The position numbers were made by a program, and so were the translations under genes. A stretch of 64,000 nucleotides of DNA, taken from NCBI RefSeq assembly GCF_020630935.1, contig NZ_JAHDIG010000005.1, positions 1-64,000 on the forward strand. The letters are read 5' to 3'. Each line of letters begins with the position of its first letter. The first letter of the stretch is position 1. The notes below the pieces were generated by a model, which was not told the origin of the DNA, searched no databases, and was given only the letters and a program-made list of their open reading frames with translations. Shown here one piece after another: positions 1 through 64,000 of this stretch. This DNA is from Bernardetia sp. (lineage in GTDB: Bacteria; Bacteroidota; Bacteroidia; Cytophagales; Bernardetiaceae).

Positions 1-214
1 TTTATTAGTCTATCCTAATCCAATACAGGATGTAGTCAAAGTAAAATCTAAGGATAAAATTTTAGCCATTGATATTTTGAATGTACAAGGGCAAGTTGTT
101 AGTTCTGTTCAGAATTCTAATACCATTAAGCTAAACAATGTAGCTAAGGGAATGTATCTTTTGAAAGTAACAACAGACAAAGGAATTCAGACCAAGCGTA
201 TTGTAAAGGAGTAA
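1..214 (+). CDS. 3' end of a secreted protein carrying a Por/T9SS C-terminal sorting domain (5'-truncated by the window edge)
   Basis: Translation ends ...LNVQGQVVSSVQNSNTIKLNNVAKGMYLLKVTTDKGIQTKRIVKE*, a typical T9SS C-terminal-domain beta-sandwich tail. Stop codon at 212-214. Confidence 0.6.
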   Translation, partial: LLVYPNPIQDVVKVKSKDKILAIDILNVQGQVVSSVQNSNTIKLNNVAKGMYLLKVTTDKGIQTKRIVKE

Positions 215-409
215 ATATTATTAGCGACATAGAAGTAAAATCTAATATCTATGACATTGTTGGTGGTAATCTTACTGCTGATGTAAGAATTGCACCTATT
301 AAATTTTCCAATGTAGAAGCATTGAACCAACTTTTTGATATTAGAGTGGGAGAAAAATAACAGACTATTATAGTAGCACTTTCGCAAAGTTATTTTTTGA
401 CAAAATATT

Positions 410-464
410 GTTTCGTTTCTCCATAGTGCTGGGTTTACAAGTCCAATACTATGGAGAAACGAAC
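410..464. promoter_or_regulatory. Long perfect hairpin: 16-bp stem TTCGTTTCTCCATAGT / ACTATGGAGAAACGAA with a ~20-nt loop
   Basis: Perfect inverted repeat read directly from the sequence at 412-427 and 448-463. It has no canonical U-tract, so its function is unknown (operator, RNA structure or terminator). Confidence 0.4.
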
Positions 465-538
465 TTTACAAAATTAACTGTAATAAGGTTTATTACTTAA
501 CTAAGTTAATTTATCTTGTTATTTGATTCGTTTTATGT

Positions 539-1525
539 ATGACAACTCATAAACAGAGATTTGCACTTTTTCTTGTATTATTCTTTTTTAGTGTATTATA
601 TGTTTCTACATATTTACTAGAATCAAATATTTTCTCTACCCATACATTTAGCCTTGTAGAGACTATAAAAGAAGATGCAAAGCCAAACTATGACGATATA
701 GATATAGAAATGGTAAGAGAATATCTCTACAATACTTCATTTCTTAATTCTAATCAGATAGGAGTGGTTGAGTTTAGTATAAATAAAAAAGAACATGATA
801 CAACAAAATCAGAATATAGTTATTTGGATAGTCCCATAGTTAGAAATGAATTATTGACAGATAAAACCCAAAGAGGACTAACTCAAGTCAAAACAAATAT
901 TATTAGAGATTTAGGAAAATATTACTTCAAAAAAAATCACATAGATAAAGCGTTAGAACACTATTTGTTAGCTTTGGAGTTGGAAGCAAAAGGAAAAAGT
1001 TTATGGTATGTTACTCTATATATTGAAATAGGAGTAGCTTACAAGAAAAAACAGGATTATGAGTCAGCAAAAGAATATTTCCAAAAAGCTCTTTCTCTTT
1101 ACTATGATTTTCCAGAAGCAACCTCTCTTTATAGCTATTCAAAGTTGGCAGAGCTTTATTATGAAGTAGGAGCGTATAAGGAAGCTCTATTATTTGCAGA
1201 TTCTGTTTCCTACTTAGCAAAAGCAATGAATAAAGGACAAAGAAGTGCGTTTTTGTATAGAGCAATTAGCTACTATGAACTTGAAGAGTATGAACAAACT
1301 CTGTTGAATGCAGACAGTATATTGACTTATTCTTCAAAATATGAGATAGAATACGAGCAAGCTCTTATTCTGAAAGCCAATGCTTTACTAGAACTCAAAA
1401 AATATAATGAATCTGAAAATATATTCTCAGATTTATTTTTATGTTCACCTAATCAAGAATATAAAGACTATATATCGTATCAACTATCAAAAATTCATAA
1501 GAGAAACTCTAATCATGAGTTGTAG
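539..1525 (+). CDS. TPR-repeat protein with an N-terminal transmembrane segment
   Basis: N-terminal hydrophobic helix. Several TPR-like units (ALEHYLLALELEAKGK..., AKEYFQKALSLYYDF..., YEQALILKANALLELKKYNESE). Confidence 0.55.
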   Translation: MTTHKQRFALFLVLFFFSVLYVSTYLLESNIFSTHTFSLVETIKEDAKPNYDDIDIEMVREYLYNTSFLNSNQIGVVEFSINKKEHDTTKSEYSYLDSPIVRNELLTDKTQRGLTQVKTNIIRDLGKYYFKKNHIDKALEHYLLALELEAKGKSLWYVTLYIEIGVAYKKKQDYESAKEYFQKALSLYYDFPEATSLYSYSKLAELYYEVGAYKEALLFADSVSYLAKAMNKGQRSAFLYRAISYYELEEYEQTLLNADSILTYSSKYEIEYEQALILKANALLELKKYNESENIFSDLFLCSPNQEYKDYISYQLSKIHKRNSNHEL

Positions 1526-1617
1526 CTTACAACAACAAAATCAAAATAATTTACAACTCAACTTTCAAAGCTAAAGTATTTATTACAATCAAATCTAATG
1601 ATAAAGTATTGATTATT

Positions 1618-1762
1618 AAAATCTTAAATATCCAAGGGCAGATAATTAGCACTGTTAAAAATTATAATACCATTAAACTAAGCAATATAGCTAAGGGAAT
1701 GTATCTCTTAAAAATAACGACAGACAAAGGAATTCAGACCAAGCGTATTGTAAAGGACTAAG
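1618..1762 (+). pseudogene. Orphan T9SS C-terminal-domain remnant, a duplicate of the C-terminal-domain coding sequence at 60-214
   Basis: Translates to ILNIQGQIISTVKNYNTIKLSNIAKGMYLLKITTDKGIQTKRIVKD* but is preceded by in-frame stops and has no long ORF. The last ~45 nt are nearly identical to 168-214. Confidence 0.5.
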
Positions 1763-1802
1763 AGTGAGTTGATAAACCTTGATTGATAATATACAATCTA
1801 CT

Positions 1803-1834
1803 AAACCCTTTCTGATTTTTGGAAAGGGTTTTTT
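1803..1834. terminator. Rho-independent terminator (stem AACCCTTTC/GAAAGGGTT plus T-run), bidirectional between the C-terminal-domain remnant and the mgtE 3' end
   Basis: Perfect 9-bp stem followed by TTTTTT on the + strand. It abuts the mgtE stop codon. Confidence 0.6.
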
Positions 1835-1835
1835 A

Positions 1836-3188
1836 CTATGCAGCTAAAGAGAAAAGCAGTTTTGCCACCGAAAAGTAAATTGCCAATCCCAAGAGGTCAT
1901 TTGCTGTGGTAATAAAAGGTCCTGAAGCAACAGCTGGATTTACCTTAAATTGATTCAAAATAAGTGGTGTAACCGTTCCCATAATAGAAGCAATAATTAC
2001 AACACAAAAGAGCGCAAATGCCACTACCAAGGAAAGTGTAATCTCTCCACCTGTCAAGAGAATATTTGCTCCCAAAACGCACACTCCAATTACAAAGCCA
2101 TTGATGAGAGCTACCAAAAAAGATTTTAAAAGTCGTCGCCAAAAACTTTCTTGTAAACCTCCTGTGTCTGCAAGTGCTTGGACAACCAAAGTAGAAGATT
2201 GAATACCTACATTTCCTCCTGTTGCTGTAATGAGAGGAATAAAAAATGCCATAGCAGGAACGGCAATGAGCTGTCCTTCAAAAAGACCAATAAATTTTGC
2301 CCCCAACATTCCTCCAACCATTCCAATCAGAAGCCACGGCAGCCTAGCACGAGAAAGTAACCAAACACTATCATCTTCTTCTACATCTTCCGAAATACCA
2401 GAAATGGTCTGAAGATTTTGTTCAGCTTGTTCGGTAATAACATCTAAAATATCATCTACTGTAATGCGTCCGAGAAGTTTTTTATTTACATTCACAACTG
2501 GAATGGCTTCTAAGTCATATTTTTGCATCATGCTTGCAACCTCTTCTTCATCTTGATACGAATACACAAAAATAATATCAGGTTCATAAATATCAGCTAT
2601 TTTCGTATTGCGAGGATTTAGTACTAATTTTTTTATTCCGACTCTACCTAATAATTTATCATTATCATCCACGACATAAATAGAATAGATTTTTTCTACA
2701 TTTTCAGTTTGCCTTCTTATTTCCTCAATACACTCTACAACTGTCCAGTTGATGTTTGCCTTTACAAATTCTTTTGCCATCAGACCACCAGCACAGTCTT
2801 CGTCGTAGTGCAAGAGTTCCATTACATTTTGGGGAGCTTCCACATGAGCAATCACTTCTTCCCTCATTTTGATAGGAAGCTCGTTGAGAATATCAGCAGC
2901 ATCGTCAGAATCGGTATAATCCAATATTTCTGCTACTTCAATAGGCTGATAGGTCTTTAAAAAATCTGCTCTTACATCAGTATCCAAATCACTGATAATA
3001 TCGGCTCTAACCTGTTCTGGCAGCAGTCCTAAGATATAATGACAGTCATCTGTCTCTAGCTCATCCAATATGGCTGATATATCGGCTGGATGTAAAGCAG
3101 TTGTTTGAGTAGTAATAAAATTGTTGTCTTTATTTTGAACAGCTTCTGAAAACTGGTCTAAATATTCTTGAGTAAGTGTAAAATTCAC
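1836..3188 (-). CDS. mgtE: Magnesium transporter MgtE
   Basis: N-terminal MgtE_N domain, tandem CBS domains, and a C-terminal transmembrane domain with the GGNVGIQSSTLVVQALA motif. Confidence 0.9.
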   Translation of the reverse strand: MNFTLTQEYLDQFSEAVQNKDNNFITTQTTALHPADISAILDELETDDCHYILGLLPEQVRADIISDLDTDVRADFLKTYQPIEVAEILDYTDSDDAADILNELPIKMREEVIAHVEAPQNVMELLHYDEDCAGGLMAKEFVKANINWTVVECIEEIRRQTENVEKIYSIYVVDDNDKLLGRVGIKKLVLNPRNTKIADIYEPDIIFVYSYQDEEEVASMMQKYDLEAIPVVNVNKKLLGRITVDDILDVITEQAEQNLQTISGISEDVEEDDSVWLLSRARLPWLLIGMVGGMLGAKFIGLFEGQLIAVPAMAFFIPLITATGGNVGIQSSTLVVQALADTGGLQESFWRRLLKSFLVALINGFVIGVCVLGANILLTGGEITLSLVVAFALFCVVIIASIMGTVTPLILNQFKVNPAVASGPFITTANDLLGLAIYFSVAKLLFSLAA

Positions 3189-3397
3189 ACGAGTAAATGA
3201 TTGAGAGTGATAAGAAATAAAAAATGTCTTTCAAAATTATAGTTCCTTTATACAACTTGCAATTACCTACAAGGTTTTTACAATTTTATTTTGATGGGGA
3301 TACATAAAATTATCAAAGACAGTTAAAAATACTGGTTTTTTGCATATTTTATTTACATTTACTTCAATCCCTTTAGTTCATTAATCGTTCATTTCTG

Positions 3398-4660
3398 ATG
3401 CTGAAAAAAATAATATACGCTTTACTTTCATTTATAATTGCTTGTACGCCAAAAATAAATCAACAAGAAGCCACTATATTAGAAAATAAGACAACTACTA
3501 TGCACGAAAATCAGATAGATAGTTTGGCAAATCGCTATCTTGACGTAGGGCGTTTTAGTGGGACAATAGTAGTGTCTGAAAACGGAGCAGTTGTGTTTAA
3601 TAAAAGCTATGGGTTGGCAGACTATTCCAACGTAAAAAACTTTACGGACAGCACAGCTTTCAAAATAGGACATCTTTCAGAGCTATTTACAAAAGCCATT
3701 GTTGAAGATTTGATAAGCAAAAACAAAATAAAAGCTGAGGAACAAATAAAAAATTATATTCCTCAAATAGAAAAGGAATTTACAGTAGAAGAATTATTAA
3801 ATCATACCTCTGGTTTACAAACTATTTCACAAATTCAAGAAGCCAACGAAAATATGCCATATTCTACCTTAGAATATGTTGCTTTGTCAAATTCAGAAAA
3901 TCAAAACGTAGCATCAGAACTAGATTACAATATTTTAGGACTTCTGATTGAAAAAGTTACTGAAAAGAGTTTTGATGAAGTGTTGGAAGATTATGCTCAA
4001 AAGTGGAATTTAGAAAGCACTTATTTTCATAAAACAGATACCACACACCTTGCTATTGGTTATTTATTTTTCAATTATGGTAATCAAGGGTTAAAACTTT
4101 CCCCTGCTCCAAAATACCAAAACAGTACAGCATTTAGCAGTAGAGGAATAAAATCGACAGCATTAGATATTTTGAAATTTACAAAGCAGTTTCCAAATAA
4201 AAATTTTGATACAGAAGGATATTTGATGAATGATGGCTTTAGCTATTCGCTCAAAAAAGATGATTCAAAAGATAGAACTGTCCTTATTTTGAGCAACAGA
4301 AAGCACCCAGTAGCTAGAGAAATGTCGGAAAGCATAGAGAAAATACTAGACGAAGAAGAGTATGAACTTCCTTTGCCTCGCAGGGAAATTGCTATTGATG
4401 TAAATTTGTTGAAAGAATATGAAGGGACGTACTCTTTAAATGAAAATATGAGCCTTACTTTTGTAGCAGAAAAAGATAGTTTGTTTTTTTTGATGGGAGA
4501 AAATAAAATCCGACTTATTCCACAATCTGAAAATCAATTTTTTATGCTAGAGAGTGATGCCTCTACTCGTTTTGAGAGAGATGAAAATGGAAAAGTTACA
4601 AAAGCTATTTTGATGGACGGTTTCTTAGAAGGAAATACCATTATGAAAGTTATGGAATAG
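3398..4660 (+). CDS. Beta-lactamase-fold (serine hydrolase family) lipoprotein, possibly non-catalytic
   Basis: Signal peptide with lipobox (IIAC). The region FKIGHLSELFTKA aligns with the F.IGSxSK.FT motif of class C beta-lactamase-related proteins, but the SxxK Ser and Lys appear to be replaced. Confidence 0.65.
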   Translation: MLKKIIYALLSFIIACTPKINQQEATILENKTTTMHENQIDSLANRYLDVGRFSGTIVVSENGAVVFNKSYGLADYSNVKNFTDSTAFKIGHLSELFTKAIVEDLISKNKIKAEEQIKNYIPQIEKEFTVEELLNHTSGLQTISQIQEANENMPYSTLEYVALSNSENQNVASELDYNILGLLIEKVTEKSFDEVLEDYAQKWNLESTYFHKTDTTHLAIGYLFFNYGNQGLKLSPAPKYQNSTAFSSRGIKSTALDILKFTKQFPNKNFDTEGYLMNDGFSYSLKKDDSKDRTVLILSNRKHPVAREMSESIEKILDEEEYELPLPRREIAIDVNLLKEYEGTYSLNENMSLTFVAEKDSLFFLMGENKIRLIPQSENQFFMLESDASTRFERDENGKVTKAILMDGFLEGNTIMKVME

Positions 4661-5504
4661 ATTTTTTCTGTTGTTCAAAGGCTTCTAACTCTGCTTTGGC
4701 TTCTTTGCTAATCAAGATAAGCAAGAAGCTAAGAGGTAAGATACACAAACCAATTCCTCCAAATATGGCTATTACTGTTGATTGGAAAGTACCAAAAGTA
4801 CGTGAGAAAAAGAAAAATAAGCTACCTGCAAAAATAATACTCATCATTATTACTGCTATCCATCTTCCCCAAACAGGTTTTAGCCAAAGGAATACAGCAA
4901 ACATGTGTAACAGCAATATTACGCCAAATACCCAGTTTAAACCTAAAATATCTCCTAGATTATCTAAATCATCAAAAATCTGTAATAGAAGTGGCAATAC
5001 GCAACTGAAAATTGTAATAGCATAGATACGGTGAAGAAACCAAAAGTAAGGAGAGATATTTGTTGATGAATTATCATCTTTGAATAGGTCAGAATCCAGT
5101 ATTTTGTTATTTGTAGATTTTTCTTTTTGATTCGGAAATCCTATTCTTGAATAAGAAATGAGAAATAAAAAGATAACTATTCCTAAAGCAATGCCTGATA
5201 GTATAGAAACATAATCTTCAATGGTAAAGCCCACAATACATATAAGTAAAATCATAATTGAGGTAGCATAACCTAAAAACCTTGACAAAATTGACTGTGT
5301 AAATAGCCAAAATATAGACGAGGAAAAACAAGATAGTAAACAAAGAGGAGCAATTACGAATAGTGCTGTCTTTATATTCCACTCTAAAAAATCTTCCAAT
5401 TGAATTGGATATTGAGAATAAACAGAGTAAATAGAACTAATAAATAACACAGTCAGTCCCAAATACAAAAGCCCAATAGCTTTTCGAATAGATATATTTT
5501 TCAT
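4650..5504 (-). CDS. Polytopic membrane protein, function unknown
   Basis: Six or more hydrophobic helices. I recognise no family. Confidence 0.45.
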   Translation of the reverse strand: MKNISIRKAIGLLYLGLTVLFISSIYSVYSQYPIQLEDFLEWNIKTALFVIAPLCLLSCFSSSIFWLFTQSILSRFLGYATSIMILLICIVGFTIEDYVSILSGIALGIVIFLFLISYSRIGFPNQKEKSTNNKILDSDLFKDDNSSTNISPYFWFLHRIYAITIFSCVLPLLLQIFDDLDNLGDILGLNWVFGVILLLHMFAVFLWLKPVWGRWIAVIMMSIIFAGSLFFFFSRTFGTFQSTVIAIFGGIGLCILPLSFLLILISKEAKAELEAFEQQKKSIP

Positions 5505-5548
5505 AGTTCATTTTATTTCACAATTCTAGCTCCATTGCCTTCACCTTT

Positions 5549-5600
5549 TCCCTGTTCTGTGACTCACAGAGCAGCAAATATGTACTCTAAAAAAAGGTTT
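5549..5600. repeat. Partial copy (one end plus internal palindrome) of the MITE-like element found at 16731-16863, in reverse orientation. It is flanked by a ~21-bp direct repeat (5525-5548 / 5609-5632) that duplicates the thrB 3' end.
   Basis: TTTTCCCTGTTCTGTGACTCACAGAGCAGCAAATAT is the reverse complement of 16931-16966. The flanking repeat is TTCTAGCTCCATTGCCTTCAC. Confidence 0.45.
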
Positions 5601-6525
5601 AAATTATTCTAGCTCCATTGCCTTCACAGACAGGATTGATATAGGTTTGAATAGGAATATCTACTTCTTGATAAACTTTTTCTAAGGCATTTTTAATTAT
5701 TTCAGCTTGTTCTTTACCTTTTGCCATTGCGAAAATAGAAGGACCAGACCCAGAAATTCCAAAAGCAAGTGCGTCGTTTTCTAGTGCTGCTTGTTTCATT
5801 TCTTTAAATTTAGGAATCAGCAGACTTCGCATCGGCTCAATAACCAAATCTTGTAATGATTCTGAAAATAAATCATAATTTTTTTCATACAAACTGACAA
5901 CAAACGTTCCCATCAGTCCCATTTGCTTGCTAAAAGTAGCTACTGAAAGCGTAGATTTTAAGATTTTTCTTGAATCAGAAGTATTAAGTTTTACGTGTGG
6001 ATAGAGTGTAACAGCATATAAATCTTCCAAAACTGGAAGCTGTAAAATATCGCTTTGTTTGTTTCCTTTGGAGAGAATAATTCCACCCAAAAGAGAAGGG
6101 GCAACATTATCTACGTGTGCACTTCCACACGCCACACGTTCGCCTTCGGCTGCAAAAGCAACCAATTCTTTTGTAGAATATGGTTTTCCGATAAGTTCAT
6201 TATATCCAAAAGCTGCTACTGCACTGCTGGCACTGCTAGAACCCAAACCACTACCTGAAGAGAAGCCTTTTTTCAAGACAATATCAACACCCATAAATTC
6301 ATTGTGGGCTTCCTGCATCTTTCGAATCACGACAGACGAACAGTTTTTATCAACTTCTTTGGGAAGATTTTCTCCATTTATGATTTCTAAAATTTTGTTT
6401 TCGGTAGTGCCATTAGGAGTAAGTGTAATTTCATCACCCATATTTCCCAAAGAAAGCCCTAGAATATCAAAACCGACATTGAAGTTGGCAATAGTGGCTG
6501 GTGCGAAGGCTGTTATTTTTTTCAT
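5599..6525 (-). CDS. thrB: Homoserine kinase
   Basis: GHMP kinase motif GSGLGSSSASSAVAAF. Probable start at MKKITAFAPATIANFNVGFD (6525); the listed ORF extends upstream to 6606. Confidence 0.85.
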   Translation of the reverse strand: MKKITAFAPATIANFNVGFDILGLSLGNMGDEITLTPNGTTENKILEIINGENLPKEVDKNCSSVVIRKMQEAHNEFMGVDIVLKKGFSSGSGLGSSSASSAVAAFGYNELIGKPYSTKELVAFAAEGERVACGSAHVDNVAPSLLGGIILSKGNKQSDILQLPVLEDLYAVTLYPHVKLNTSDSRKILKSTLSVATFSKQMGLMGTFVVSLYEKNYDLFSESLQDLVIEPMRSLLIPKFKEMKQAALENDALAFGISGSGPSIFAMAKGKEQAEIIKNALEKVYQEVDIPIQTYINPVCEGNGARII

Positions 6526-6625
6526 TTTTACATTAAAAAAGTAGGTCAAATGGCTTGCCTTTGACCTAATAATAGAACAATAACCCTCAATAAGAAGTAA
6601 AGCCATCGTTGAGGATTGAAAGGTT

Positions 6626-9118
6626 TTAGTTATTCATAATAAACATCAAATCAGCAAAAACGCCACTTGCTGTTACTGCTGCTCCAGCTCCTGCGCCTTT
6701 GATAACCAATGGTTCATCTACATAACGATTTGTGTTGATGGCAACTACATTGTCTTTTCCCTCCAAGTTATAAAATGGACTATCCGAAGGAATTTCTTGC
6801 AGAGCAACCGATAAATCTCCTTTTTCCATCTTAGCAACTACTTTGAGTTTATTTCCTTTTTCGTTTGCATTTTGATAAAGCGTTTTGAAATGATTTTCGT
6901 GCTTTTTGAGGTTTTCAAAGAGTTCTTCTACCGATTTAGAATTGGTACATTCATCTGGCAAGAAGCTATTGAACGTAATATCTGACATTTCTCTGTTTAG
7001 TCCAGATTCTCTTGAAAGAATAAGGATTTTTCGCATTACATCCAGTCCAGAAAGGTCTATGAGTGGATTGGGTTCGGTATAACCTTCTTCTTTTGCTTGC
7101 AAGACAACATCAGTAAACTGATTTTCTGCATTATAATTGTTGAAAATAAAGTTCAAACTCCCAGAAATAACGGCTTCTATTTTGTTTATCTTGTCGCCAC
7201 TAATTCGAAGGTCATAAATTGTTTTCAAGATAGGCAAGGCAGCTCCTACCGAAGTTTCGTATTTGAAATAGATATTTCTTTCTTTGGCGAGTTTGTTGAG
7301 TTTCAAATACTTTGAGTATTCACTACTACACGCAATTTTATTACAAGTAACTACCGAAATGCTATTTTTGAGTAAAAACTCATATCCTTCACTTACAATA
7401 TCAGAAGCTGTGTTATCAATAAAAACACTATTGCGAAGGTTCAATTCTTTGATTTTTTCAAAATATTCAGTTAATGAAGAATATGTTTTGACATTCTTGT
7501 TTTTTACCTTTTTCTTGAAATTCAAAACCTCTTCTTTGGTTAGTTCTTCCACACCTTCAAAAGTTTCTGATGCTTCTTTTAAAAGCATTTTTTGACTGTT
7601 AGCAATACCTATTATTTTAAGGTTGATTTGATATTCTTCGATGAGTTTTTGCTTTTGAGCAAAGAGAATATTTATAAATTCTGTTCCTACATTGCCAATT
7701 CCTGCAATAAAAACGTGTACATTTTTGACAGCCGAAGCAAAGAACTTTTCATGAATTACATTGAGAGCCTTATCTTCGTCTTTTTTATCGATAACAATAG
7801 AAATATTTCGCTCCGATGCTCCCTGTGCTACTGCTGTTACGTTGATGCCATTTTCTCCAATTGCTCCAAAAACTTTTCCAGCCAAGCCAATCGCATTTTT
7901 CATGTTATCGCCTACAAGTGCTACAATGCACTGATTTTCAGTAGCCTTTACTTCATTCATCCATCCTTTTTCAATCTCTTTTGCAAAAGCTGAATTGAGT
8001 GAATCCTTGGCAGTTTGTAGTTCAGATTGTTTGATTCCTATTCCGATACTTTGCTCAGAACAGCTTTGTGTAATCAAGATAATATTGATATTTGCCTCTT
8101 CTAAAATCTGAAATACTCGTCTTGCGCTGCCCTTCTGTTTAGCAAGTCCGATGCCTGAAACTGTCAAGATAGCAATATCGTCTAAGGAACAAATACCTTG
8201 AATTTTGTTGTCTGTAACTTTGTTTTCATTACTGATAAATGTCCCTTCTTGCTCTGGAAAAAATGTGTTTTTAAGATAAAGAGGAATATTTTTGTTCATG
8301 ACAGGCAAAATAGAAGGTGGATATAACACCTTTGCTCCAAAATATGCCATTTCGAAGGCTTCTTCATAACTCAACTTCTGTAATGAATGTGTTGCCTGTA
8401 CTTTTCTTGGGTTGGCAGTTTGCATTCCATTGACATCACTCCAAATTTCTAAACTGCTTGCATCAACAGCATTTGCATAAATAGAAGCTGAAAAGTCTGA
8501 ACCTCCACGCCCAAGCGTAACTGTTTCACCGTTCTGATTATGTGCAACAAAACCTGCTGCAATATAGCTTTTACTTTTATCAACTTTAGTAAGAATATTT
8601 GTTGTAGTTTTATCTAAATTTAGATGAGCATTTAGATAGTCTTTAGATTCGAAAGTGTTGGTCGAAATTAATTTTCTACTTTCTAGTAAATCTACTTTTA
8701 TTGGATTTTTTGTATTGACAGAGAGATATTTCTGAACGATAATGGAAGAGAGTTGCTCACCGAAACTTAAAATAGTAGCTCGTGTTCGGTCAGAGAGTTC
8801 TCCAAGTGTTCCAACGCTTTCACAGATGGCTTCTAGTTGATTGCATTTTTGTTGAACTTCTACAAAAAGGTCTATCTGATGCGATTCTGAAACAAGTTGT
8901 TTGATAAAATCAAAATGAAAACTTCTAAATTCTTCCAACAAAACAGTATGTTTTCCTTCTAAAGAAAGACTGGCAATTTGTTCTAGTTTATTGGTGATTC
9001 CAGAAAAAGCAGAAACTACGACAATAAAATTTTCAGTTTTTGAAACAAGAATAGCTGCAATTCTTTCAAGATTGGAAGTTGAGGAAACGCTTGTTCCTCC
9101 GAATTTTAAGACGAGCAT
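6626..9118 (-). CDS. thrA: Bifunctional aspartokinase / homoserine dehydrogenase
   Basis: N-terminal MLVLKFGGTSV aspartokinase signature and ACT domains. The C-terminal homoserine dehydrogenase domain has an NAD-binding GIGNVG motif. It sits directly upstream of thrB. Confidence 0.95.
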   Translation of the reverse strand: MLVLKFGGTSVSSTSNLERIAAILVSKTENFIVVVSAFSGITNKLEQIASLSLEGKHTVLLEEFRSFHFDFIKQLVSESHQIDLFVEVQQKCNQLEAICESVGTLGELSDRTRATILSFGEQLSSIIVQKYLSVNTKNPIKVDLLESRKLISTNTFESKDYLNAHLNLDKTTTNILTKVDKSKSYIAAGFVAHNQNGETVTLGRGGSDFSASIYANAVDASSLEIWSDVNGMQTANPRKVQATHSLQKLSYEEAFEMAYFGAKVLYPPSILPVMNKNIPLYLKNTFFPEQEGTFISNENKVTDNKIQGICSLDDIAILTVSGIGLAKQKGSARRVFQILEEANINIILITQSCSEQSIGIGIKQSELQTAKDSLNSAFAKEIEKGWMNEVKATENQCIVALVGDNMKNAIGLAGKVFGAIGENGINVTAVAQGASERNISIVIDKKDEDKALNVIHEKFFASAVKNVHVFIAGIGNVGTEFINILFAQKQKLIEEYQINLKIIGIANSQKMLLKEASETFEGVEELTKEEVLNFKKKVKNKNVKTYSSLTEYFEKIKELNLRNSVFIDNTASDIVSEGYEFLLKNSISVVTCNKIACSSEYSKYLKLNKLAKERNIYFKYETSVGAALPILKTIYDLRISGDKINKIEAVISGSLNFIFNNYNAENQFTDVVLQAKEEGYTEPNPLIDLSGLDVMRKILILSRESGLNREMSDITFNSFLPDECTNSKSVEELFENLKKHENHFKTLYQNANEKGNKLKVVAKMEKGDLSVALQEIPSDSPFYNLEGKDNVVAINTNRYVDEPLVIKGAGAGAAVTASGVFADLMFIMNN

Positions 9119-9265
9119 TTTTTGACATTTATATCACTCATAAAGATATGAGTAACGGCTATTTAATACAATTTGATAAAGAAATTCAAATTTACAGTAT
9201 AATTTTTTGATAGCACAATCTAAAAGCAAAAAATACTTCTTAGCAATAAAATGCACAAAAAAACC

Positions 9266-9297
9266 GATAAAGAATGTCATCAGAGTCTTTCTTTATC
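9266..9297 (-). terminator. Rho-independent terminator for the response-regulator gene (stem GATAAAGAA/TTCTTTATC, then T8 on the minus strand)
   Basis: Perfect 9-bp stem with a 14-nt loop. AAAAAAAA at 9256-9263 on + gives a U-tract on the minus strand. Confidence 0.55.
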
Positions 9298-9326
9298 AGA
9301 TTTTTATCTTACTTGATTAGAATAGA

Positions 9327-9740
9327 TTAATTTTCTGTCATTTCTACAGATTTGTAGATTTTATCAATGAGTTCTTTCTTATCCCAAGGTTTGGACAAGA
9401 AGAATTGCATATTTCCTTTATCAAAAGCATGTTGAATGGCTTCTTCTTCAGCTTGTCCAGAAAGCATTATTTTGGCAACTTTCGGAAACTGTTTGTTTAT
9501 CTCCACCAATAGTTCGTCCCCTTTCATTTCGGGCATGAGCCAGTCTGTAATTACTACAAGTGTATTGATGCTTCGTTCTGTAAGAAAGTCTAGGATTTCT
9601 AAAGCTTCATCTCCACTTTCTGCTGTTTCAATGATAAAATCCTCATTAAACTCTTGCATCAGTTGAATTTTAAGACTTCCTAATATGATATGGTCATCAT
9701 CTACACAAAGAATTGCTTTCGTTTTTTTTGATTTAGCCAT
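9327..9740 (-). CDS. Stand-alone response-regulator receiver (CheY-like) protein
   Basis: REC domain with conserved DD...D...K pattern (ILCVDDDHIILGS..., ITDWLMPEMKG..., SKPW). No output domain. Confidence 0.85.
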   Translation of the reverse strand: MAKSKKTKAILCVDDDHIILGSLKIQLMQEFNEDFIIETAESGDEALEILDFLTERSINTLVVITDWLMPEMKGDELLVEINKQFPKVAKIMLSGQAEEEAIQHAFDKGNMQFFLSKPWDKKELIDKIYKSVEMTEN

Positions 9741-9913
9741 AAGATAAGTATTTTGGAGGTGTGGGTATAATTGAGTAATAGTAATTTAAAGATAGTAAAA
9801 TTATGCTATTCTGATTTAGAAATATACGATGGTGCAATAAAAAAGTAAGTATTATATATTTCTAATATATTAAGTAAAAAAAATAGCTGAAAAAATATGA
9901 TGAAACACTTTGC

Positions 9914-11425
9914 TTACAACGGCAACTCTACAAAAAACGTAGTTCCTTCATTTTCTTTGGTTTCAAACCAAATTTTACCATTGTGCTTTTCTACAATTTT
10001 TTTTGTAATATCTAAACCCAAACCACTTCCCTCTCCTTCTTTTTTTGTTGTAAAGAAAGCATCAAAAATTTTGCCTTGTACATTTTTTGGAATGCCTGTT
10101 CCTGTATCTTCTACGGAAACAAGTGCTTTTTTGTTATCGGTTTTTCCAGTTTGTTTAACAGAGATAGTTATCTGACCTTTCTTTTTTATTGCTTGCATAG
10201 CATTGTGTATGAGGTTTGTCCAAACCTGTACGAGTTCGTCTGGATACCCCATAAATATCGGAATAGCTTCCATGTTGAGGTGTAGGTCTATTCTATTTCG
10301 AAGCTGATTTTCATAGAGTATTAGTGTATCTTCTATACTTCGCTTTATATTGACAGACTGCTTTTCTCCTAATTGGTCTTGACGAGAAAAATTTTTGAGT
10401 GCAAAGATTATTTTTGATGCCTTATCAGTAGCTAGGCGTATCATTTTACTGCTTTTGGCAATACTAGCAAGCTGAAAAGCTACTTTGAAGGTATAAGAAG
10501 GGTCTTTTATTTCAAGCAATGGAAGATAAATTTCTGGACTTGAGTGTAAGCCTAACTCAACTATCAAATTAGCAATTGTTTCTGCATTATCTATGTCTCT
10601 TTCCTCTAAGTCTTCTATCAGTGCATACTTTGCATTTCGTGTTTCTCTTGAAGACAAGCTAACCTTTGATGCTACTGAATATTCTATTAATCTGTTGAAA
10701 ACAGCAGAATCTTCTTTAGATAATCCGTATAAGAAGCTAGAAAGACGAGGAAGAAGTTCGTCCATCGCAACAATAGAGCTATCAGCCGAAGAACGAATTG
10801 CGCCTAGTGGAGTATTTATCTCATGTGCGATATTGGCTGTTAGTTGTCCTAAAGTTGCCAGTTTTTCTTTTTCGATAAGTTGGTTTTGAGCTTCTTGCAC
10901 CTTACGCATTTGCTCTTGTAAGTCTTTGAATTTCAAACGCAACTCTAATTGTGTTACTACCTGATTGCCAAGAGTTTTTAGGGCAAATTTCTGAGCTTCT
11001 GTAAGTTTTTTAGGTGTGTTATCTATAACACAAAGTGTTCCTAACTTCAATCCGTTAGGGTTTTTGAGAGGCATCCCTGCGTAAAAGCGAATTTGTAATC
11101 CATCTTCATCAGCCACTAAGGGATTATCATGAAAACGTTCATCCTCCAAAGCATTTTCCACTTCAAAGACATCATCTTGTAAAATGGCATGAGCGCAGAA
11201 AGCTAAATCTCTATGAGTTTCATCAGCATCCAAACCCACCTTTGCTTTGAACCATTGACGTTCGGAATCTATGAGAGAAACTAAAGAAATTTCAGCTTCA
11301 CAGATTTGAGAAGCAAGTTGTACCAAATCATCAAACTCCTTTTCAGCATCCGTATCTAATACTTCATAGCTTAGAAGAGCTTGCAAGCGCTCACTTTCAT
11401 CATGAGGTAAAGGTGCAGAAATCAT
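9914..11425 (-). CDS. Sensor histidine kinase with an N-terminal GAF domain
   Basis: GAF-like N-terminus. H-box HEINTPLGAI, then N/G1/G2 boxes (...NLIHNA..., DTGTGIP, GSGLGLDITKKIV). Confidence 0.9.
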   Translation of the reverse strand: MISAPLPHDESERLQALLSYEVLDTDAEKEFDDLVQLASQICEAEISLVSLIDSERQWFKAKVGLDADETHRDLAFCAHAILQDDVFEVENALEDERFHDNPLVADEDGLQIRFYAGMPLKNPNGLKLGTLCVIDNTPKKLTEAQKFALKTLGNQVVTQLELRLKFKDLQEQMRKVQEAQNQLIEKEKLATLGQLTANIAHEINTPLGAIRSSADSSIVAMDELLPRLSSFLYGLSKEDSAVFNRLIEYSVASKVSLSSRETRNAKYALIEDLEERDIDNAETIANLIVELGLHSSPEIYLPLLEIKDPSYTFKVAFQLASIAKSSKMIRLATDKASKIIFALKNFSRQDQLGEKQSVNIKRSIEDTLILYENQLRNRIDLHLNMEAIPIFMGYPDELVQVWTNLIHNAMQAIKKKGQITISVKQTGKTDNKKALVSVEDTGTGIPKNVQGKIFDAFFTTKKEGEGSGLGLDITKKIVEKHNGKIWFETKENEGTTFFVELPL

Positions 11426-11541
11426 AAGCTAGTTTAAAAAATTATATAATAAGTAAGTATATATACTAAATAATAGATGTGTTCAACTATAAAATGGATG
11501 GATTTGTTTTTTTTTATTATTGTAATGTAATATTTTAAAAA

Positions 11542-12183
11542 TTAAGACTCATCTGAAAGGTCTTCTTCTTCACTAAAAACATTACTATCTTCAGCTTCAC
11601 TATCTTCTTCATCATTGAGTGCATCTGCTAAAATTGTACCAGCTACTCCTACTGCAACAGCTTCCTCTACTCCTATTTCATTGTCATCATATTCGGTATC
11701 ATCGTAGTCTTCGTCATCTTCATAATCGTCATCTTCATAATCGTCATCAAAAAAATCATCATCAGTATCGTAATACTCTCCTCCAGCTGATTTCGAACGC
11801 TTATACATTCTCCTCACTCTCTCAATATCCGCCTTTACTTTCAGAGAATCAGCAACGCCTAATTGTAAGTCTATTTCTATTTGTTCGATAAAATCCATTT
11901 CCTCTTCTGTAACAATGTTGTCTTCCATTACTCTATCAATGAGGTTTTGCAAGACTTGTATTTTGATACTATTTAATTCGGAATCTGACATGCCCAACCT
12001 AGATTGTAATGCTCTCACATCTGACATCTCTTCTGTGGTAATTACTCCATCGTCGCAGGCTTCCAAAATAGCTACAAAAAGCTGTTGTCGGGCTTGTGTA
12101 GCCCTAGCAGAATCTGGAGTAGGGGCAGCCGAACCACTAAAAAGTTGCTGAAATTTGTTAATAAGGTCTTTGAGTATGCTCAT
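11542..12183 (-). CDS. Hypothetical protein with a helical N-domain and an extremely acidic D/E/Y-rich C-terminal tail
   Basis: The tail reads YDTDDDFFDDDYEDDDYEDDEDYDDTEYDDNE...EEEDLSDES. Possibly TerB-like, but I cannot assign a family with confidence. Confidence 0.45.
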   Translation of the reverse strand: MSILKDLINKFQQLFSGSAAPTPDSARATQARQQLFVAILEACDDGVITTEEMSDVRALQSRLGMSDSELNSIKIQVLQNLIDRVMEDNIVTEEEMDFIEQIEIDLQLGVADSLKVKADIERVRRMYKRSKSAGGEYYDTDDDFFDDDYEDDDYEDDEDYDDTEYDDNEIGVEEAVAVGVAGTILADALNDEEDSEAEDSNVFSEEEDLSDES

Positions 12184-12304
12184 AATGGAAAGTATTTTTA
12201 TAGAGAAATAGAAATTTCAATACAGATAAGTTGTTATCCTATCACAAAGTAGCATTTTTTTTTAACATTTCTAGTATTTAGAAATTTTTATTGGACACTA
12301 CTTT

Positions 12305-12856
12305 TTATAAAAAGAATTTTTCTGCTAATTTAATATTGATAAGTTCTATACTTTCCAAAATTGTAAACTGACTACTATCAATAATCAAATCTACAGTATT
12401 AGACATTGGTTTTTCAAAAGGACTACTGATACCTGTAAACTCTTTTATTTCCCCTGCTCTAGCTTTTTTGTACAAACCTTTTACATCTCTTTGTTCGCAA
12501 ATTTCTAAAGGACAATCGACAAATATTTTGAATAAATTTTGATGCTGATTGTCTCTTTCAAAAATATCAGTTACTAAATTTTGATGCTGATGTGTGGGCG
12601 TGATAAAAGAGGATAGAACGACAAAACCACTTTCATAAAAAAGTTTTGCTACTTCTGCCGAACGGCGAATATTCTCTGTTCGGCCTTCTAAAGAAAACCC
12701 AAGATTATTATTTAAGCCATTTCGAAGCAAATCTCCATCTAATTTTTTTAGTAGGGAAGATGGAGATTTTTGTTTTAAATCCTCAAAAAGAGCATTAGCA
12801 AGAGTGGTTTTTCCAGACCCAGAAAGACCTAAAAACCAAATAACACAGGGATTCAT
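12305..12856 (-). CDS. cysC: Adenylyl-sulfate (APS) kinase
   Basis: P-loop VIWFLGLSGSGKTTLANAL. Probable start at MNPCVIWF (12856). The listed ORF runs to 12910 through the upstream terminator. Confidence 0.85.
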   Translation of the reverse strand: MNPCVIWFLGLSGSGKTTLANALFEDLKQKSPSSLLKKLDGDLLRNGLNNNLGFSLEGRTENIRRSAEVAKLFYESGFVVLSSFITPTHQHQNLVTDIFERDNQHQNLFKIFVDCPLEICEQRDVKGLYKKARAGEIKEFTGISSPFEKPMSNTVDLIIDSSQFTILESIELINIKLAEKFFL

Positions 12857-12910
12857 AAAATATAAGTCTGTTTGATAAAGAATGAAATATTTTTTGAGTA
12901 TAGTATTCAT

Positions 12911-12946
12911 AAAAAAACGCCTTAATTTATATAAAAAAGGCGTTTC
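12911..12946 (-). terminator. Rho-independent terminator downstream of ftsZ (stem AAACGCCTT/AAGGCGTTT plus a U-tract on the minus strand)
   Basis: Perfect 9-bp stem. The A7 run at 12911-17 is a T-run on the minus strand. Confidence 0.6.
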
Positions 12947-12968
12947 ATTCTTTATTAATTTTTGAAAT

Positions 12969-14573
12969 TTAATCTACATTGTCGTGTAAGAAACGATTTC
13001 CTCCTAAAAGCTCATTGTCATCATCTACTTTATAACGAGAAGTAGAAGATTCTGATGAGTGAGGCATTTCTTTTAGCTTTACATTTCTACGAAGATAAGC
13101 AGGAACATCTCTACGCTCTTGCAGTTCTTCATCACTCAAATCTGACAAACTTTGCATAGAAACAGGTCGTTGTGATTCTGTTTTTTTCTCTATTACTTGA
13201 TTTTGTATAGATACATTCTCAACTTCTCTAGTTCTATTTTCTTGACTACGAGTGTTTTGTGAATGCTGATTTATGTAACCATATCCACCAACAGCTGGCG
13301 TATTTTGTGGAGCTTGATTAGTTATTTTTTTTTTTGAGTCGTCTTCATTAAAATAATCATCCTCCAAACTGAAAATTATTTTATCAGTTTTTTTAGGCTC
13401 TGTATAAGAAGGTTCTTCTTTTACAGGCTCTTGCTTTTCTATTTGAGGTGTTACGTTATTATTCGAAGTGTTTTCTTGACTTGATGAACTTTCAAAGAAA
13501 TCTTTTTTTTCGTAATCTTTTACTTCGATTCTATTTTTGATTCTTTTATTGCTCGTTAGGTCATACACTTTGCGTTCTGGTCTTTCTGGTGGCAAATCTT
13601 CTGAATGCTCAAAACCAGTAGCAATAATAGTTACACTGATACTGTCTCCAAGCGTTTCGTCAGTAGCTTGTCCGAAGATAATTTCAGCCTCATCGCCTGC
13701 TTGCTCTTGTACGTAATCTGTAACTTCTTCAAGCTCATCCATTTGGAACTCTTCTTCATTACCAATAACAATAGAAAGCAAGATATATTTTGCTCCAAAA
13801 ATATTAGTATTGTTGAGAAGAGGTGAAGAAATAGCTCCTTCAGCAGCACGTCTGGCTCTGTTTTCGCCTTCAGCTGTAGATGAACCCATTACAGCAGCAC
13901 CTGCGCCCTGCATAACTGTACGAACATCTTCAAAATCGACGTTGATAGTTCCAGAAACAGTAATAATTTCAGCAATAGATTTTGCCCCTTTCAAAAGGAC
14001 GTTATCTGCTTGACGAAAGGCTTCACGCATAGAGGCTTTTCCATACACATCTCTCAAACGGTCGTTTAAGATGACCAATACTGTATCACAATGCTCACGA
14101 AGAGCATTTACACCTTCTTGCGCTCGTACTCGTTTTGGTCTGCCTTCAAAACTAAACGGAGCAGTTACAATTCCTACTGTCAAGATGCCTAATTCTTGTG
14201 CAATTTCAGCAATGACTGGAGCAGCACCTGTACCTGTTCCACCACCCATTCCAGCAGTGATGAAAAGCATTTTGGTATTGTTTCCTAATATTTTCTTTAA
14301 ATCGTCTTTACTCTCAATAGCAGCACTTCTTCCACGTTCAGGATTTGCTCCTGCGCCTAAGCCTTGTGTGAGTGTTTTTCCTATCTGAACTTTATTTGGA
14401 ACAGGACTTAAATCAAGGGCTTGAATATCAGTATTACAGATATAAAAATCCACCCCTTTTATTCCGTGCAAATACATATGTGCAACAGCGTTGCCACCAC
14501 CTCCACCAACACCAATTACTTTGATAATTGAAGGTTCTGTTCCGAAATTATAATTTGTAACGTCTGACATCAT
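12969..14573 (-). CDS. ftsZ: Cell division GTPase FtsZ with a long low-complexity C-terminal linker
   Basis: GVGGGGGNAV and GMGGGTGTGAAPVIAEIA tubulin/FtsZ signatures. 534 aa with an extended disordered tail. Confidence 0.95.
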   Translation of the reverse strand: MMSDVTNYNFGTEPSIIKVIGVGGGGGNAVAHMYLHGIKGVDFYICNTDIQALDLSPVPNKVQIGKTLTQGLGAGANPERGRSAAIESKDDLKKILGNNTKMLFITAGMGGGTGTGAAPVIAEIAQELGILTVGIVTAPFSFEGRPKRVRAQEGVNALREHCDTVLVILNDRLRDVYGKASMREAFRQADNVLLKGAKSIAEIITVSGTINVDFEDVRTVMQGAGAAVMGSSTAEGENRARRAAEGAISSPLLNNTNIFGAKYILLSIVIGNEEEFQMDELEEVTDYVQEQAGDEAEIIFGQATDETLGDSISVTIIATGFEHSEDLPPERPERKVYDLTSNKRIKNRIEVKDYEKKDFFESSSSQENTSNNNVTPQIEKQEPVKEEPSYTEPKKTDKIIFSLEDDYFNEDDSKKKITNQAPQNTPAVGGYGYINQHSQNTRSQENRTREVENVSIQNQVIEKKTESQRPVSMQSLSDLSDEELQERRDVPAYLRRNVKLKEMPHSSESSTSRYKVDDDNELLGGNRFLHDNVD

Positions 14574-14964
14574 TGAATGCTTATTTCAAGGTTTTGGGCT
14601 TGTTTGTATATTTTATTTTCATTCATACTAATTTTACGTCAAAAAATGTGTACTTACTTTAAATACGGTATAAAAAATTAATCTGAATGAACTTTTAATT
14701 ATAGCTATATTTTTAGTACCAAACTACTAAGTTCTATTTTAGTTTATTATTTTGTTATTATCTCAACCACTTTCAAACCTTTGGTTTACTTCAATGGGCT
14801 TTACTTTGTTTAGTTAGAAAGCTATTTAATCACAAAGAAACAAAAATAGTTTGATTAAGCTACGATAAGTTAAGCTAAATTATTTCAAATATGCAAAAAA
14901 AAAATAAAAAATCTAAGTTTTTTTGTGTTTAATTTTGAAATGTCAGTTTTTTATAAAAATCCAT

Positions 14965-15004
14965 CAAAAAATCCATTCCTCTAACTGATTAGAAGAATGG
15001 ATTT
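14965..15004 (-). terminator. Rho-independent terminator downstream of gltA (stem AAATCCATTC/GAATGGATTT)
   Basis: 10-bp stem. The A6 run on + gives a U-tract on the minus strand. Confidence 0.55.
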
Positions 15005-15032
15005 AATATAGCTATTATTCAACATTTACAGA

Positions 15033-16364
15033 TTAGTTGAAATCTTCTTGAATAACGTCTGCGTGATCTACTTTCTTACGCTCCGACATAGGAACAAATG
15101 CTCTTTCGTTTTCTCCAGTATAAATCTGACGAGGACGACCGATAGGGTGTTTTTGTTCCAACATTTCTTTCCACTGTGCAATCCAACCTGGCAAACGTCC
15201 CATTGCAAACATTACTGTAAACATATCTGTTGGCAAGTTCATTGCACGGTAGATAATTCCAGAATAGAAATCTACGTTAGGGTAAAGTTTTCTTTCGATA
15301 AAGAACTCATCTTCTAAAGCTACTTGTTCAAGCTGTTTAGCAATACCTAATAATGGGTCTTCGATACCTAGTTTGCCTAAAACTTCATCACACGCCTTCT
15401 TCAAAATCTTCGCTCTTGGGTCGAAATTTTTATAAACACGGTGTCCGAATCCCATTAAGCGCATCTCACGATTTTTTACCTTTTTGATAAAGTCTTCTAA
15501 TGCCATTCCACTCTCATGGATTTCTTCTAACATCTCAATTACTTGCTGATTTGCACCACCATGAAGAGGACCGCTCAAGGCATTCGTAGCAGAAGCAATA
15601 GAAGCATAAATATTAGCCAATGAAGAACCAACAATACGAACTGTTGAAGTAGAACAGTTTTGTTCGTGGTCTGCATGAAGAATCAAAATTTTGTTTAAAG
15701 CACTTACCATTACAGGGTCAACTTCATATTGCTCTGTTGGTAAAGAGAACATCATTTTGAGGAAACGTGCGCCATAGTTAAGGCTGTTGTCAGGGTAATT
15801 TACTGGATGACCCATTTCATTTTTATATGACCAAGCTGCTATTGTAGGAACTTTTGCAATAAGACGGACAATAGACATATATACTTCTTCTGGAGAACGG
15901 TTTTGCTCCATAGATTCAGGATAAAATGTGCTGAGTACCGAAATCAAAGAAGAAAGTACAACCATAGGATGAGAAGCTGTAGGGAAGCCATCAAATAGCT
16001 TACGCATGTCTTCGTGAATGAGTGTATGGTTGGTAATATCGTTTTGGAATTTAGTGAGAGAGGCTTGGTCTGGAAGCTCTCCAAAGATAATAAGATAAGC
16101 CACCTCTAAGAAAGATGCTTTTTCAGCAAGCTCTTCTATGTTGTAGCCACGATAACGCAAAATTCCTTTTTCACCATTCAAAAATGTGATGGCGCTTTCT
16201 GTCGAACCCGTATTTTTAAAGCCGGGGTCAAGAGTAATAAGTCCTGTTGTGGCACGTAATGAGCCAATGTCGATGCCTACTTCTCCTTCTGTTCCTTCTA
16301 CAAGTGGTAATTCATAGCTTTTGCCTTCATAAGTGATAGTGGCAGTCTTTCCATTTTGTGACAT
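15033..16364 (-). CDS. gltA: Citrate synthase
   Basis: GFGHRVYKNFDPRA and other citrate synthase signatures. Probable start at MSQNGKTATITYEGKSYELP (16364); the listed ORF runs to 16436. Confidence 0.95.
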   Translation of the reverse strand: MSQNGKTATITYEGKSYELPLVEGTEGEVGIDIGSLRATTGLITLDPGFKNTGSTESAITFLNGEKGILRYRGYNIEELAEKASFLEVAYLIIFGELPDQASLTKFQNDITNHTLIHEDMRKLFDGFPTASHPMVVLSSLISVLSTFYPESMEQNRSPEEVYMSIVRLIAKVPTIAAWSYKNEMGHPVNYPDNSLNYGARFLKMMFSLPTEQYEVDPVMVSALNKILILHADHEQNCSTSTVRIVGSSLANIYASIASATNALSGPLHGGANQQVIEMLEEIHESGMALEDFIKKVKNREMRLMGFGHRVYKNFDPRAKILKKACDEVLGKLGIEDPLLGIAKQLEQVALEDEFFIERKLYPNVDFYSGIIYRAMNLPTDMFTVMFAMGRLPGWIAQWKEMLEQKHPIGRPRQIYTGENERAFVPMSERKKVDHADVIQEDFN

Positions 16365-16730
16365 ACGTATATTAGGGTTTGTACTGAAAGTTGTGTTCTG
16401 TAAAAATATTTCTTTATTTGATAAAGTATAAAGCAAAAAGAGTCTTAAAAGTTAGGATACAAATGACTTTAATTTTGCAGTTCTGTCAATAAGTCCACAA
16501 TTTAACCAAAAAAAAAGCATAAAAACAAGTTTGTTTCCCTTTGCTTCTAATAATTTGAAAGAATTAAATCAGAAAAGAAAATACTATTGAGAAATAAATA
16601 TACAATGAAATGAAACACATTTCTAGTCTTTTGATGTAAAAATTATAATAATAAATGTTATCAAGGTTAAATTTAGTAAAGTTTCTTTCTTCATAGTAAG
16701 CCAAAAGCCATGGAGAAATAGATACGATTT

Positions 16731-16863
16731 TAGAGTACTGGACATGAACAGATATTTGCTGTTCTGTGAGCCACAGAACAGGGAAAAAATATCGTTCGTT
16801 GGTGTTTTAGCGTAGCGACACCAACAACTTTTTATCTCATATCCAGTACTCTAATACGATTTG
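16731..16863. mobile_element. MITE-like miniature element (~133 bp) with perfect 12-bp terminal inverted repeats TAGAGTACTGGA / TCCAGTACTCTA and a flanking 9-bp direct repeat ATACGATTT
   Basis: The terminal inverted repeats and flanking duplication are read directly. Internal palindromes CTGTTCTGTG/CACAGAACAG and GTTGGTGT/ACACCAAC. Confidence 0.55.
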
Positions 16864-16925
16864 ATTTTTAATAAATTACTGACAATCATATCTGTAAAAA
16901 CGTGATAACCATTATAGAGTGCTAG

Positions 16926-17047
16926 ACATTAATAAATATTTGCTGCTCTGTGAGTCACAGAACAGGGGAAAAATACGGTTAGTTGGTGTTTTAGTATAGC
17001 GACACCAACCACTTTTTATCTTGTATCCAGTACTCTAAATCTTATTA
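16926..17047. mobile_element. Second, more diverged copy of the same MITE-like element (no clear target-site duplication)
   Basis: About 80% identical to 16731-16863, in the same orientation and 62 bp downstream. Right terminal inverted repeat TCCAGTACTCTA intact, left one degenerate (TAGAGTGCTAGA). Confidence 0.5.
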
Positions 17048-17171
17048 TACCTTACTAAAAATCTAAATTATATTTAGAAAAAAGTCGTAATAATACAGCG
17101 TCTTTTTTTGGATTTGAGTTTCAAAACCACTACTTTTGCATTCTATTTGTAATTTAAACCATGTATATCTC

Positions 17172-17483
17172 ATGTACGCAATCGTAGAAATAGCCGGACA
17201 ACAGTTCAAGGTAGAAAAAGACCGTTATATCTATACACACCGTCTTCAAGGAAATGAAGGTGATGAAGTAACTTTTGATAAAGTTCTTTTGGTAGATAAC
17301 GACGGCACTGTTAGTATTGGCGAGCCTCAAGTTGCTGGGGCTTCAGTGAGTGGCGAAGTGCTTGCTCAAGTAAAAGGCGACAAAGTAATCGTTTTCAAGA
17401 AAAAACGTCGTAAAGGCTACAAAAAGAAAAACGGACACCGTCAGCAATTCACTAAAGTCTTGATTAAAGACATTCTAATTTAG
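17172..17483 (+). CDS. rplU: 50S ribosomal protein L21
   Basis: MYAIVEIAGQQFKVEKD... is the canonical L21 N-terminus. Confidence 0.9.
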   Translation: MYAIVEIAGQQFKVEKDRYIYTHRLQGNEGDEVTFDKVLLVDNDGTVSIGEPQVAGASVSGEVLAQVKGDKVIVFKKKRRKGYKKKNGHRQQFTKVLIKDILI

Positions 17484-17575
17484 TTTTAATTTATTACTCA
17501 CTCTTTTTTATTTCTTCTAAATAGCTTTTTAGAATAGGTTTTTTAAGAAGAATAAAACTTTAAAACAATACAGAT

Positions 17576-17842
17576 ATGGCTCACAAGAAAGGTGTCGGTA
17601 GTTCGAAAAACGGACGTGATTCGGAAAGTAAACGTCTTGGTGTTAAGATTTGGGGTGGACAAGTTGCCAAACCAGGTAGTATCATCATTCGTCAGCGTGG
17701 AACAAAATTTCACCCAGGTGATAATGTAGGAATTGGTAAAGACCATACTATATTTTCTCTTATTGATGGCGAAGTACAGTTCAACAAAGGATATAAAAAA
17801 CGTTCTTTCGTTTCAGTAGTTCCTAAGACTGCCGAGGCATAA
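17576..17842 (+). CDS. rpmA: 50S ribosomal protein L27
   Basis: [24 protein letters not shown] signature. Confidence 0.95.
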
Positions 17843-17884
17843 GCAATAAATAGTCAAATTATTAATTCTGACTTACTTATAGAA

Positions 17885-17920
17885 AACCTATACTAGAAAA
17901 TGGTATAGGTTTTTTTGTTT
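17885..17920 (+). terminator. Rho-independent terminator after rpmA (stem AACCTATAC/GTATAGGTT plus T7)
   Basis: Perfect 9-bp stem followed by TTTTTTTGTTTTTG. Confidence 0.6.
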
Positions 17921-17998
17921 TTGTAACTTTATAAAAAATATGTAACTCGCTCTAAAGAGTGAGAAAGTCTAATTTAATTTTTTCCTGTTTATTTACTT

Positions 17999-18775
17999 AT
18001 GCGTTATTCTATTCTACTCATTTTCTGCGTTTTTATTTTTTCTAACTGTACTAACCAAAGTTCTAAAAATTTACAAGCCAGTGAAGAAATAGAAAAAACA
18101 GTTCAAGATTCTATCAAAAAAATAGAAGAAGAAAAATTAAAGTTTATAGAAGATTCACTAGAAAAAGTAGAGTTACAAGCAAAAAAAGAAGATGAAAAGA
18201 AAGTTTATTTTGAAAGTTTGGAAGATTCAGCGATGGTAGAACTGATAAAATATGATTCTAGCTTGGTATTGGATATTCGTTATGCTACTGAAAATAATTT
18301 TATGAAACAGAAAGTGTACCCTTGTGCAAAAGCTCTTTTGAGGAAAGTAGCTGCAGAGGCTCTTTTTGAAGCAAACGAAAAGTTTAAAGAAAAAGGATAC
18401 AGAATAAAAGTTTATGACGGATATCGTCCTTTGTCTGTGCAATGGATTTTATGGAATACAACAACCAATAAAAATTATGTTGCCAACCCAAGACGAGGGT
18501 CAAATCATAATAAAGGCTGTGCTGTGGATATGACTTTGGTAGATGAAAATGGTAAGGAATTAAATATGGGGACAGAGTACGATTTTTTTGGAAAAGAAGC
18601 ACATCATACATTCACTAATTTTCCAACAAAAACTAAAGATGAAATTTTGAAGAATCGCAAACTTTTGAAAAACATAATGGCAAGCGTTGGCTTTTCTTCT
18701 ATTTCGAATGAATGGTGGCACTACAATTTCAAAATCAAATATCCAGTTTCGGATACACCACTTCCTTGTGATTAG
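17999..18775 (+). CDS. D-alanyl-D-alanine dipeptidase (peptidase M15D, VanX/DdpX-like), secreted
   Basis: Signal peptide. Zn-binding SNHNKGCAVDMTL...EWWHYNF motifs of the VanX family. Confidence 0.8.
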   Translation: MRYSILLIFCVFIFSNCTNQSSKNLQASEEIEKTVQDSIKKIEEEKLKFIEDSLEKVELQAKKEDEKKVYFESLEDSAMVELIKYDSSLVLDIRYATENNFMKQKVYPCAKALLRKVAAEALFEANEKFKEKGYRIKVYDGYRPLSVQWILWNTTTNKNYVANPRRGSNHNKGCAVDMTLVDENGKELNMGTEYDFFGKEAHHTFTNFPTKTKDEILKNRKLLKNIMASVGFSSISNEWWHYNFKIKYPVSDTPLPCD

Positions 18776-19113
18776 CAATCAGAATAATCTATGTGAGGAA
18801 GTTTGTTCTCTTCTGCTGTACAGATGACCAATGTTTTGTCCTCTTCTATTTTTTGTTTGAAGCTACACTGACAAGCCAAACGTTCATTTTCTGATAGTTT
18901 TCCTTGTTCTGAAAAGCTCTTTTCTACACTGCCTTTAGGAGTTAGGTTTTCGATTCCTTCCCTAACAATCATCTTACAAGTAGTACATTTTCCTTTGCCT
19001 CCACAAGAGTGTAACCAGTCTATTGGCTCATTTAAAATATTTTGTAATAAATTTTTTTTTGTGTCTGCCGAAAATTCTACGGCGTTCATGTTCTGAATTA
19101 TGATTTTTGGCAT
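18772..19113 (-). CDS. 2Fe-2S ferredoxin-domain protein
   Basis: CGGKGKCTTCK ... LACQC cysteine pattern of plant-type [2Fe-2S] ferredoxins. Confidence 0.6.
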   Translation of the reverse strand: MPKIIIQNMNAVEFSADTKKNLLQNILNEPIDWLHSCGGKGKCTTCKMIVREGIENLTPKGSVEKSFSEQGKLSENERLACQCSFKQKIEEDKTLVICTAEENKLPHIDYSDC

Positions 19114-19421
19114 TGTTGGCAGTGTTTTGGAAAATGAAGTAATAAATTAAGAAAATGAAAATAATTCAATTTTACTATAAAATATTCTTGATTGGAATAG
19201 TGTAGAATATTGAAAGCAAAATAGAGTTAAAATTGTTTTTGTATTTTTAAGCCAACTTTTAAGATTTTATGGAGAAACATAGATTTCGGTAAAAAAACTT
19301 TTCATAAAAAGTTGGTATTGAAACAAGGTAGTATTTATCATTATTTACGAACTTGCAATTTCAATGAATAAGAACTCATAACATCAAAATATAGTATCCA
19401 AACCCAATTACTAATACAATT

Positions 19422-20741
19422 ATGGCAAGCAAATTAAATAACAATGCTGTTCTTGCTTATGCCGAATCATTCGCTAAGGCTGTTTGTTCGGATTTTTTTG
19501 CAAAACACGAGCGTATAACAGGTTCTCAACTCACAGATTTTTGTGGAATAAAGCAAATCAACTTATTTATCATTAAAATTCTTTTTGAAAAATGGCAAGA
19601 AGACAATGCTAAAATAAAAAGTCCGTTTTTTGACTATGAAAATCCAGAAATAAAAGCACTTTTAGAAAAGTTGATGAATATGCTTTCTAGGAATATTTCT
19701 ATTGATGAGGCTACTTTCCAAAAGTTAGTAACCCAATCGGTAGCAGATACAATTCAGCTTTTATTAGCTCCTTATGTATTCTATGAGCAAGAAATTCAAA
19801 AACTCACTCAAAATGGAAATAATACCATCCGAATAAATGAAGAGTTTAAACCAGCTTTAAAATATGTCAAGACACACAAAGTTTTGTTTGAGCAGATTAT
19901 CAAAGGGCTAGAAGAAAATAGCAATGCAGGGATGATTTCAGCAACACAAGCAATAGAAATTATTGGAGATATTGTAGATAACAATGTAGAATACGATGAC
20001 CCAAAGACAATTTTACGTCAATTGGGTGATATTGTTCCTCTCAAAATTCAAGAGTTTGTAACCTTCACAGACCAAACACAAGAAACTAAAAAAGTAGAGG
20101 AAGCTCCAACTCCTGTTGTTGAAGAAGTTCCACAAAAAGAAGAAGCCAAAAGTTTTTTTGATACTTCTTTTGAAGAAGAGCCAAACCAAACAGCAAAAGT
20201 AGCACCTTCTACAAGTTTAAAAGAAAAAGAACCAAAACAAATAAAAGAGGTAAAAGCAGAACCAAAACAAGAAGAAAAAGAGCCAAAGCAAGAAAAATCA
20301 CCCTTGTTTACTTCTTATAAACGTGAAGAGGTAAGTACCTATTCTTCTCCTACTTTTACAGAAGATGAAAAGAAAAATGCTACCCCTGTAATGGCAACAA
20401 GTGTAGTTCCAAAACAAGCTGAAAAAAATGAAAATCCTACATTTGCTGAAAGATATACAACTGGAGCAGATGATGAGAGACCCACATTTGCCGAGCGTTT
20501 CAAACCTTCGGGAAAGACTATAAAAGAACTCATTACACTCAATCAGAAATTTCTTTTTACAAAAAAACTCTTCGGTAATAACCAAGATGAACTAGAAGAT
20601 GCTCTTACAGGAATCGATCGTTGTTCTACGCACAAAGAGGCGATAATGTTCTTGAAAAACAATTATATTATGAAATATGATTGGAACTTTCAAAACGATG
20701 AAGTAAAAGAGTTTTGGGAGCTTGTAGAGCTTCGTTTTTAG
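19422..20741 (+). CDS. Hypothetical protein with a K/E/P-rich low-complexity central region
   Basis: Long ORF with good coding character. Internal KEPKQ repeats. No recognisable family. Confidence 0.5.
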   Translation: MASKLNNNAVLAYAESFAKAVCSDFFAKHERITGSQLTDFCGIKQINLFIIKILFEKWQEDNAKIKSPFFDYENPEIKALLEKLMNMLSRNISIDEATFQKLVTQSVADTIQLLLAPYVFYEQEIQKLTQNGNNTIRINEEFKPALKYVKTHKVLFEQIIKGLEENSNAGMISATQAIEIIGDIVDNNVEYDDPKTILRQLGDIVPLKIQEFVTFTDQTQETKKVEEAPTPVVEEVPQKEEAKSFFDTSFEEEPNQTAKVAPSTSLKEKEPKQIKEVKAEPKQEEKEPKQEKSPLFTSYKREEVSTYSSPTFTEDEKKNATPVMATSVVPKQAEKNENPTFAERYTTGADDERPTFAERFKPSGKTIKELITLNQKFLFTKKLFGNNQDELEDALTGIDRCSTHKEAIMFLKNNYIMKYDWNFQNDEVKEFWELVELRF

Positions 20742-20772
20742 TTTCAATAAAAAAACTTATAAAACAAAAAAG

Positions 20773-20810
20773 GTCATTGACAAAATTAATTTGTCAATGA
20801 CTTTTTTTTA
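20773..20810. terminator. Bidirectional rho-independent terminator (12-bp stem GTCATTGACAAA/TTTGTCAATGAC) between convergent genes
   Basis: Perfect 12-bp stem with a 6-nt loop and T-runs on both sides. Confidence 0.6.
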
Positions 20811-21395
20811 TTTTTTGAGAGCTACCAAATGAATGGTAAGGTCAAAATTGTTATAGATAAATTTATCTTTGATTTGTCCTGTTACAGACTCTGCCATATA
20901 CGTTACGTCATATTCTGTTCTGTCAATGGTGAGCTCTAGGTCTGCAATAACTTGATTGTTTTGCATCTTGATTTTGGCTGGAAAACTAATTTGTTTGGTA
21001 ACATTCTTTATGGTCAAATTAGCTTTGACTTCGTAATTTTCTTCTCCTTTTGCTTCTACGTTCAAAATTTCTAATCTAGCTAGAGGAAATTTCTCTACAT
21101 CAAAAAAGTCTGCTGATTTTAGATGCGCTTCTAATTTTTGAGCTGTTTCTCTTTCTTCAATATCGGTACAAAAGATAGAATTCATATCTATATGTATTTT
21201 TCCTCCAGTAACTTTTTGATTTTCTGTAAGGATAATTCCTTCTTTAACCATAATTAGCCCTGTATGACTTCCTCCTAATTTTGAGCCTTCCCAAGTGATA
21301 CTAGAATCATTCGGACTGATATTATAGTTTGAAAGAGTAGAAAATGAAAAGCATATAAATGAAACAATAAGCAAGAGCAAAGAATATTTTTTCAT
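20808..21395 (-). CDS. YceI-like periplasmic polyisoprenoid-binding protein
   Basis: YceI family hallmarks (ITWEGSKLGGSHTG..., HIDMNSI..., FDVEKFP). Signal peptide from MKKYSLLLLIVSF (start 21395). Confidence 0.8.
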   Translation of the reverse strand: MKKYSLLLLIVSFICFSFSTLSNYNISPNDSSITWEGSKLGGSHTGLIMVKEGIILTENQKVTGGKIHIDMNSIFCTDIEERETAQKLEAHLKSADFFDVEKFPLARLEILNVEAKGEENYEVKANLTIKNVTKQISFPAKIKMQNNQVIADLELTIDRTEYDVTYMAESVTGQIKDKFIYNNFDLTIHLVALKK

Positions 21396-21496
21396 AGAAG
21401 ATTTGGAAATGAAATGAGAAAAATTAAAGATAACAAAAGACTGTACAAACTGTTGCACAATCAAATAAAGTATTTTATCCTTAAATTATCAAAATT

Positions 21497-21679
21497 ATGT
21501 TTGGTTTATTTAAAAAGAAAGACCCTATTCAAGACAAAATTGATAAACTAACAGCAAAATATAAAAAAATAACAGAAGAAGCGTTCAATCTTTCTCGTTC
21601 TGATAGAAAAGCAAGCGACCTAAAGACAGCTGAAGCAGAAGAAATATTAAAAGAAATAGAAGAGTTACGTACTTCATAA
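21497..21679 (+). CDS. Small hypothetical protein (60 aa, charged helical)
   Basis: ORF only. Plausible intergenic location. No family recognised. Confidence 0.3.
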   Translation: MFGLFKKKDPIQDKIDKLTAKYKKITEEAFNLSRSDRKASDLKTAEAEEILKEIEELRTS

Positions 21680-21814
21680 AGCTGATTTTTTCAGAAAATA
21701 CGTAATAGGTAAGAATCGTTTTTTTATGCAGATAAAAATTAGGTACTTTGCAAGCTGAGAAATTCTTTACTGTAAATTTGTTTGTTTTTATTTGATTTAA
21801 CAAAGTCCTTTTTT

Positions 21815-23068
21815 ATGACATATAAGATAGCAGTTATTGGTTTGGGGTATGTAGGTTTGCCACTTGCCGTTGAGTTTGGAAAAAAATATACTACTATTGG
21901 TTTCGATATCAACGCAAGCCGTATTGAGGAACTTGATAAAGGGTATGACCGAACTCTTGAGGTAAATACAGAACAGTTAGCAGAAGCAGATAAGATTAGC
22001 TTTACGTCTAATATAGAAGAGATTAAAGAAGCTACAATTTATATTATTACTGTTCCTACCCCTGTGGATTTATACAAAAAACCAGATTTGAAGCCTATCT
22101 TATCAGCATCCCAAACCGTCGGAAAAGTACTTAAAAAAGATGATATTGTAGTGTATGAATCTACTGTTTTTCCAGGTTGTACAGAAGAAGAGTGTGTTCC
22201 TGTATTGGAAAAATATAGTGGGCTTAAATATAATCAAGATTTTTTCTGTGGTTATTCTCCAGAGCGCATAAATCCAGGGGACAAAGAACATACTATTGCC
22301 AAAATTAAGAAAGTGGTAAGTGGTAGTACTCCAAAAGTTGCTAAACAACTTGATGAACTTTATGGCTCAATCATTACGGCAGGAACACATCTTGCCTCTT
22401 CTATCAAAGTAGCCGAAGCCTCAAAAGTCATTGAAAATGCACAACGAGATTTGAATATTGCTTTTGTTAATGAACTTGCCCTCATTTTTGAAAAAATGAA
22501 TATAGATACTTTAGAAGTTTTGGAAGCAGCAGGAACAAAATGGAACTTCCTTCCTTTCAAACCAGGGCTTGTTGGAGGACATTGTATAGGAGTTGACCCT
22601 TATTATCTGACGTATAAAGCTGAAAGTTTGGGCTACCATCCAGATGTAATTTTGGCTGGGAGAAGAATCAATGACACGATGGGAGCTTTTGTAGCTTCAA
22701 AAGTAGTAAAACTGATGATTCAGCGAAGCAGTAGCGTAAAAGATGCAAAAATTTTAGTGTTGGGAATTACATTTAAAGAAAACTGTCCTGATATTCGTAA
22801 TTCGAAAGTAATTGATGTAATAAGAGAGTTTCAAGACTTTGGTGCAGATGTAGAAGTTTATGACCCTTGGGCAGATAAAGCTGAAGTAAAACACGAGTAC
22901 AATCTTGATTTGATAGAAAAACCTACTGATGCCTACGATGCGATTGTTTTGGCTGTTTCTCATAATCAGTTTGATAGCTTAGATTTTGAAAAAATAAAAC
23001 ATCAGAATACAGTTATCTATGATATTAAAGGAAAATTTGACAAATCTAAAGTAACAGCGAGACTTTAA
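21815..23068 (+). CDS. Nucleotide-sugar dehydrogenase (UDP-glucose/GDP-mannose dehydrogenase family; TviB/WbpO-like)
   Basis: N-terminal Rossmann fold [15 protein letters not shown], catalytic Cys region [12 protein letters not shown], and a C-terminal UDP-binding domain. Confidence 0.85.
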
Positions 23069-23086
23069 AGTGAAAAAATTAAAATG

Positions 23087-23118
23087 AACAATGGATAATT
23101 AATTTAATTATCCATTGT
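23087..23118. terminator. Bidirectional terminator hairpin (15-bp stem ACAATGGATAATTAA/TTAATTATCCATTGT) between convergent genes
   Basis: Perfect palindrome read directly from the sequence. Confidence 0.55.
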
Positions 23119-23131
23119 CCACTGGATGGAT

Positions 23132-24007
23132 TTACTTATTTCTATTTCTTGCTTTTCTCCATCTCACAATTCCAAAAATAACTCCAGCCAAAAGAAGCCA
23201 AAATACCCACAAACGCATTACTCCCACAACAAACATCAAGAAATCGTCCCAACCCTCTCCCATATTTTCCGACAAACGGCTAAAAAATGAACGCTCTGGT
23301 GGCTTAGAGTAATTATCTAATTTTTGAGTGAGTGTTAAATGAATTGTACTAAGTGAAATTTGGTCTTTCAAGTAGCGCAAACGTCCTTCTTTCGCCTCAA
23401 TTTCCTCACGAATGACACGCAGTTTGTCTTCAATTTCTAAAATTTCTGAAATGGTTTTGGCATTTTTTAAAAGTTCTGTATAGCGTTTTTCTACTTCTCT
23501 TTTTGTTTTTAGGCGTGCCTCAATATCTACAAACTCTTCACTAACATCTTGTGCGTCTTGCGATTGATTTTCAACAAACCCGATAGTAGTAAGCTCTTTC
23601 ATCAAGTTTTCAAAATTACTAGAAGCTACACGAATCGTTACAGTTTGTGTTTTTTGATAGCTATAATCATTATAATTTGCAGCCGAAGTAAAGCCTTTAT
23701 TTGCTTTTACTTTTTGCAAGACTTCTTCTTTAGCTTTGTCTAAATCCTGCACTCGCAAACTCATATTTCCTGTTTTGATGATATGAAGTCCCTGTACGAT
23801 GGGTTCTGTGCTTGTTCCTCCTCCTTCTGTTCCGTCTTGATAATTAGCAAAAGTAGCAACTGGTGATTTTGTTACAGGAATAGCCTCTTCTGTAAAATAA
23901 TCAGCACTTTCTGTTTTAGCTTGGTAAGAAGAATCTCCTTGACAAGAAGCAAAAAATGGAAGGAAAAGAATCCAAAAGTAAAGCGAAAATTTTAAGGTCG
24001 TTTTCAT
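23132..24007 (-). CDS. DUF4349-like lipoprotein (coiled-coil, C-terminal transmembrane anchor)
   Basis: Lipoprotein signal (FFASCQGDS), a central coiled-coil and a C-terminal hydrophobic helix. Architecture typical of DUF4349. Confidence 0.55.
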   Translation of the reverse strand: MKTTLKFSLYFWILFLPFFASCQGDSSYQAKTESADYFTEEAIPVTKSPVATFANYQDGTEGGGTSTEPIVQGLHIIKTGNMSLRVQDLDKAKEEVLQKVKANKGFTSAANYNDYSYQKTQTVTIRVASSNFENLMKELTTIGFVENQSQDAQDVSEEFVDIEARLKTKREVEKRYTELLKNAKTISEILEIEDKLRVIREEIEAKEGRLRYLKDQISLSTIHLTLTQKLDNYSKPPERSFFSRLSENMGEGWDDFLMFVVGVMRLWVFWLLLAGVIFGIVRWRKARNRNK

Positions 24008-24265
24008 AATGAAAGGTTTTTAGTTTTCTGAATAGTTATTGATTTTGTTTTGCTAAGTAGATGCACTAAGCTATCAGATTGCATAAAATCTGATTAATTT
24101 TTATCAAAATTTACTCAAAAAAATCTATAAAACGTGAATTTAAGGACTGTAAAACCTACTCAATTACATTTTTAGACAAAAAATTAAGACCTTTGTATCT
24201 TATAAATTTATGTAGAAGTTTCTTGCCGTTGTTTGTGCTTTAGCAAATGACACATCGAAAAAAAT

Positions 24266-25036
24266 ATGTTCAAAACAACTGAAATAACAGCCTATACAAT
24301 TCCTAGTGATAATGTAATCCATCAGCGTTTGCTTTTTGCGTATTACCAAACTGTAAAACATGTGAGTGGAAGTATTTTGGAGACAGGCTGTGGAGTGGGA
24401 AAAGGAGCAGAACTCTTTAAGCCTCATTGTACACATTATACAGCTCTTGATAAAAATCAAGAACTTATCAATCACCTTCAAAAACAGCATCCAGAATTTA
24501 CATTTCTAAATCAGAATATTCCTCCGTTTGCTAATCAAGCTGATGAGAGTTTTGATACGGTGGTTACGCAGCAGGTCATTGAGCATATTGAAGACGATAA
24601 TTTCTACCTCAAAGAAATTCAGAGAGTGTTGAAGAAAGGTGGGAAAATGATACTTACCACACCAAACATCAAGCTCTCACTCACACGCAATCCGTGGCAC
24701 GTAAGAGAATACACAGCGCAGGAATTGCAAACGCTTTTAGAAAAATATTTCTCAAAAGTAGATTTAAAAGGCATTACAGGCAATGAAAAAATTTGGGAAT
24801 ATTATGAGCAGAATAAAGCCTCAGTTGCCAAATACAAAAAGCTAGATGTTTTTAATTTGGAGCAAAATCTACCTAGACAAATTCTTCAAATTCCGTATGA
24901 TATTTTGAATAGAATGAATCGTAAAAAACTACAAGAGCAAGATAATTCTTTGGTAAGCTCAGTTACGATGGATGATTATTTCATTTCTGATGATGCAGAC
25001 AAATGTTTTGATTTCTTTGCTGTGGTGGAAAAGTAA
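24266..25036 (+). CDS. Class I SAM-dependent methyltransferase
   Basis: Motif I ILETGCGVGKGA and motif post-II LKKGGKMILTTPN. Confidence 0.8.
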   Translation: MFKTTEITAYTIPSDNVIHQRLLFAYYQTVKHVSGSILETGCGVGKGAELFKPHCTHYTALDKNQELINHLQKQHPEFTFLNQNIPPFANQADESFDTVVTQQVIEHIEDDNFYLKEIQRVLKKGGKMILTTPNIKLSLTRNPWHVREYTAQELQTLLEKYFSKVDLKGITGNEKIWEYYEQNKASVAKYKKLDVFNLEQNLPRQILQIPYDILNRMNRKKLQEQDNSLVSSVTMDDYFISDDADKCFDFFAVVEK

Positions 25037-25046
25037 AGTTTTATAA

Positions 25047-25083
25047 GCCTATTCTGATTTTTTGATTGGAATAGGTTTTTTTA
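25047..25083. terminator. Terminator hairpin (CCTATTC/GAATAGG plus T8) between convergent methyltransferase and AraC genes
   Basis: 7-bp stem followed by TTTTTTTT. It overlaps the araC stop codon. Confidence 0.5.
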
Positions 25084-26079
25084 TTCTTCTTCATTCTTAT
25101 TCTCTCCTTTTCCTCCCTGCTCATTCTTTTCGTTTTCCTGCTTTTGTTTGATTTGGAATTGCTTTGGCGTAATGCCTTCGTACTTTTTAAAGACACGAAT
25201 AAAATAGGTCATGTGATTATAGCCTAGCTCGTAGCAAATATCTGTAACTGACTTTGAAATATCTACCAGACGGTTTTTTGCAATTTCTACACGCTCTCTA
25301 TTGATGTAGTCTATCGGAGAAATATCTAAGGTTTCTTTGAAGGTTCTAAAAAATGCAGCCTTACTCATACTGGCAATATCAGTAAGCGTATCGATAGAAA
25401 TAGGCTCGTCGATGTGGTCTTTGATGTAATCTAGCACAGCCTCAATACTTGGGTTGGTTTCGCTTTGTTCTTCCTCGCTTTTTTCAATATCTATTTTATC
25501 TCGTGCTGGTGTTCGGACAAATCTCAGAATGAGTTCTTTGATAGCAAATTCTATGAATACCTCTTGATTGTAATGCTCTTCTACAAATAAATCTATAAGT
25601 CTTGTGATAGATTTTTTAATGCTCGTGTCGTGCGTAACATTGATTGGTGTTTCTCCAAATTGCCAATGCGAATTGTTTTCTACTTTTAGTTTGCAGCCTT
25701 CTAGTATTGCTCCTGTTTTGTTGTACTGTGAAATAGTTAGGTTGATAGTTTCTATTGGCACTTGAAGTTCTAACCACGAAATACTAGGTTTAGACTTACT
25801 TTTTTTAGTAGATTTTTCATCCGTATTTTTTGAGGCTTCCAAACGAACAGCCTTGTGAGGTGGAATTATTAAAGATTCGCCTACGGTGCAGGTTTGAGAA
25901 TATTCTTTCGCTTCAAAATTTATCTTTCCTTCCAAAATAGTTATGAGTGTAACTTTGTTGGTTTGTATAGTTTTGGGTTTGATAGAAGCTGATGCTTTTG
26001 CATTTTCGTCGTTCTGAATTAGAGATAACGACGTTCTACCCGATTGATAAGTTACTAAATGGAGAGGAGAAGCAGACAT
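25081..26079 (-). CDS. AraC-family transcriptional regulator (N-terminal cupin-like sensor, C-terminal HTH_18)
   Basis: C-terminal AraC HTH signature (ASMSKAAFFRTFKE...ICYELGYNHMTYFIRVFKKYEGITPKQF). Confidence 0.85.
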   Translation of the reverse strand: MSASPLHLVTYQSGRTSLSLIQNDENAKASASIKPKTIQTNKVTLITILEGKINFEAKEYSQTCTVGESLIIPPHKAVRLEASKNTDEKSTKKSKSKPSISWLELQVPIETINLTISQYNKTGAILEGCKLKVENNSHWQFGETPINVTHDTSIKKSITRLIDLFVEEHYNQEVFIEFAIKELILRFVRTPARDKIDIEKSEEEQSETNPSIEAVLDYIKDHIDEPISIDTLTDIASMSKAAFFRTFKETLDISPIDYINRERVEIAKNRLVDISKSVTDICYELGYNHMTYFIRVFKKYEGITPKQFQIKQKQENEKNEQGGKGENKNEEE

Positions 26080-26484
26080 AGAAGGAGTTATAAATCAGTG
26101 AAATGGCTTAAAATCTTAGCTACAAAATTATGTTTTTTTCCAAAACGAAACAATAGTATTACTTTTTGAACACTTTGTAACATTACTTTAGAAAATAGAG
26201 AATTTCGTATAATTTTTACTAATTACTTTACCGTAATTTTGTTATGTACTAGAGAAGAAAAGTATTGTTTAACATACAGACTAAACAAGATACAATTTTT
26301 CTACTACAAATTTGGAATAAAACACAGAAAATAGTTTTACACACACAGGAATATACAACACACACTCATATTTACTGAAAACTATTTTCAATCCAACATA
26401 AAGGTTTTAATGAGATTTTGTTTTCATTTATTTGGAACGCTTTTTTGACCTTACACACAATACCACAAACACACACACCAATCA

Positions 26485-26526
26485 AAAGGCTTGTTCTACT
26501 TGTAGAATGAGCCTTTTGTTGTTTTA
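26485..26526 (+). terminator. Strong intrinsic-terminator-like hairpin (15-bp stem with two G-U pairs, UUG loop, then U-tract) ~70 nt upstream of the pentapeptide-repeat gene start
   Basis: AAAGGCTTGTTCTAC ttg TAGAATGAGCCTTT followed by TGTTGTTTT. No + strand gene lies upstream, so this suggests a leader/attenuator or an sRNA 3' end. Confidence 0.45.
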
Positions 26527-26596
26527 CTAGTAAAGTATAATTCGTTTTTGATAACTTTGCTTTTAGCTTTTATCAGAAAACATATTTTAAATTAAA

Positions 26597-27166
26597 ATGT
26601 CAGATTATACATTTTCAAAAGTATTTAAGAATATAAATTTTTCAGAGCAAGAATTTCCCACAGGAGAGTATGAAGAATGTAGTTTTCAAAACTGTATTTT
26701 TAGAAATAGTAATTTATCACATTCTAAATTTATCAACTGCGATTTTGAAAGTTGCGATTTATCTAGCATAAAATTAGGTGAGACTTCATTGCAAGAAATT
26801 ACTATCAAAAATTCTAAGTTGCTTGGGGTGGTATTTTCAGACTGTACTAATTTTTTGCTATCTATACACTTTATTCATTGCTTACTTGACTTTTCATCTT
26901 TCTATCAGCTAAATCTTAAAGATTTTAAATTCAAGAATTGTAGCCTTAAAGATGTCGATTTTACAGAAGCAAATCTTAAAAAAGTAGCTTTTGAAGACTG
27001 CAATTTGATAGGAGCTACTTTTGAGAATACCGTTTTAGAAAGTGCAGATTTTCGAAGTGCAACAAATTATTCTATCAATCCTGCAAAAAATAAAATCAAA
27101 AAAGCAAAATTTTCTAGTCAAGAAGTAAAAGGACTCTTGGATAGTTATGATATTTTGATTGAATGA
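26597..27166 (+). CDS. Pentapeptide-repeat protein (Qnr/MfpA-like fold)
   Basis: Consecutive A(D/N)LXX-type pentapeptides throughout (CSFQNCIFRNSNLSHSKFINCDFESCDLSSIKL...). Confidence 0.8.
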   Translation: MSDYTFSKVFKNINFSEQEFPTGEYEECSFQNCIFRNSNLSHSKFINCDFESCDLSSIKLGETSLQEITIKNSKLLGVVFSDCTNFLLSIHFIHCLLDFSSFYQLNLKDFKFKNCSLKDVDFTEANLKKVAFEDCNLIGATFENTVLESADFRSATNYSINPAKNKIKKAKFSSQEVKGLLDSYDILIE

Positions 27167-27522
27167 AAAAACACAGTTCAAATTGTAAGTTAACGTGAAC
27201 TCGGAATTACAAATAAGCTAATTACTTGTTTCAAGTAGATTAGATATAGAACTTGTTTAAGAATGGTTTTTCTAGCGCAAGATTCCATCTTGTGTTTACC
27301 GTTTTGTCAGCATATGCTGACGAAAAAGTACGTCCAAGCAGAATGCTTGAACGAGAAACAATAATTAAAATTTACTCTATACCTCATTAAAGGTACTTTT
27401 TTTCATTCTTAAACAACTTCATAGTTTTTGGTCTGCTCTAATGAGACTGACCTAAAATGTAAATCCTAAGTTCACGTTGGGTTAGATGAAAAGGTTCTAA
27501 AAGAATTAGAGACTAAATGATT

Positions 27523-30006
27523 TTACTCTTTACTTTCTGTATTTTCAGGCAATTTCAAGCTATCCAAAACGCTGCTGAGTTGTGTGCCTTTCAGAAGATT
27601 TGCAAACACGTCTGCCACAGAGTTTCCTCCCAAAATTGCGAGTGGAGCCATCGAATCTGCCATTTTTTGAGCAAGTGCTTTATCAGAAAACGATTGCAAG
27701 GCTGCAATAAGGTCTGGAGAAACAGCTTTTGCTTTGGCTACTACTGCCTCTACTTCTGTTTGTTCTTCCAAAATGTACTGCTCTAGCTGTTTTTGAGCTT
27801 TTTCTATCTCAACGGCATCTTTAGCTCTTTGTCTAGTAAGTTCGTCTTCATTGATTTGATTGAGCGTTTTTTGTTCGTCTAAATTAGCTTGTAAATGACG
27901 CTCCTTACTCATTATTTCACTTTCAATTTTAGATAAAGTAACTTCTAAGAGTTTTTTGACTTCTTCTTTTTGAAGTTCGTAGATTTTCTGCTTAGTTTCA
28001 GATTGTGTAGCTGCGATTTGTCTTGTAATGGCTTCGCTTTCTTGTGTAAATTCTAATTTTCGTTTTTCAGCATTTATGCGAAGTGTTTGCATAACTGTAT
28101 CTTGCTGTGAAGAAATAAGTAGATTTTCAATATTTGCATCACCCAAACTTATATCCAAAATCTCAACGTCGTAGATACGCATTCCATTTTCTTCAAAAAG
28201 TCGTCCTGTGCGTTTCCCTGTTTTCTTGTCAGACTCTCCTAAAATAGCATCTCTCAAAATCGTAATTCCATTGGCATAAAATTCCATAATTGGATATCTT
28301 CTGACAGTATTTCGGATATACGAACGCATGTGGTCTGTTAAAAATTTGACATAGTTTTCCACATTAAACCACTTTTCAGAATCTCCTTCAAAATTGACAC
28401 GATACGAAAGATGTATTCTAACTTGCGTGTAATCTGCCGATTCTGCCATTATCTCATCCGAAACTTTATTATACAACACTCTCAAATAAACCGTTTTGAT
28501 AGAATTTGCTGTTGTTTTTGGTGTTCCTGTTGAAAGCTCTATACCTTCTAATTCTTCATCGTATTCCAAAAGATACGATTGAGGACCTTCAATGACTTTT
28601 CGTTTTCCTGTCTTGCTAACCACTAAAACAGCATATCCTGTCCAAGGCGCAATCGTAACAGCTCCTTCAAATTTTGTATCTAATGTCACCATACGAGGTG
28701 GCGTAAACGAACTATCACGATTAAATTCGTCGCTTACTACTTCGTCTGCAATCTTAGCTTTTTTTCGTAATTGTTGTTGTGGAGCTTCTGGTGCTTGATT
28801 TTGTTCTTGTAATTCAAAATCAGTAACGAAATTATCGTTTTTAGCAATACTTTGCATCGCCATATTGTACTCCATTGCTTCATTGTTATTTGGAAACCAA
28901 AGTGATGTTTGCTTTTTTGTCAAAACTCTTCGTACCAAAACAAATTCTCTTGGGTCTGGCAAAAACATCGCTGCACCTTTTTTGAGAGCGACTGTTCCTG
29001 TTTTACGATTGAGGTAATAACGTCCTTCTCCTGCTGGAATAGCAATGGCATAATGACGTTCTTTTTTTCCATAACGAATAATGGCGTGTTCTGGGCGAGG
29101 ATAATAAATCATTTGGTCTTTTCCAGTAATGAAAAGCTCGTCGCCTTCTTTATACTCGTTTTTTCCTTCTTTATAAGGAGCAATGACTTTTATATAGAGT
29201 CCACTCATTTCATTGAGTTCGATGGCTTTAAATTTTCGTTGTCCATTTTTCTCAATAAACTCTTCTGTTGGTTCTGGAAAGACTACTTTTGGACCTTGAA
29301 TATAGCGTTTGTTTCCATCTTCGTTGAGCAAAATACAGTATTCCAAACGTTCTAAAGTTACAGCCTCTCGCACATATTCATCTGTTTCGTAACCGTATGA
29401 GTCTGTTCTGACCACTTCAATTCCTGTGGGTGGAATATAAAACGAAACAGCATCGCCACGAATAATCAGAAGCTGACCCATTGTAAGACTTTCAGCTACT
29501 TTTTTGAGTTCTTTTACTTCTTTATCCTCTCCTTCTTTTGTTTTGATGACGGATTTACCCCAATTTTCTCGTGCTTGTTGTTCATCATACACACGAACCA
29601 ATAAATATTGATTCGAACTCAAATTATGTCCTCTGACTACTCTTGCCATTTGTCCAGCCCAAAGTGCAAAAGAAATAGGACCTGAAATATTTACTTTTCT
29701 TCCTACATTGAGTTCGGCTAAATTGTTACTTGTTCCTACTTTTGGTGGGTTATTATCTTTTGAAGGGTTTTTCAAAACTATATACCATCCTTCTGGTGCA
29801 ATGACAAAAGAACGCATCGAATCTTCTAAAGTACATTTTTCGAAACGTTTGGTTTCGTCGTCGAACATCACAGGACGGTCAGTATTGGCAAGGCTAGTTT
29901 TGTAAGGACCTACATAAACATTGATATTTCCTTTAGTTTGGTCAGAAATAAATGCGTACTCATTAGGAGCTAAAACTAAATCTCTTTCTCGGTTACTATC
30001 AGACAT
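27523..30006 (-). CDS. Major vault protein (MVP) homolog
   Basis: N-terminus PNEYAFISDQTKGNINVYVGPYKTSL...RPVMFDDE parallels the first MVP repeat of eukaryotic MVP ([36 protein letters not shown]). About 8 tandem ~55-aa repeats, a shoulder region, a long C-terminal coiled-coil cap-helix, and a C-terminal ...PLAILGGNSVADVFANLL region resembling the MVP cap ring. Confidence 0.8.
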   Translation of the reverse strand: MSDSNRERDLVLAPNEYAFISDQTKGNINVYVGPYKTSLANTDRPVMFDDETKRFEKCTLEDSMRSFVIAPEGWYIVLKNPSKDNNPPKVGTSNNLAELNVGRKVNISGPISFALWAGQMARVVRGHNLSSNQYLLVRVYDEQQARENWGKSVIKTKEGEDKEVKELKKVAESLTMGQLLIIRGDAVSFYIPPTGIEVVRTDSYGYETDEYVREAVTLERLEYCILLNEDGNKRYIQGPKVVFPEPTEEFIEKNGQRKFKAIELNEMSGLYIKVIAPYKEGKNEYKEGDELFITGKDQMIYYPRPEHAIIRYGKKERHYAIAIPAGEGRYYLNRKTGTVALKKGAAMFLPDPREFVLVRRVLTKKQTSLWFPNNNEAMEYNMAMQSIAKNDNFVTDFELQEQNQAPEAPQQQLRKKAKIADEVVSDEFNRDSSFTPPRMVTLDTKFEGAVTIAPWTGYAVLVVSKTGKRKVIEGPQSYLLEYDEELEGIELSTGTPKTTANSIKTVYLRVLYNKVSDEIMAESADYTQVRIHLSYRVNFEGDSEKWFNVENYVKFLTDHMRSYIRNTVRRYPIMEFYANGITILRDAILGESDKKTGKRTGRLFEENGMRIYDVEILDISLGDANIENLLISSQQDTVMQTLRINAEKRKLEFTQESEAITRQIAATQSETKQKIYELQKEEVKKLLEVTLSKIESEIMSKERHLQANLDEQKTLNQINEDELTRQRAKDAVEIEKAQKQLEQYILEEQTEVEAVVAKAKAVSPDLIAALQSFSDKALAQKMADSMAPLAILGGNSVADVFANLLKGTQLSSVLDSLKLPENTESKE

Positions 30007-30289
30007 AAGTGTTTGTGATTAAGTTAAAATGATAAGCTAAACTTGATGATAGAATTTTTTTGCTGGTAGATTTTAATTCCTTAATCTTAGTGTAAAATAT
30101 ACAATAAGTTGTTTTGTTTTTATTAACGCTACTCTACATGTAAAGGTTTCATTATTTTAGAATAAATGTGTTTTTTTTACACTAAGTTGCTTTTGTGATT
30201 TTTTAATTCGTTATATCTCAATACTAATCCAAACTACAATGTAGTAGTAATCCGTTTTTATTCTAGTTATCCATTTTTAAATTATTCGT

Positions 30290-30526
30290 TTAATCAACAG
30301 GGTCATATCCACTTCCTCCCCACGGATGGCATCGTCCTATACGCTTTATGCCTTTCCATCCTCCTTTGAAAGGACCATACTTTTTAATAGCTTCTACCAT
30401 ATATGCTGAACAGGTAGGAGTGTACCTACAACGAGGAGGCAATATAGGTGAGATGAAGTATTGATAGAAACGTACAATAGCCAGAAAAATGAATGAGAAG
30501 AACTGAGAAATGTATTTTAGTACCAC
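30290..30526 (-). CDS. yidD: Membrane protein insertion efficiency factor YidD
   Basis: FYQ(Y)[28 protein letters not shown]...[14 protein letters not shown] matches the YidD signature. Confidence 0.85.
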
Positions 30527-30823
30527 TATTGAAATTAGTATTATTTTTATAAATAATTAAACTACAACGATTTTTATATAAATTGCGTTATAAACGGGTT
30601 AGAACAAAGTTTTAGTTTATTCTTGCTTTATAGGAAGAAAATCTAAAATAAATTAGAAAATACGCCCTTAATTATGAATTTGTCTTTGTAACATTCTTAT
30701 ATTTGAAAATTATAAGGTTTTTATAAATTACGACAGTTATAAATTTAGTAATTTTGAGAATAGACTCAACAAAGTCTTATATTTATTCCCTTTTATCTTT
30801 TTATATATTGTACATCAATTATT

Positions 30824-31243
30824 ATGAAATCTGTTTTGCACATCAAAATACCTTCCCTTTTAGAAAACATACGTATTGTAGAGAGTTTTATTGATAATGC
30901 TCGTGATAAATTCAATTTGAATGATGATATATACGGAAATATAATGGTTGCTGTTACTGAATCGGTAAACAATGCTATTATTCACGGAAATGGAAAAGAT
31001 AAAGAAAAGGAAGTAGAACTTAGCTTAGAAGTAGGAAAAAAAGAGCTTTATTTTACTATCAAAGACCAAGGAAAAGGCTTTGACCCCAACTCACTTCCAG
31101 ACCCTACTGCACCAGAAAACCTTCTAACTATCGGAGGAAGAGGAATTTTCCTTATCAAGAACCTAGCTGATAAAGTAGATTTTTTAGATGAAGGCAGAAC
31201 TGTCAAGATGACTTTTAATGTAACCAATTCTATTTTGAACTAG
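30824..31243 (+). CDS. Anti-sigma regulatory factor / HATPase_c-type serine kinase (RsbW/SpoIIAB-like)
   Basis: GHKL ATPase N-box ESVNNAIIHGN and G-boxes DQGKGFDP, GGRGIFLIKNL. 139 aa. Confidence 0.7.
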   Translation: MKSVLHIKIPSLLENIRIVESFIDNARDKFNLNDDIYGNIMVAVTESVNNAIIHGNGKDKEKEVELSLEVGKKELYFTIKDQGKGFDPNSLPDPTAPENLLTIGGRGIFLIKNLADKVDFLDEGRTVKMTFNVTNSILN

Positions 31244-31320
31244 AACCAATTACAAATTGAAAGTTAGCGAAGCTAATTTTTTTTGATTAAACAATACTAT
31301 CTAAAGAAAATACAGTTTTT

Positions 31321-31360
31321 ATACTGATTACTGGTAACTGTTTACTGATTACTGATAGAA
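31321..31360 (+). repeat. Copy of the dispersed (TTACTGNTAACTG)x2 motif immediately 5' of the queA start codon
   Basis: ATACTGATTACTGGTAACTGTTTACTGATTACTGATAGAAG then GTG start. Same motif at 47535-47570 and 48013-48047. Confidence 0.5.
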
Positions 31361-32617
31361 GTGGAAAAGATAAATTTAGAAGATTATACCTATAATTTGC
31401 CAAGTGAGCGAATTGCACAAGAACCTTTGAAAGAAAGAGATAGTTCGAAACTCTTAGTTTATAAAGAAGGTTCTATTTCACACCATCGTTTTAGAGAAAT
31501 TACTAATTTTCTGACAGAGGATTATACTTTGTATTTTAATAATACGAAAGTTATTCCTGCACGTCTGTTGTTTGAAAAAAAAGCTACTCAGAAAGGACAA
31601 AATGGAAAAGGTGCAACCATCGAAATTTTCTTGCTACATCCTATTTTACCTACTGCTGATGTAAGTGAAGCAATGCTGAGTAAAGAAAATTGTACGTGGA
31701 AATGTGTAGTAGGAAATCTTAGGAGATGGAAAGAAGGGCAAACGTTAGAAAGAGAATCAGAAATTGATGGTCAGAAAGTACATATTCAAGCCAAAATTGC
31801 TGATAGAAAGGAGCTTCTGATAGAACTAGACTGGAAGGATAAAAATCATCAGACTACAAATATTCCATTCGTAGATATTGTTGAAAAGTTGGGTGTAATG
31901 CCACTTCCTCCCTACATCAAAAGAAAAGCAGAAGAAAAAGACGCAGACACATATCAGACGATTTATAGCAAGGCTTCAGGAGCAGTAGCAGCTCCCACAG
32001 CAGGTTTGCATTTTACAGAAAATGTCTTGCAAAATCTTGCAGAAAAAAACATCAAAACCAACGAACTTACGCTGCACGTAGGTGCAGGAACATTTCAACC
32101 TGTCAAAAAAGAAAATGCTGAAGATGTAGCTACTCACACAATGCACTGTGAGCAGATTGTCATAACGAAAGAAAATATTGAAAGCATTATAAACTCTAAA
32201 AAAGTAGCTTCTGTTGGAACGACTTCGATGCGAACCTTAGAAAGTCTGTATTGGTATGGAGCAAAGATTTTACTTAAAAATAATACTACTTTTTTTGTAG
32301 AAAAATTAGAGCCTTATAGTTATGACGAAACTATAAAATTGCCGTCTAAAAAGGAGAGTTTTGAAGCAATTTTAAATTATATGCATGTTTCAAACCAAAA
32401 ACAACTTACTGGTGAAACAGAAATCTTTATACTTCCTTCTTATAACTTCAAAGTCTGTAATGTTCTGATTACTAATTTTCATATGCCAGAGACCACCCTT
32501 ATTTTGCTAGTGGCAGCTTTTGTAGGCAAAGATTGGAGAAAAATCTACCAATCGGCTTTAGAAAATGAGTATCGTTTTTTAAGTTATGGAGATTCTTCGT
32601 TGTTGTTTTTAAAATAA
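31361..32617 (+). CDS. queA: S-adenosylmethionine:tRNA ribosyltransferase-isomerase
   Basis: LEDYTYNLPSERIAQEPL..., MPLPPYIKR, GTTSMRTLES and NFHMPETTLILLVAAF motifs. Probable GTG start. Confidence 0.9.
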   Translation: MEKINLEDYTYNLPSERIAQEPLKERDSSKLLVYKEGSISHHRFREITNFLTEDYTLYFNNTKVIPARLLFEKKATQKGQNGKGATIEIFLLHPILPTADVSEAMLSKENCTWKCVVGNLRRWKEGQTLERESEIDGQKVHIQAKIADRKELLIELDWKDKNHQTTNIPFVDIVEKLGVMPLPPYIKRKAEEKDADTYQTIYSKASGAVAAPTAGLHFTENVLQNLAEKNIKTNELTLHVGAGTFQPVKKENAEDVATHTMHCEQIVITKENIESIINSKKVASVGTTSMRTLESLYWYGAKILLKNNTTFFVEKLEPYSYDETIKLPSKKESFEAILNYMHVSNQKQLTGETEIFILPSYNFKVCNVLITNFHMPETTLILLVAAFVGKDWRKIYQSALENEYRFLSYGDSSLLFLK

Positions 32618-32619
32618 AT

Positions 32620-33753
32620 TTATAATTCGCCATTTTCTATCATTATCTCTGCCACTTTATTTGCCTTTTCAAAAGCTCTACCATTTCCCATATTAGATAA
32701 AATGATTATAGCTACCTTCTGTTTTGGAAAGCGAATAATTTGAGTACTGATGCCATAATCTCCTCCATCCCAAGAAAATACGTCTCTACCTTTGTATTTA
32801 TCTAAATGCAATCCAAAGGCTTGATTATTTTTACCATGTTTAAAAATTCCTGTAGTATGCATGAGATTATAAAAAGCATCTCCTCCAAATTCTTTAGTAA
32901 AGAAGTTCTGACTCCATTTTAGTAAGTCATTCATTGTAGTTACAACCCCACTTCCTCCATAGTGAGGAGTATTTCTGTGGTGTTGAATCCATTGTCCTTC
33001 ATTGCTCACAAAAATTCCTTCATTTCTATACGCTTCTACATATGGTTTACTTCTAGGATTGTATGGTGTAACTCTATTTTCAATGACTTTGGTAATATCG
33101 TCGTGAATAAAAGTTGAATTCATTCCTAGTGGGTCAAATAATTTTTTCTTTGCAAATTCTCTAAAAGGCAGTCCACTTACTTTCTCAACAATTTTTGTGA
33201 GTAGCATATAATTTACATTAGTATAATCCCATTTAGTTTCAGGAATAAAAGCTAAGGTATCAGATTGTAATGATACATCAATGCAGTAATCTATATCAAA
33301 ATAATTGAAGGTAATCCAAGAAATTCCATTGGGTCTTTTTAACTTATAACAGTCCGTAATTCCACTTGTATTGTATATTAAATGTTTTACTTTGATAGTG
33401 TCTCTATATTTTTTTAGTGAGGGAACAAAATCACTTACAGGTGTTTCAAGGCTTAATTTGCCTTCTATAATAAGTAGGGCAATACAAGCTGCTGTAAACT
33501 GTTTGGAAACAGAAGCAATACTAAAAGCAGATTCAGAGCTGATAGGAATCTTATAGTCAAGATTGGCTAATCCAAATCCTTTATTATAAAGAATTTTGTT
33601 TTCTTTAATAACTCCAATGGCAAATCCAGGTGAATTTCCTTCATCATAAGACTTAAAAATACTATCAATAGAATTTTCTGTTTGAGACGAGATAGATTGA
33701 CCAAAACAGTTTGAATGGAAAAAAAGCAGAGCAATTAGAAAAAAGATTCTCAT
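32620..33753 (-). CDS. Serine hydrolase (class C beta-lactamase-related / penicillin-binding protein 4*-like), secreted
   Basis: Signal peptide. Intact SxxK (SIASVSKQFTA) and YxN-like motifs. Confidence 0.8.
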   Translation of the reverse strand: MRIFFLIALLFFHSNCFGQSISSQTENSIDSIFKSYDEGNSPGFAIGVIKENKILYNKGFGLANLDYKIPISSESAFSIASVSKQFTAACIALLIIEGKLSLETPVSDFVPSLKKYRDTIKVKHLIYNTSGITDCYKLKRPNGISWITFNYFDIDYCIDVSLQSDTLAFIPETKWDYTNVNYMLLTKIVEKVSGLPFREFAKKKLFDPLGMNSTFIHDDITKVIENRVTPYNPRSKPYVEAYRNEGIFVSNEGQWIQHHRNTPHYGGSGVVTTMNDLLKWSQNFFTKEFGGDAFYNLMHTTGIFKHGKNNQAFGLHLDKYKGRDVFSWDGGDYGISTQIIRFPKQKVAIIILSNMGNGRAFEKANKVAEIMIENGEL

Positions 33754-33883
33754 AGGTAATTTGAAGGGTTAGATATATTTTTCAAAATAGATGCTAAATT
33801 ACATTTAATCGTTGCTTTATGTTTGCATTAAATTTGAGTGAGAAAAAGGTAAATAAAAATATTTACTTCAAATTTATTCGCTT

Positions 33884-34942
33884 ATGAAAACTTACATAGC
33901 GTTATTTTTTTCTCTTTTGTTTTTAGTTTCGTGTAGTAAAGAAGATACGGAAGCTGAAAAGCAAAATTATAAAATGGGTTTTACCACCTTTCCTTATGAG
34001 TTCAGCATAGAATCAGTAAACGATACATATAATTTTATTGAGCAAAATGCTGATATTTATTCAGAACACATAGACAATACTATTCCTTGGGATGCTCTTA
34101 TCAACCAAACGGAATTACCCACAGCTTTTACAGACGAGATAAATTCAAAAGTCAATCGTAAAATCAATTCTCATCCACTTCTACTTTCTGTCAGCATTTT
34201 GAACACCTTGCGTACCGACCTAGAAAATGACTTTGATGGACAAGTTCCAACCTACACTTCTCTTTCTGATGAACATATAGAAAATGGGTATTTTAGGTAT
34301 TTAGAATATTTGATAGATAGGCTTTCTCCAAACTACTTGGTAATGGCTATGGAAGTAAACGAACTCAAAAAAAATAATCCTACAAAATGGGAAGAGTACA
34401 AGCAGCTTGGAGATAACATCAGAAGTCGTTTAAAAACAAAATATCCATCTTTGAAAATAGCTGAATCATTCACGTTACATAACTGGTATGAAAAGCCCAC
34501 AGATTTTGTGAATGAGATAAGAGAATACAGTAGCAAATCTGACTTTTTAGCCATTAGTTTTTATCCATTCATTATGAATAAACACACAGAAGAGGAATTT
34601 CAGGCAGCTTTTGATTTTCTCCATTCACAAACTTCAAAGCCGATTGCTTTTGTTGAAACCAACACCATAGCACAAAATTTATCTATCCCAAATTTAGATG
34701 TTTTTATTCCTTCTTCTCAAGCAGAACAAAAAGTCTATTTAGAAACACTTTTAAAAAATGCTCAAAAACAAAAGTATGAATTTGTTATTTGGTGGGCGCA
34801 CCGAGATTATGATAGATTATTGCCATTCTTTCCAGAAGAAGCTAAAGATATAGGATTGATTTGGAGAGACACAGGTCTTTTAGATGAAGATGGAAATCAG
34901 CGACTTGCTTTTTCTGTTTGGAAGGAAAATTTTGATAGGTAA
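33884..34942 (+). CDS. Hypothetical lipoprotein
   Basis: Lipobox LFLVSCSKED. No family recognised (possibly a glycoside-hydrolase-like TIM barrel). Confidence 0.45.
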   Translation: MKTYIALFFSLLFLVSCSKEDTEAEKQNYKMGFTTFPYEFSIESVNDTYNFIEQNADIYSEHIDNTIPWDALINQTELPTAFTDEINSKVNRKINSHPLLLSVSILNTLRTDLENDFDGQVPTYTSLSDEHIENGYFRYLEYLIDRLSPNYLVMAMEVNELKKNNPTKWEEYKQLGDNIRSRLKTKYPSLKIAESFTLHNWYEKPTDFVNEIREYSSKSDFLAISFYPFIMNKHTEEEFQAAFDFLHSQTSKPIAFVETNTIAQNLSIPNLDVFIPSSQAEQKVYLETLLKNAQKQKYEFVIWWAHRDYDRLLPFFPEEAKDIGLIWRDTGLLDEDGNQRLAFSVWKENFDR

Positions 34943-34953
34943 TATTGTTATCT

Positions 34954-35018
34954 TGTAGGTTAAAGGCTTGTCTTCAACTTATATTTATTTTGTATCAAAG
35001 GCAAGTCTTTGCCCTACA
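34954..35018. repeat. REP-like imperfect palindrome, left flank of the HuH transposase gene
   Basis: TTGTAGGTTAAAGGCTTGTC...TCAAAGGCAAGTCTTTGCCCTACA, with internal hairpins GTAGG/CCTAC and GGCAA/TTGCC. About 80% identical to 35595-35665. Confidence 0.5.
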
Positions 35019-35047
35019 TTCTGAATTGTAAAATATGATTTTGAAAA

Positions 35048-35572
35048 ATGAAAGACAAAAATTACCGAAGACCAATTATCAGAGCCAGTTGGTGGGATTA
35101 TGGTTGGAATGGTGCGTATTTCATTACTATTTGTACTAAAAATAAAGAACATTTTTTCGGAGAAATAAAAGATAAAAAAATGTATCTTTCTCACGTTGGA
35201 GTAATTGTAGATGTGCTTTGGCATCAAATTCCAATGTACAGACCATATTTAGAATTAGAGGAATTCGTAATTATGCCAAATCATTTACACGCCATCATCA
35301 CAATAGATAAACCTCAAGAAATAGAATCAGATACAACAGATGATTTCACAACAACACGATTTCAGAATCAAGGAAAAGATACTATTTCTTCTATCATTGG
35401 AGGTTTTAAATCTGGAGTTACAAAACACATAAATCGGTTAGGATTAGAATCTGCTTGGCAAGAAAGATTTCATGACCACATTATCCGAAATGAAAAATCA
35501 TATCAAAGAATCGCAAATTATATTCAAACCAATGTAGAAAACTGGGAAGATGATAGATTTTATACGCCATAA
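35048..35572 (+). CDS. HuH-family Y1 tyrosine transposase (IS200-like / REP-associated tyrosine transposase)
   Basis: HuH motif PNHLHAII, C-terminal catalytic Tyr region (SYQRIANYIQTN). ~170-aa size typical of IS200/REP-associated tyrosine transposases. Flanked by palindromic repeats. Confidence 0.75.
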   Translation: MKDKNYRRPIIRASWWDYGWNGAYFITICTKNKEHFFGEIKDKKMYLSHVGVIVDVLWHQIPMYRPYLELEEFVIMPNHLHAIITIDKPQEIESDTTDDFTTTRFQNQGKDTISSIIGGFKSGVTKHINRLGLESAWQERFHDHIIRNEKSYQRIANYIQTNVENWEDDRFYTP

Positions 35573-35594
35573 ATTGAATATGAAATCGTATTTA

Positions 35595-35665
35595 TTGTAG
35601 GTTAAAGGCTCGCCTTTAACTGTATTTACATTATTATTTGTCAAAGGCAAGCCTTTGCCCTACAC
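35595..35665. repeat. REP-like imperfect palindrome, right flank of the HuH transposase gene (direct repeat of 34954-35018)
   Basis: TTGTAGGTTAAAGGCTCGCC...TCAAAGGCAAGCCTTTGCCCTACA. Confidence 0.5.
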
Positions 35666-35670
35666 TTTTT

Positions 35671-36237
35671 TCATTTTATTCCCAAAAACTCAAGAAATCT
35701 TCTAAATTTAGATTTTTTATTGGCAGATTCTTCGATTCTTTTCCAAAACTGTTCAGTTTCATCTATATGTTTTTTCGCTTTTTCTACCAATTCCTCATCA
35801 GTCCATAGCGAATCTTTTGTAATTAATTTTTCATCTGATTTTTTAGGTCTAATATATCCATCAGCTATACTCACATAATCATGAAGTATACCCTCATACA
35901 CTTTCCAAAGAGAACCTTCATATAAGAAACGCATAGATTTTGTGTGTTTTTCTTCTTTTTTGTCTAAACAGAATATATCGCCCTTGTTTGGTTGGTAGTT
36001 AAAATCAAAGACTTGTGCTTCTTCATTGTTAAGATATTCAAGTACTGTATCTGCTTTTAAATCTTCCTCAAGCATATCCTCAGACATTAGAGCCAAACCA
36101 AGAATAACTTTTTTTTCTAAATTTAATATTCGTTCTGTACTACGATACAATTTCCAAGTAATATTTGGATATAAACTTGAAGCAATCTCTTCATTTTTAC
36201 ACGTACAGAAAATTATTCCTTCTTTTGATTGGCACAT
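35671..36237 (-). CDS. Hypothetical protein
   Basis: ORF with coding character. No family recognised. Confidence 0.4.
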   Translation of the reverse strand: MCQSKEGIIFCTCKNEEIASSLYPNITWKLYRSTERILNLEKKVILGLALMSEDMLEEDLKADTVLEYLNNEEAQVFDFNYQPNKGDIFCLDKKEEKHTKSMRFLYEGSLWKVYEGILHDYVSIADGYIRPKKSDEKLITKDSLWTDEELVEKAKKHIDETEQFWKRIEESANKKSKFRRFLEFLGIK

Positions 36238-36313
36238 AATTCATTTTTTACTAAAAAAGGAAAAAGCTAAAGCCTTTTCCTTTCTGTTTTAACTAATAAG
36301 TTTTTTTTGAGAA

Positions 36314-37327
36314 TCAATACTCATCATCATCATCATTTCTGCGCTGAGTACCTCTTTCTTCTGGATTAGCTATCGATTCACGCATTTGCGTATCAGCTTG
36401 TAAGTTTCTTAAGCGCTGGTAGTCCATAATTCCGAAGTTTCCTGTGCGTAAGGCTTCTGAAAGAGCTTTTGGAACTTCTGCCTCTGCTTCGATAACTTTT
36501 GCTCTTGATGCCTGTGCTTTGGCTTTCATTTCTTGCTCTACGGCGATTGCCATTGCACGACGTTCTTCGGCTTTTGCTTCGGCTACTCTTAAGTCGGCAT
36601 TAGCTTGTTCGATTTGGAGTTTTGCACCAATATTTTCCCCAACATCAATATCTGCAATATCAATAGAGAGGATTTCAAAGGCTGTTCCTGCGTCTAATCC
36701 TTTTTCCAAAACGAGTTTAGAAATTCGGTCTGGATTTTCCAATACGTCTTTGTGAGAGTGCGACGAACCTACTGCCGTTACGATACCCTCACCCACACGA
36801 GCCAAAATAGTTTCCTCACCAGCACCACCGACAAGTTGAGCAATGTTAGCACGAAGCGTAACACGAGCTTTTGTGATAAGTTGAATACCATCTTGTGCTA
36901 CTGAAGTAACAGCATTTGTAGTAATTACTTTTGGATTTACAGAAATTTGTACGGCTTCTGAAACGTCTCTACCTGCTAGGTCGATGGCTGCAGCTTGTTT
37001 GAAACTTAGGTCAATGTTGGCTTTATCGGCTGCAATGAGTGCTTTTACCACTTCCTCTACACTACCACCTGCCAAAAAGTGCGTCTCCAAATCTGATGCT
37101 GTTATTTCTTTCAAACCTGCTTTACTAGCATTAATGAGAGGCAAAACAATTTTGCGTGGGCGAACATTTCGGATTCGCATGGCTACAAGTTCCAAAAGCC
37201 CTAAACGAACACCAGAAAATATAGCTGTAATCCATAAGTTAATTGGAATGTAGGTGCGTATGAGAAGGGCAAGCACCACTATAATTACACCAAAAATAGC
37301 AAATAAAACAGTTTGTTCTAACGACAT
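36314..37327 (-). CDS. floA: Flotillin-like protein FloA (UPF0365/YqfA family, SPFH domain)
   Basis: Strong similarity across the protein to B. subtilis YqfA/FloA (e.g. ...[29 protein letters not shown]... versus [29 protein letters not shown] here). Confidence 0.85.
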
Positions 37328-37421
37328 AGATAGATAGATAATGGATGACTAGAAATTATTAACTAATAACTTTACATTAACAGTAAGGCTAAGGCATGCC
37401 TTAGCCTCTACGAATATAAAC

Positions 37422-38819
37422 TTACAGAATATACTGACTTAAATCTTTGTTTTTAACAAGAGTTGCAAGTTTTTCTTGTACCATTTCTTTTGTAATGACT
37501 ACATGAGCATTTGCTGGAATGGTATCTGGTACATCAAATAAAATTTCGTTCAGAAGATGACTCATAACAGTATGCAAACGTCTTGCACCAATATTTTCTA
37601 CTTCTGTATTAATATGAAAAGCAATATCTGCAATTTCTTCTAATGCCTCTTCCTGATAAGTGAGTTTTACATTCTCAGCATCCAAAAGAGCAACATATTG
37701 CTTGCTAAGGGCATTTTTTGGGTCTTTCAAGATTTTGTAGAAGTCTTCTTTAGTTAGGGAGTTGAGTTCTACACGAATTGGAAAACGTCCTTGCAGTTCT
37801 GGAATGAGGTCAGAAGGTTTCGAAACGTGAAACGCTCCTGCTGCTACAAACAAAATATGGTCTGTATTGACAATTCCGTGTTTGGTAGTTACGGCACTTC
37901 CTTCTACAATTGGTAGCAAATCACGCTGTACACCTTCACGGCTTACATCGACTCCACCACCTTTATTGCTAGACGAAGCCACTTTATCAATCTCATCAAT
38001 AAAAATAATTCCAGAATTTTCAGCTTTCTTGATGGCTTCAGCTTTTACTTCGTCCATATCAATAAGTTTGTAAGCCTCTTCTTCTAAAAGTAATTTTCTA
38101 GCTTCTTCTATCGTAACTTTGCGCTTTTTAGAACGGCTAGGAAGCATGCCACTAAGCATTTCTTGAAGATTCATCATCGAAACTTCATCAATTGCTCCAC
38201 CTACAACACCCACACCAGGGTTATTACTTGATTCTAAGGTAATTTCTATTTTTCTATCTTCTAATTCGCCAGCACGTAATTTTTCTCTAAAACGTTCTCT
38301 TGTTCTTTCATTGAGTTCGGCATCTGAAGTTGGCATCTCATCATTAGAAAACCCAACAGCAGACGGTGTAGTGGTTGGCTTTCTGTTTTTGAGAGGTGGA
38401 ATAAGTGCATCTAAAATAATATCTTCAACAGCTTTTTCTGCTTTTTGCTTTACAGCGTCACGCTTTTCTGTCTGTACAAGTTTGACAGCTTGCTCCACCA
38501 AGTCTCTGACCATACTTTCTACATCACGCCCTACATAACCCACTTCCGTAAACTTTGAAGCCTCTACTTTAACAAAAGGAGCATTGGCTACCTTTGCCAA
38601 ACGACGAGCAATTTCAGTTTTACCAACACCTGTTGAGCCTATCATCAAGATATTGTTGGGCATAATTTCACGCTGCATGTCAGATTTAACATGCATACGT
38701 CGCCAACGGTTACGCAATGCGATAGCTACATTTCTTTTTGCTTCGTGTTGTCCTATAATGTACTTGTCTAACTCTGCAACAATTTGTTTGGGCGTATAAT
38801 AGATGTTATTGTCAATCAT
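37422..38819 (-). CDS. hslU: ATP-dependent protease ATPase subunit HslU
   Basis: MTPKQIVAELDKYIIGQ..., Walker A GSTGVGKTEIARRLAK, I-domain, sensor motifs. Confidence 0.95.
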   Translation of the reverse strand: MIDNNIYYTPKQIVAELDKYIIGQHEAKRNVAIALRNRWRRMHVKSDMQREIMPNNILMIGSTGVGKTEIARRLAKVANAPFVKVEASKFTEVGYVGRDVESMVRDLVEQAVKLVQTEKRDAVKQKAEKAVEDIILDALIPPLKNRKPTTTPSAVGFSNDEMPTSDAELNERTRERFREKLRAGELEDRKIEITLESSNNPGVGVVGGAIDEVSMMNLQEMLSGMLPSRSKKRKVTIEEARKLLLEEEAYKLIDMDEVKAEAIKKAENSGIIFIDEIDKVASSSNKGGGVDVSREGVQRDLLPIVEGSAVTTKHGIVNTDHILFVAAGAFHVSKPSDLIPELQGRFPIRVELNSLTKEDFYKILKDPKNALSKQYVALLDAENVKLTYQEEALEEIADIAFHINTEVENIGARRLHTVMSHLLNEILFDVPDTIPANAHVVITKEMVQEKLATLVKNKDLSQYIL

Positions 38820-39078
38820 AAAAAATGTGTCCTATTTATAATTACTAAGTTTTTTAGCTAGTTATTTTGTAGTTCTTAAATTATATTTTTACTTAAACTT
38901 TTGGGTCAAGTCTTAATTTAACAAGTATCGTGATTTTTTGTGAGAATAAAAATTGTAATTTTAATTTTTATGCGCATTTCTAATCGTATTTTTTTATAAC
39001 GAAAAAGAATATTTTTGGTTTTGTATTAAGATTCTCAGACTTTATCGCAGTTTTTCATTTGCTCATTTACATTCATTT

Positions 39079-40191
39079 ATGCACCAAGATTTTATAAATA
39101 GTTTTAAAAAAGAGATTTTTTCCCTTCCTAAAAATGATGAACAAGCCTTTGAAGAAAAAGCCTTATCATTATTTCGTTTTCAATCCAAATACAATCCTAT
39201 TTATAAATCATATATAGAAAAGTTAGGAGTTGATATTTCTCAAATAGATTCTATTTATAAAATTCCATTTTTGCCAATTCGCTTTTTTAAATCCCATAAC
39301 GTTCAAGTAGAAAGTGTAGAGACGAAGCAAATTTTTACAAGTAGTGGTACGACAGACATTACACAGAGAAGCAAACATGCTATTTCTGATTTGAGTTTTT
39401 ATGAAAAGTCTAGTCAATTTATCTTTGAGGAATTGTATGTAGAATATGGGAAACTATCTGATTTTCAAATTTTTGCGCTTTTGCCTTCTTATTTAGAACG
39501 TGACGGCTCTTCGCTGATTTATATGGTAGATTATTTTTTGAAAAATGCACAACCAAACTCTAATTATTTTCTCTATGACTATGAAAAACTAAAAAATGAA
39601 ATAGATAAAGCTGTTTTAACAACTCCTTCAACACCCATTTTGCTTTTAGGAGTTACGTTTGCGCTGCTAGATTTTGCTGATTTTTTAAAAGAAAATTATC
39701 CAAGCTATAAATTACCCAAGACAAAACAGTTTGTAGAACATGGTAGTAGAAATGAAATTATTGTAATGGAAACAGGAGGAATGAAGGGACGAAAAAAAGA
39801 AATGGTAAGAGAAGAAGTTCATAGCGTTTTGAAAAATGCTTTTGGCGTATCGTCTATTGATTCTGAATATGGAATGACAGAACTTCTTTCACAAGGATAC
39901 GCAACAAAAAAAATAAACAAGACCAACAACGATGAAATTTGGTTTCAAACGCCTGCTTATCTGAAAATTCTGATTCGTGATACAAATGACCCTTTCGAAT
40001 TAAAACAAGTAAATGAAAATAATTTTGAAATTCAAAGTGGAGCAATAAATGTAATAGACCTTGCCAATGTCGAAAGCTGTGCTTTCATAGAAACACAAGA
40101 CTTAGGTAAAATCAATCACAAAGGAGAATTTCAAGTTTTGGGACGTTTCGACTATTCGGATGTGAGAGGGTGTAATTTGTTGGTTTTGTAG
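39079..40191 (+). CDS. LuxE-like acyl-protein synthetase / adenylate-forming enzyme family protein
   Basis: Overall resemblance to the LuxE/PaaK-like acyl-adenylate superfamily (FTSSGTTD... adenylation-type motif). Moderate confidence. Confidence 0.5.
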   Translation: MHQDFINSFKKEIFSLPKNDEQAFEEKALSLFRFQSKYNPIYKSYIEKLGVDISQIDSIYKIPFLPIRFFKSHNVQVESVETKQIFTSSGTTDITQRSKHAISDLSFYEKSSQFIFEELYVEYGKLSDFQIFALLPSYLERDGSSLIYMVDYFLKNAQPNSNYFLYDYEKLKNEIDKAVLTTPSTPILLLGVTFALLDFADFLKENYPSYKLPKTKQFVEHGSRNEIIVMETGGMKGRKKEMVREEVHSVLKNAFGVSSIDSEYGMTELLSQGYATKKINKTNNDEIWFQTPAYLKILIRDTNDPFELKQVNENNFEIQSGAINVIDLANVESCAFIETQDLGKINHKGEFQVLGRFDYSDVRGCNLLVL

Positions 40192-40309
40192 TTAGAAAAA
40201 TGATAAAATTAATATCTGTGCTTATCTGTATCATCGGTTGCATCCGTGTTCTATCAAATGGAACACAGATATCACGGATTTAACAGATTCAACACGGATA
40301 AAAAATAGC

Positions 40310-41461
40310 TCAAAATAATTCCTCATGCAGTTTTTCTGCTGATTTTTCTAAAATCGCTAAAAGCTGTAATTCGTATTTCGAATACTGGTCTAAGTTTTCT
40401 ATAAAGTCTTTTGAAAGCTCTGTTTTATCCTTTGATTTTGCTTTCAAAAATTTCTCTGTCTGTTTTTCTATCTCTTTTTCTGATTTATTTAACGTTTCAT
40501 TCAATACTTCTGGATGAATGTAGTAATTTCTACAAATGGTAACCGTATTGCCTAATTTATTAGCTACTTTTCTAACCAAAACAGTCTCTAGTTTTTTGCG
40601 TGGACTTTTTTCTACTTCTTCTCTTGCTTCACTGATAAGTTCCAAAGTAAGAATACTTGCTCCCCACGTTCTGAACGTTTTGGCTGTGAAATGATGTTTC
40701 ATTTTTTCTTCCAAATATTCGTTTACATCATGTGAGTTGATGCGTTGCCACTTGTTATCTTCATCTTTATATCTAAAAAGTTCTTGCCCAGAAAGAGCAG
40801 CACATTCTTTTAGTTTTTTGATAAGAGATTTGTTAGCAATACTTACTGTTCTGACTTTGTTACTTTTTGCTTTGTAGCAAAGTGAAATCTTGTGTTTTGT
40901 TTCTTCATCAATTTTGATATGTTTTCTACGAAGTGTTGTAAGTCCGTAGGTTTTATTAGATTTGAGATAACGGTCGCTACCTATTCTCAAAAGTCCTTCT
41001 TGCATAAGTTCAATGGCTAGAGCAACTACCTTTTCTTTGTTCCACGTTCTTTTGCGAAGGTCTTTTTTTATAGCTCTTCGAAGACTAGCAAGTGAATATC
41101 CAAACTCTTGAAGTTTCAAAAATTTTGTTTTGTTCCTATACTCGTTCCAATCTGGGTGATAAATAGACTGTTTTCGGTTACGCTCATCTCTACCTACAGC
41201 TTGCAAATGTCCGTTTTTATCTTTGCATATCCATACACTGCGCCACGCTGGAGGGATACCTAAATTTTCTATACGTAGTAGTTTTTGTTTGCTTTTAATA
41301 GGCTTTCCTTTTGTACTCAAATAGACAAATTTCTCACCTTTTTTTTTGCGTGTATAACCTTTTTCTGTATCAGAAGAAGAATATAAATGAGGAGGATGTT
41401 TTGGGTAAACCGATTTTCCTACCACCATAATCGGAATTTTATTTTCTGTCGGATGTATCAT
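40310..41461 (-). CDS. Type IB DNA topoisomerase (poxvirus-like bacterial TopIB)
   Basis: AVGRDERNRKQSIYHPDWNEYRNKTKF...LLRIGSDRYLKSNKTYGLTTLRRKH..., then the ...FRTWGAS... and C-terminal Tyr region NYYIHPEV. Matches the conserved R/K/R/R/H/Y catalytic core of bacterial TopIB. Confidence 0.8.
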   Translation of the reverse strand: MIHPTENKIPIMVVGKSVYPKHPPHLYSSSDTEKGYTRKKKGEKFVYLSTKGKPIKSKQKLLRIENLGIPPAWRSVWICKDKNGHLQAVGRDERNRKQSIYHPDWNEYRNKTKFLKLQEFGYSLASLRRAIKKDLRKRTWNKEKVVALAIELMQEGLLRIGSDRYLKSNKTYGLTTLRRKHIKIDEETKHKISLCYKAKSNKVRTVSIANKSLIKKLKECAALSGQELFRYKDEDNKWQRINSHDVNEYLEEKMKHHFTAKTFRTWGASILTLELISEAREEVEKSPRKKLETVLVRKVANKLGNTVTICRNYYIHPEVLNETLNKSEKEIEKQTEKFLKAKSKDKTELSKDFIENLDQYSKYELQLLAILEKSAEKLHEELF

Positions 41462-41783
41462 AATGTAAGTCTAAAAAATGGATTTATTAAAAAATCTAGT
41501 GCCTTGATAACTTGAATTTTGTATAGAATGTTAGAACAGAATAAATAGCAAATTTTGGAATTACTTTTCTAATACTGTATTGGGAAGTGAAAAAACGAGC
41601 TTTTTTGTACAAAACCAATAATTACACTTGAGTTAATCAAATATTAAATTTGGGTAAAATTAATTTTTTTGAAAAAATATTCGGCTTGCATCACTTTTTT
41701 TAAGATATATTTTTATATTTGCCCTTAGAATCAGTCAATTAATTTTTATTGACCTAACACACAAACATAAATACCTTTTACAA

Positions 41784-43370
41784 ATGAAAACTTATTTTTT
41801 CAATTCGAAGTCACTTGTCCGACGCTATTCTCCTTTGGCGATTGCAGCTTTTATGATGTTTTCTTGTCAGAATGAATCTGAAATGATTACAGAACAAGTC
41901 ATCGAACACGCTGCTATCAATCGTTCTGACTTAGATAGTCATATTTGGAAAACTGTTAAGAAAGATGGTTCTTTTGATTGGAACAAACAGTCAGAGCAAA
42001 TTATTTGGAATGCTCTTTCTATGTCAGACGGCGTTTTGTCAGTAGGTTTTAAACCTAAAGGGCAAGATAAAGATATTCGTACCATTATTGACAAGATAAA
42101 TATTAATGAAGGTGAGTGGAATGATGCAAAAAACTATGTTTTGGATATGATTTTCGAATCAGAACGCAAACTCAATCCAGATATAAAGCGTGAAGAATTG
42201 ATTGCCTTTGAAGAAAATACTCTTCCTGTTTTAGATGTAGTTATTAAAAACCCAAATACATTAGCGATGCTTCGCAACTCGGATTTTGTGCGTTATGCAG
42301 AACCGATGGGATATGAGCCAAATGTAAGTAGAGCTAACCAACTCAACAAAGAACTTTCTAGTAGTGGATGTGATGGAAGCAATCCAGAGAATGGATTAAT
42401 TAATGGAGTAGATTATACTAATTTATCTCCAAATGCAAAAGGTTCTTGGAATCACAATTTTCATAATATATCACAAGCGTGGAATACAGCTTCTGGAAGT
42501 GGCATAACAGCCATGATTATTGACACAGGAGTAAGTTTTGGGCAAAATAATTATGGAAGTGGGTTTAACCAAGGGCTTTCGCAAGGCAGAAGTATAGAAA
42601 AATTAGTAACACTTCCAAGAGATACATTTTGGGGTATTCCTATTGGTAGTCCAGAAACTCCAGATGATGGATGTGGACACGGAACAGCAATGACGGGTGC
42701 TTTGGGTGCGCCTCGTGGTACAGATGGAAATGCAGCAGGAATTGCTTACAATGCAAATTTGGTTTCAGTTCGTGCAGCAGAAGATGTAGTGATTGAAGGT
42801 TCAAGAGAATCAAAAGGCGTTTCAGATGCGTATGTAATTGCTGGTAATCGTTCAGATATTCGTGTTACAAGTATGTCTTTAGGACGAGTTACAAGTAGTT
42901 CTCAAATCGCTGATGCTATTCGTTATGCTTATAACAGAGGTGTTTTGATGTTCTGTGCAGCAGGAACTTCATTTGGCTGGTCTTCGGGTTGGTTTGGTGT
43001 TATTTTCCCTGCAACAATGAACGAAACAGTAGCTGTAACAGGTGTAAAAGACAATATGCAGCGTTGTGGTAATTGCCACGACGGCTCAAAAGTTGATTTT
43101 GTAGTAGTAATGGAAAAGGCTTCGAATGGTCGTAATCCACTTACTTTAGCGATGTCTGGAGATGTTCCTGCAACAGTAGGAGGTTCGTCGGTAGCCACAG
43201 CACAGACTGCTGGAATGGCAACGTTGGTTTGGTCGGCAAACCCAAATCTTTCAAGAAATCAAGTGTTGAATAAACTTAAAGTTTCGGCAAGTTATTACCC
43301 AAGTCGTAATTCAAACTTTGGTTGGGGAAAAATTGACTTAGCAAAGGCTTTAACAGCTTCGTCTAACTAA
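41784..43370 (+). CDS. Secreted subtilisin-like serine protease (peptidase S8)
   Basis: Signal peptide. Catalytic triad motifs AMIIDTGV (Asp), GHGTAMTG (His) and GGSSVATAQTAGMATL (Ser). Confidence 0.85.
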   Translation: MKTYFFNSKSLVRRYSPLAIAAFMMFSCQNESEMITEQVIEHAAINRSDLDSHIWKTVKKDGSFDWNKQSEQIIWNALSMSDGVLSVGFKPKGQDKDIRTIIDKININEGEWNDAKNYVLDMIFESERKLNPDIKREELIAFEENTLPVLDVVIKNPNTLAMLRNSDFVRYAEPMGYEPNVSRANQLNKELSSSGCDGSNPENGLINGVDYTNLSPNAKGSWNHNFHNISQAWNTASGSGITAMIIDTGVSFGQNNYGSGFNQGLSQGRSIEKLVTLPRDTFWGIPIGSPETPDDGCGHGTAMTGALGAPRGTDGNAAGIAYNANLVSVRAAEDVVIEGSRESKGVSDAYVIAGNRSDIRVTSMSLGRVTSSSQIADAIRYAYNRGVLMFCAAGTSFGWSSGWFGVIFPATMNETVAVTGVKDNMQRCGNCHDGSKVDFVVVMEKASNGRNPLTLAMSGDVPATVGGSSVATAQTAGMATLVWSANPNLSRNQVLNKLKVSASYYPSRNSNFGWGKIDLAKALTASSN

Positions 43371-43432
43371 GATTTAGTGAAATTTATATATAGAAAACTC
43401 CTTTGAAATCTTCTTGATTTTGAAGGAGTTTT

Positions 43433-43783
43433 TTATTTTTCATCATCTAAAGACTCAATGATGGCTTTTATTTGTGAGTTTGAGATAGTATCTGTTTCAG
43501 ATTTATCATATATAGAAAGAAGTGTAATCAATATATCTACTTCGTCTTCTTCTATTTCTTCTAAATAGGTAATAATACGAAACCCTCCACTTTTGCCTTT
43601 TCCTTTACTTTTGCAAGCAAGTCTAATTTTGTAAGCATTTTCTAGGATTTGAGTTCCTAACTTGGGATTATCTTTTAATTCTTGCGCCAACTCTGCAAGT
43701 TCAGATTTTAGTGAGGCATATTTCTTCAAAAACTTCTTAGCTTCTCTCTTAAAGTTTTCACTAATTACAACTTCATTAGGCAT
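43433..43783 (-). CDS. RelE/HigB-like (Gp49-type) toxin of a type II toxin-antitoxin pair
   Basis: KGKSGGFRIITY motif characteristic of the HigB/Gp49 RelE-fold. 116 aa. 3-bp gap from the upstream small gene. Confidence 0.55.
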   Translation of the reverse strand: MPNEVVISENFKREAKKFLKKYASLKSELAELAQELKDNPKLGTQILENAYKIRLACKSKGKGKSGGFRIITYLEEIEEDEVDILITLLSIYDKSETDTISNSQIKAIIESLDDEK

Positions 43784-43786
43784 AGT

Positions 43787-43999
43787 TTAAAATTCGTTTA
43801 AGAAATCATCTAAAGATTGGAGTTTTTTATCTTCTTGACGAGCAGTTTTTACTTCTGCAACAGCGTCTTTTATTCCTTGCAAAACTTCTAGTTTTTTACG
43901 CAATTTTTGTATTTCTTCTTCCATCAAATTCCATTCGGCTATCGGAATTTGTACAGCTATTTTATTTCCTTCTGTATCAACTAAATAAGTCGTGTTCAT
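43787..43999 (-). CDS. Putative antitoxin partner (70 aa)
   Basis: Small upstream ORF, tightly spaced from the toxin. Helical charged C-terminus. Family not recognised. Confidence 0.4.
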   Translation of the reverse strand: MNTTYLVDTEGNKIAVQIPIAEWNLMEEEIQKLRKKLEVLQGIKDAVAEVKTARQEDKKLQSLDDFLNEF

Positions 44000-44121
44000 A
44001 AATTATAATTTTAAAGTTCTTCTAACTTAACGCAAAAAACTTATCTAAGTTTACTCTTCCTTATTCTTCAATTTGAGCAAACTCATTATGGTTTGAAGGT
44101 TAGTAGATGATTGTGCGTTTT

Positions 44122-45402
44122 CTATTTACAATAACGAATATCAAAAGGAATAATTTCGAACTGTGTGCCATTCCATTTTAACGTTGTTCTTTCCATAAAT
44201 TTTCCTCCACCTTTTCTAGTTTTATTTAACTCTCTCTCTTCTGCTGATGAAATAGGATTTAATTTTCCATTCGGCAAATCAAAGTAAGGATAACGATTGG
44301 GGTAAAAAGGTCTAGTGTTAAAACTAAGTTCTTTTTTTTGTTTGTCATAAGCAGGTAATATCCAATAAATTCTACTGTATTTTGCAAAACTCCTTGAAGA
44401 TTTCCCTGCAATACAATCCTTACAACGCACTATTTTTCCCTTCTTTATTTCAAAACCTTGAACAACTACAAACCAACTATCCATTCCTCCTCCAATATAA
44501 TCATACACTACTACATACAAAGGGTTTCCTTCTCTTTCAACTTTGAAAATTGTAATAGGTAAAGCCCAAAAATTTTCTTCGCTTGTTTCTAACTCTCCTT
44601 TTTCGTTTTGATATTCATGTTCAAATTTGAAAGTAGATATGTCTTCTGTAATAATAACATCTTCTGAAAAGCGATAAACTCCATAAGCTATTGCAGACCG
44701 ATTGTTCCAACCTTGATTATAACTAAACGTATAAATACGAAAATTTCCATCATCAGAAATAATAATCCCTTCTTTTTCAACATAACGGGGTAAACCATAT
44801 TTAAAGCCATTTGGCTCTTTCAAGGCTTGTTTTAATAGTTTACTTATCATTCCAATAGAATCAGCACGCTTATCATCAATCATAATTGGATAAACATCCA
44901 AATAAGAGAGCAACTTGGTTTCAAGTTCTTTAAGTTTTGCAGACGGTTCAATTTCACTTTTGAAATTATTTTTTGAAATATCTTTATAGTGAGCAGGAAA
45001 ATAGCGACCAAAATCTATTTTTGAAGTGTCTATAATCATTCGTACAGCAGCTCTTCCTACTACTGAATCTTTTTGGTAATTACGTGATAGAAAAGCTATC
45101 GTTTTAAACTTTGGGTTATTATTTACTCTACTCAAATCATATAATCCATAAAACAAAGCTGTTATGTCATTCATAGAATCAGGTAATTTGCAATTTGCTA
45201 ATTCTACATGAATTTGTGATAAACTATCCTTTTCTGTAACTGTATAAGCTGTTGAGTTGTAAATTTTCTCTAATACATCTGTTGCTCTTTCTTGCATGTC
45301 TTTACTTTCTATTTCAGAAAGCCATTTTTGGACAGGCTGTGGTTTATCTTTACATGAAAATAGACAAACAGAAAATAAAAATAAGATAGTTATTCTTTTC
45401 AT
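44122..45402 (-). CDS. Hypothetical lipoprotein, translationally coupled to ftsI
   Basis: Lipobox LFSCKDK. Its start abuts the ftsI stop (45402/45403). No MurE signatures. Confidence 0.5.
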   Translation of the reverse strand: MKRITILFLFSVCLFSCKDKPQPVQKWLSEIESKDMQERATDVLEKIYNSTAYTVTEKDSLSQIHVELANCKLPDSMNDITALFYGLYDLSRVNNNPKFKTIAFLSRNYQKDSVVGRAAVRMIIDTSKIDFGRYFPAHYKDISKNNFKSEIEPSAKLKELETKLLSYLDVYPIMIDDKRADSIGMISKLLKQALKEPNGFKYGLPRYVEKEGIIISDDGNFRIYTFSYNQGWNNRSAIAYGVYRFSEDVIITEDISTFKFEHEYQNEKGELETSEENFWALPITIFKVEREGNPLYVVVYDYIGGGMDSWFVVVQGFEIKKGKIVRCKDCIAGKSSRSFAKYSRIYWILPAYDKQKKELSFNTRPFYPNRYPYFDLPNGKLNPISSAEERELNKTRKGGGKFMERTTLKWNGTQFEIIPFDIRYCK

Positions 45403-47529
45403 CTACTCCTTCAACTTCAAATAAATTGTTTTTCCTTTTTGAATTGCTCCTCCTGGGTTGAGAGATTGTGAGACAATTCTCCCTTTGCCTTCAAAGGCGA
45501 CTTGCATTCCTAAGTTTTCCAATAAATACAGCGCATCACGCAAACGCATTCCACGCACATCTGGAATCAGACTTGCAGCAGCTTGATTGTCTATCCACAT
45601 AACTGTATCAGTAGCTACTTTGGTTTTTACCCATTGTTGAGCTGTTTGGTTCTGCGTTTTGATGCCTAACTGCGAACATACCAAATCCAAATCTGGACGG
45701 TAGCCAGCACGAATAAATGGCAAACGCATGTGCAAACTATCCATTGCTGTCGCTTCAACCTCTGAAAGAGGTTTGTGCAAATAACGTTGATATACCACAT
45801 CTGAAACTTGACGAAAAACAGGAGCAGCTACTTCGGCTGCATAACGCTTGTCTGTTTTTGGGTCATCAATCACAACGATACAAGAATATTTTGGATTATC
45901 GGCAGGGAAATATCCAGCAAAGGAAGTGTAGTGGTCTTCGGTATATTCTCCGTTTCTAACTTTTTCGGCTGTTCCTGTTTTTCCTGCAATCTGATAGGTT
46001 TTTGTATTAATTTTTTTAGCTGTTCCATTTTCTACTGCACCACGCAACATCGTTTGTAAAATCTTGACTGTTTTGTCTGAAATAATTTCTTTTTTTGTTG
46101 TTGTATTTTCAAAACTTTTCAAGACTTTTCCTGCTTGGCGAGTCTGACTGACAATAATTGGCTGAACAGTTACGCCATTGTTTGCAATCGCATTGTAAAA
46201 AGATAATGTTTGCAGAGGAGAGAGTTTTAGCTCATATCCAATAGACATCCAAGGCAGTGTACTTCCACTCCACGAAGAATCGGAAGGGGATTTTAGATAA
46301 GGTTGTGCTTCTCCAGCCATCTGAAAACCTAAAGGACGATTAAGACCAAATTTTTTGAGATAATCCACATATTTTTGCTCGTCTTTACGAAAATATTTCC
46401 ATACCAAAAGTGACATGCCTACATTGGAAGATTTTTCAAAAACCTCTTGTACACTTAGTTTTCCTAGTGCAGAAACATCACGCATAATGGCATCATCATA
46501 ATATTTATGAACGCCGTCACCTGTTTGTACGCTATCTTTCAATGAAATAGGAATGTCCTCATTTTCAAAAAGAGCAGCCATAGACATAAGCTTAAATGTC
46601 GACCCAGGTTCGGCAAGTCCCATATCTCCAACAGCATAATTATTGTTTTCTACATACGAACCGTTAGAGTTAATTCCTAAATTGACAAGAGCTTTTATTT
46701 TTCCAGTCTCTACTTCCATTAAAATAATAGAGCCATATTCAGCTTTGTATTGGCGAAGCGCATTTTGCAGAATCTGATGAACTGTATCTTGTAAGTTTAT
46801 ATCAATCGTTGTTTGAATATCAATCCCCGGTTTGGGTCTGACTTGCGACATGTCATCAACTGGTTTCCAAAAACCACCTGCAATGAGTTCATAAAGAGCT
46901 TCTCCTGCAACGCCTTGTAACTCACTATTGAAACTATATTCCAATCCTCTACCATTCAAAGATTGTGTAGAATCTTCGTCGGTTACAAAACCTATAGTAC
47001 GTCTTGCAAGGTCATTGAAAGGCAGAAAACGTTTGTCTGTTTGCTCATAAATTACACCTCCCTTATTTCTTCCTTCTCTAAAAATGGGAAATTGGGAGAG
47101 TTTTTTATATTCTTCGTGGCTAATAAGTTCTCGGCTTAGAATATGATATTTTTTGTCGTTTTTTCGGTCTTCTCTTAAAAGATTGACATAATAGCTTGGT
47201 TCGTGTTCTTTAAAGAAATCAGATAAAAGTATTCCTAAAGAATCTATCCCACTTTCAAAAACAGCACTATCAGCCACAGTAGGGTCAATTGCCACACGAT
47301 AAAAAGGCAAAGAAGTAGCCAAAAGGCTTCCATCATCTGCCAAAATACTTCCTCTAGTGGGTTGTACGTCTCGCATCTCTACGCCCCTAGCTTTGCTACT
47401 CCATTTTTCGCCCTCCACTATCTGAATGCTCATCATTTTATAGACAATCACTAAAGCAATAAGTGAGACGACTAAAAAAGCAATTCTGACACGAGCGAGT
47501 ATATATCTTCTTATTCCTGTTTTTGCCAT
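45403..47529 (-). CDS. ftsI: Penicillin-binding protein (FtsI/PBP3-like transpeptidase)
   Basis: N-terminal transmembrane anchor, dimerisation domain, and transpeptidase motifs STFKLMS, SSN, KTGT. Confidence 0.9.
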   Translation of the reverse strand: MAKTGIRRYILARVRIAFLVVSLIALVIVYKMMSIQIVEGEKWSSKARGVEMRDVQPTRGSILADDGSLLATSLPFYRVAIDPTVADSAVFESGIDSLGILLSDFFKEHEPSYYVNLLREDRKNDKKYHILSRELISHEEYKKLSQFPIFREGRNKGGVIYEQTDKRFLPFNDLARRTIGFVTDEDSTQSLNGRGLEYSFNSELQGVAGEALYELIAGGFWKPVDDMSQVRPKPGIDIQTTIDINLQDTVHQILQNALRQYKAEYGSIILMEVETGKIKALVNLGINSNGSYVENNNYAVGDMGLAEPGSTFKLMSMAALFENEDIPISLKDSVQTGDGVHKYYDDAIMRDVSALGKLSVQEVFEKSSNVGMSLLVWKYFRKDEQKYVDYLKKFGLNRPLGFQMAGEAQPYLKSPSDSSWSGSTLPWMSIGYELKLSPLQTLSFYNAIANNGVTVQPIIVSQTRQAGKVLKSFENTTTKKEIISDKTVKILQTMLRGAVENGTAKKINTKTYQIAGKTGTAEKVRNGEYTEDHYTSFAGYFPADNPKYSCIVVIDDPKTDKRYAAEVAAPVFRQVSDVVYQRYLHKPLSEVEATAMDSLHMRLPFIRAGYRPDLDLVCSQLGIKTQNQTAQQWVKTKVATDTVMWIDNQAAASLIPDVRGMRLRDALYLLENLGMQVAFEGKGRIVSQSLNPGGAIQKGKTIYLKLKE

Positions 47530-47534
47530 TTTTT

Positions 47535-47570
47535 CAGTTATCAGTAAACAGTTATCAGTTACCAGTAAAA
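47535..47570 (-). repeat. Copy of the (TTACTGNTAACTG)x2 motif immediately 5' of the ftsI start codon
   Basis: Minus strand reads TTTTACTGGTAACTGATAACTGTTTACTGATAACTGAAAAA then ATG. Confidence 0.5.
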
Positions 47571-47624
47571 TTTATAATTGGCTACACCGAGCTATCGTTT
47601 AGCCTTGTTTGAATAAATATTTTA

Positions 47625-48005
47625 TCACTTACTATTTTCTTCAATTCTGATAAGTGGTTTTTCTCTTTCTTTCAAGCCCAAACGCTGTGCTTTTTTTGCT
47701 ACTACTTGTCTTCTACTATCATAGACATAACGAGTTTGTAGGGCGTGATAATCAATTTGTAGTTCTTCTACTTCTTGGCGCAGACGAGTAACTTCCCTTA
47801 CTACTCTTTCTGTATAATGACGATTTGCAATGTAGATGATTCCAAAGAAAGAAACATACAAGACATAAGGCATTATACGAAACAAAAAATCTTGGTCGAT
47901 AGTAAAATCCCATTCAGCTAAGTTTCGCCAAAAACCTCGTTTTGTAGGAATTTTGATTTCCTGTTCTTCTTCTACGTGCTTAAATGTATTTTGAATTTTT
48001 GACAT
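47625..48005 (-). CDS. ftsL: FtsL-like cell division protein (single transmembrane helix, coiled-coil)
   Basis: Small bitopic protein with a central transmembrane segment (IMPYVLYVSFFGIIYIA) and a C-terminal coiled-coil, located immediately upstream of ftsI. Confidence 0.6.
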   Translation of the reverse strand: MSKIQNTFKHVEEEQEIKIPTKRGFWRNLAEWDFTIDQDFLFRIMPYVLYVSFFGIIYIANRHYTERVVREVTRLRQEVEELQIDYHALQTRYVYDSRRQVVAKKAQRLGLKEREKPLIRIEENSK

Positions 48006-48012
48006 ATTTTTT

Positions 48013-48047
48013 TCAGTTACCAGTAAACAGTTATTAGTTACCAGTAG
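48013..48047 (-). repeat. Copy of the (TTACTGNTAACTG)x2 motif immediately 5' of the ftsL start codon
   Basis: Minus strand reads CTACTGGTAACTAATAACTGTTTACTGGTAACTGAAAAAAAT then ATG. Confidence 0.5.
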
Positions 48048-48125
48048 AATCTATAAATAGTTGATTTTAATATCAGTAGCTGAAACGATTTTAAGACATA
48101 TAATTTCCAAGTGAAATTAAACTGC

Positions 48126-48617
48126 CTACTCATTACTGTTAAGTGAACTTTCGCCACAGCCTTCAAACATCTGATTGTCGTATAAGAAAAAAGCGTGATA
48201 CTTATAATCTTTGTCTGACATTCCATCCGAACAAGCACATTCATAGCCATTCTTTACTACTAATTGAGCTGGTTTTCCATACTCATCTTCTAAGAAATAA
48301 GTATAATGAGATTCTATCAATCTGCCTTCGGCTGCTTTTGGCTCTACATAACTAAAAGTTATAGAATCTAATCCAAATTTAGAAAATAAAATTCCACTCT
48401 TACGAATTTCTGCATTCCAAAACGGTTCTGTACCGAAGGCTTTAAAAACTACTTCGTCTGTACTTACTTTTATAGTTTGTTTTTCAATGATTTTAGTTTC
48501 TGTTTTTTCTACTTCTGTATTTGTAGAGACAGAATCATCTGTACTTGCATGACTTTTTGAAGGTGCATCACAAGCAAAGCAAAATAATACTATAAATATA
48601 AGAATAATATATTTCAT
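48126..48617 (-). CDS. Hypothetical lipoprotein
   Basis: Lipobox LFCFACDAPS. C-terminal Cys-containing domain. Family not recognised. Confidence 0.45.
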   Translation of the reverse strand: MKYIILIFIVLFCFACDAPSKSHASTDDSVSTNTEVEKTETKIIEKQTIKVSTDEVVFKAFGTEPFWNAEIRKSGILFSKFGLDSITFSYVEPKAAEGRLIESHYTYFLEDEYGKPAQLVVKNGYECACSDGMSDKDYKYHAFFLYDNQMFEGCGESSLNSNE

Positions 48618-48674
48618 AATTTTTTATGGTTTGTAAAATTCAATTAAGGACTAAAGCCATCATTAAGGGTAAAA

Positions 48675-51359
48675 TTAAAAGCCTAAAGCCTCTTGAAACT
48701 CTGCTACTCTTCGGTCTTTTTCTTCATTTCTAATATCTGCCATCTTTTGCTCAATTTCTAGTTCTAATTTAGCTTCTTCTTCCAAAGCATTGCTCAAAAC
48801 GCTTAGAGCTTGATATGTATCTTTACGAGTTTGGACATTTGAATTAGTTTTGGATTGATAGGTCAGATATTCAATCCCTTTTTTCTGAACTTCTTTAGGC
48901 TGATTGATAAGATATTGTGTAAAGTGATTTAGAAAGTAACTCATTTCTGTACCCGAAATTCGGTCTAAATTCTTGACATACCAATCATATTTTCCTTCTA
49001 CACCAATAAGCGAATAATATTCTCCCAATCCATAAACAACATGACGCTCTTCGATGCTTTCCAAAGGCTCTACTTTTGAAAGTGCATTTGCTCCATAGGC
49101 ATTCATCAGAGAATACATAGTATTGCTAATTACAAAGTAAGAAGAGTCTTTTAATGTTTCTTCCCAAAGTTCTGGAAAAGCTCCGTATTGAGAAATAACA
49201 TCAATGGCTGAAGCACGTGTAAGGTTGTCCTTATCATTTTTTGCCATGTCTTTCAGAAGTTTGACAAGCTCTGTCAGTTTTTGAGTTACTTCATCAGACG
49301 TCGGATTTTCAATATTTTCAAGGTTATATTCTCCTAGTGAGCGAATGGCTTGTGTTCTGTATGCTCCAAAATCATTGTTTTTTGCTACCTCCATTAATAA
49401 ATTAAATGTTGTGTCATTGCCCACAGAAGCTGCTAAATTATATAACGCTTTCCTTTTTGGAATATAATTATCGTAATATTTTGCTTGCAAACGCCATTCT
49501 GCTGCCGATTTTTCATCCTGACTTATTTGAGCTAAGAGATAACCTGTTGGGTCAAAAACAACGAGTTCTGGATTTGATTCTGTTTTAAATTCAAAACTTT
49601 GTTCAGTTTTTTCCAAAATGAATTTGTGTCTTGTAGATTTTCCATTTTCCCAAATATCAATTTCTAAAGGTAAGAGATAGGTAGGTGAGTAGCGTAAATC
49701 TTGAGTTTGGGTAATGGTTAGTTTAAGTGTCCCGTCTTGATAATCTTGTAAAATAGTTAATTCTGGATGTCCTGCTTCCAAAAACCATTGATTGAAAAAC
49801 CATTTTAAATCTCTTCCTGTAACTTCTTCTGCAATAAGTCTAAAGTTATCAAGTTCAACAGACTTAAACGCATTTGCTTTGACATATTTTTGAAGAGTAA
49901 CCTTAAAGGCTTCATCTCCAATCTCTTGGCGCAACATATTCAAAATAACTGAACCTTTTGAATATGAATGAGAATCAAACATATCGTTTTCGCTTGTGTA
50001 GAAATAACGAATGATAGGCTCTCTCTTTGCCTGCGATTCTCTAAAATAACTTGTTTTATCATTGGCAAGGCTTTGGTCGGCTTCTTTTTTTCCTTTGCTG
50101 TGTTCTAACCAAAGATACTCTCCGTAGTTAGCAAAAGATTCGTTCATGGCTAAGTTTGCCCACGATTCGGCTGTCATAAGATCACCAAACCACTGATGAA
50201 AAAGCTCATGTGAAATAATTCCTTCCCAGTTGTGGTCTTCAATAGAACGTTTATCTACTAAAAGTCCTTCCATAAAAACAGAAGCACTCGTATTTTCCAT
50301 TGCTCCAGACGTATAATCACGGACAATCACTTGAGCGTATTTGCTCCAAGGATATTTGTAATCTAAATAATTAGAATAAAACTCTAGCATTTCAGGCGTT
50401 TTGCCAAAAACATCTTTTGCATACGGAGCATGCCATTTTTCAGTATAATAATATAGAGGAATATCCTTCCATTTGTCTTCAACAACAGCAAACTCTCCTA
50501 CTGCAACCATTGTAAGATATGGCGAGTGAGGTTTTTCCATTTTCCAATAATCAGTACGAGTTCCATCTCCATTTTTTTGAGAAGAAACTAACCTTCCATT
50601 AGAAAGTGTTTGTAAGGAATCAGCTATTGTGATATAAACTTCTTGTGTACCTCTAAAATTAGGAGCATCAAAGGTAGGAAACCACATAGCATTGTTTGAA
50701 GTCTCGCCTTGTGTCCAAATTTGTCTTGGTTTTCCTTTGGTTTTGCCTTCTGGATTGATAAAAAAGAAGCCTTCTTCTTCAATGTTTGAAAGAACGCTGT
50801 TTGTCCAAATAGCCTCGTTGGGTTTGGCAATGTAGCTTATCTCTATCGTAATTTTTTCTTCTTTTGTGTATTCTCTATCCAAACGAACAGTTAATAAAGT
50901 TCCATCATAATCCCATCGTAGAGGTTTTGTAGTCTCGTTTTTTGAACTTCCAGCCAAAAGTTTGATAGATTCGATAGCCAATCCTTTTGCATCTAAATCA
51001 ATTTTATTTTGAGAATAAAAATAAGGCTGAACAGTTAGGGTTGCTGTTGAGTAAATCCATTGATTTTCCCAGTCTGGTGTGATATTTAATTTTGTATGAA
51101 TTAAATCAAATATCTTGGTTTGGGTAGCATGATATTCTCCTTTTTTGGGTTTCCACAGAGGTTCTGGAAGGTCTTTTTTAAACTGATTTTCAGATTCTTC
51201 TATTGGTACAAGAAATTCATTGTTTGTATGAGTAGAATCTTGTGTATTGTTATTTGTAGCCTGTTGTGAAGATTTACAAGAAATAAAAAGTGAAGACGAA
51301 ATGAAAAATAGAACTGCAAAAAATAGAGACAGTGAAGAAAAATGTAGCGATTTATTCAT
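48675..51359 (-). CDS. M1-family zinc aminopeptidase (aminopeptidase N-like) with a C-terminal HEAT-like domain
   Basis: GAMEN motif (GAMENTSASVF) and HELFHQWFGD...NESFA (HExxH-x18-E). Signal peptide. Confidence 0.9.
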   Translation of the reverse strand: MNKSLHFSSLSLFFAVLFFISSSLFISCKSSQQATNNNTQDSTHTNNEFLVPIEESENQFKKDLPEPLWKPKKGEYHATQTKIFDLIHTKLNITPDWENQWIYSTATLTVQPYFYSQNKIDLDAKGLAIESIKLLAGSSKNETTKPLRWDYDGTLLTVRLDREYTKEEKITIEISYIAKPNEAIWTNSVLSNIEEEGFFFINPEGKTKGKPRQIWTQGETSNNAMWFPTFDAPNFRGTQEVYITIADSLQTLSNGRLVSSQKNGDGTRTDYWKMEKPHSPYLTMVAVGEFAVVEDKWKDIPLYYYTEKWHAPYAKDVFGKTPEMLEFYSNYLDYKYPWSKYAQVIVRDYTSGAMENTSASVFMEGLLVDKRSIEDHNWEGIISHELFHQWFGDLMTAESWANLAMNESFANYGEYLWLEHSKGKKEADQSLANDKTSYFRESQAKREPIIRYFYTSENDMFDSHSYSKGSVILNMLRQEIGDEAFKVTLQKYVKANAFKSVELDNFRLIAEEVTGRDLKWFFNQWFLEAGHPELTILQDYQDGTLKLTITQTQDLRYSPTYLLPLEIDIWENGKSTRHKFILEKTEQSFEFKTESNPELVVFDPTGYLLAQISQDEKSAAEWRLQAKYYDNYIPKRKALYNLAASVGNDTTFNLLMEVAKNNDFGAYRTQAIRSLGEYNLENIENPTSDEVTQKLTELVKLLKDMAKNDKDNLTRASAIDVISQYGAFPELWEETLKDSSYFVISNTMYSLMNAYGANALSKVEPLESIEERHVVYGLGEYYSLIGVEGKYDWYVKNLDRISGTEMSYFLNHFTQYLINQPKEVQKKGIEYLTYQSKTNSNVQTRKDTYQALSVLSNALEEEAKLELEIEQKMADIRNEEKDRRVAEFQEALGF

Positions 51360-51767
51360 ACTAAAAAAGAAGTTTTGTGAAGTTTTCTACAACTTACAAA
51401 AAAACTCAATTTTTACGAATAAAAAAAGTGTGAAATTTGAGTTTGTTGTGTTTAAATATTCCTTTTGTGCTAAAAATAGATGATATGAATACGTGTCTCT
51501 GTGATGCCATAGAATAAAATGGATCATTTTTTATCAACTAAAGACTGTATTTAATAACTTTGCAGGTTAAAAAAAATATTGTAAGTAAGGCGATATAAGA
51601 AAAAAATACATTAAAATTTGTTTGTAAGAATAAATGTAGTATTTTTGCATAAATAAAGATTTTTTCTTTTAAAAAAAGCAAAAAACATAGTGTTGTTTTT
51701 TCGCTATACTAAACATAATTGCTTAATTGTAAGCAGTTTAACTTACTAAATTAAAATATATTTCAAA

Positions 51768-52043
51768 ATGAAATTAGTTAAAGATTTCTCTAGAATTGCA
51801 TTAGTAGCTGCATTAGCTTGTACATTTGTCTTCACTTCTTGTAAGAAAGACGAAGAAGAAACTGATTGTGGAGCATTGGCAAGTAAAGTACAAACAACAA
51901 GTCAAGCGTACGCATCAGATCCTTCTAATGTTGAGAAGTGTAATGCTTACAAGGCTGCTCTACAAGCTTATATTTCAGGTTGTGGTGAAGGTACTGACCT
52001 TGCTTCATTCGAAACTGCACTTGAGTTTTTGACTTGTGACTAA
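51768..52043 (+). CDS. Small hypothetical lipoprotein (91 aa, Cys-rich)
   Basis: Lipobox FTSCKKD. Followed by a strong terminator. Confidence 0.45.
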   Translation: MKLVKDFSRIALVAALACTFVFTSCKKDEEETDCGALASKVQTTSQAYASDPSNVEKCNAYKAALQAYISGCGEGTDLASFETALEFLTCD

Positions 52044-52062
52044 TCATAATTCTTATGAATTA

Positions 52063-52102
52063 TAAAAAAACACTCTGTATTATTTTTACAGAGTGTTTTT
52101 TT
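52063..52102. terminator. Bidirectional rho-independent terminator (stem AACACTCTGTA/TACAGAGTGTT, A7 before and T7 after)
   Basis: 11-bp perfect stem. It serves the convergent small lipoprotein gene and nspC. Confidence 0.65.
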
Positions 52103-52107
52103 ATGCT

Positions 52108-53277
52108 CTATGAAAGTTTATTCTTAAACATCTCATAGCCAATTTCTCTAATGAGCTGAAAAGTATTATCTTCCTTCCAAATGCCAATACTTGGATGAGG
52201 AACTCCATTGAAAGTAGAAGTTTTGACCATCGTGTAATGAATCATATCATCAAAGATAATTTTGTCATTAATTTTTAATTCCTTTTCAAAAGCATAGTCT
52301 CCCATTCCAATAAAATCTCCAGCTAGGCAGGTAGAACCTCCAAAACGATACACATGTTTTCCTTCACTCTTCGAACTTGGTGAAGCATCTTCTGCCTCCC
52401 AAATTTTTGGTTTGTATGGCATTTCTAAGCAGTCTGGCATGTGTGCTGTAAAAGAAACATCTAAAATAGCTACGTCAATTCCTCTGCTATCAATAATGTC
52501 TTGCACAGAAGAAACTAAGTATCCTGTTTGCCAACCGACAGCTTCCCCTGGTTCTAAGATAATTTGAACATTATATTTGTCTTTAATTCTGTTCAAAAGT
52601 TTTACTAAAAGCTCTACATCATAATCTTTTCTTGTAATGTGATGCCCTCCACCCATATTGAGCCATTTACATTGATGCAAAAGGTGTCCAAACTTTTCCT
52701 CTACATGTATCAGTGTACGTTCTAGCGTGTCCGAACCTTGTTCGCAAAGCGTATGAAAATGCAAGCCTTCAATTCCCTCTGGCAAGTTTTCTCCTAGTTT
52801 ATCAAATGTAAGTCCGAAACGAGAACCTGGCACACAAGGATTGTACAAGTCTGTTTCCACCTCTGAGTACTCTGGATTGATACGCAAACCTGCCGATATT
52901 TTTTTACCCGTTTTAGCTTCGTTTTGAACTAACTTATCCTTAAAACGCTCATACTGAGAAAGTGAATTGAAGGTAATATGATTGACATAGGTCATCAATT
53001 CATCAAATTCTTTTTCTGTGTAGGCTGGTGCGTAGGCGTGAACTTCTTCCCCAAATTCTTCAAAAGCCAAACGAGCCTCATAAAGTGAACTTGCCGTACA
53101 GCCGTGTAAATATTGACGTACCAAAGGAAAAGTACTGAACATTGAAAAACCTTTTAAGGCACAAATAATATGCACTCCTGTGCGTTTCTGAACGCTATCT
53201 AAAATTTCTAAGTTTCGGCGAAGGAGTCGCTCTTCCAAAACAAAACAAGGCGAAGGAATTTGAGAAATATCTATCAT
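52108..53277 (-). CDS. nspC: Carboxynorspermidine/carboxyspermidine decarboxylase (PLP-dependent, alanine-racemase fold)
   Basis: N-terminal PCFVLEERLLRRNLEIL and C-terminal CLAGDFIGMGDYAF motifs typical of NspC. ~390 aa. Confidence 0.7.
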   Translation of the reverse strand: MIDISQIPSPCFVLEERLLRRNLEILDSVQKRTGVHIICALKGFSMFSTFPLVRQYLHGCTASSLYEARLAFEEFGEEVHAYAPAYTEKEFDELMTYVNHITFNSLSQYERFKDKLVQNEAKTGKKISAGLRINPEYSEVETDLYNPCVPGSRFGLTFDKLGENLPEGIEGLHFHTLCEQGSDTLERTLIHVEEKFGHLLHQCKWLNMGGGHHITRKDYDVELLVKLLNRIKDKYNVQIILEPGEAVGWQTGYLVSSVQDIIDSRGIDVAILDVSFTAHMPDCLEMPYKPKIWEAEDASPSSKSEGKHVYRFGGSTCLAGDFIGMGDYAFEKELKINDKIIFDDMIHYTMVKTSTFNGVPHPSIGIWKEDNTFQLIREIGYEMFKNKLS

Positions 53278-53496
53278 TAGAAAAAAATGTTGATGATGTA
53301 TTAATTTGTAAAGATAATTTTATTTGAGGAAGTTTTGATACAATTTGTTTAGGATTTAGGGTAAAGTGTTATCAAATGTTAATAATTAGAAACAACAAAA
53401 CTTTGTTTTGGAATGAACGTTCTAAAAAAATCAATAAAGGAACAATTGTTCCAAAATGAAATTTTTCAATTCAATTTATTCTTAAATCTTATTCAA

Positions 53497-54261
53497 ATGT
53501 CAAATTTAGCAGGAAAAATCGCAGTCGTAACAGGTGGAAATAGTGGAATCGGTTATGCTACTGCCGAAGAATTTGTAGCGCAAGGCGCAACAGTTATTAT
53601 TACAGGGAGAAACAAAGACCGTATAAAAGAAGCCTCTGAAAAGCTAGGTACAACAGGTATTGTGGCTGACCAATCAAAACTTTCAGATATTGACTATTTG
53701 GTAGAAACAGTGAAAAATCAGTTTGGGAAAGTAGATGTGCTTTTCATTAATGCAGGTATTTTTCTTCCTACACCACTCGGACATATTTCAGAAGAGGCTT
53801 ATACTTCTATGATGGATATTAATTTCAAAGGAGCTGTATTTACACTACAAAAATTCTTACCTATTTTGAATAAAAATGCTTCTGTAATTAATCTTTCTTC
53901 AGTAAACGCTTATACTGGAATGCCTAGTACAGCCATTTATGCAGCATCAAAGGCTGCACTCAACTCTTTCACAAGAACGGCTGCGAGCGAACTTGCACCA
54001 CAAAAAATCCGTGTAAATGCTGTAAACCCAGGGCCTGTAAGTACACCTATTTTTGGAAAAACAGGAATGTCGGAAGAAGATTTGAATGGCTTTGCAGGAG
54101 CGATGCAGCAACGTATTCCACTCAAGCAATTTGGTTCTCCAGAAGCCATTGCCAAACTGGTTAGTTTCTTAGCTTCTGATGATGCTTGGTTTATTACAGG
54201 CGCAGAATACAATATTGATGGAGGTATCAATGTAAATCCTATTTTAGCAAATCAAAACTAA
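53497..54261 (+). CDS. Short-chain dehydrogenase/reductase (SDR) family oxidoreductase
   Basis: TGGNSGIGYATA cofactor motif. Catalytic YAASKAAL. Start at MSNLAGKIAVV. Confidence 0.85.
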   Translation: MSNLAGKIAVVTGGNSGIGYATAEEFVAQGATVIITGRNKDRIKEASEKLGTTGIVADQSKLSDIDYLVETVKNQFGKVDVLFINAGIFLPTPLGHISEEAYTSMMDINFKGAVFTLQKFLPILNKNASVINLSSVNAYTGMPSTAIYAASKAALNSFTRTAASELAPQKIRVNAVNPGPVSTPIFGKTGMSEEDLNGFAGAMQQRIPLKQFGSPEAIAKLVSFLASDDAWFITGAEYNIDGGINVNPILANQN

Positions 54262-54359
54262 ATTTTAGGTAACTTGCAGGATATTTTGATGCACTCCAAA
54301 CAATGTTTTGGGGTGCATCGTTGTTTTATTAGATAGTTTTAGATAAAAATAATTACGTT

Positions 54360-54938
54360 ATGGCAAGGAAAAAGCAATTTGATGAAGATGAAATACTAGA
54401 AAAGGCAACCCATTTGTTTTGGAAAAAGGGTTTTCATGCGACTTCTATTCAAGATTTGGTAAACGAACTCAAAATAAATAGAGCTAGTCTTTACGATACG
54501 TTTGGAGGAAAAGAAGAGCTATTTCAAAAAGCATTACAAGAATATAGAAATAAGAATAAAGCAATTATTAGAGATTTTTTTTCTAAGCAAAAGTCTGTAA
54601 AAGAAGGTATAAAAATGCTTTTTTTGCAAGCTATACACACAAAAACAGAAGAAGCTCAAAAAGGTTGTTTTGTGGTAAACTGCACAACTGAGCTTGTTCC
54701 CAACAACCAAAATATCTTAGAAGTAGCTATCCAAAACCGAGAAGAATTTGAAGCCTTTTTCTTAGGATTGCTAAGAAAAGGAGTAGAAACAGGAGAAATT
54801 TCTGATTCTAAAAACCTTGAAGCCATAGCCTCACTTTTTTATATCTTTTATAGTGGAATAAAGGTAATAGGCAAGACAAATCCGAATATTTCTAATTTGG
54901 AGAAAAGTGTGGAGGAGATAGTTTCTTTGTTGGATTGA
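54360..54938 (+). CDS. TetR/AcrR-family transcriptional regulator
   Basis: N-terminal HTH FWKKGFHATSIQDLVNELKINRASLYDTFGGKEELF. Confidence 0.85.
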   Translation: MARKKQFDEDEILEKATHLFWKKGFHATSIQDLVNELKINRASLYDTFGGKEELFQKALQEYRNKNKAIIRDFFSKQKSVKEGIKMLFLQAIHTKTEEAQKGCFVVNCTTELVPNNQNILEVAIQNREEFEAFFLGLLRKGVETGEISDSKNLEAIASLFYIFYSGIKVIGKTNPNISNLEKSVEEIVSLLD

Positions 54939-54964
54939 GTGATTATATATTTCAAGGTTTTAAT

Positions 54965-55828
54965 TTATATTTTACTAAACCATTCCGTATTTACTGAAAC
55001 TTCTTCTATCAATTCAGTTTTTACGCCTAATGATAATTCTTTCAATTTATCACATAATAAATCTCCATCAATCAAGTCAATAGGAGGTGCGCCATCTCGG
55101 GTAGCTTCTTTTACAGCTTCTCTAGTAAAATTTCCTGTGGTAATAAATAATCCTTTGTCTGCTCTTCCCTGCATTGCACCTCTAAAGTCCCTAATTTCAC
55201 TAGAACTAACAGACCCTTTATATCTTTTAGATTGGAAAAATACATGAAAACTCAAAAAGCCACTGATTCTGACAATTCCCTTTCCATCAATACCTCCATC
55301 ACCACTTTTGCCAGTAACCTCAACTTGGACAAAACCACTTTCTCTAAGCACTCTTTGGCAAAGCCTTTCAAAAGCAGCAGGCTCAATTCTTAAAATAGTT
55401 GCTATGAGAGTTTCTTTCCAGTCTATGTTATCCTCAACTTCTTCTTTAGCTTCATCTTTAATTTCTGTATTTTTCTTTTTTCTCTCTTGATAAGTTATTT
55501 CCCTTACTTTTTTTACAATTTCATCAGAGTTAAAGTCCTTTGGATTTAGTTCATTATCTATCAAAGACCATACACCACGAGAGGAATTTTCGATGATGCC
55601 ATATTTCTTTAAATAGGTTCTTGCCCAAGCAAGACGATAATCCACTTCACTTTGTACACCATTTTCATCGTGCTGAACTTCCAATATATCTTCTGATAAG
55701 TTGGCAACTAAATACACAGCTTCATTGATTTCGTCAATAGAACCAGAACCTCCAAGATTTTTCAATGCTTTTAAGGTTGGTATTATGAACTTATCATAAT
55801 TAGGTACTTTTGTATTATTCTTTTTCAT
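54965..55828 (-). CDS. mrr: Mrr-like type IV restriction endonuclease (Mrr_N plus Mrr_cat)
   Basis: C-terminal Mrr catalytic core ...VQVEVTGKSGDGGIDGKGI...FQSKRYKGSVSSSEIRDFRGAM...GLFITTGNFT. Probable start at MKKNNTKVPNYDKFIIPT. Confidence 0.75.
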   Translation of the reverse strand: MKKNNTKVPNYDKFIIPTLKALKNLGGSGSIDEINEAVYLVANLSEDILEVQHDENGVQSEVDYRLAWARTYLKKYGIIENSSRGVWSLIDNELNPKDFNSDEIVKKVREITYQERKKKNTEIKDEAKEEVEDNIDWKETLIATILRIEPAAFERLCQRVLRESGFVQVEVTGKSGDGGIDGKGIVRISGFLSFHVFFQSKRYKGSVSSSEIRDFRGAMQGRADKGLFITTGNFTREAVKEATRDGAPPIDLIDGDLLCDKLKELSLGVKTELIEEVSVNTEWFSKI

Positions 55829-55850
55829 GTTATTATGATAATTTGCACAC

Positions 55851-57506
55851 TTATTTTTCCTGCAAAAGCTCCTTAGCACTATTATACGTACTCGTACTTG
55901 GCGTAGAGCCTCCAATCATTTGAGCAATTTCTCTGACACGCTCATCGGCTGAAAGTTTTTTGATTTTTGAAACAGTGCGTTCTGCTGAATTATCTTTATA
56001 AATAAAATAATGTGAACTTCCCTGTGAAGCGACTTGTGGCAAGTGGCTGATAATTAAGATTTGATGTGTTTTGGACATATCTTGAATAATTTTACCCATT
56101 TTAAGGGCAATTTCTCCAGAAATACCTGTGTCAATCTCATCAAAAACAAGAGTAGGCAATGAAATATGTTTTGCCAAACGATATTTTATACAAAGCATCA
56201 AACGAGAAAACTCTCCCCCAGAAGCGACATCTTTCAACGGCTGTGGAGAAATTCCTTTGTTTGCCGAGAACCAAAATTCTACTAAATCTGCCCCCGACGG
56301 ACTAAGTGGAATAGGTGTGATTTCAATTTGAAAACGAGCATTTGGCATTCCAAGTTCGCCCAAAAGATAATTGATTTGGTTTTGCGTATCTTCTACAACG
56401 GATTTTCTTTGTTCGGTAAGCTGTGCTGCAAGGTCTGTCAAGTAGGCTTTGCTTCTTGCTATTTCTTCTTTGAGGTCTTTTAAGTCATCATCAAAATTCT
56501 CTACTTTCTTCACTTTTTCAGCTATTTCATCACGAATAGCAATCAGTTCTTCTGGACTTTGAACGTTGTGTTTAGTTTCCAAATGATATAAAGCACTCAA
56601 AATCTGTTTTACAACACCTGCTGTTTCATCATCTACTACCAACTCTTCCGATTCTGATTCAATAGACTTTGAAATATCTTGAATTTCTATCATGGCACTA
56701 TTCAAACGCTCATACAAGGCTTCAAAAGCTGGCGAAAACGAACTTGTTTTGGAAAGCGCATGTACGGCTTCTCTCAAAATATTTTCGGCTGAATATTCCT
56801 CGTCTGCGAGTGAGTTGTAGGCAATCGACATTTGCGTTCGTATGAAATCTACATTCTCTAGGCGTTCTAATTCTTGTTCTAGTTCCTCTTTATTTATCTT
56901 TTCTAAATCTGCCTTTTCTAGTTCTTCTAAAAGGTGCATATTGTAATCGTACTCTTTTCGAAGCCTAATTTCCTCATTTTTTAGCTCTTCATATTTTTTT
57001 ATAACTTTTCTGTACTGACGATATTCTTGTCCATAGATTTCTAAAAGTGTTTTGGTATTGGCATACAAATCTAAAACGTCTCTTTGATAATCATTTGAAA
57101 AAAGCTGCATCGTGTCGTGCTGTGCGTGAATGTCCATCAGACGAACAGAAATTCTCTTTAAAGAATCTAAGGAAACAGGCATATCATTAATGAAAGCTCT
57201 TGAACGCCCATTAGGCGCAATTTGCCTACGAATAATGCAGGTAGTGTCATATTCTACATCTTCTTTCTCAAATATTTTTTGAAGGTTATAATTTGTAATA
57301 TCAAATGTTCCTTCAATGACACATTTTCCATCTGGATTGAGAAGTACCTTTGTATCTGCTCGGTTTCCAGCCAACAGCCCAAGCGCACCACGCAAGATAG
57401 ATTTTCCCGCTCCTGTCTCACCTGTAATGACATTTAGGTTAGTGTCAGGCTGAATTTCTAAATGCTCTATGAGCGCATAATTATCGATAAGCAAATGTTT
57501 GAGCAT
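55851..57506 (-). CDS. recN: DNA repair protein RecN
   Basis: MLKHLLIDNYALIEHLEI...VITGETGAGKSIL Walker A, long coiled-coil, C-terminal ABC signature/Walker B. Confidence 0.95.
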   Translation of the reverse strand: MLKHLLIDNYALIEHLEIQPDTNLNVITGETGAGKSILRGALGLLAGNRADTKVLLNPDGKCVIEGTFDITNYNLQKIFEKEDVEYDTTCIIRRQIAPNGRSRAFINDMPVSLDSLKRISVRLMDIHAQHDTMQLFSNDYQRDVLDLYANTKTLLEIYGQEYRQYRKVIKKYEELKNEEIRLRKEYDYNMHLLEELEKADLEKINKEELEQELERLENVDFIRTQMSIAYNSLADEEYSAENILREAVHALSKTSSFSPAFEALYERLNSAMIEIQDISKSIESESEELVVDDETAGVVKQILSALYHLETKHNVQSPEELIAIRDEIAEKVKKVENFDDDLKDLKEEIARSKAYLTDLAAQLTEQRKSVVEDTQNQINYLLGELGMPNARFQIEITPIPLSPSGADLVEFWFSANKGISPQPLKDVASGGEFSRLMLCIKYRLAKHISLPTLVFDEIDTGISGEIALKMGKIIQDMSKTHQILIISHLPQVASQGSSHYFIYKDNSAERTVSKIKKLSADERVREIAQMIGGSTPSTSTYNSAKELLQEK

Positions 57507-57598
57507 AGTATTTAGTTGTTGTGCTTGCTTGTGGAGACACAAGCAATGGCAATATGGAAGAATATGTTTGAGTACGAAAATACAAAATTCTACAATTT

Positions 57599-57631
57599 AA
57601 ACCCTGAGGGTTTTCAAAACCCTTAGGGTTT
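57599..57631. promoter_or_regulatory. Two tandem palindromes AAACCCTGAGGGTTT and AAACCCTTAGGGTTT in the recN/permease divergent promoter, a candidate operator
   Basis: Two 15-bp dyads with centres ~18 bp apart, read directly from the sequence. A related hairpin follows the permease gene at 59390-59424. Confidence 0.4.
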
Positions 57632-57708
57632 CGAAAAACAGTTCTTTATCTTTGCAAGATAAATTGATATGCTTACAAAATTAGCAAAAAGTATTTATAT
57701 TTTTACAA

Positions 57709-59391
57709 ATGCCTAGCTTAAAATCCTTTTTTTCTTCTTTTTTGTCTTCTTTTTTAGCAATCCTGTTGCTTTTAGTGTGGAGTATGCCCATTTTGTATCT
57801 TTTTACGGCATTTGACGGAGAAAGTAGTACAGCTTGGAATCATATTGCTAAAAATCTTTTGCTAGATTATACATTAGGTTCTTTGAAAATGCTTTTGGGA
57901 GTAAGTATAGGCGTACTTTTGCTGGGTGTTCCGACGGCTTGGCTGGTTTCTACTACTGATTTTTTTGGACGTAGATTTTTTCAGTGGTCTTTGGTGTTGC
58001 CACTTGCAATTCCAGCTTATATTTTGGCTTATACGTACGCTGCTAGTTTGTCTTATACAGGTGCAGTAGGAATATTTCTAAGAGAAAACGGTCTGCCTTC
58101 TATACCAATCATGTCTGATTTTGGAGGTATTTTTATTCTCTCTTTGGCACTTTATCCTTATGTCTATGCAGTTAGTAGAACGGCTTTTTCCAATCAGTTA
58201 GGCAGTGTTTGGGAGGCTTCCAAAATGCTTGGGAAATCTTCTTTTTATACATTTTTTAAAGTCGTTTTGCCACTTGCTCGTCCGTTTATCTTTGGAGGAC
58301 TTCTGCTTGTGATGATGGAAGTTTTGAATGAATACGGAACATTCAAGTATTATGGCATTCAGACTTTTACGACAGGAATTTTCAGTGCATGGGCAAAATT
58401 TGGAGACGTAAAAGCTGCTCTTCGTCTAGCATTGTGTCTTTTTGGGGGGATTATTTTATTGGTGGCTTTGGAAAGAAATCAGCGTGGTAGAATGGCTTTT
58501 TCAGATGATAAAAATACGACACCTATGCCACGAAAAAAGTTAGGTTTTGTTTGGCAAATTTTAGCTTTTAGTTTTTGTCTTTTGGTATTTTGTTTGGCTT
58601 TTGGTTTTCCTGTTTTGCAGCTTATTTTTTGGACAATCAAAGAATTTCAAGATAAGGGAATAGATAAAGTTTTGAATGAAGAAATCTATAATTTGATTTC
58701 TCATACTATTACACTTTCCTTTTTGAGTGCTTTTGTGGTTTTGGTAGTAGCTATTTTATTAGGTCTTTTTCAGAAAAAAAATAAGAACTATATCGTTGGT
58801 GGGGAAGTCAAAAATAGAACAGTTTCAAGACTTCAAGCAAATACAACAAAATTTATCAGCCGAATTGCTACTATGGGTTATGCCGTTCCGGGGGCTGTGA
58901 TAGCTGTGGGAGTGTTGGGGGTATTTTTGTGGATTGATAAGAAACTGTATTCTTTTTTGTTGAATAGTTTTGACATAAAAGTAGGCTTGCTGATTTCTGG
59001 TACAGTCATTTCTCTAATTTATGCCTATTCTGTTCGTTTTTTAGCTGTGGGAGCTCAACCTATTGAAAGCCAGCTTTTGAAGATTGGAAATTCATTGGAG
59101 GCTGCTTCAAGAATGCTAGGAAAAAATGCTATCCAAACGTTTTTCAAAATTACGTTGCCTCTGCTTCGTCCTGCTATGCTGACAGCCTTACTTTTGGTGT
59201 TTGTGGATGTGAGTAAAGAACTTCCTCTTACACTTATTTTGCGTCCTTTCAACTATGATACGTTAGCGACAAAGGCTTATGAACTTGCTGACCAAGAGTT
59301 TGTGGCACAGTCTGCTTTACCTGCTCTTCTGATTATACTGATAAGTCTTTTACCTGCTATTTTGCTTTCTAAAATTGGTAGAAAGAAATAA
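57709..59391 (+). CDS. Fused two-domain ABC transporter permease (iron(III)/thiamine-type, FbpB/ThiP-like)
   Basis: 560 aa with two repeats of a six-transmembrane-helix binding-protein-dependent permease domain. Confidence 0.8.
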   Translation: MPSLKSFFSSFLSSFLAILLLLVWSMPILYLFTAFDGESSTAWNHIAKNLLLDYTLGSLKMLLGVSIGVLLLGVPTAWLVSTTDFFGRRFFQWSLVLPLAIPAYILAYTYAASLSYTGAVGIFLRENGLPSIPIMSDFGGIFILSLALYPYVYAVSRTAFSNQLGSVWEASKMLGKSSFYTFFKVVLPLARPFIFGGLLLVMMEVLNEYGTFKYYGIQTFTTGIFSAWAKFGDVKAALRLALCLFGGIILLVALERNQRGRMAFSDDKNTTPMPRKKLGFVWQILAFSFCLLVFCLAFGFPVLQLIFWTIKEFQDKGIDKVLNEEIYNLISHTITLSFLSAFVVLVVAILLGLFQKKNKNYIVGGEVKNRTVSRLQANTTKFISRIATMGYAVPGAVIAVGVLGVFLWIDKKLYSFLLNSFDIKVGLLISGTVISLIYAYSVRFLAVGAQPIESQLLKIGNSLEAASRMLGKNAIQTFFKITLPLLRPAMLTALLLVFVDVSKELPLTLILRPFNYDTLATKAYELADQEFVAQSALPALLIILISLLPAILLSKIGRKK

Positions 59392-59424
59392 ACCCTAAAG
59401 ATTTTTGAAAATCCTTAGGGTTTA
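59390..59424. terminator. Hairpin AAACCCTAA...TTAGGGTTT downstream of the permease gene, between convergent genes
   Basis: 9-bp stem plus 16-nt loop. It shares the AAACCCT/AGGGTTT arms with the 57599-57631 palindromes. Confidence 0.45.
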
Positions 59425-59429
59425 GAGAG

Positions 59430-62400
59430 TTACATTTTCACAACTTTAAAAGTTTTCTGAATTGTACTGGTTTTTAGTTGTATCATATAACTTCCCCTAG
59501 CTAAATTTTGAAGGTCATGCATTTCTACTTTATGAGTTCCTTTAGAGAAAGACTGAGAAATAGTTTTTATACTTCTTCCTGTCATATCTAACAGATTAAT
59601 TTCTACTATTTCTTGCTTATCTAAAGCAAAATCAAGTTTTAGAGTATTTGTAAATGGATTTGGATAAGCTACAAAAGCAGAACTATTTTTAGTATTATCA
59701 ATGCTCCAATTTACTTTCTTAATATTAGAATAAGAGAACGTACCATCTTTGTCTATTTGCTTCAAACGATAATAAGCTTCTCTATTTTCTATACCAACGT
59801 TTTTATCAATAAAAGAATACATATTTTTTGTCTCACTTCTTGAAATCGCATTTCTTGTTTCTCCAATAGCTTTAAAGTCTTCTCCATTTATAGAACGTTC
59901 TACTTCGAAATAATCATGGTTTTTTTCTCCAGTAGTTGTCCAGTCTAATATGGCATCACTTTCAAACGGTTTGGCATCAAAAGAAAGGAAGGTAAGAGGT
60001 AAAATATTATCATTAGTTAGAGCTCCTAGAGTAAAAGGACTGAAATTAGTTATTGCTCCGTTGCTCAAAACACCATCATAAGGGGTATTGATAATTCCTC
60101 CATTAAAATGATCTCGCCAAACACTACCATCCCAACGAACAACTTTTAAGCCTGTTGTCGGTCCTACTGTACAACTACGAATATCATCAAAGCTAAGCGT
60201 AACCACTACATTTGAAGAGCCACTTGTTCTGTCTAAAATCCAATATTCACACTGTCCTACATGATGAATAGAAGCCTCTTTAGAGAATGGGTCGTTTGGT
60301 GTTATTTGTTTAAAATACTGTGCTGTAAAATGGTCTGTTACATTAGCAGGAGCAGAGATTCCGATAGGTGCTCCCCAACCAGCATTTCCTACAGGAAAAT
60401 CGAAAGCATCATCTCCAATCTTACGTACTTGCATGTCTGCATGACTTGCATTTGTTGCAACTGTTGAAGTTGCATTATCTACAAAAATAAATTTATGGTT
60501 GTTATCAGCTGCAAAAACTCCATCTGTCCAAGTAGCAGAGTTCAAGACTTGTATGTCTGTGTTTTGAGTTCTGACACCTGCCCCCGTATTAATTATTTCT
60601 AAATTATGAAAATACAAATCTGTACTTAGAGGAAACGTATTAATTTGCTCTGTATCAATATGTAGAGTAGCTGACATAAGCCTACCAAACTCTCCTGCTG
60701 CTAAATCAAATACTCTAATAGTCCAGTTTCCAGAAGGGTTTTCTCCATCAAAATCACTAAGAGGTTGATTTGGTGTAAATGTTCCATTAATGCTTGGTGT
60801 TCCACCTCCACACTGGGCTTGTACAGGCTGTATGGCTTCATCATCAAGTGTAACAACAATATTATCTCCACTACAATTACCTGTACCATTTACAGGACTA
60901 GCAAGTACATCTTTAAACGTACCCAATGGACTTATTATTCTTATATATAAATCTCCAACACGTGTATGATTAATTTCTATATCTAAATCAATATCAGAGA
61001 TAGTTTCTACTGTAGCAGGTACATTTATTGTATGGTCAAGGAAAAGGCTAGTAGAAAAGAAGTTATCTGGGATATCAAGTCCAGCACTTGCAGTTGTTGA
61101 TATATTCAAATCCCAATCACGAAACGTACCTGTATCTACATTAACTCTATCTGAAATATTAAGCGTCCAAACTCCAGAAGGGTTTTCTCCATCAAAAGCA
61201 GATAGAGCTTGTGAAGGACGATATGTACCATTAATAGTTGGATTACCTCCGTTACATTGTAATTGAACACTAGCACCAGCAGCGTCTGAAAGTGTTGTAT
61301 TAATGTTATTCCTAGAGCAATTTCCTAAACCACTCAAAACTCTATTGATAAGAGTCACAGTTGTTCCTGCAGGGCTAGTGAGTGTTACAATCAAATCTCC
61401 TACATAAGAATGGTCAATATCTAAATCTACTGTTATGTCGGTAATAGTAGCAGTAGTATTCGGAACTGTAATCGTTCGGCTAACTCCTGCTGCATTATTG
61501 TCTGGAATATTTACATCTGTTGAATTATTATATGTAGTTGTGCCTGCTGGAGTCACTAAAGCAGCATCATTATCATAAGAGTTAGAAGATGTAGTCGCTG
61601 TCTGTCCTGTACTTATTCCTGTGTGATTGATAAATTGTTGAGCATTTCCATCAAAGCGAATAGTAGATAACCCTGCGTTGTATGCCCCTGCATTAGTAAA
61701 ATTACCAGCTACTCTTAAAAGTCCTCTACCTGCGTTTATAGTTCCTGTCCCTGTATTGTCAAGGTTTCCTTCAATGATAAGTGTTCCTCCATTGAGATTT
61801 ATAGTACCACTATTACTCACATCGCCTCTTACTGTGAGTGTTTGTCCTGTAGTTATATTCAGAACATTATTTTCTAAGATAGTAAGTGTTCTGCACTCAT
61901 TAGTTGCATCAAGTGTTACAGTTCTTGGTGTTCCACAACTAAGAATGACATCGCTAGTTGCAGTAGGCACAGAATTATTAATCCATGTGGCATTTAAATT
62001 CCAATTAGAAGAAGCATCTGCATACCACACATTTGATGTAGCAGGAAGTGTTGTAAGTGTAACTGTACCTGTGGTGGCTAACTGACTGAGTTTTCCTTCT
62101 GTTACGGCATAAATCTGATAGTGATATGTAGTATTAGGGTTTAGCCCAGTGATACTAGCACTTGTTGTGTTAGCAGGTAATTGCTGATCAAAGGTATAAT
62201 TAACTCCATCGGTTGAGCGATAAAGAACAATACCCACTTCATTAGTAGCATTGTCAGTCCAGCTTAGAATAAAAGATGAAGAAGTAGCACAGCTAGCACT
62301 TGCATCTACTTCTTGTCCAGATACTTGAACAGGGTTAAATAAGTATCTTCTACGGCTACCATTGCTATTGCTATTGAGTTGAGTAATCGTACCGTTTGGA

Positions 62401-63125
62401 TAAGTGTTATTTGTAGCTGTTGTACTAGCTGTATGGCTTGATATATTTACAGATAAGAAATCATTTGTTCCTGGTGCTCCTTCGTATCCAATTCCAACAT
62501 TTCCTGCCGTAATTGCTCCCCCACTATTTCTCATTGAGCCATATATAAATTCTATCTGCCCACTACTTGTAGGAACTACTGTGTTTACTCTTGCTGTTTC
62601 GTATATACGCATTTCAAATGTAGCATCACTACTTCCACTATTGTAACTTACCTGCATGTTTCTACATTGCACTGCTAGTATTCTGTTAGGAGCTGTACCT
62701 GTTATTCTATATCGTACTTCCCCTGTTTCCCAATCTCCATCGTCTAAGACGCCTCCTACTGTACTACTTGCAGCAAATGGACTCAAACGTGCATGTCCAT
62801 TGATATTATATGTATTTCCTTCAGAAAAAATAGGTATAGAGCCAAAACGAAGTACACCATTTGTATTTATATTAAAAGAAGTAAAACGTTCTCCCATAAA
62901 CCATACTTCAAAGGGAATATTTACTACTGAGGCAGCAGGAACGTTTCCTCCTCCATCATTAAAAGTCTGATGATTTTCATTTGCTCCAATAATAGTAGTC
63001 CATCCTCCTCCTGTGGAAAGGCTGCTTGTATTATTGGTGCTGAAAGCATAATTATTAGCTTCTTGTGCGTGTAAAGCTAAAGGAAATAGAAAAACAAGAA
63101 AATATAAAGTAATTATTTTTTTCAT
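59430..63125 (-). CDS. Very large secreted T9SS cargo protein with two proprotein-convertase P-domains, beta-helix/Ig-like repeats and a C-terminal Por sorting domain
   Basis: Signal peptide. Two P-domain signatures (HSYVGDLIVTLTSPAGTTVTL and HTRVGDLYIRIISPLGTF). C-terminal ...GSYMIQLKTSTIQKTFKVVKM. Confidence 0.75.
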   Translation of the reverse strand: MKKIITLYFLVFLFPLALHAQEANNYAFSTNNTSSLSTGGGWTTIIGANENHQTFNDGGGNVPAASVVNIPFEVWFMGERFTSFNINTNGVLRFGSIPIFSEGNTYNINGHARLSPFAASSTVGGVLDDGDWETGEVRYRITGTAPNRILAVQCRNMQVSYNSGSSDATFEMRIYETARVNTVVPTSSGQIEFIYGSMRNSGGAITAGNVGIGYEGAPGTNDFLSVNISSHTASTTATNNTYPNGTITQLNSNSNGSRRRYLFNPVQVSGQEVDASASCATSSSFILSWTDNATNEVGIVLYRSTDGVNYTFDQQLPANTTSASITGLNPNTTYHYQIYAVTEGKLSQLATTGTVTLTTLPATSNVWYADASSNWNLNATWINNSVPTATSDVILSCGTPRTVTLDATNECRTLTILENNVLNITTGQTLTVRGDVSNSGTINLNGGTLIIEGNLDNTGTGTINAGRGLLRVAGNFTNAGAYNAGLSTIRFDGNAQQFINHTGISTGQTATTSSNSYDNDAALVTPAGTTTYNNSTDVNIPDNNAAGVSRTITVPNTTATITDITVDLDIDHSYVGDLIVTLTSPAGTTVTLINRVLSGLGNCSRNNINTTLSDAAGASVQLQCNGGNPTINGTYRPSQALSAFDGENPSGVWTLNISDRVNVDTGTFRDWDLNISTTASAGLDIPDNFFSTSLFLDHTINVPATVETISDIDLDIEINHTRVGDLYIRIISPLGTFKDVLASPVNGTGNCSGDNIVVTLDDEAIQPVQAQCGGGTPSINGTFTPNQPLSDFDGENPSGNWTIRVFDLAAGEFGRLMSATLHIDTEQINTFPLSTDLYFHNLEIINTGAGVRTQNTDIQVLNSATWTDGVFAADNNHKFIFVDNATSTVATNASHADMQVRKIGDDAFDFPVGNAGWGAPIGISAPANVTDHFTAQYFKQITPNDPFSKEASIHHVGQCEYWILDRTSGSSNVVVTLSFDDIRSCTVGPTTGLKVVRWDGSVWRDHFNGGIINTPYDGVLSNGAITNFSPFTLGALTNDNILPLTFLSFDAKPFESDAILDWTTTGEKNHDYFEVERSINGEDFKAIGETRNAISRSETKNMYSFIDKNVGIENREAYYRLKQIDKDGTFSYSNIKKVNWSIDNTKNSSAFVAYPNPFTNTLKLDFALDKQEIVEINLLDMTGRSIKTISQSFSKGTHKVEMHDLQNLARGSYMIQLKTSTIQKTFKVVKM

Positions 63126-63821
63126 AATATTGTAGTTAATAAATGGGTAGTAGATACATTACTGCATGAAATCTTGACAATTAATTAACTTAACTATACG
63201 CAATAGATATACTATTTAATAAAAAACAGTGATACTATTAAGTAAATGTTATCACAGTTAATGTTGTACATCAGTCTGCTTGACTGATTTGTAAAATAAA
63301 AAACTTAATTTTTTAAATAAAGCCTTATAAATTTTCCCATCAGACTAGAAGCCTGACCTACGTAAAAAACTGTGACGACCATTAGTAAGTTATAGGGGAA
63401 GTTAAATTTTGACAAAAATACTAATATGATTTGGAATTTGTATTAAAATACTACCAAAATATCTAAATAATACCTATTATGTAAAATATTATCATGAATT
63501 ATAGTATATATCTAATCTCAATTATCAGAGCAAAATATATTCCATTATTATTGCAATAATTGACGCAAGTATCTAATAGTCAGTTGTATAGCAATTTTTT
63601 AAATTCTTTGTAATGGAGTGTGTTTTTTACTGGAAAAGTTGATTGATTTGAAATAATATACAAAAAAAAGTCAAAATATTAATAATTTTGAAAGTTGTCT
63701 TTTGATGATTCTATCTCATCCAAATAATGCTTTATTATTGAATGAGGTAGAAGCTATTTTCCAAAAAAAAACGCTTTATTATGAAAAATAATAAAGCGTT
63801 TTACCAAATAGTTTCAGATAT

Positions 63822-64000
63822 TTACATTTTCACTACTTTATAAGTTCTTTGTAATGTACTTGTACTTAATCTTACCATGTAACTTCCACTTTTAAGATTG
63901 CTTAGTCCTCTCATTTCTACTCTATGACTTTTATCAGAAAAGGACTGCGAAATCGTTTTAATGCTCCTGCCAGTCATATCTAAAAGAGTAATTTCTACTA
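63822..64000 (-). CDS. 3' end of another T9SS C-terminal-domain-containing secreted protein (partial; continues beyond the window)
   Basis: Minus-strand translation ...GSYMVRLSTSTLQRTYKVVKM* ends at 63822, closely matching the C-terminal domain of the 59430-63125 protein. Confidence 0.55.
   Translation of the reverse strand, partial: VEITLLDMTGRSIKTISQSFSDKSHRVEMRGLSNLKSGSYMVRLSTSTLQRTYKVVKM

Follow-up and report, generated by a model that had tools for sequence, protein, structure and literature searches.

The stretch of Bernardetia sp. DNA analysed here (64,000 nucleotides, referred to below as the window) contains a divergent spacer of 699 bp between the citrate synthase gene (gltA) and rplU, and two copies of a short repeated element lie within this spacer (Table 1). 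Copy 1, which matches the family profile at nhmmer E=1.5e-36, has terminal inverted repeats (TIRs) that are perfect over 12 nt and that can be extended to 17 matches in 18 (18-nt arms, 94% complementary). It is flanked by a direct repeat of exactly 9 bp, with a mismatch at the tenth base. Both the perfect 12-bp TIRs and the presence of ATACGATTT on each side agree with the original prediction, which also gave the correct start of copy 1; however, the end that it proposed (16863) takes in the right-hand duplication, and the element itself stops at 16853. The internal palindromes had likewise been recognised, except that the loop of hairpin 1 is the 3-nt AGC and not AG. The A-run GGGAAAAA directly 3' of hairpin 1 is a recurrent end point of the half-copies and internal duplications described below, and a T-run lies directly 3' of hairpin 2.

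Copy 2, in the same orientation and 61 bp further downstream, gives an ungapped alignment with copy 1 at 87% identity. It had been placed at 16926-17047 and 62 bp away, about 10 nt off its actual position, but its orientation and its more degenerate state were correctly described: two mismatches have degraded its left TIR (TAGAGTGCTAGA), and no target duplication is recognisable in its flanks (TAACCATTA vs. AATCTTATT). Across the family, the end consensus is a TIR of 12-14 bp, TAGAGTACTGGACA, the pair being written TAGAGTACTGGACA ... TGTCCAGTACTCTA. The 9-mer AGTACTGGA occurs three times in the window (0.33 expected), always inside element copies, to which the hairpin 1 and hairpin 2 patterns are also confined (0-0.14 expected). 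A profile built from 24 full copies found nothing in the 64 kb besides copies 1 and 2 and a fragment next to thrB.

Table 1. Coordinates of the element copies, neighbouring genes and related repeats in the window and at other loci
Feature	Location	Strand	Details
Second 22-bp direct repeat copy	5523-5544	-	now non-coding; runs into the ancestral thrB end and the downstream gene start
Left-half fragment	5546-5589	-	44 nt; nhmmer E=1.8e-8
Foreign filler AATTTAAACCTTTTTT (element orientation)	5590-5605	-	16 nt, between thrB stop and fragment; absent from the empty site
22-bp direct repeat copy	5606-5627	-	now the thrB 3' end (...CEGNGARII*)
Citrate synthase gene (gltA)	15033-16436	-	
Copy 1 left target duplication ATACGATTT	16722-16730		identical to the right one
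Copy 1	16731-16853	+	123 bp, 40% GC, non-coding; both TIRs, hairpins 1 and 2
Copy 1 left TIR TAGAGTACTGGA	16731-16742	+	
Hairpin 1 CTGTTCTGTG-AGC-CACAGAACAG	16759-16781	+	10-bp stem, 3-nt loop
Hairpin 2 GTTGGTGT-TTTAGCGTAGCG-ACACCAAC	16798-16825	+	12 nt between arms; followed by AACTTTTTA
Copy 1 right TIR TCCAGTACTCTA	16842-16853	+	
Copy 1 right target duplication ATACGATTT	16854-16862		
Copy 2	16915-17037	+	123 bp; nhmmer E=5e-32
rplU	from 17163	+	coding
Flank direct repeat	L007		82 bp
Flank direct repeat	L012		36-41 bp
Flank direct repeat	L030		30-34 bp
Flank direct repeat	L015		24 bp
Flank direct repeat	L040		at least 72 bp
Flank direct repeat	L009		27 bp; copy without its first 5 nt
~75-nt repeat family	L003 7465-7536		
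~75-nt repeat family	L022 7164-7235		
~75-nt repeat family	L041 1459-1530, 4833-4904		
~75-nt repeat family	L019 51-123		
~75-nt repeat family	L010 1293-1364		
GAAGTTGTTTAAGAAT family with hairpin 2	L093 2938-3069		Bernardetia plasmids (L093 and L094: NZ_CP147018, NZ_CP147016)
GAAGTTGTTTAAGAAT family with hairpin 2	L094 4826-4971		Bernardetia plasmids (as above)
GAAGTTGTTTAAGAAT family with hairpin 2	L008 ~7524-7596		MAG
GAAGTTGTTTAAGAAT family with hairpin 2	L026 ~7909-7970		MAG

An exact-pattern scan with hairpin 1 over 185,579 species, each represented by one genome, gave 49 matches in 41 stretches, all of which belong to a single genome, the MAG CAKZOK01 of an uncultured member of the Cytophagales. 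Many of these matches lie at contig ends, as would be expected of a repeat that breaks assemblies. The MAG shares 91% identity with the window over the DNA of rplU and approximately 75% over other genes, and thus represents a different species. The closest named L21 homologues, from Hugenholtzia and Thermoflexibacter (78-80% identity), together with this MAG and matches in Bernardetia plasmids, place the window in the Cytophagales, near the Bernardetiaceae. A BLAST search with the element against 307 kb of MAG loci located it at 60 places in the 41 stretches, comprising at least 28 two-ended copies and approximately 30 partial ones. In the MAG the element is 121 bp long (123 bp in the window) and its TIRs are perfect over 14 nt in the consensus; the mean pairwise identity of 97.6% among the copies suggests a recent burst in this genome. 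Copy 1 of the window is 89.5% and copy 2 83.6% identical to them. The MAG copies occur in both orientations and next to unrelated genes, and 59 of the 60 places fall outside open reading frames (ORFs) of at least 120 aa, which occupy 75% of the bases. The element itself contains no ORF; no open stretch exceeds 40 codons, and stop codons interrupt five of the six frames, the exception being one on the minus strand that is open beyond its first codon.

Target-site duplications were evaluated in 30 two-ended copies, including the two in the window, of which 29 were informative. Perfect 9-bp duplications flank 20 of the 29 (19 of 27 in the MAG alone), and every one has a different sequence; two further copies have a duplication with one mismatch and one has a duplication of 8 bp, while seven, among them copy 2 of the window, have none. 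Non-cognate pairs of flanks gave a perfect 9-bp match in only 1 of 812 cases. A 10-mer test found no perfect case, and the duplication is thus exactly 9 bp long. The insertion sites are AT-rich, with the symmetric consensus T|A-N7-T|A. At one locus (L022), a copy is nested within another small element and has its own 9-bp duplication.

These data bear directly on whether the unit is mobile, as the original prediction held, or confined to the loci in which it was noticed, with no target duplications elsewhere. The sequence search found it at about 60 dispersed places in the related MAG, 19 of 27 copies there having a perfect duplication. The idea of a repeat that is specific to this locus or was duplicated there in tandem could draw on the distance of 61 bp between two copies of the same orientation and on the occurrence of the sequence at only three places in the 64-kb window. 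However, copies 1 and 2 differ by 13% and have unrelated flanks, which argues for separate insertions; the dispersed MAG copies lie at unrelated loci with locus-specific duplications, and relatives have empty sites. A non-mobile repeat therefore has next to no probability. Within the spacer, copy 1, with its intact ends and target duplication, appears to be a fairly recent insertion, and copy 2 is presumably an older one.

Comparison with relatives places the copies at sites that are polymorphic between genomes. The gene order ftsZ / citrate synthase / rplU / rpmA is kept in three of them (L048, L050, and L053), in which the spacer between the citrate synthase gene and rplU is approximately 400 bp long and contains no copy of the element (compare 699 bp in the window). 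Conversely, one MAG copy corresponds to an orthologous spacer of the window that is without the element. For copies 1 and 2 and this MAG copy, only presence or absence can be scored, because the intergenic DNA is too diverged (~75%). A base-level empty site is available for the 83-bp insertion at thrB, in a relative (L046) whose thrB protein is 95% identical: here, the sequence runs directly from ...CCTGTTTGTGAAGGCAACGGAGCTAGAATTTTGAAATAA into the downstream gene, at the point where the window has 83 extra bases. It should also be mentioned that the motif GTTTGCAyTCTATTTGTAAwTTAAAC, just upstream of rplU (17130-17160 in the window), is conserved in L030, L048, L050, and L053, whereas the remainder of the rplU spacer is not conserved among the relatives. 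This block is probably the rplU promoter or its 5' leader. Both copies of the element lie upstream of it, as it starts only at ~17135.

The element body was predicted to be highly structured, and folding bears this out: the single strand has a z-score of -8.2 as DNA and RNA alike, with an RNA fold of -52 kcal/mol. Such a stable fold, together with the T-run after hairpin 2 and the position of the copies upstream of the rplU-rpmA operon, could be taken to indicate a structured RNA gene or a cis-regulatory RNA family, for example an rplU leader or terminator, rather than selfish DNA. However, the stability of the fold is a trivial consequence of inverted repeats and palindromes. No Rfam family matched at its gathering score in the window, and only chance-level matches appeared at E<=10 within 16300-17400; a simple scan revealed no terminator-like sites, and promoter-like sites were not above the level in shuffled sequences. 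Moreover, copies lie in either orientation beside unrelated genes, syntenic relatives do without the element upstream of rplU, the conserved promoter-proximal sequence is downstream of both copies, and the target duplications mark insertion events. An RNA function as the basis of the family is thus highly improbable.

The features described above are those of a MITE: the element is non-coding and falls within the usual size range of about 50-1000 bp, has TIRs and a locus-specific target-site duplication of fixed length, and is present in dispersed, polymorphic copies. Insertion duplicates exactly 9 bp of AT-rich target, and the copies are intergenic. Indeed, given dispersed non-coding copies with 9-bp duplications at sites that are empty in relatives, the family very probably represents a MITE whose transposase acts in trans and cuts with a 9-bp stagger, the half-copy at thrB being a product of rearrangement. 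A transposase encoded elsewhere would bind both TIRs, excise or copy the element, and join it to a target cut with a 9-bp stagger, the repair of which would create the flanking duplication. It is the TIRs and the fixed 9-bp duplication, and only these, that point to mobilisation in trans and to the type of enzyme. Several DDE families typically duplicate 9 bp, including IS4/IS10-like elements, the IS903 group of IS5, IS1, IS256, and ISLre2, and the end sequence of the element did not distinguish between them.

One other assignment of the ends deserves consideration. All copies have TA at both termini, T|A also marks the two cut positions of the target consensus, and the L022 element described below ends in CAGTACTGGACAT; it could therefore be proposed that the element is an IS630/Tc1-mariner-type MITE that targets TA, in which the terminal TA...TA would be the duplicated target and the element proper would end in GAGTACTGGACA. 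The latter would resemble the Tc1 end CAGTGCTGGCCA. IS630/Tc1 elements duplicate TA only, whereas 20 of 29 copies here have an additional, locus-specific 9-bp duplication outside the TA. This makes an IS630/Tc1-type origin extremely improbable, and the 9-bp-stagger transposase is retained as the preferred mobilising enzyme.

A parental element did not emerge from the sequences searched. The window, the 307 kb of MAG loci, viral contigs, and plasmids yielded neither a transposase nor a full-length IS whose ends match, and there are no multi-copy ORFs among the MAG loci. Outside the known copies, the only TIR matches with up to two mismatches in the window and the loci are those of one element at L022. 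This non-coding element of ~195 bp (4624-4978) ends in (T)CAGTACTGGACAT, has 12 nt in common with the MITE ends, and hosts a MITE copy with a tandem hairpin 1 unit and the duplication AGTAATTGT. Its related ends suggest that a single enzyme may serve two or more non-autonomous families. A 15-mer of the TIR gave 30 single, chance-like matches and no element among viral contigs, where a loose TIR pair (L078) proved to be ordinary coding sequence, and a BLAST search with the MITE and the L022 element against plasmids and phages returned hairpin 2 matches in Bernardetia plasmids only. An ORF at L034, the only one with 16-nt inverted repeats on its flanks, was considered as a parent IS and rejected, having no Pfam domain and repeats that belong to another family. 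A literature search for the end sequence gave primer-type chance matches only.

The third occurrence in the window, at the 3' end of thrB, has a different structure. As predicted, it is a half-element in reverse orientation bounded by direct repeats of the 3' end of thrB; however, its extent differs from that first proposed (5549-5600), and the repeat comprises 22 bp rather than 21 and does not lie at 5525-48 / 5609-32 (see Table 1). Read in the orientation of thrB, the order in the window is GTGAAGGCAATGGAGCTAGAAT (22 nt), AATTTAAACCTTTTTT (16 nt), the partial MITE (44 nt), G, a second GTGAAGGCAATGGAGCTAGAAT, and then TGTGAAATAA with the beginning of the downstream gene. The fragment itself reads TAGAGTAC^ATATTTG...hairpin 1...GGGAAAA, that is, positions 1-8 of the left repeat joined across a 13-nt internal deletion to sequence that includes hairpin 1, with all sequence from hairpin 2 onwards missing; over 32 nt its identity to copy 2 is 100%. 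The bounding repeat, ATTCTAGCTCCATTGCCTTCAC, is present as a single copy in the empty site of L046. Its second copy in the window keeps the ancestral thrB end ...ARIVK* (compare ...ARILK in L046). Since 16 nt of foreign sequence separate the TIR from the 22-bp duplication, this half-element does not represent a plain transposition product. It resembles a patch templated by another MITE locus, with 16 nt of the flank of that locus copied along. A partial MITE, the foreign flank and the 22-bp target duplication would together make up the product of a secondary rearrangement.

Such half-copies are not limited to the window. In the MAG, approximately 12 left-half copies consist of positions 1-57/58 only and end with GGGAAAA(A) just 3' of hairpin 1, and several of them are flanked, like the one at thrB, by duplications of 22-82 bp of flanking sequence, which at the MAG loci of Table 1 are direct repeats of the left flank. 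At L007, a full element follows the second copy of the flank, which makes this locus a plain tandem duplication with its right break at hairpin 1; it is the only intermediate-like structure that was seen. At least seven copies (L005, L014, L022, L027, L029, L034, and L036) contain internal duplications, 19-39 nt in length, in the region of hairpin 1. Their junctions vary over five positions, from GGGAAAA to GGGAAAAACAC, and this variation fits polymerase stalling better than site-specific cleavage. The base preceding the left flank copy is usually A, which gives 1-3 nt of microhomology with the A-run.

Template switching at hairpin 1 is the most likely origin of the half-copies in the model that accommodates these structures. 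Its perfect 10-bp stem would stall replication or repair synthesis, the nascent strand would switch template at the A-run 3' of the hairpin, and slippage between the 9-bp duplications of the downstream full copy could afterwards remove that copy. It should be noted that the duplication at thrB does not abut the TIR. Aberrant one-ended transposition or a hairpin-specific nuclease are possible alternatives that would give similar products. In a more far-reaching version, which must be considered rather unlikely, the 57-nt left half (TIR and hairpin 1, ending GGGAAAA) would be a unit inserted by a distinct non-canonical route, either through strand transfer at one end only, with strand-displacement synthesis next and a final joining step where hairpin 1 is broken, or through nicking by a hairpin-specific HUH enzyme. 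Were this true, target duplications of variable and considerable length (22-82 bp) would result, and at thrB the end of the gene would have stayed in frame; moreover, hairpins 1 and 2 would be functional modules of several small mobile families of Bernardetiaceae-like Cytophagales, and not passive palindromes.

The behaviour of the hairpins also raises the question of whether the entire family could be a REP/REPIN-type repeat that a single-copy Y1 (HUH) transposase, either a RAYT or an IS200/IS605-like enzyme, disperses through single-stranded DNA. Hairpins 1 and 2 would then be the recognised structures, and cleavage would take place at the precise point where the half-copies end, 7-8 nt beyond hairpin 1 on its 3' side. 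Inverted doublets resembling hairpin 1 in a relative and in metagenome contigs (L042 and L054), the nearly common point after hairpin 1 at which the half-copies and a 39-nt tandem unit end, and the independence of hairpin 2 in other repeat families would all be consistent with such a mechanism. However, HUH/Y1 transposition, as in IS200/IS605 elements and REPINs, yields neither TIRs nor a fixed target duplication, whereas full copies have both, and the presence of TIRs and duplications equally sets the element apart from IS200/IS605-derived palindrome-associated elements (PATEs). Neither GTAG nor CGTC tags the hairpin ends, the junctions 3' of hairpin 1 are spread rather than fixed, and no Y1 transposase ORF was noticed. 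A REPIN-type origin is accordingly very unlikely, and a MITE whose half-copies most likely arose at a stalling hairpin remains the preferred interpretation.

Among known systems, Correia/NEMIS in Neisseria, RUP in S. pneumoniae, and Nezha in cyanobacteria are MITEs that duplicate TA and are linked to IS630-like or unknown transposases. They resemble the family described here in size (100-160 bp), TIRs, stable fold, intergenic location and copy number (tens to hundreds), but differ in the duplication, which is 9 bp here. MITEAba12 of Acinetobacter baumannii, which is 113 bp long with 16-bp TIRs and a 9-bp duplication and is identical to its parent IS only in the TIRs, has nearly the same architecture, being short and non-coding with short TIRs, 9-bp duplications and many copies (PMC6382973). 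The ends of the two elements are nonetheless unrelated (GGCTTTGTTGCACAAA vs. TAGAGTACTGGACA), the host phylum is another one, and MITEAba12 is 78% AT, whereas the element here is 60% AT and has two strong internal hairpins. In addition, the parent ISAba12 is co-resident and transposition has been observed (PMC6382973), whereas movement is deduced here from comparison. BrickBuilt of Porphyromonas gingivalis is likewise a MITE-like, intergenic and modular element of the Bacteroidota, in which an internal module expands in tandem and partial copies ('leader only' and 'tail only') occur (PMC4596501). However, its ends (GAGACCTTTGCA) match ISPg elements of the IS5 family, and the expanding module is a 23-nt minisatellite of up to ~23 units (PMC4596501), compared with a hairpin module of 25-39 nt and at most three units here; half-copies with long flank duplications are a further difference from BrickBuilt. 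REPINs and REP sequences are also short, structured, intergenic palindromes in tens of copies (PMC3116915, PMC3337134, PMC3733652), and inverted doublets like hairpin 1 in relatives add to the likeness. REPINs, however, have no IS-type TIRs and no fixed target duplication and are accompanied by a single-copy Y1 transposase (PMC3116915, PMC3337134, PMC3733652), and REP sequences carry GTAG or CGTC tags (PMC3733652), whereas the element here combines IS-type TIRs and 9-bp duplications with untagged hairpin ends.

The family is thus a new member of a well-known kind of bacterial repeat, and the current understanding of transposition is unchanged by it. Nonetheless, few MITE families have been described in this phylum and order, to which a well-documented one is now added; indeed, a 2024 review of prokaryotic MITEs makes no mention of Bacteroidota, Cytophaga or Flavobacterium (PMC10969869). 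The ends TAGAGTACTGGACA, the 9-bp stagger and the T|A-N7-T|A target provide a precise handle for tracing the transposase, and knowledge of a family that breaks MAG assemblies helps genome finishing. The sole unusual aspect of the family is the half-copies with long flank duplications, which, including the 83-bp insertion in the last codons of thrB, form a natural record of hairpin-associated rearrangement.

The hairpins, in turn, extend beyond this family. Hairpin 2 (TTGGTGTTTTAGCGNAGCGACACCAA) recurs in a separate MAG repeat of ~75 nt, and chimeras of the MITE and this repeat, joined at hairpin 2, are present at L028 (5092-5211) and L005. The ~75-nt sequence, AATGCCGTTGTTGGTGTTTTAGCGAAGCGACACCAACAACCAAATAACTTATCATACTTTTTACAACACCAC, represents a third repeat family, built around hairpin 2 and without any Rfam match. 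Hairpin 2 also lies inside a different MITE-like family, with ends GAAsTTGTTTAAGAAT, in two Bernardetia plasmids and at MAG loci. In this family, four loci contain it in nearly unchanged form (TTGTTGGTGTTTTAGCGTAGCGACACCAACAA), and one hairpin module is therefore common to at least three small repeat families across genera. The loop of hairpin 2 contains the motif GCGNAGC, which forms a very stable DNA mini-hairpin. The window has its own second MITE-like element, unrelated to the one described above, of 172 bp (27249-27420), located between ORFs 26597-27166 and 27523-30006. It has 16-nt TIRs (GAACTTGTTTAAGAAT / GAAGTTGTTTAAGAAT) and two internal palindromes, but not hairpin 2, and its ends recur in several MAG loci and Bernardetia plasmids.

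Palindromes resembling hairpin 1 are also dispersed more widely. A metagenome scan with the hairpin 1 pattern yielded no more copies of the MITE; it identified similar palindromes in nine low-GC contigs (L054 and L055-L062), among which no Rfam family was matched. Palindromes of the form CTGkTCTGTG-NNN-CACAGAmCAG also occur in a 3.8-Mb relative (L042, 5010-5100). Some of them are REPIN-like inverted doublets between TTACGCA and TGCGTAA (L042; L054, ~270-380), and those of L055 and L062 have TTCTTAACTCAAT in front of them. Finally, clusters of short palindromic repeats with CGTCGTTTAGG / CCTAAACGACGG surround a 384-aa ORF at L034 (6420-6500 and 7740-7820), and these may represent a CGTC-tagged REP-like family.

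Follow-up and report, generated by a model that had tools for sequence, protein, structure and literature searches.

What is the function of a terminator-like hairpin that stands, together with an unusual tract of CA repeats, just in front of a gene for a pentapeptide-repeat protein? The question is raised by an intergenic region of 517 bp (26080–26596) in a stretch of 64,000 nucleotides, here called the window, which is low in G+C and whose genes are nearest to those of Bernardetia (Bernardetiaceae, Cytophagales, Bacteroidota). On its left lies a gene for an AraC-family transcriptional regulator of 332 amino acids (25081–26079, − strand), with Pfam matches to HTH_18 (5.6e-20), to HTH_AraC and, weakly, to ExsA_N; on its right, divergently, lies the pentapeptide-repeat gene (26597–27166, + strand). 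An earlier note on the sequence of the window had put the divergent region at about 520 bp and the only + strand gene that the hairpin could affect at about 70 nt downstream, and both estimates hold, the ATG lying 71 nt past the U tract. The same note had left two readings side by side: a leader that serves the pentapeptide-repeat gene as riboswitch or attenuator, or an independent small RNA that ends just before it.

We focus here on the evidence that separates these readings, most of which comes from comparison with related genomes. That the region holds an independent RNA gene linked to the AraC-family gene is, in our judgement, highly probable. The fuller explanation, a free-standing non-coding RNA gene of about 280 nt that is paired with the AraC regulator and acts in trans through its CA tracts, is the best that we can offer overall, and we regard it as likely.

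A predicted intrinsic terminator at the end of the conserved region

On the + strand, a stem-loop at 26483–26518 has 16–17 pairs, two of them G-U. Its loop is CUUG, 4 nt long, or only 2 nt when the closing C-G is paired. The stem-loop is followed on its 3′ side by TTTTGTTGTTTT, ending at 26525; the U tract spans 26514–26525, and the U-run after the stem reads UUUUGUUGUUUU. A near-ideal terminator with a 15-bp stem and a UUG loop had been placed at 26485–26526, which is correct to within 1–2 nt. The hairpin has a minimum free energy of −21.7 kcal/mol (z = −6.06), which none of 200 shuffled sequences reached, and its reverse-strand counterpart is weaker, at −17.8 kcal/mol. A generic terminator pattern, on the other hand, is found 4 times in a 5-kb stretch against 2.8 expected, which is not above chance; it is energy and conservation, and not the generic pattern, that distinguish this hairpin. 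Its sequence is unique within the 64-kb window even when up to 3 mismatches are allowed, which speaks against a repeat or mobile element.

In relatives, 98.2% of the cells of the terminator helix are paired, and three pairs carry compensatory changes, among them a C-G to U-A change in L052 and L053, where the stem is longer. The terminator is kept in all 12 other loci compared; in the three most distant ones (L055–L057), the hairpin stands at the same position but differs in sequence. Sequence conservation among the relatives stops at the U tract, and beyond it the sequences are unalignable. By structure and conservation, 26483–26525 thus qualifies as a predicted intrinsic (Rho-independent) terminator.

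A conserved pairing with the AraC-family gene

A metagenome scan with the AraC-family protein returned three identical contigs (77% amino acid identity), in which the whole intergenic element is kept up to the U tract and nothing can be aligned after it; the gene beyond the terminator is there a convergent one for a 770-aa receptor-like protein. The genomic context of nine further AraC orthologues was added, four of them from Bernardetia genomes (OM2101, ABR2-2B, MNP-M8 and B. litoralis) and two of them distant, from Hugenholtzia roseola and a Bernardetiaceae MAG. The comparison set comprises 13 loci, namely the window, L044 and L048–L058, of which ten are Bernardetia-type and three (L055, L056 and L057) distant.

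First of all, the element lies upstream of the AraC-family gene in every case, both where the orthologues are 69–81% identical (Bernardetia) and where they are 44–45% identical (Hugenholtzia and the Bernardetiaceae MAGs), and all 13 loci have a gene-free region of 440–970 bp upstream of the AraC gene that holds it. Second, the gene beyond the terminator is of ten kinds over the 13 loci and stands in either orientation, convergent in seven and co-directional in six (the window, L049, L051, L055, L056 and L058). It codes for the pentapeptide-repeat protein in the window, a receptor-like protein (770 aa) in L044, a 185-aa protein of unknown function in L048 and L052, NTP_transf_9 in L049, a RimB-like protein in L050, a DPP-IV peptidase in L051 and L058, an LRR protein in L053, an MmeI-type enzyme in L054, an acyl-CoA dehydrogenase in L055 and L056 and a WYL protein in L057. 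The element and the divergent AraC-family gene are, on this comparison, a conserved two-gene unit in Bernardetiaceae whose outer neighbour changes. Many different genes seem to have ended up beyond the terminator, at a spot that is rearranged in almost every genome compared, and the pentapeptide-repeat gene would be one of them.

Third, the three distant loci differ in the body of the element. What they keep is the promoter architecture, together with a (C/U)UUU(U/C)GACC box and a long CA tract on which a terminator directly follows. A covariance model built from Bernardetia-type sequences alone has its top match in L055–L057 (Hugenholtzia and two other distant loci) at the expected place and strand, with E values of 0.003–0.018 in 17.7 kb and modest scores of 21–26 bits. 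The 5′ part differs so much in length, with overall lengths between 178 and about 700 nt, that only the 3′ module is clearly a single family across genera. Measured from the −7 box described below to the end of the terminator, the element spans 284 nt in the window, 178 nt in L057, 299–446 nt in the remaining Bernardetia-type loci and some 700 nt in L055 and L056. A covariance model of the 3′ module has only one other match in the window, at 20761–20849 (33.9 bits), which is an ordinary terminator after the open reading frame 20808–21464 with a chance TTTTGACCTTACC.

Structure of the predicted RNA

The predicted non-coding RNA, at 26245–26525 on the + strand and about 280 nt long, is defined by alignments, sequence identity and helices. 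It would begin with a 5′ helix (26245–26257 with 26296–26308, from RNAalifold) whose loop holds a variable insertion in the relatives. This is followed by a stem-loop, SL1 (26327–26389), with an outer helix (26327–26338 with 26378–26389), whose arms form a perfect 12-nt inverted repeat, and an inner helix (26346–26354 with 26368–26377). A third predicted helix, AAGGUU/GACCUU (26401–26406 with 26447–26452), consists of invariant pairs and thus shows no covariation for or against it. Its 3′ arm belongs to a box, CUUUUUGACC (26440–26450), that is family-wide, being kept in L055, L056 and L057.

The 5′ helix is paired in 96.6% of cells and three of its pairs are changed on both sides; it has a covariation score of 0.287, where sliding gives no more than 0.202. 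The SL1 helices are 93–98% paired, and two pairs of the outer one show compensatory changes: three loci have G-C in place of A-U, and L051 has A-U in place of G-C. Taken together, SL1, the invariant helix and the terminator are paired in 97.0% of cells and have five pairs changed on both sides, a number reached by 2 of 500 shuffles, with a covariation score of 0.162, where slid partners give 0.084 at most; these figures rest on ten moderately diverged sequences, and several of the compensatory changes are common to the close relatives L044, L048 and L058 and so represent few independent events. The pair counts slightly understate the pairing, since MAFFT moved the SL1 5′ arm of L049 by one column. 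A further A-U to G-C change can be seen by eye in SL1 of L049 and is missed in the counts.

The strand on which these helices would form is indicated by their G-U pairs. Helix cells contain 44 G-U against 4 A-C combinations, and 97.0% of cells are paired on the + strand against 87.8% on the − strand; the + strand is probably the functional one, because the G-U cells would be A-C mismatches on the other. In addition, the mean identity of aligned columns is 82% (89% in the 3′ module), compared with 64% at third codon positions of the AraC gene in the same genome pairs, which indicates that the element is conserved above the neutral level and hence under selection.

CA-rich tracts and mode of action

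The CA-rich tract upstream of the hairpin had been called unusual, and by count of CA/AC steps it is extreme for the 64 kb. Over both strands, 26335–26370 and 26445–26487 contain the sole 30-nt windows with at least 16 such steps, where the maximum is 20 and the 99.9th percentile 12. The sequence CACACACA occurs twice in the window, both times inside the element, in which ACA motifs are 5.4 times as dense as in the window. Within SL1, CA tracts occupy the internal loop (26339–26345) and the apical loop (26355–26367). The 3′ CA tract, ACACACAATACCACAAACACACACACCAAT (26453–26482, + strand), directly 5′ of the terminator, is free of G (16 A, 12 C, 2 T) and is predicted to be unpaired in both the minimum free energy and the consensus folds, between the GACCUU arm and the terminator. 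Besides promoter and terminator, nothing in the RNA body but this tract and the UUUUUGACC box is common to all three clades. The tract is a candidate interaction surface.

We propose that the RNA would act in trans through these unpaired, G-poor CA tracts, foremost the 30-nt tract between helix and terminator, and that it would most likely do so by base-pairing with G/U-rich stretches of target mRNAs. Granted an independent AraC-linked RNA gene, we give base-pairing about an even chance of being its mode of action. A scan of the start regions of the 64-kb window with the 3′ CA tract gave a best duplex of about −10 kcal/mol (−10.1), which is not distinctive; the second best, at −9.9 kcal/mol and not significant, falls at the start of a methyltransferase gene that adjoins the AraC gene.

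The same RNA gene might instead employ its CA tracts as a decoy or sponge rather than in direct pairing with mRNAs, which we consider unlikely. Such an RNA could titrate a C/A-preferring RNA-binding protein or a G/U-rich regulatory RNA, or could compete with C/A-rich mRNA leaders for the translation machinery. This role would fit the two to four separate CA tracts that each RNA carries in its loops or between its helices, the density of ACA motifs and a length of 280–700 nt, more usual among sponge RNAs than among small RNAs of the seed type. There are also precedents for its components: CrcZ, an RNA of 407 nt with six A-rich motifs, titrates Hfq (PMC4063720), and translation is enhanced by CA-rich or ACA elements of mRNA leaders, to which the G/U-rich R1 seed of GcvB binds (PMC3879156). 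Motifs of the CrcZ type, AAnAAnAA or (ARN)n, are, however, absent from the window RNA, and the scattered A-runs of its relatives lie outside the conserved CA tracts; moreover, L057 has a single tract. Bacteroidota are generally reported to be without Hfq and not to use initiation led by Shine-Dalgarno sequences. Sequestration and base-pairing would both fit the present data. A more specific version, in which a CA-repeat decoy under an AraC-type partner titrates a global factor that recognizes C/A-rich single-stranded RNA, is less probable still. An RNA-binding protein, a G/U-rich regulatory RNA or the initiating ribosome could each play the part of that factor, and the decoy, if real, would correspond in function to CrcZ/Hfq or CsrB/CsrA while being made from different parts.

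Promoter and upstream boxes

The candidate promoter of the RNA is a box of the Bacteroidetes −7 type, TAATTTTG (26234–26241, + strand), from which transcription is predicted to start about 4–8 nt downstream, at about 26245–26249, and to end at the U tract. TAnnTTTG is the −7 promoter consensus of Bacteroidetes. In the window overall, the motif is mildly enriched (131 found, 99 expected); boxes that end 10–80 nt before an ATG are present at 9 of 44 genes, where about 7% would be expected, and in these nine the box is always 30–80 nt from the start codon. In the element, none of the ten Bernardetia-type loci departs from TAA[AT]TTTG, and the distant loci have TAACTTTG (L055, L056) or CACCTTTG (L057) in its place.

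Two further boxes, related in sequence as GTAT(T/A)A(C/T)TTTT and 51 bp apart, precede the −7 box. The proximal one, GTATAATTTTT (26207–26217), has its start exactly 27 nt upstream of the −7 box at each of the 13 loci, the three distant ones included. It overlaps the −33 region of the RNA promoter, of which it may be a part, or else it may serve as an activator site. The distal one, GTATTACTTTT (26156–26166), lies within the conserved block AAACGAAACAATAGTATTACTTTTTGAA and is a candidate regulator-binding site. A box of the distal type is found 78 nt before the −7 box in seven of the ten Bernardetia-type loci, at 79 nt in L044 and at 69 nt in L051, with no match in L053. Both boxes are on the + strand. 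Given the linkage and the conservation of the boxes, we suggest that the AraC-family protein would bind the two boxes and control the RNA promoter, the proximal box, at its fixed 27 nt from the −7 box and across the −33 region, being placed where AraC-type activators sit. The protein would probably also control its own promoter, as in other divergent pairs of regulator and small RNA.

Three other promoter candidates were considered and set aside. A second promoter in the block CAAGATACAATTTTTCTAYCACAAATTTGG has a TTTG-like part that varies (AAATTG, AACTTG, GTTTTG), compared with the invariant TAA[AT]TTTG. A σ70-like TTAACA-16-TACAAT at 26269–26296 has a first hexamer that is not conserved and belongs to a promoter type that is not the phylum's. 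On the − strand, TAATTTTG at 26123–26130 as the promoter of the AraC gene is a low-confidence assignment and is not conserved in the orthologues.

The conserved boxes also permit an explanation that needs no functional RNA, namely that the region consists of AraC operator and promoter DNA followed by an insulating, bidirectional terminator, with the CA tracts as protein-binding or structural DNA. It is true that the first 150 bp adjoining the AraC start are highly conserved and hold repeated boxes, that in seven loci a convergent gene ends 13–106 nt from the hairpin, which could terminate that gene too, and that the hairpin also folds on the − strand, as noted above. Conservation, however, reaches 280–450 bp past any plausible operator, and the helices keep their pairing by compensatory changes. 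The one-sided excess of G-U over A-C is not predicted by selection at the level of DNA. Furthermore, the −7 box, which is invariant, is directed away from the AraC gene, the + strand U tract is conserved and forms the exact end of conservation, and a convergent gene that the hairpin could terminate is absent from the window and five other loci. We therefore consider a purely DNA-level role improbable and favour the independent RNA gene.

The pentapeptide-repeat gene is not under a conserved leader

As a riboswitch or attenuator leader, the element would control the pentapeptide-repeat gene in cis by conditional termination at 26525. The terminator is on the same strand as that gene and 71 nt upstream of it, and some read-through is conceivable in the window as well as in L049, L051, L055, L056 and L058, where the next gene is likewise co-directional. 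The comparative data nevertheless contradict this reading, for which we find no support, and we regard it as very improbable. The element accompanies the AraC orthologue in 12 other loci without a pentapeptide-repeat gene, in seven of which the neighbour is convergent. Conversely, conservation of the leader in front of pentapeptide-repeat orthologues, proposed earlier as a check, is not seen: in the two closest, L002 (Bernardetia sp.) and L003 (a Cytophagales MAG), with 68–69% amino acid identity, the gene is preceded by a different gene on the same strand across a spacer of 25–105 nt, with no element, and over 42 pentapeptide loci the covariance model of the 3′ module gave only noise-level matches (E ≥ 0.5), none of them upstream of the gene.

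A separate candidate promoter also intervenes. Between the terminator and the ATG, TAACTTTG at 26552–26559 (+ strand), which is not part of the conserved unit, matches TAnnTTTG perfectly and ends 37 nt before the start codon, within the range usual for genes in the window; the stretch around it is conserved in no relative compared. The pentapeptide-repeat gene would thus be transcribed from its own −7 box, 26 nt past the terminator, as an accidental neighbour of the RNA gene. As for known classes of leader, an Rfam scan, also suggested earlier and run with Rfam 15, found no family at the gathering score in the whole window and six homologous loci, and with E values up to 10 over 25900–26800 only chance or terminator-shaped matches appeared, the best sub-threshold one having 24.4 bits against a threshold of 49 and lying on the wrong strand. 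RNAalifold proposed no conserved alternative pairing with the arms of the terminator in its consensus fold. What would mark a cis-regulatory leader, namely a constant downstream gene, a transcript uninterrupted by another promoter and an antiterminator or aptamer, thus appears to be missing here, the intervening promoter being recognized by its motif.

Strand and coding potential

The least probable explanation is that the − strand is functional and gives the AraC mRNA a long, structured 5′ leader, or that a small protein is encoded: the region does lie directly upstream of the AraC gene, a 12-aa ORF recurs in a few loci and gene callers did call short ORFs on the element, but 44 G-U cells would become A-C mismatches on the − strand, whose promoter would have to fall in the non-conserved DNA beyond the hairpin, and the ORF is interrupted or lacks an ATG in six of ten loci. 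That ORF (26410–26448) is the only recurrent one, and the alignment of Bernardetia-type loci contains no conserved ORF within the element; frame-breaking indels of 1–2 nt occur inside conserved blocks, and with the non-conserved ORF they rule out a gene for a small protein. The element is thus predicted to be non-coding. The short ORFs that gene callers placed on it are probably spurious. A scan for tRNA and tmRNA found none.

The earlier suggestion of an independent small RNA that ends just before the pentapeptide-repeat gene is, on the other hand, borne out by the conserved promoter box, the covarying helices, the one-sided G-U pairs, the missing ORF and the end of conservation at the U tract. 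As judged from sequence comparison, the RNA gene has a promoter of its own, identified by motif, and its own terminator, appears to be non-coding and is conserved independently of flanking genes.

Relation to known systems

Divergent pairs of a regulator gene and a small RNA gene are known from Proteobacteria as OxyR/OxyS, GcvA/GcvB and SgrR/SgrS. The arrangement described here resembles them in that a transcription factor gene and a terminator-ended small RNA gene stand back-to-back, share a conserved control region and are kept together. It differs in that the regulator is of the AraC/XylS type, the phylum is Bacteroidota, the promoters are of the TAnnTTTG kind and the RNA is longer and C/A-rich, with a dependence on the regulator that we infer. 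A small RNA gene physically tied to an AraC-family gene is also seen in GadY/gadX of E. coli, where GadY lies antisense to the 3′ end of gadX and overlaps it; the RNA described here, in contrast, diverges from the 5′ end of the AraC gene and does not overlap its predicted transcript.

As an RNA of several hundred nucleotides with several unpaired A- or C-containing motifs and a terminator at its end, it also recalls CrcZ, CrcY and CrcX of Pseudomonas. CrcZ, however, is driven by CbrAB/RpoN and not by an AraC-type neighbour, and there is no similarity in sequence or in Rfam. With the CA elements targeted by GcvB, it would share an unstructured, CA-repeat-rich RNA as recognition surface, which is here a candidate one; those elements are in mRNA leaders by ribosome-binding sites, whereas the tract here is in a non-coding RNA beside a terminator. 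The Bacteroidota non-coding RNAs of Rfam 15 (Bacteroides small RNAs, Flavo-1 and 6S-Flavo) come from the same phylum and have an intrinsic terminator, but none of their models matches at the gathering score, and the best sub-threshold matches cover only the terminator hairpin.

A search of the literature on small RNAs of Bernardetia and Cytophagales and on CA-rich small RNAs of Bacteroidetes found nothing relevant. With neither an Rfam family nor a paper that matches it, the AraC-linked RNA gene is previously undescribed. Post-transcriptional control outside gut Bacteroides is almost unexplored in Bacteroidota, and we found no description from Cytophagales. The locus is of a familiar kind, a small RNA linked to its regulator, and as a computational candidate it has moderate value until expression and targets are shown. 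It also corrects the logic by which the pentapeptide-repeat gene would be annotated, since that gene is not under a leader or attenuator. What makes the RNA a candidate for study is that it is conserved family-wide and combines a motif-defined promoter, covarying helices and an exposed CA-repeat surface with a likely regulator next door. The element is carried by B. litoralis, a cultured and sequenced species, in which the predicted RNA would start a few nucleotides after TAAATTTG, end in the U tract and be about 350 nt long.

Genomic neighbourhood of the AraC/RNA unit

The DNA directly past the terminator of the predicted non-coding RNA (window 26526–26600), together with the matching DNA in the loci of relatives that carry an AraC-family regulator orthologue and the element (L044 and L048–L058), is a rearrangement hot spot, and 10 kinds of neighbour genes are found there across 13 loci. 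A DPP-IV peptidase gene lies directly past the terminator in L051 and L058 and is separated from it by one to three inserted genes in L048, L052 and L053; since it thus recurs, directly or behind inserted genes, in five loci, it may be the ancestral neighbour. The side downstream of the AraC gene is partly syntenic, because the class-I methyltransferase gene (24266–25036, + strand) and the DUF4349 gene (23132–24007, − strand) found there in the window are likewise downstream of the AraC gene in L053, and the methyltransferase gene recurs in L048, where it sits behind an IS1 insertion. A duplex between the methyltransferase start region and the CA tract of the RNA was the second-best in a scan of the window and was insignificant.

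In several relatives, the AraC/RNA unit is flanked by mobile or defence genes (L048 3606–4361; L044 4075–6571; L052 and L058 from about 3600; L054 1–1961), which include an IS1-family transposase, Eco57I/TaqI_C-type and SwaI-like restriction-modification genes and an MmeI-type enzyme.

Start site, reading frames and copy number of the element

First of all, TAATTTTT, inside the proximal box at 26207–26217, matches the −7 consensus at 7/8, and the perfect box lies 24 nt further downstream; given this resemblance, transcription of the RNA could begin about 20 nt before the assumed start, or at two sites. Second, automatic gene callers place short ORFs on the conserved non-coding element, one of 31 aa in the window (26088–26183, − strand; 2149–2244 in L001, the excerpt of the window) and two of 87 and 82 aa in L056 (1568–1831 and 2071–2319); none is conserved, and all three are thus probably spurious. 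Within the RNA itself, a 12-codon ATG ORF (MRFCFHLFGTLF; 26410–26448, + strand) has an identical counterpart in L058 and longer ones in L044 and L051; in six other loci it is destroyed. Finally, the covariance model built from the 3′ module of the RNA gave a weak match (33.9 bits) at 20761–20849 (− strand), which we rejected as a second copy, this being an ordinary terminator hairpin after the ORF at 20808–21464 with a chance TTTTGACCTTACC ahead of the hairpin.

A vault-protein homologue

The product of the gene at 27523–30006 (− strand) is a bacterial homologue of the major vault protein of eukaryotes; it is 827 aa long and carries the Pfam domains MVP_shoulder (1.9e-32) and Vault_3.

Follow-up and report, generated by a model that had tools for sequence, protein, structure and literature searches.

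A stand-alone gene for a bacterial homolog of the major vault protein in Bernardetia

The window, by which we mean the whole 64-kb stretch of Bernardetia sp. DNA analyzed here, carries on its minus strand an ATG-initiated open reading frame at 27523-30006 that encodes a protein of 827 residues; a protein 100% identical to it is filed in NCBI as a hypothetical protein of Bernardetia sp. An earlier note on this DNA had described the frame as encoding a homolog of the eukaryotic major vault protein (MVP), lying between yidD and a pentapeptide-repeat gene. Both the call and the surroundings are as described there, with YidD encoded at 30290-30526 (PF01809, 109 bits) and the pentapeptide-repeat protein at 26597-27166. 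The gene sits among housekeeping genes, and the region downstream of it is a variable spot in Bernardetia, where a PIN toxin-antitoxin pair and a reverse transcriptase are found. The features of the locus, with the basis of each assignment, are the following:

27523..30006, minus strand: coding sequence of the 827-residue MVP-family protein, stop codon at 27523-27525 (open reading frame list, Pfam and PDB sequence matches)
28921..29982, minus strand: six N-terminal beta-repeat domains (aa 9-58, 59-126, 127-204, 205-255, 256-312 and 313-362)
28672..28920, minus strand: predicted helical insert (aa 363-405) and disordered, poorly conserved linker (aa 406-445) (AF2)
28477..28671, minus strand: seventh repeat, equivalent to MVP R9 (aa 446-510) (Vault_3, profile alignment)
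28138..28476, minus strand: shoulder with an SPFH/band-7 fold (aa 511-623)
27730..28137, minus strand: cap-helix, predicted as a single continuous helix of ~136 residues (aa 624-759) (AF2, MVP alignment)
27526..27729, minus strand: C-terminal region of short predicted helices (aa 760-827), possibly corresponding to the cap-ring (AF2)
30087..30151, minus strand: conserved upstream block, invariant in 7 Bernardetia-like genomes
30175..30186, no strand assigned: far arm of a 12-bp inverted repeat, whose partner arm (30086-30097) lies inside the conserved block
27180..27490, no strand assigned: orphan structured intergenic element between convergent stop codons

Sequence, profile and predicted-structure evidence agree in supporting the claimed homology. 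A profile search and a structure prediction of the monomer had been proposed as checks in the earlier note. In the former, both MVP_shoulder (PF11978, aa 512-623, 112.2 bits against a cutoff of 25, E=1.9e-32) and the R9-type repeat family Vault_3 (PF17795, aa 465-508, 31.2 bits against a cutoff of 28.8) were recovered above their cutoffs; Vault_3 alone among the Pfam vault repeat families passes, with none of the others reported for aa 1-460 at E<=1. The only strong matches among PDB sequences are the rat, human and rabbit MVPs, found at E=5e-15 when the single sequence served as query and at 1.4e-24 with the family profile. This profile is collinear with human and rat MVP over R9, the shoulder and the cap-helix, in an alignment that starts at residue 465 and passes through the MVP cap-helix up to MVP residue 810, and the PDB sequence search additionally returned a second, weak collinear stretch pairing aa 217-350 with MVP 275-409, or aa 219-349 with MVP 277-408 in a slightly narrower alignment. 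Animal MVPs are no more than about 15-21% identical to the Bernardetia protein. The AlphaFold model (pLDDT 83.8) matches solved vault chains over its full length, and in Foldseek searches full-length MVP chains were retrieved at E values of 1e-33 to 1e-26, as against 1e-6 or weaker for membrane SPFH proteins. Both the beta-repeats and the cap-helix are present in this model, which displays an N-terminal array of antiparallel beta-repeats with the MVP R-domain fold, then an SPFH alpha/beta fold and a CC1-type helix; neither of the outcomes that the earlier note had named as refuting its reading was thus obtained. On the combined basis of sequence and modeled structure we conclude that the Bernardetia protein is a genuine bacterial MVP homolog, with a resemblance far beyond chance, and that the MVP family is a branch of the SPFH/band-7 superfamily.

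The AF2 model used here was computed from a 100-sequence input, an earlier input of 50 close homologs having given a pLDDT of 56 for the N-terminal half. The predicted repeat array is present, as had been claimed, but it comprises seven domains of 50-78 residues instead of about eight of about 55. Between the sixth and seventh repeats the model places helices at aa 364-403, followed by a stretch with pLDDT below 50 (aa 409-442); this whole insert and linker region (aa 363-445) varies in length and shows 27-30% identity across the family. The seventh repeat has a length fixed at 64-67 residues across the family. The cap-helix was predicted at aa 624-759 in two independent AF2 runs, directly after the shoulder. 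Beyond it the C-terminal region is poorly modeled (pLDDT about 50), and the first motif past the helix, SPDLIAAL, falls in the alignment that reaches MVP residue 810, with no further C-terminal alignment. This region also holds the most hydrophobic stretch of the protein, still under the level of a transmembrane segment. As the maximum Kyte-Doolittle hydropathy over 19 residues is 1.28, with a polar N-terminus and no transmembrane segment, the protein is probably soluble and cytoplasmic.

The find is real, but it was already known. The window protein is 90% identical to the Flexibacter/Bernardetia litoralis protein I4AHY9, which Daly et al. 2013 (PMC3762200) had already put forward as a putative MVP from bacteria, and 65% identical to A1ZGE7 of Microscilla marina. 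Other bacterial homologs, including H6L4P8 of Saprospira grandis, have likewise been listed (Daly et al. 2013, PMC3762200; Sokolskyi 2019), and many members of the family are already labelled 'major vault protein' by JGI. The family comprises ~1,300 clusters at 50% identity from at least ten phyla, the 150 of them that were listed all being full length and 41-54% identical to the window protein, and it extends to 310 IMG/VR contigs. Hence neither the rarity in bacteria that the earlier note had stated nor the novelty of the find holds, and the phrase 'few Bacteria', still quoted in 2026, greatly understates the size and spread of the family. Synteny with the B. litoralis locus includes yidD, queA and HATPase. 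Given that the GC3 of the gene is like that of its neighbors, its GC also being native, and that the leaf order of the tree largely tracks bacterial phyla, we regard the gene as native and vertically inherited in Bernardetiaceae.

The description of the gene as stand-alone, with no vPARP or TEP1 partner, was upheld in a comparison of 86 bacterial loci. No neighboring family is conserved across them, and a search for operon partners by clustering all their open reading frames yielded only antisense artefacts and small clade-specific clusters. Genes for TEP1 (TROVE), PARP4 (vWA) or vault RNAs were sought within 10 kb of the MVP gene in these loci and none was found. The 64-kb window likewise yielded no tRNA, no Rfam RNA and no second MVP-like gene. 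FloA and an AAA ATPase are encoded within 5-8 kb of the MVP gene in every Bernardetia genome examined; this linkage is absent beyond the genus and is therefore treated as genus-level synteny. FloA moreover lacks detectable similarity to the MVP homolog, and the two were rejected as partners.

Structured DNA had been reported on both sides of the gene. On the 3' side the strong folding is confirmed: the segment 27180-27490, which takes in the reported 27186-27485, folds with z=-8.8 and -9.1 on the two strands and contains three concentric inverted-repeat pairs. A link to the gene by conservation is not, the element being absent from every relative. It has no Rfam match at gathering or permissive thresholds and no further copy in the window, in 85 related loci (7 of them Bernardetia-like) or in the phage database, and an exact 28-mer from it is absent from metagenome contigs. 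A pattern search for its terminal inverted repeats returned two loci whose interiors are unrelated, and these are thus chance matches. On these results we discarded the candidacy of the element as a vault-RNA-like partner or a known non-coding RNA; it is a strain-specific orphan. Upstream, the 12-bp inverted repeat is present, but its far arm is kept in only 3 of 7 close genomes, so that conservation ties it to the gene no better, and its candidacy as a conserved regulatory hairpin or operator was also dropped.

What is conserved upstream is the block that contains the near arm, which is invariant in the 7 closely related genomes although the surrounding intergenic DNA is unalignable. It includes an ECF-sigma-like motif, TGAAAC-N17-CGTT, at 30125-30151 on the minus strand, followed by an invariant CTTATTGTAT.T.T.ACACTAA; the form TGAAACCTTTA-N13-RCGTT is invariant in all 7. 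Each of these genomes has a single copy of the full motif in its locus of roughly 20 kb, invariably upstream of the MVP gene. For the ECF reading we assume a consensus with AAC in the -35 element and CGT in the -10 element, 16-17 nucleotides apart, taken from B. subtilis sigma-W/X/M. The motif is accordingly a candidate ECF-sigma-type promoter by its letters, judged by a Bacillus consensus. The MVP gene would appear to be transcribed singly from it, and a promoter of this type suggests stress-responsive expression.

In the eukaryotic vault 39 + 39 copies of MVP form a closed barrel. An indication that the bacterial protein could also assemble comes from the length of its cap-helix. Among 100 members compared, with pairwise identities of only 33-50%, the spacing between the anchors flanking the helix is exactly 147 residues in 68, and in 26 of the remaining 32 it differs by 4, 7, 11, 18 or 22 residues, which correspond to whole helical turns. 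The helix sequence itself is only 25% identical across the family, while its length is essentially fixed. Such a fixed, turn-quantized length in a drifting sequence supports assembly of the cap-helices into a symmetric cage. A published regression of subunit number on helix length (y=0.1782x+10.22; PMC12624060) gives 34.5 subunits at 136 residues, although only a handful of complexes went into the fit, which is extended beyond them here.

Based on these observations we consider it probable that the gene specifies a soluble, cytoplasmic, vertically inherited MVP-family protein that forms a half-vault cup and is expressed as a single gene from an ECF-type promoter. Many copies would pack side by side, as in every structurally characterized SPFH protein: the cap would be a closed barrel built of the long helices, the shoulders would line up in a ring, and a thin wall would consist of the repeats. 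By the regression roughly 33-36 subunits would make up one half-vault cup. Two such cups may join at their highly conserved N-terminal repeats, thereby enclosing cytosol, and no dedicated partner gene would be needed. The two fewer repeats than in rat MVP could change the geometry. Daly et al. 2013 (PMC3762200) report that the ortholog from B. litoralis docks favorably side to side in silico.

Full-length homologs also occur in viruses, namely in the 310 IMG/VR contigs and in 3 GenBank huge-phage genomes (LR756500, LR756501 and LR756503); these are 40-53% identical and stand as a block of their own in the tree. Of the best 80 viral loci, 25 have the MVP-like gene surrounded, on the same strand, by genes for RNA end-healing and sealing, in islands drawn from Thg1, RNA ligase, RlaP, kinase-HD, cREC, metallophosphatase, RNase T, NADAR and DUF2828/DUF7788 families. 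The vWA-like DUF2828/DUF7788 gene keeps its place directly upstream of the MVP-like gene in 15 loci, whereas the remaining genes change order, and the MVP-like proteins of these loci are 39 to 100% identical to one another. Arrays of tRNA genes are located a few kb from the viral MVP-like gene. We considered DUF2828/DUF7788 as a Ro/TROVE homolog and rejected it, as it has no PDB sequence match and only a weak VWA_2 match (E=0.005).

The eukaryotic vault ribonucleoprotein consists of MVP, the vWA-containing PARP4, the TROVE/NADase protein TEP1 and small RNAs, and Burroughs and Aravind reportedly proposed in 2016 that SPFH/band-7 and TROVE scaffolds act in RNA repair. Since the phage homologs sit in RNA end-healing and sealing islands, an RNA- or RNP-related role may be the best functional lead for the MVP homolog. 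It is tempting to extend this into a scenario in which prokaryotic and phage MVP-like proteins are cytosolic cages working with RNA end-healing and sealing enzymes and a vWA partner (DUF2828/DUF7788), the eukaryotic vault being descended from such a compartment for the repair or sequestration of RNA in virus-host conflict, and the chromosomal Bernardetia gene being a domesticated stand-alone copy under a stress promoter; we put this forward only tentatively, and the 3' orphan element plays no part in it. The RNA-repair neighbor families are all absent from the 86 bacterial loci and from the window, and the RNA link may therefore not transfer to the chromosomal gene.

The same viral loci raise the possibility that the protein is a component of virus-host conflict, phage-derived or shared with phages, providing the cage or scaffold on which RNA would be repaired or sequestered under infection or toxin attack. 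Structurally this overlaps with the half-vault cup and additionally specifies a function. The viral homologs, their same-strand islands, the DUF2828/DUF7788 gene kept upstream across so wide a range of MVP identity, the tRNA arrays and the toxin-antitoxin pair and reverse transcriptase downstream of the Bernardetia gene would all fit. We nevertheless hold it to be doubtful: searches of PADLOC defense models and PHROG profiles with the MVP homolog gave no match, on which ground we rejected membership in a defense system; the bacterial loci lack the repair families; the viral copies stand apart in the tree; and the window gene has native composition and housekeeping surroundings. Furthermore, synteny among related phages is possible without functional coupling.

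A membrane-associated SPFH scaffold of the flotillin, HflK/C, QmcA or stomatin type, dome-shaped and seated on the inner side of the cytoplasmic membrane, shares the shoulder fold and long helix with the Bernardetia protein. It is unlikely here, because there is no transmembrane or strongly hydrophobic segment, because ~500 residues of MVP-type repeats stand where the membrane anchor would be, and because the structure search separates MVP chains so clearly from membrane SPFH proteins; the FloA encoded nearby is neither similar nor linked outside the genus. Still less likely is a soluble protein that does not assemble, such as a nucleotide-binding or sequestering protein or a monomeric scaffold, even though pockets for GMP and CMP have been predicted in the shoulder region of homologs from Cytophagales and Myxococcales (2019 preprint, 10.1101/872010). 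A 136-residue helix standing alone in solvent is not expected to be stable, and it is difficult to see why helix length should be kept in whole turns while the sequence drifts unless the helices pack laterally. Every solved SPFH protein that has a helix of this kind is a ring former, and the docking result for the ortholog points the same way. Recent horizontal acquisition from a eukaryote, or contamination of the assembly, might be suspected since MVP is best known from eukaryotes, and horizontal transfer was considered by earlier authors (Daly et al. 2013, PMC3762200), but it is effectively refuted by the native GC and GC3, the synteny with B. litoralis, the low identity to animal MVP, the large family of closer bacterial relatives and the leaf order.

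The half-vault cup that we favor bears on a protein family whose function has been open since the discovery of vaults and whose origin is debated, with Asgard, Borg and cyanobacterial proposals. Whether a cage is formed, what it contains and when it is made could be asked in a simple system if a cultured bacterium has just one, stand-alone MVP gene, and B. litoralis DSM 6794 carries the 90% ortholog. This opportunity was not created by the present window, as that ortholog has been in the literature since 2013. What is added here is the breadth of the family, the fixed and quantized cap-helix as sequence-level evidence for symmetric assembly, the conserved candidate ECF-like promoter, and the huge-phage RNA-repair islands beside a vWA-like gene as a testable functional lead.

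Among known systems, the homologs of B. litoralis, M. marina and S. grandis belong to the same clade as the window protein and share its architecture; the window differs from the listed cases in coming from a different Bernardetia strain or species, in its downstream neighborhood and in the strain-specific 3' structured element. Many huge-phage MVP-like genes lie in RNA-repair and tRNA islands beside DUF2828/DUF7788, a context that the bacterial loci lack. The membrane SPFH cages (HflK/C, QmcA, flotillin, stomatin, prohibitin and erlin) have the SPFH domain and long CC1-type helix in common with it, and in the solved cages this unit builds a closed ring or dome whose subunit number scales with helix length; unlike the window protein, they are membrane-anchored and have no repeat wall, and the match is confined to shoulder and helix. 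The Asgard archaeal and Borg MVP-like proteins (PMC12962969, PMC12660748) also combine repeats, shoulder and cap-helix and are predicted to form cups; the Asgard representative, compared here by its description, has five repeats and was modeled as a decamer. Eukaryotic MVP (4V60, 4HL8, 9BW5 and 9Z4W) has nine repeats against seven here, where three larger domains replace rat R1-R5, and a cap-helix of roughly 156 against ~136 residues; TEP1, PARP4 and vault-RNA genes are missing near the Bernardetia gene, and the bacterial members are known from genes, with no particle observed. It is at the same time the best match by both sequence and structure, with the same order of beta-repeats, SPFH-type shoulder, very long cap-helix and short C-terminus, in a protein that is, like its predicted bacterial counterpart, soluble and free of a membrane anchor.

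The 827-aa product of the gene at 27523-30006 (-), which matches the ORF list and for which an earlier note had proposed homology to the eukaryotic major vault protein (MVP), is deposited at NCBI in 100% identical form as 'hypothetical protein [Bernardetia sp.]'. In B. litoralis DSM 6794, of the same genus Bernardetia (Bernardetiaceae, Cytophagales), a 'Shoulder domain protein' shares 90% identity with it. Pfam searches recovered the MVP_shoulder (112 bits, cutoff 25, aa 512-623) and Vault_3 (31.2 bits, cutoff 28.8, aa 465-508) profiles; NCBIfam has no model matching the protein. When all PDB entries were searched by sequence, the sole matches with E below 0.1 were full-length MVP chains (E=5e-15), with collinear stretches pairing aa 219-349 with MVP 277-408 and aa 462-763 with MVP 470-788, and a family profile matched MVP at E=1.4e-24 (aa 465-777 against MVP 465-810). 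A first AlphaFold run with 50 close homologs modelled the shoulder and helix only; a second, with 100 sequences of identity down to 39%, reached a mean pLDDT of 83.8, mostly above 90 in the N-terminal half, and predicts the following architecture:

aa 9-58, 59-126, 127-204, 205-255, 256-312 and 313-362: beta-repeat domains 1 to 6
aa 363-405: helical insert
aa 406-445: disordered linker
aa 446-510: seventh beta-repeat
aa 511-623: alpha/beta shoulder
aa 624-759: single uninterrupted helix
after aa 759: short C-terminal helices, low-confidence, candidate cap-ring equivalent

Relative to rat MVP, repeats 4-7 correspond to R6-R9 by the collinear alignments, whereas three larger N-terminal domains stand where R1-R5 would. 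The array of beta-repeats expected from the earlier note is present in the model, with seven members rather than about eight; its N-terminal repeats are undetected by Pfam repeat profiles and visible in the structure model only. Both profile matches and a model with repeats and cap-helix were found, the lack of either having been named beforehand as grounds for abandoning the homology. The profiles, PDB matches and model confirm the original observation, and support assignment of the protein to the MVP family in every testable respect, bar the cap-ring and the recognition of the N-terminal repeats at the sequence level. No vault-organelle partners were found around the gene.

Such proteins proved far from rare in bacteria, contrary to what had been supposed. 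A word-indexed protein search returned >6,800 proteins at E<1e-5, many of these family members being already named 'major vault protein' by JGI, and an exhaustive search of 50%-identity representatives returned 1,316 clusters at E<=1e-3, of which 639 also reach E<=1e-30; the 150 top-ranking ones are full-length and show 41-54% identity to the window protein. Two exact peptide patterns recovered 351 loci (56-71% identity) from a one-genome-per-species collection, spread over ten groups: Bacteroidota, Riflebacteria, Sericytochromatia, Chloroflexota, Desulfobacterota, Myxococcota, Vulcanimicrobiota, Synergistota, Moduliflexota and Bacillota. As an observation the bacterial MVP homolog is already known, because it was preceded by Daly et al. 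2013, who placed the ortholog from Flexibacter litoralis (I4AHY9) among bacterial proteins folding and docking like MVP in silico, by Sokolskyi 2019, who analysed homologs from Cytophagales, Myxococcales and Oscillatoriales including their band-7 character, and by Santos et al. 2023, who described two phage MVPs. Our literature search found no experimental work on bacterial members of the family.

A recent acquisition from a eukaryote is the alternative to long descent within bacteria. In a neighbour-joining tree built from full-length proteins, 84 bacterial and 80 viral (both sets picked by similarity to the query), read by leaf order as a proxy for monophyly only, the Bacteroidota, Riflebacteria and Sericytochromatia each formed one contiguous block, the Desulfobacterota were mostly contiguous, the Chloroflexota and Myxococcota each fell into two pieces, and every viral sequence lay in one block apart. 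The GC3 of the gene (0.257) is like that of other genes in the window, which holds no paralog, and yidD, HATPase and queA are shared in synteny with B. litoralis. The tree blocks, native codon composition and synteny argue for long residence of the gene in bacteria and against recent eukaryotic transfer. The surroundings of the gene in the window and the spot directly downstream of it in other Bernardetia genomes are occupied as follows:

26597-27166: pentapeptide-repeat protein, convergent with the MVP-like gene
27180-27490: orphan structured element, in the downstream variable spot
30290-30526: YidD
36314-37327 (-) and 37422-38819 (-): FloA-like gene and AAA+ ATPase
B. litoralis (L001) 12590-14909: PIN toxin-antitoxin pair and LRR proteins, downstream variable spot
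strain MNP-M8 (L003) 12560-13588: 342-aa protein, downstream variable spot
strain Wsw4-3y2 (L005) 12537-14808: 531-aa reverse transcriptase, downstream variable spot

An AraC regulator, a methyltransferase, an RsbW-type HATPase and QueA are also present in the neighbourhood, with FloA and the AAA ATPase farther off. Clustering of all ORFs within 10 kb on either side in 86 bacterial loci yielded no conserved neighbour family, the clusters recurring in many loci being only ORFs that overlap the MVP-like gene itself; this, together with the downstream neighbour that differs by genome in Bernardetia, bears out the description of a stand-alone gene. All Bernardetia genomes examined have, despite rearrangements, a flotillin-like FloA gene and one for an AAA+ (ClpB/Cdc48-like) ATPase within 5-8 kb of the MVP-like gene (L001 3954-6518; L003 2739-3764, 13658-15061; L005 2741-3766, 15897-17300). 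Since this linkage was not found beyond the genus, it is probably genus-level synteny.

The structured DNA noticed 3' of the gene is real as strong predicted structure: the region 27180-27490 (~310 nt) gave fold z-scores of -8.8 and -9.1 on the two strands versus shuffles, and comprises three concentric (nested) pairs of inverted repeats. It also has three local hairpins, of which one resembles a terminator on the strand of the MVP-like gene. The element matches no Rfam family and has no second copy in the window, and searches of phage and metagenome collections did not recover it. As a conserved partner of the gene it was rejected, being absent next to it in all 85 related loci (all seven Bernardetia-like relatives and the other 78). 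By sequence comparison it is a strain-specific orphan in the variable spot, and may represent an insertion remnant, a MITE or a strain-specific ncRNA. On a GC-rich metagenome contig (L086 6271-6549), the arms of a perfect 13-14-nt inverted repeat, AACGTGAACTATG / CATAGTTCACGTT, lie ~280 nt apart; its termini match those of the element and its interior is unrelated, and the likeness is probably due to chance.

On the 5' side the reported 12-bp inverted repeat is present (30086-30097 and 30175-30186), its far arm being kept in only 3 of 7 relatives. A ~65-nt block (30087-30151, (-)) is kept in all seven Bernardetia-like genomes, amid unalignable intergenic DNA, and contains TGAAACCTTTA-N13-(A/G)CGTT, then CTTATTGTAT.T.T.ACACTAA. 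The motif TGAAACCTTTA-N13-RCGTT and the trailing 20-nt block are invariant upstream of the MVP-like gene in these genomes (in the relatives, L001 9844-9870; L003/L005 9818-9844; L006 4250-4276; L007 9874-9900; L008 9867-9893), and each locus has a single copy of the full motif, in every case placed 100-180 nt upstream of the gene; a looser pattern has two copies in the window versus 0.41 expected, the second inside an ORF. TGAAAC-N17-CGT resembles the ECF sigma consensus of B. subtilis sigma-W, -X and -M; the flotillin genes of B. subtilis are sigma-W targets. This resemblance to an ECF-sigma promoter suggests stress-regulated expression of the MVP-like gene.

The maximal hydropathy over 19 residues is 1.28, and the protein is without a membrane-spanning segment. 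Across 100 family members with only 33-50% mutual identity (alignment A3, region of query aa 618-764), the helix varies more in sequence than any other region (25% identity to the query) and less in length (interquartile range 136-136 residues). The anchor-to-anchor length is exactly 147 residues in 68 members, and of the other 32, 26 depart from it by -18, -11, -7, -4, +4, +11 or +22 residues, each step corresponding to whole alpha-helical turns. The length of the cap-helix is quantised, a pattern expected of a helix that is packed side by side and in register against identical copies, as are the helices of the vault cap and of all solved SPFH cages. [quoted passage not shown] Repeat 1 has many invariant positions among close homologs and a mean identity to the query of 52% across the family, versus 46-63% in other repeats, which fits, rather than proves, an interface such as a half-to-half waist. 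We lean, with some reserve, towards cage formation by the window protein, and hold a two-halved closed vault to be less probable. Most likely, it would self-assemble into a soluble cup or barrel of closed symmetry, each ring comprising roughly 33-36 subunits, and a stress-type promoter would drive its production on demand.

Full-length relatives (40-53% identity) are also encoded by 310 IMG/VR contigs, many of 100-480 kb, and MVP-like proteins of 41-46% identity by three complete GenBank 'uncultured phage' genomes (462 and 735 kb) deposited as records without annotation: LR756500.1 (20958-23387), LR756501.1 and LR756503.1 (17638-19602). Among the 80 best viral loci there are 25 on huge-phage contigs (including L129, L131, L135, L139, L141, L143, L149, L150, L153, L159-L162 and L164) in which the MVP-like gene lies within a same-strand RNA end-healing and sealing island, whose other genes encode Thg1, RNA ligase, a RlaP-like nucleotidyltransferase, a P-loop kinase-HD phosphatase, a cREC receiver domain protein, three metallophosphatases, an RNase T-like exonuclease, NADAR and a DUF2828/DUF7788 protein with a weak vWA match. 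The gene order is shuffled from locus to locus, and the MVP proteins encoded there share 39-100% identity; despite the shuffling, the DUF2828/DUF7788 gene is directly upstream of the MVP-like gene in 15 loci. Arrays of tRNA genes (L159/L160 3913-5717; L141 94-3272; L131 74-6457; L147 675-13624; L138 16776-19703), in many island loci a few kb from the MVP-like gene, include amber-suppressor tRNAs with a CTA anticodon. These hint at stop-codon recoding in these phages, by which table-11 ORF calls in their loci may be truncated. The bacterial loci and the window contain none of the island families, and no PADLOC or PHROG model matches the window protein.

Vault function is a long-standing question for which the stand-alone bacterial gene provides a tractable system, but this handle has been known since 2013; the RNA-repair context of the phage genes is an unexpected lead on function. 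The eukaryotic vault consists of MVP, the vWA-containing PARP4, the TROVE protein TEP1 and small RNAs. TEP1 has recently been described as a TIR-like NADase, and the searches run did not demonstrate a likeness of DUF2828 to TROVE. In combining an MVP-like and a vWA-like gene with RNA repair, the phage island offers a suggestive parallel to the composition of the eukaryotic vault.

Follow-up and report, generated by a model that had tools for sequence, protein, structure and literature searches.

TAACTGA-like heptamer arrays directly upstream of queA, ftsI and ftsL in Bernardetia: conservation, unit turnover and a possible role at start codons

Introduction

The closest described relatives of the repeats reported here are the TAACTGA direct repeats, which lie just upstream of start codons at the position of a Shine-Dalgarno (SD) sequence (MacGregor 2015, Front Microbiol 6:1397, PMC4679880). 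The 'Maribeggiatoa' genome holds 169 sets of these tandem repeats, mostly forward and a few nucleotides before starts, and the repeats are known from Beggiatoaceae, 15 cyanobacteria and 5 Bacteroidetes (PMC4679880). Flexibacter litoralis DSM 6794, since renamed Bernardetia litoralis, is among the hosts; of its 14 sets, 12 are forward and lie 1-43 nt from a start. Its arrays typically end '...TAACTGATAACTGAAAAATG', and Supplementary Table 5 of that paper places them before dapB, trpG/pabA, asnB, trpC, recR, accC, plsC, rplB, a thiolase gene and others (PMC4679880). Copies were also published between rplW and rplB, accB and accC, and trpD and trpC, and many of the cyanobacterial arrays lie away from gene starts (PMC4679880). 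The TAACTGA repeats were found to be without RNA structure and without 16S complementarity, and a post-transcriptional role was proposed, for which S1, Csp or CsrA-like proteins were named as possible binders (PMC4679880). Passages of the same paper cite CspB as bound with one protein per heptamer unit and report little sequence specificity for S1 (PMC4679880). In the later literature, no experimental evidence on the function of TAACTGA repeats was found for any organism; this literature consists of citations of MacGregor 2015 and of inconclusive discussion of other heptamers (one Nostoc preprint). How start codons are chosen without SD pairing in Bacteroidota and cyanobacteria is only partly understood; a repeat that is short, portable and orientation-specific and that occupies the ribosome-binding region is a concrete candidate for what guides this choice.

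Further systems share some of these features. The cyanobacterial STRR heptamers of heterocystous hosts, reportedly described by Mazel and colleagues in 1990, include STRR1 (CCCCAGT) and STRR3 (CAACAGT). In leader RNAs, TRAP reads 11 GAG/UAG triplets, and S1-dependent AU-rich enhancers or standby sites occur in the E. coli rpsA leader and in phage leaders; the S1-binding enhancers of E. coli occupy the position just upstream of the SD. Here we describe three heptamer arrays from Bernardetia. The repeat class has already been published; the three arrays, and queA, ftsI and ftsL as its carriers, are new, as are the conservation of the queA and ftsL arrays, the unit turnover at the ftsI and ftsL positions, and a forward bias that extends across phyla and into viral contigs.

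Results

In the window, the 64,000-nt stretch of Bernardetia DNA analysed here (33.7% GC), repeats were confirmed upstream of queA, ftsI and ftsL, where the first-pass annotation had seen them (Table 1). It had described four units at 6-7-bp spacing; direct reading and Tandem Repeats Finder, which returned 31322-31356 as period 7 x 5.0, replaced this with five head-to-tail 7-bp units of the form W-ACTG-N-W in each array, 35 bp in total and with a strict 7-bp period. ACTA takes the place of ACTG in the second unit of the ftsL array. All three arrays are in sense orientation relative to the downstream gene and occupy roughly -5 to -45 relative to the start codon. Measured from the last ACTG, the spacer is 6 nt at queA (ATAGAA, from the end of ACTG at 31354 to the GTG at 31361), a 5-nt A-run at ftsI (to the ATG at 47529) and 8 nt at ftsL (AAAAAAAT, to the ATG at 48005), so the earlier description of sense copies ending 5-8 nt before a start holds. 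Nothing outside the 35-bp array is common to the three copies, and none of the three leaders contains an SD-like motif (GGAG, GAGG or AGGA). ftsL and ftsI are co-directional, and the ftsI array sits inside the 95-nt intergenic region that separates them. At queA and ftsL, the arrays fall in regions that must also hold promoters, and they could overlap these promoters; upstream of the arrays, no convincing match to the Bacteroidetes-type promoter motif TAnnTTTG was found by eye.

Table 1. Positions of the arrays, of the genes beside them and of one further repeat in the window
Feature	Coordinates	Strand	Units, product or content
queA array	31322..31356	+	TACTGAT TACTGGT AACTGTT TACTGAT TACTGAT
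queA	31361..32617	+	S-adenosylmethionine:tRNA ribosyltransferase-isomerase, 418 aa, GTG start; Pfam PF02547, E = 1.6e-99
ftsI array	47533..47567 (reads 47567-47533)	-	TACTGGT AACTGAT AACTGTT TACTGAT AACTGAA
ftsI	45403..47529	-	class B penicillin-binding protein, 708 aa, ATG start; matches to the PBP dimerisation, transpeptidase and PASTA domains (Pfam PF00905, PF03717, PF03793)
ftsL array	48012..48046 (reads 48046-48012)	-	TACTGGT AACTAAT AACTGTT TACTGGT AACTGAA
ftsL	47625..48005	-	Bacteroidetes FtsL-like, 126 aa, ATG start; Pfam PF19579, E = 3.5e-21
ORF upstream of ftsL	48126..48617		163 aa, no Pfam match; lipoprotein-like signal at N-terminus
T-rich run	58559..58593		period 7, within an ORF

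The assignment of the start codons is supported by orthologue alignments and by NCBI proteins, with which the starts of all three genes are consistent. FtsI and QueA are 100% identical to deposited NCBI Bernardetia sp. proteins, over 708 aa and 418 aa respectively, the GTG start of queA is kept in five genomes, and the ATG of ftsL aligns with orthologue starts. The FtsL homologue search gave two close hits only, and the comparisons below were built on the FtsI and QueA searches.

The 12-mer TACTGRTWACTG, with one mismatch allowed, occurs 12 times in the window against 0.95 expected, a count that was reached in 0 of 100 shuffles. The matches at 8230, 12424, 48127 and 50545 are single pairs that lie inside genes or antisense to them. 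A period-7 self-match scan of the window recovered the queA and ftsI arrays, and the sole other period-7 array in the window is the T-rich run. When the window was scanned for at least two ACTG/ACTA cores 7 nt apart, no further start-proximal arrays were found, nor were there weaker copies elsewhere in it, the remaining one-mismatch 12-mer matches being single pairs. For a window of 47 genes with 10.9 kb of intergenic sequence, a rough model gives ~7e-6 as the chance that all of three intergenic arrays would end 2-10 nt before a start in sense orientation. The consistent placement to which the first-pass annotation had drawn attention is thus non-random, and it is orientation-specific and tied to the start codon.

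The three arrays are very probably degenerate members of the TAACTGA-type class of heptamer direct repeats. They share with the published repeats a 7-nt unit with an ACTG core in tandem direct repeats, an intergenic, forward position a few nucleotides upstream of a start (three of three), and the replacement of the SD, since no canonical SD lies between array and start. The endings agree ('...AACTGAAAAATG'), the host genus Bernardetia is common to both, the downstream genes show no functional theme in either set, and B. litoralis DSM 6794 itself (L248) has an array before its queA orthologue. The differences lie in the units and in the genes. Each unit is a one- to two-mismatch variant of TAACTGA; in the TAACTGA register, the queA array has no exact unit, the ftsL array one and the ftsI array two (TAACTGA TAACTGT TTACTGA TAACTGA), and two adjacent exact units never occur. 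The class copies were found by an exact-repeat search, which would therefore have missed the arrays of the window, and queA, ftsI and ftsL are absent from the B. litoralis table. Moreover, the arrays of the window place stops in two of the three frames, whereas perfect TAACTGA arrays place them in all three; such all-frame stops are a consequence of perfect TAACTGA repeats and not a class-defining property. A cassette that stops all frames or couples termination to reinitiation was rejected for the window copies, in which the start frame of ftsI and ftsL is open through the array.

More distant systems resemble the arrays in single respects. STRR elements are tandem intergenic heptamers whose reverse complements (ACTGGGG and ACTGTTG) contain the same ACTG core, but their units and host range differ and they are reportedly not described as start-codon-proximal. 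The S1-dependent enhancers are likewise single-stranded, G-poor segments 5' of the initiation region that act independently of an SD, and arrays in viral contigs lie 5' of SD-like motifs; the known enhancers have, in contrast, neither a 7-nt period nor an ACTG core, and S1 is only a putative binder of the arrays. The sites of TRAP and HutP are also made of several short identical motifs at fixed spacing in single-stranded leader RNA, with a period of 7 nt in the case of HutP, but they control termination or the SD of one operon, whereas the arrays are dispersed over unrelated genes and phyla. The simple sequence repeats (SSRs) of the Haemophilus influenzae HMW adhesin genes are 7-nt tandem repeats in the 5' untranslated/promoter region (PMC12721329); they are perfect, hypervariable and placed before surface adhesin genes, and the arrays of the window are imperfect, stable and placed before housekeeping genes.

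Orthologous positions were then compared within Bernardetia. The queA array is present in five genomes counting the window, with 5-6 units; the other carriers are B. litoralis DSM 6794, Bernardetia sp. OM2101, MNP-M8 and a fourth genome, all with the same GTG start. Copy number differs (5 versus 6) between genomes, and L249 has a 1-nt indel. The upstream flanks of queA in the other genomes could not be aligned with the window: identity over the 60-nt flank was 0.40-0.55, about shuffle level, compared with 66-75% for the array including its spacer and 60-69% at third codon positions. The queA array is thus barely above synonymous sites, by a small margin as far as these alignments go. The ftsL array was found in three Bernardetia species or lineages (the window, L124 and L125), each time with five units and with the order of the variants preserved. 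Here the array including its spacer was 90-95% identical, third codon positions were 67-69% identical, and the 60-nt flank was at 0.53, the shuffle level. On this comparison the ftsL figures indicate that the array is probably under constraint, and the persistence of the queA and ftsL arrays despite randomised flanks supports a likely function. The arrays were identical across three assemblies of the source species (the window and the independent Logan assemblies L121 and L122) and also between L125 and L126.

The ftsI position behaved differently among sister species with FtsI identity of about 89-90%. Immediately before the ftsI ATG, L124 carries (AATTCGT)5, L125 carries (TTCTAAM)4 and L123 carries a degenerate run of period 7 that contains TAAT; in the place of the ftsL array, L123 has a (TACCTCT)-type array. 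In 177 kb of Bernardetia DNA, 14 period-7 arrays were found, against 0, 0 and 1 for periods 5, 8 and 10, and 7 was the only repeat period in this DNA that is not a multiple of three. Directly upstream of starts lie 10 of the 14, in a sample that is enriched for the three genes studied. Since sister species swap units at the ftsI and ftsL positions and period-7 arrays are in excess, position and period outlast the sequence of the unit, a pattern that would point to a 7-nt register rather than to one specific sequence. These results do not support the first-pass suggestion that the repeat links two division genes to a tRNA-modification gene: the repeats of B. litoralis precede functionally unrelated genes, and the ftsI array is replaced in sister species.

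Beyond Bernardetia, a degenerate four-unit pattern matched at least 120 loci in contigs representing one genome per species. Among the matches listed, most were cyanobacterial, with others from Anaerolineae, Planctomycetota, Acidobacteriota, Poribacteria, Bacteroidota and more, and many of those listed end '...AACTGAAATG'. Orientation was counted for arrays of at least three units beside ORFs of at least 100 aa (genome and metagenome contigs) or 60 aa (viral contigs). An ORF start lay within 10 nt of the array in forward orientation for 23 of 178 arrays in genome contigs and 30 of 166 in metagenome contigs, with 6 in reverse orientation in each set; in IMG/VR viral contigs, with a limit of 20 nt, forward arrays numbered 70 of 240 and reverse arrays 24. 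Beside starts, forward exceeds reverse about 4-5-fold in the genome and metagenome sets, and about 13-18% of arrays across taxa lie within 10 nt of an ORF start. The metagenome matches come from DNA of 30-71% GC, and in L159 (71% GC) the array lies 3 nt before an ATG. In a viral contig family of 60% GC, the arrays are placed just upstream of SD-like sequences.

Other arrays have settings of another kind. A sense array lies ~14 nt upstream of tRNA-Ala in the 16S-23S spacer of Polaribacter, and another lies between two tRNA genes; because of this location before tRNA genes or in an rRNA operon spacer, translation is excluded as the role of these arrays. A reverse array followed by a forward array within 120 nt was seen in about 62 pairs across phyla, compared with 2 pairs in the opposite order. 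In L124, inverted AATTACG/CGTAATT arrays give a hairpin of -36 kcal/mol (z = -3.9) that begins at the ftsL stop and reaches almost to the start of ftsI. In arrays elsewhere, between 2 and more than 40 copies of the unit occur.

RNA folding gave no significant structure in the 90-nt leaders of the window when compared with shuffles (z = +0.5, +0.6 and -0.1). For the arrays alone, z was -0.1, -0.3 and -2.2; the third value reflects a weak G-U hairpin that is confined to the ftsL array. Shuffled sequences did not exceed the native ones in the magnitude of the folding energy, so that being unstructured is a property of the composition and not of the repeat. With the 16S rRNA of Polaribacter (L039) as a proxy for Bacteroidota, the longest complement to the arrays was 6-9 nt, which is inside the shuffle range, and the duplex energy with the 3' tail of this 16S was no better than that of shuffles. 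Searches with the Rfam 15 covariance models at the gathering score gave zero matches across the window. An element of REP or MITE type was rejected, as there are no shared flanks, terminal inverted repeats or palindrome; with it falls the earlier idea of a small REP that targets gene starts.

Discussion

We tentatively read the arrays as RNA-level leader elements that are bound in a 7-nt register by S1 or a Csp-like protein, with a rough probability of 0.4. The arrays would lie in the mRNA leader of an organism whose genes lack SD sites, and each would form an unstructured, G-poor, 7-nt-periodic single-stranded platform. The platform would be occupied in register by an OB-fold protein that binds single-stranded RNA, whether S1 on the ribosomal 30S subunit or a protein with a cold-shock domain, and this occupancy would determine or tune how translation starts at the neighbouring start codon. 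We favour this reading because the placement is start-locked and sense-only, a copy lies in the ftsL-ftsI gap, the ftsL array appears to be under selection and the 7-nt register persists, and also because viral arrays lie 5' of SD-like motifs and both structure and rRNA pairing are absent. Co-transcription of ftsL and ftsI would place the ftsI array in mRNA rather than in a promoter, and the absence of significant structure would fit a platform for single-stranded binding. The recurrence of an ACTG-core heptamer at 30-71% GC suggests specific recognition and counts against a low-specificity S1. The start-distant cyanobacterial arrays, the tRNA-flanking arrays and the start-proximity of only 13-18% across taxa are against a translational reading. 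From the broader first-pass view of the repeat as a cis-regulatory element, the option of a 5'-UTR translational element is retained on its tie to the start, the published hypothesis and the conservation at queA and ftsL, the operator is disfavoured, and the REP and the functional link find no support.

A possible but rather unlikely account is that the arrays are neutral or selfish heptamer microsatellites. Slippage would favour 7-nt units, which would be tolerated in AT-rich leaders without an SD, and the apparent conservation would reflect descent and homogenisation. Heptanucleotides are the commonest long SSR class in many prokaryotes, at least as Mrazek 2007 is summarised in PMC4679880, and, apart from multiples of three, 7 is the sole repeat period of the Bernardetia DNA. 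The unit turnover at ftsI and ftsL, the 5-6 copies and the indel in L249 at queA, a queA conservation close to the synonymous rate and the minority of arrays near starts across taxa all agree with such an origin. However, homogenisation would erase the order of variants and neutrality would erase the identity that three species share at ftsL, where third positions have fallen to 67-69% and the flank is randomised. Forward, start-proximal placement in three of three window arrays and in 12 of the 14 B. litoralis sets, and the forward bias beside starts in general, are also unexpected for neutral intergenic repeats; an AT-rich heptamer precedes an ATG even at 71% GC, and the arrays are identical in three independent assemblies of the source species. 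The latter result bears as well on phase variation, in which slippage would alter copy number and thereby switch expression at contingency loci. Heptanucleotide SSRs in 5' regions drive such switching in H. influenzae (PMC12721329), and indels in 7-nt steps separate Cyanothece strains (PMC4679880), but imperfect units suppress slippage, copy number is the same in all three assemblies and stays at five at ftsL in three species, and ftsI and ftsL are essential housekeeping genes with their arrays outside the ORF. We rejected the arrays as phase-variation loci, which would have perfect repeats and copy-number polymorphism within a species, and we consider this explanation highly improbable.

The remaining explanations accept a function and differ in the level at which it would act. 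The arrays could mark a post-transcriptional regulon, switched as a unit by a dedicated trans-acting factor that recognises their sequence, be it a small RNA or an RNA-binding protein that works as a multimer. HutP, which recognises UAG triplets at a 7-nt period, and TRAP would be precedents. A fixed number of five units at ftsL in three species would suit a multimer, the ACTG core is highly specific across phyla and GC contents, and such a regulator was the hypothesis of MacGregor 2015 (PMC4679880). We nevertheless regard it as unlikely, given that the array-bearing genes have no functional coherence, that sister species have unrelated heptamers in place of the ftsI array and yet show no evidence that gene function was lost, that copy number elsewhere is so variable, and that the phyletic spread would demand a factor either widely shared or able to move horizontally. 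An RNA-processing or insulator site, at which endoribonuclease cleavage or the separation of domains would free the downstream cistron or tRNA, would account for the sense arrays at tRNA genes and between the cistrons of operons, and the reverse-then-forward pairs would form long hairpins, as in L124. Such a site has no need of a tight 5-8-nt spacing to the start, and the window arrays have neither an inverted partner nor significant structure, which makes this decidedly unlikely. An element that acts in the DNA, as a transcription-factor operator or part of a promoter, is very unlikely in our view. The arrays are reminiscent of MraZ boxes in being direct repeats that precede division genes. 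At queA and ftsL they share their regions with promoters, and other Nostoc heptamer repeats modulated the effects of LexA and NtcA in reporter assays (preprint). Yet a 7-bp period puts successive sites on different faces of the helix, the position follows the start codon and not a fixed promoter distance, the orientation bias is strong, and one copy lies in the 95-nt gap between ftsL and ftsI; the operator proposed in the first pass is disfavoured for these reasons. Control by MraZ as in the dcw cluster was rejected on the period of 7 rather than ~10 bp, on the lack of an mraZ or rsmH gene upstream and on the presence of the element at queA and at many unrelated genes.

The repeat is apparently retained by selection before essential genes, ftsL among them, and recurs at 30-71% GC and in viral contigs; a length of 35 nt and a host genus that can be cultured make direct tests easy. 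If the arrays are neutral microsatellites instead, the value of the present work lies in flagging a recurrent source of false 'regulatory motif' calls. The pattern of conservation and turnover found here sharpens the question of what the repeat class does. It also leads to a broader, speculative and rather doubtful proposal, in which heptamer-periodic leaders would be a general, sequence-flexible substitute or helper for the SD: they would provide docking for the tandem OB-fold domains of S1 or Csp proteins, with position and period conserved and the unit free, and would be used across phyla and mobile elements. If true, a sequence-flexible platform would form a class of determinants of translation initiation that had gone unrecognised in SD-poor bacteria. 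The units WACTGNT, AATTCGT, TTCTAAM and TACCTCT were all seen at the ftsI and ftsL positions of sister species.

Unit replacement upstream of ftsL and ftsI

The orthologous regions upstream of ftsL and ftsI were compared in three sister species of Bernardetia, at loci L123 (1975-2024), L124 (2448-2495) and L125 (2458-2493), and heptamer arrays with unrelated units were found at matching start-proximal positions. The unit sequence differed from one sister species to another, having been replaced, and the 7-nt period and the position were kept.

In L124 the stop codon of ftsL was followed directly by (AATTACG)n, and (CGTAATT)n stood directly 5′ of the ftsI start codon. Together these two arrays were predicted to fold into a hairpin of -36 kcal/mol (z = -3.9), which could couple the translation of ftsL and ftsI. 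The AATTACG/AATTAAA units represent a second heptamer family, located directly 3′ of the stop codon of the upstream gene, and in the window only a remnant of this family was seen, near 31244-31262. A stop codon was also the neighbor of arrays of the WACTGNT class, which lay in reverse orientation closely 3′ of the M1 peptidase gene in all three sister species; no reverse WACTGNT array was present at the equivalent site in the window (48618-48674).

Heptamer arrays and related features at the loci compared
Feature	Locus and coordinates	Strand	Context
827-aa ORF	window 27523-30006	-	PF11978 (E = 1.9e-32); PF17795
Inverted heptamer arrays	L124:2368-2495		make up the ftsL-ftsI intergenic region
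AATTACG/AATTAAA family array	L124:2368-2395		after ftsL stop
AATTACG/AATTAAA family array	L248:9848-9875 (B. litoralis DSM 6794)		after stop of the HATPase gene preceding queA
AATTACG/AATTAAA family array	L251:9897-9927 (another Bernardetia queA locus)		after stop of the HATPase gene preceding queA
Reverse WACTGNT array	L123:1924-1942		3′ of M1 peptidase gene
Reverse WACTGNT array	L124:796-828		3′ of M1 peptidase gene
Reverse WACTGNT array	L125:1343-1361		3′ of M1 peptidase gene
(AATTCGT)5	L124		before ftsI
(TTCTAAM)4	L125		before ftsI
(TACCTCT)-type array	L123		before ftsL
Array in 16S-23S spacer	L039:3489-3514 (Polaribacter)	-	between tRNA-Ile and tRNA-Ala
Array	L190:128-147 (metagenome contig)	+	separates two tRNA genes
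Heptamer-array intergenic regions	L298, whole locus, e.g. 6410-6676 (viral)

Array order and arrays upstream of tRNA genes

The order of paired arrays was counted over the listed genome-contig (L001-L120) and metagenome-contig (L128-L247) matches to the degenerate pattern. For 53/200 and 71/193 of the forward arrays, (NACTGNN)n, among the matches listed, a reverse array, (CAGTNNN)n, lay no more than 120 nt upstream. In the same set there were about 62 reverse-then-forward pairs versus 2 + 2 in the forward-then-reverse order, a strong asymmetry in favor of the former. In Microcystis, the spacer enclosed by several of the array pairs was a recurrent one, about 57 nt long.

At two loci, in Polaribacter and on a metagenome contig, tRNA genes had a sense-orientation array closely upstream, and the arrays are therefore not confined to the starts of protein-coding genes.

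Gene neighborhoods in the window

At 31263-31290 (+), a hairpin resembling a terminator (TTAGCGAAGCTAA) and, directly after it, a T8 run separated the queA array from the HATPase-domain gene. The position of this element makes a separate queA promoter probable, probably within the approximately 30 nt 5′ of the array or overlapping it. Also near queA, the 827-aa ORF matched the shoulder and repeat domains of the eukaryotic major vault protein in Pfam, and the gene was retained near queA across several Bernardetia genomes.

In the region 44122-51359 (-), ftsL and ftsI were separate from the usual dcw cluster. Neither mraZ nor rsmH was present upstream of ftsL-ftsI in this region; the 5′ neighbors were the M1 aminopeptidase gene and a 163-aa lipoprotein-like ORF without a Pfam match. 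On the 3′ side, a 426-aa ORF, likewise without a Pfam match, took the place of murE, and in L125 the genes on this side encoded a DNA methylase and a restriction enzyme of the HaeII type.

At 58559-58608 (+), a T-rich, TTTTGGC-like unit was repeated imperfectly at period 7, in about 7 copies with 68% matches. This run was internal to a 560-aa ORF (57709-59391) and showed no sequence kinship with the ACTG arrays.

Viral and high-GC contigs

Heptamer arrays composed nearly every intergenic region in a family of IMG/VR viral contigs with a GC content of about 0.6 (L298, L292 and L260), with 28 arrays counted over 9 kb. The blocks were ordered as repeated [CAGTGAT...], (AAAGGCA)n, 5-12 forward TTACTGA units, an SD-like motif and ATG. 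The AT-rich 20-mer AACTGTTTACTGATAACTGA was also found in contigs of 61-71% GC, in contrast to the local base composition, at L159:3117-3236 and at the other metagenome loci L148, L195, L199 and L239. In L159 it was positioned 3 nt 5′ of the ATG that starts a 130-aa ORF.
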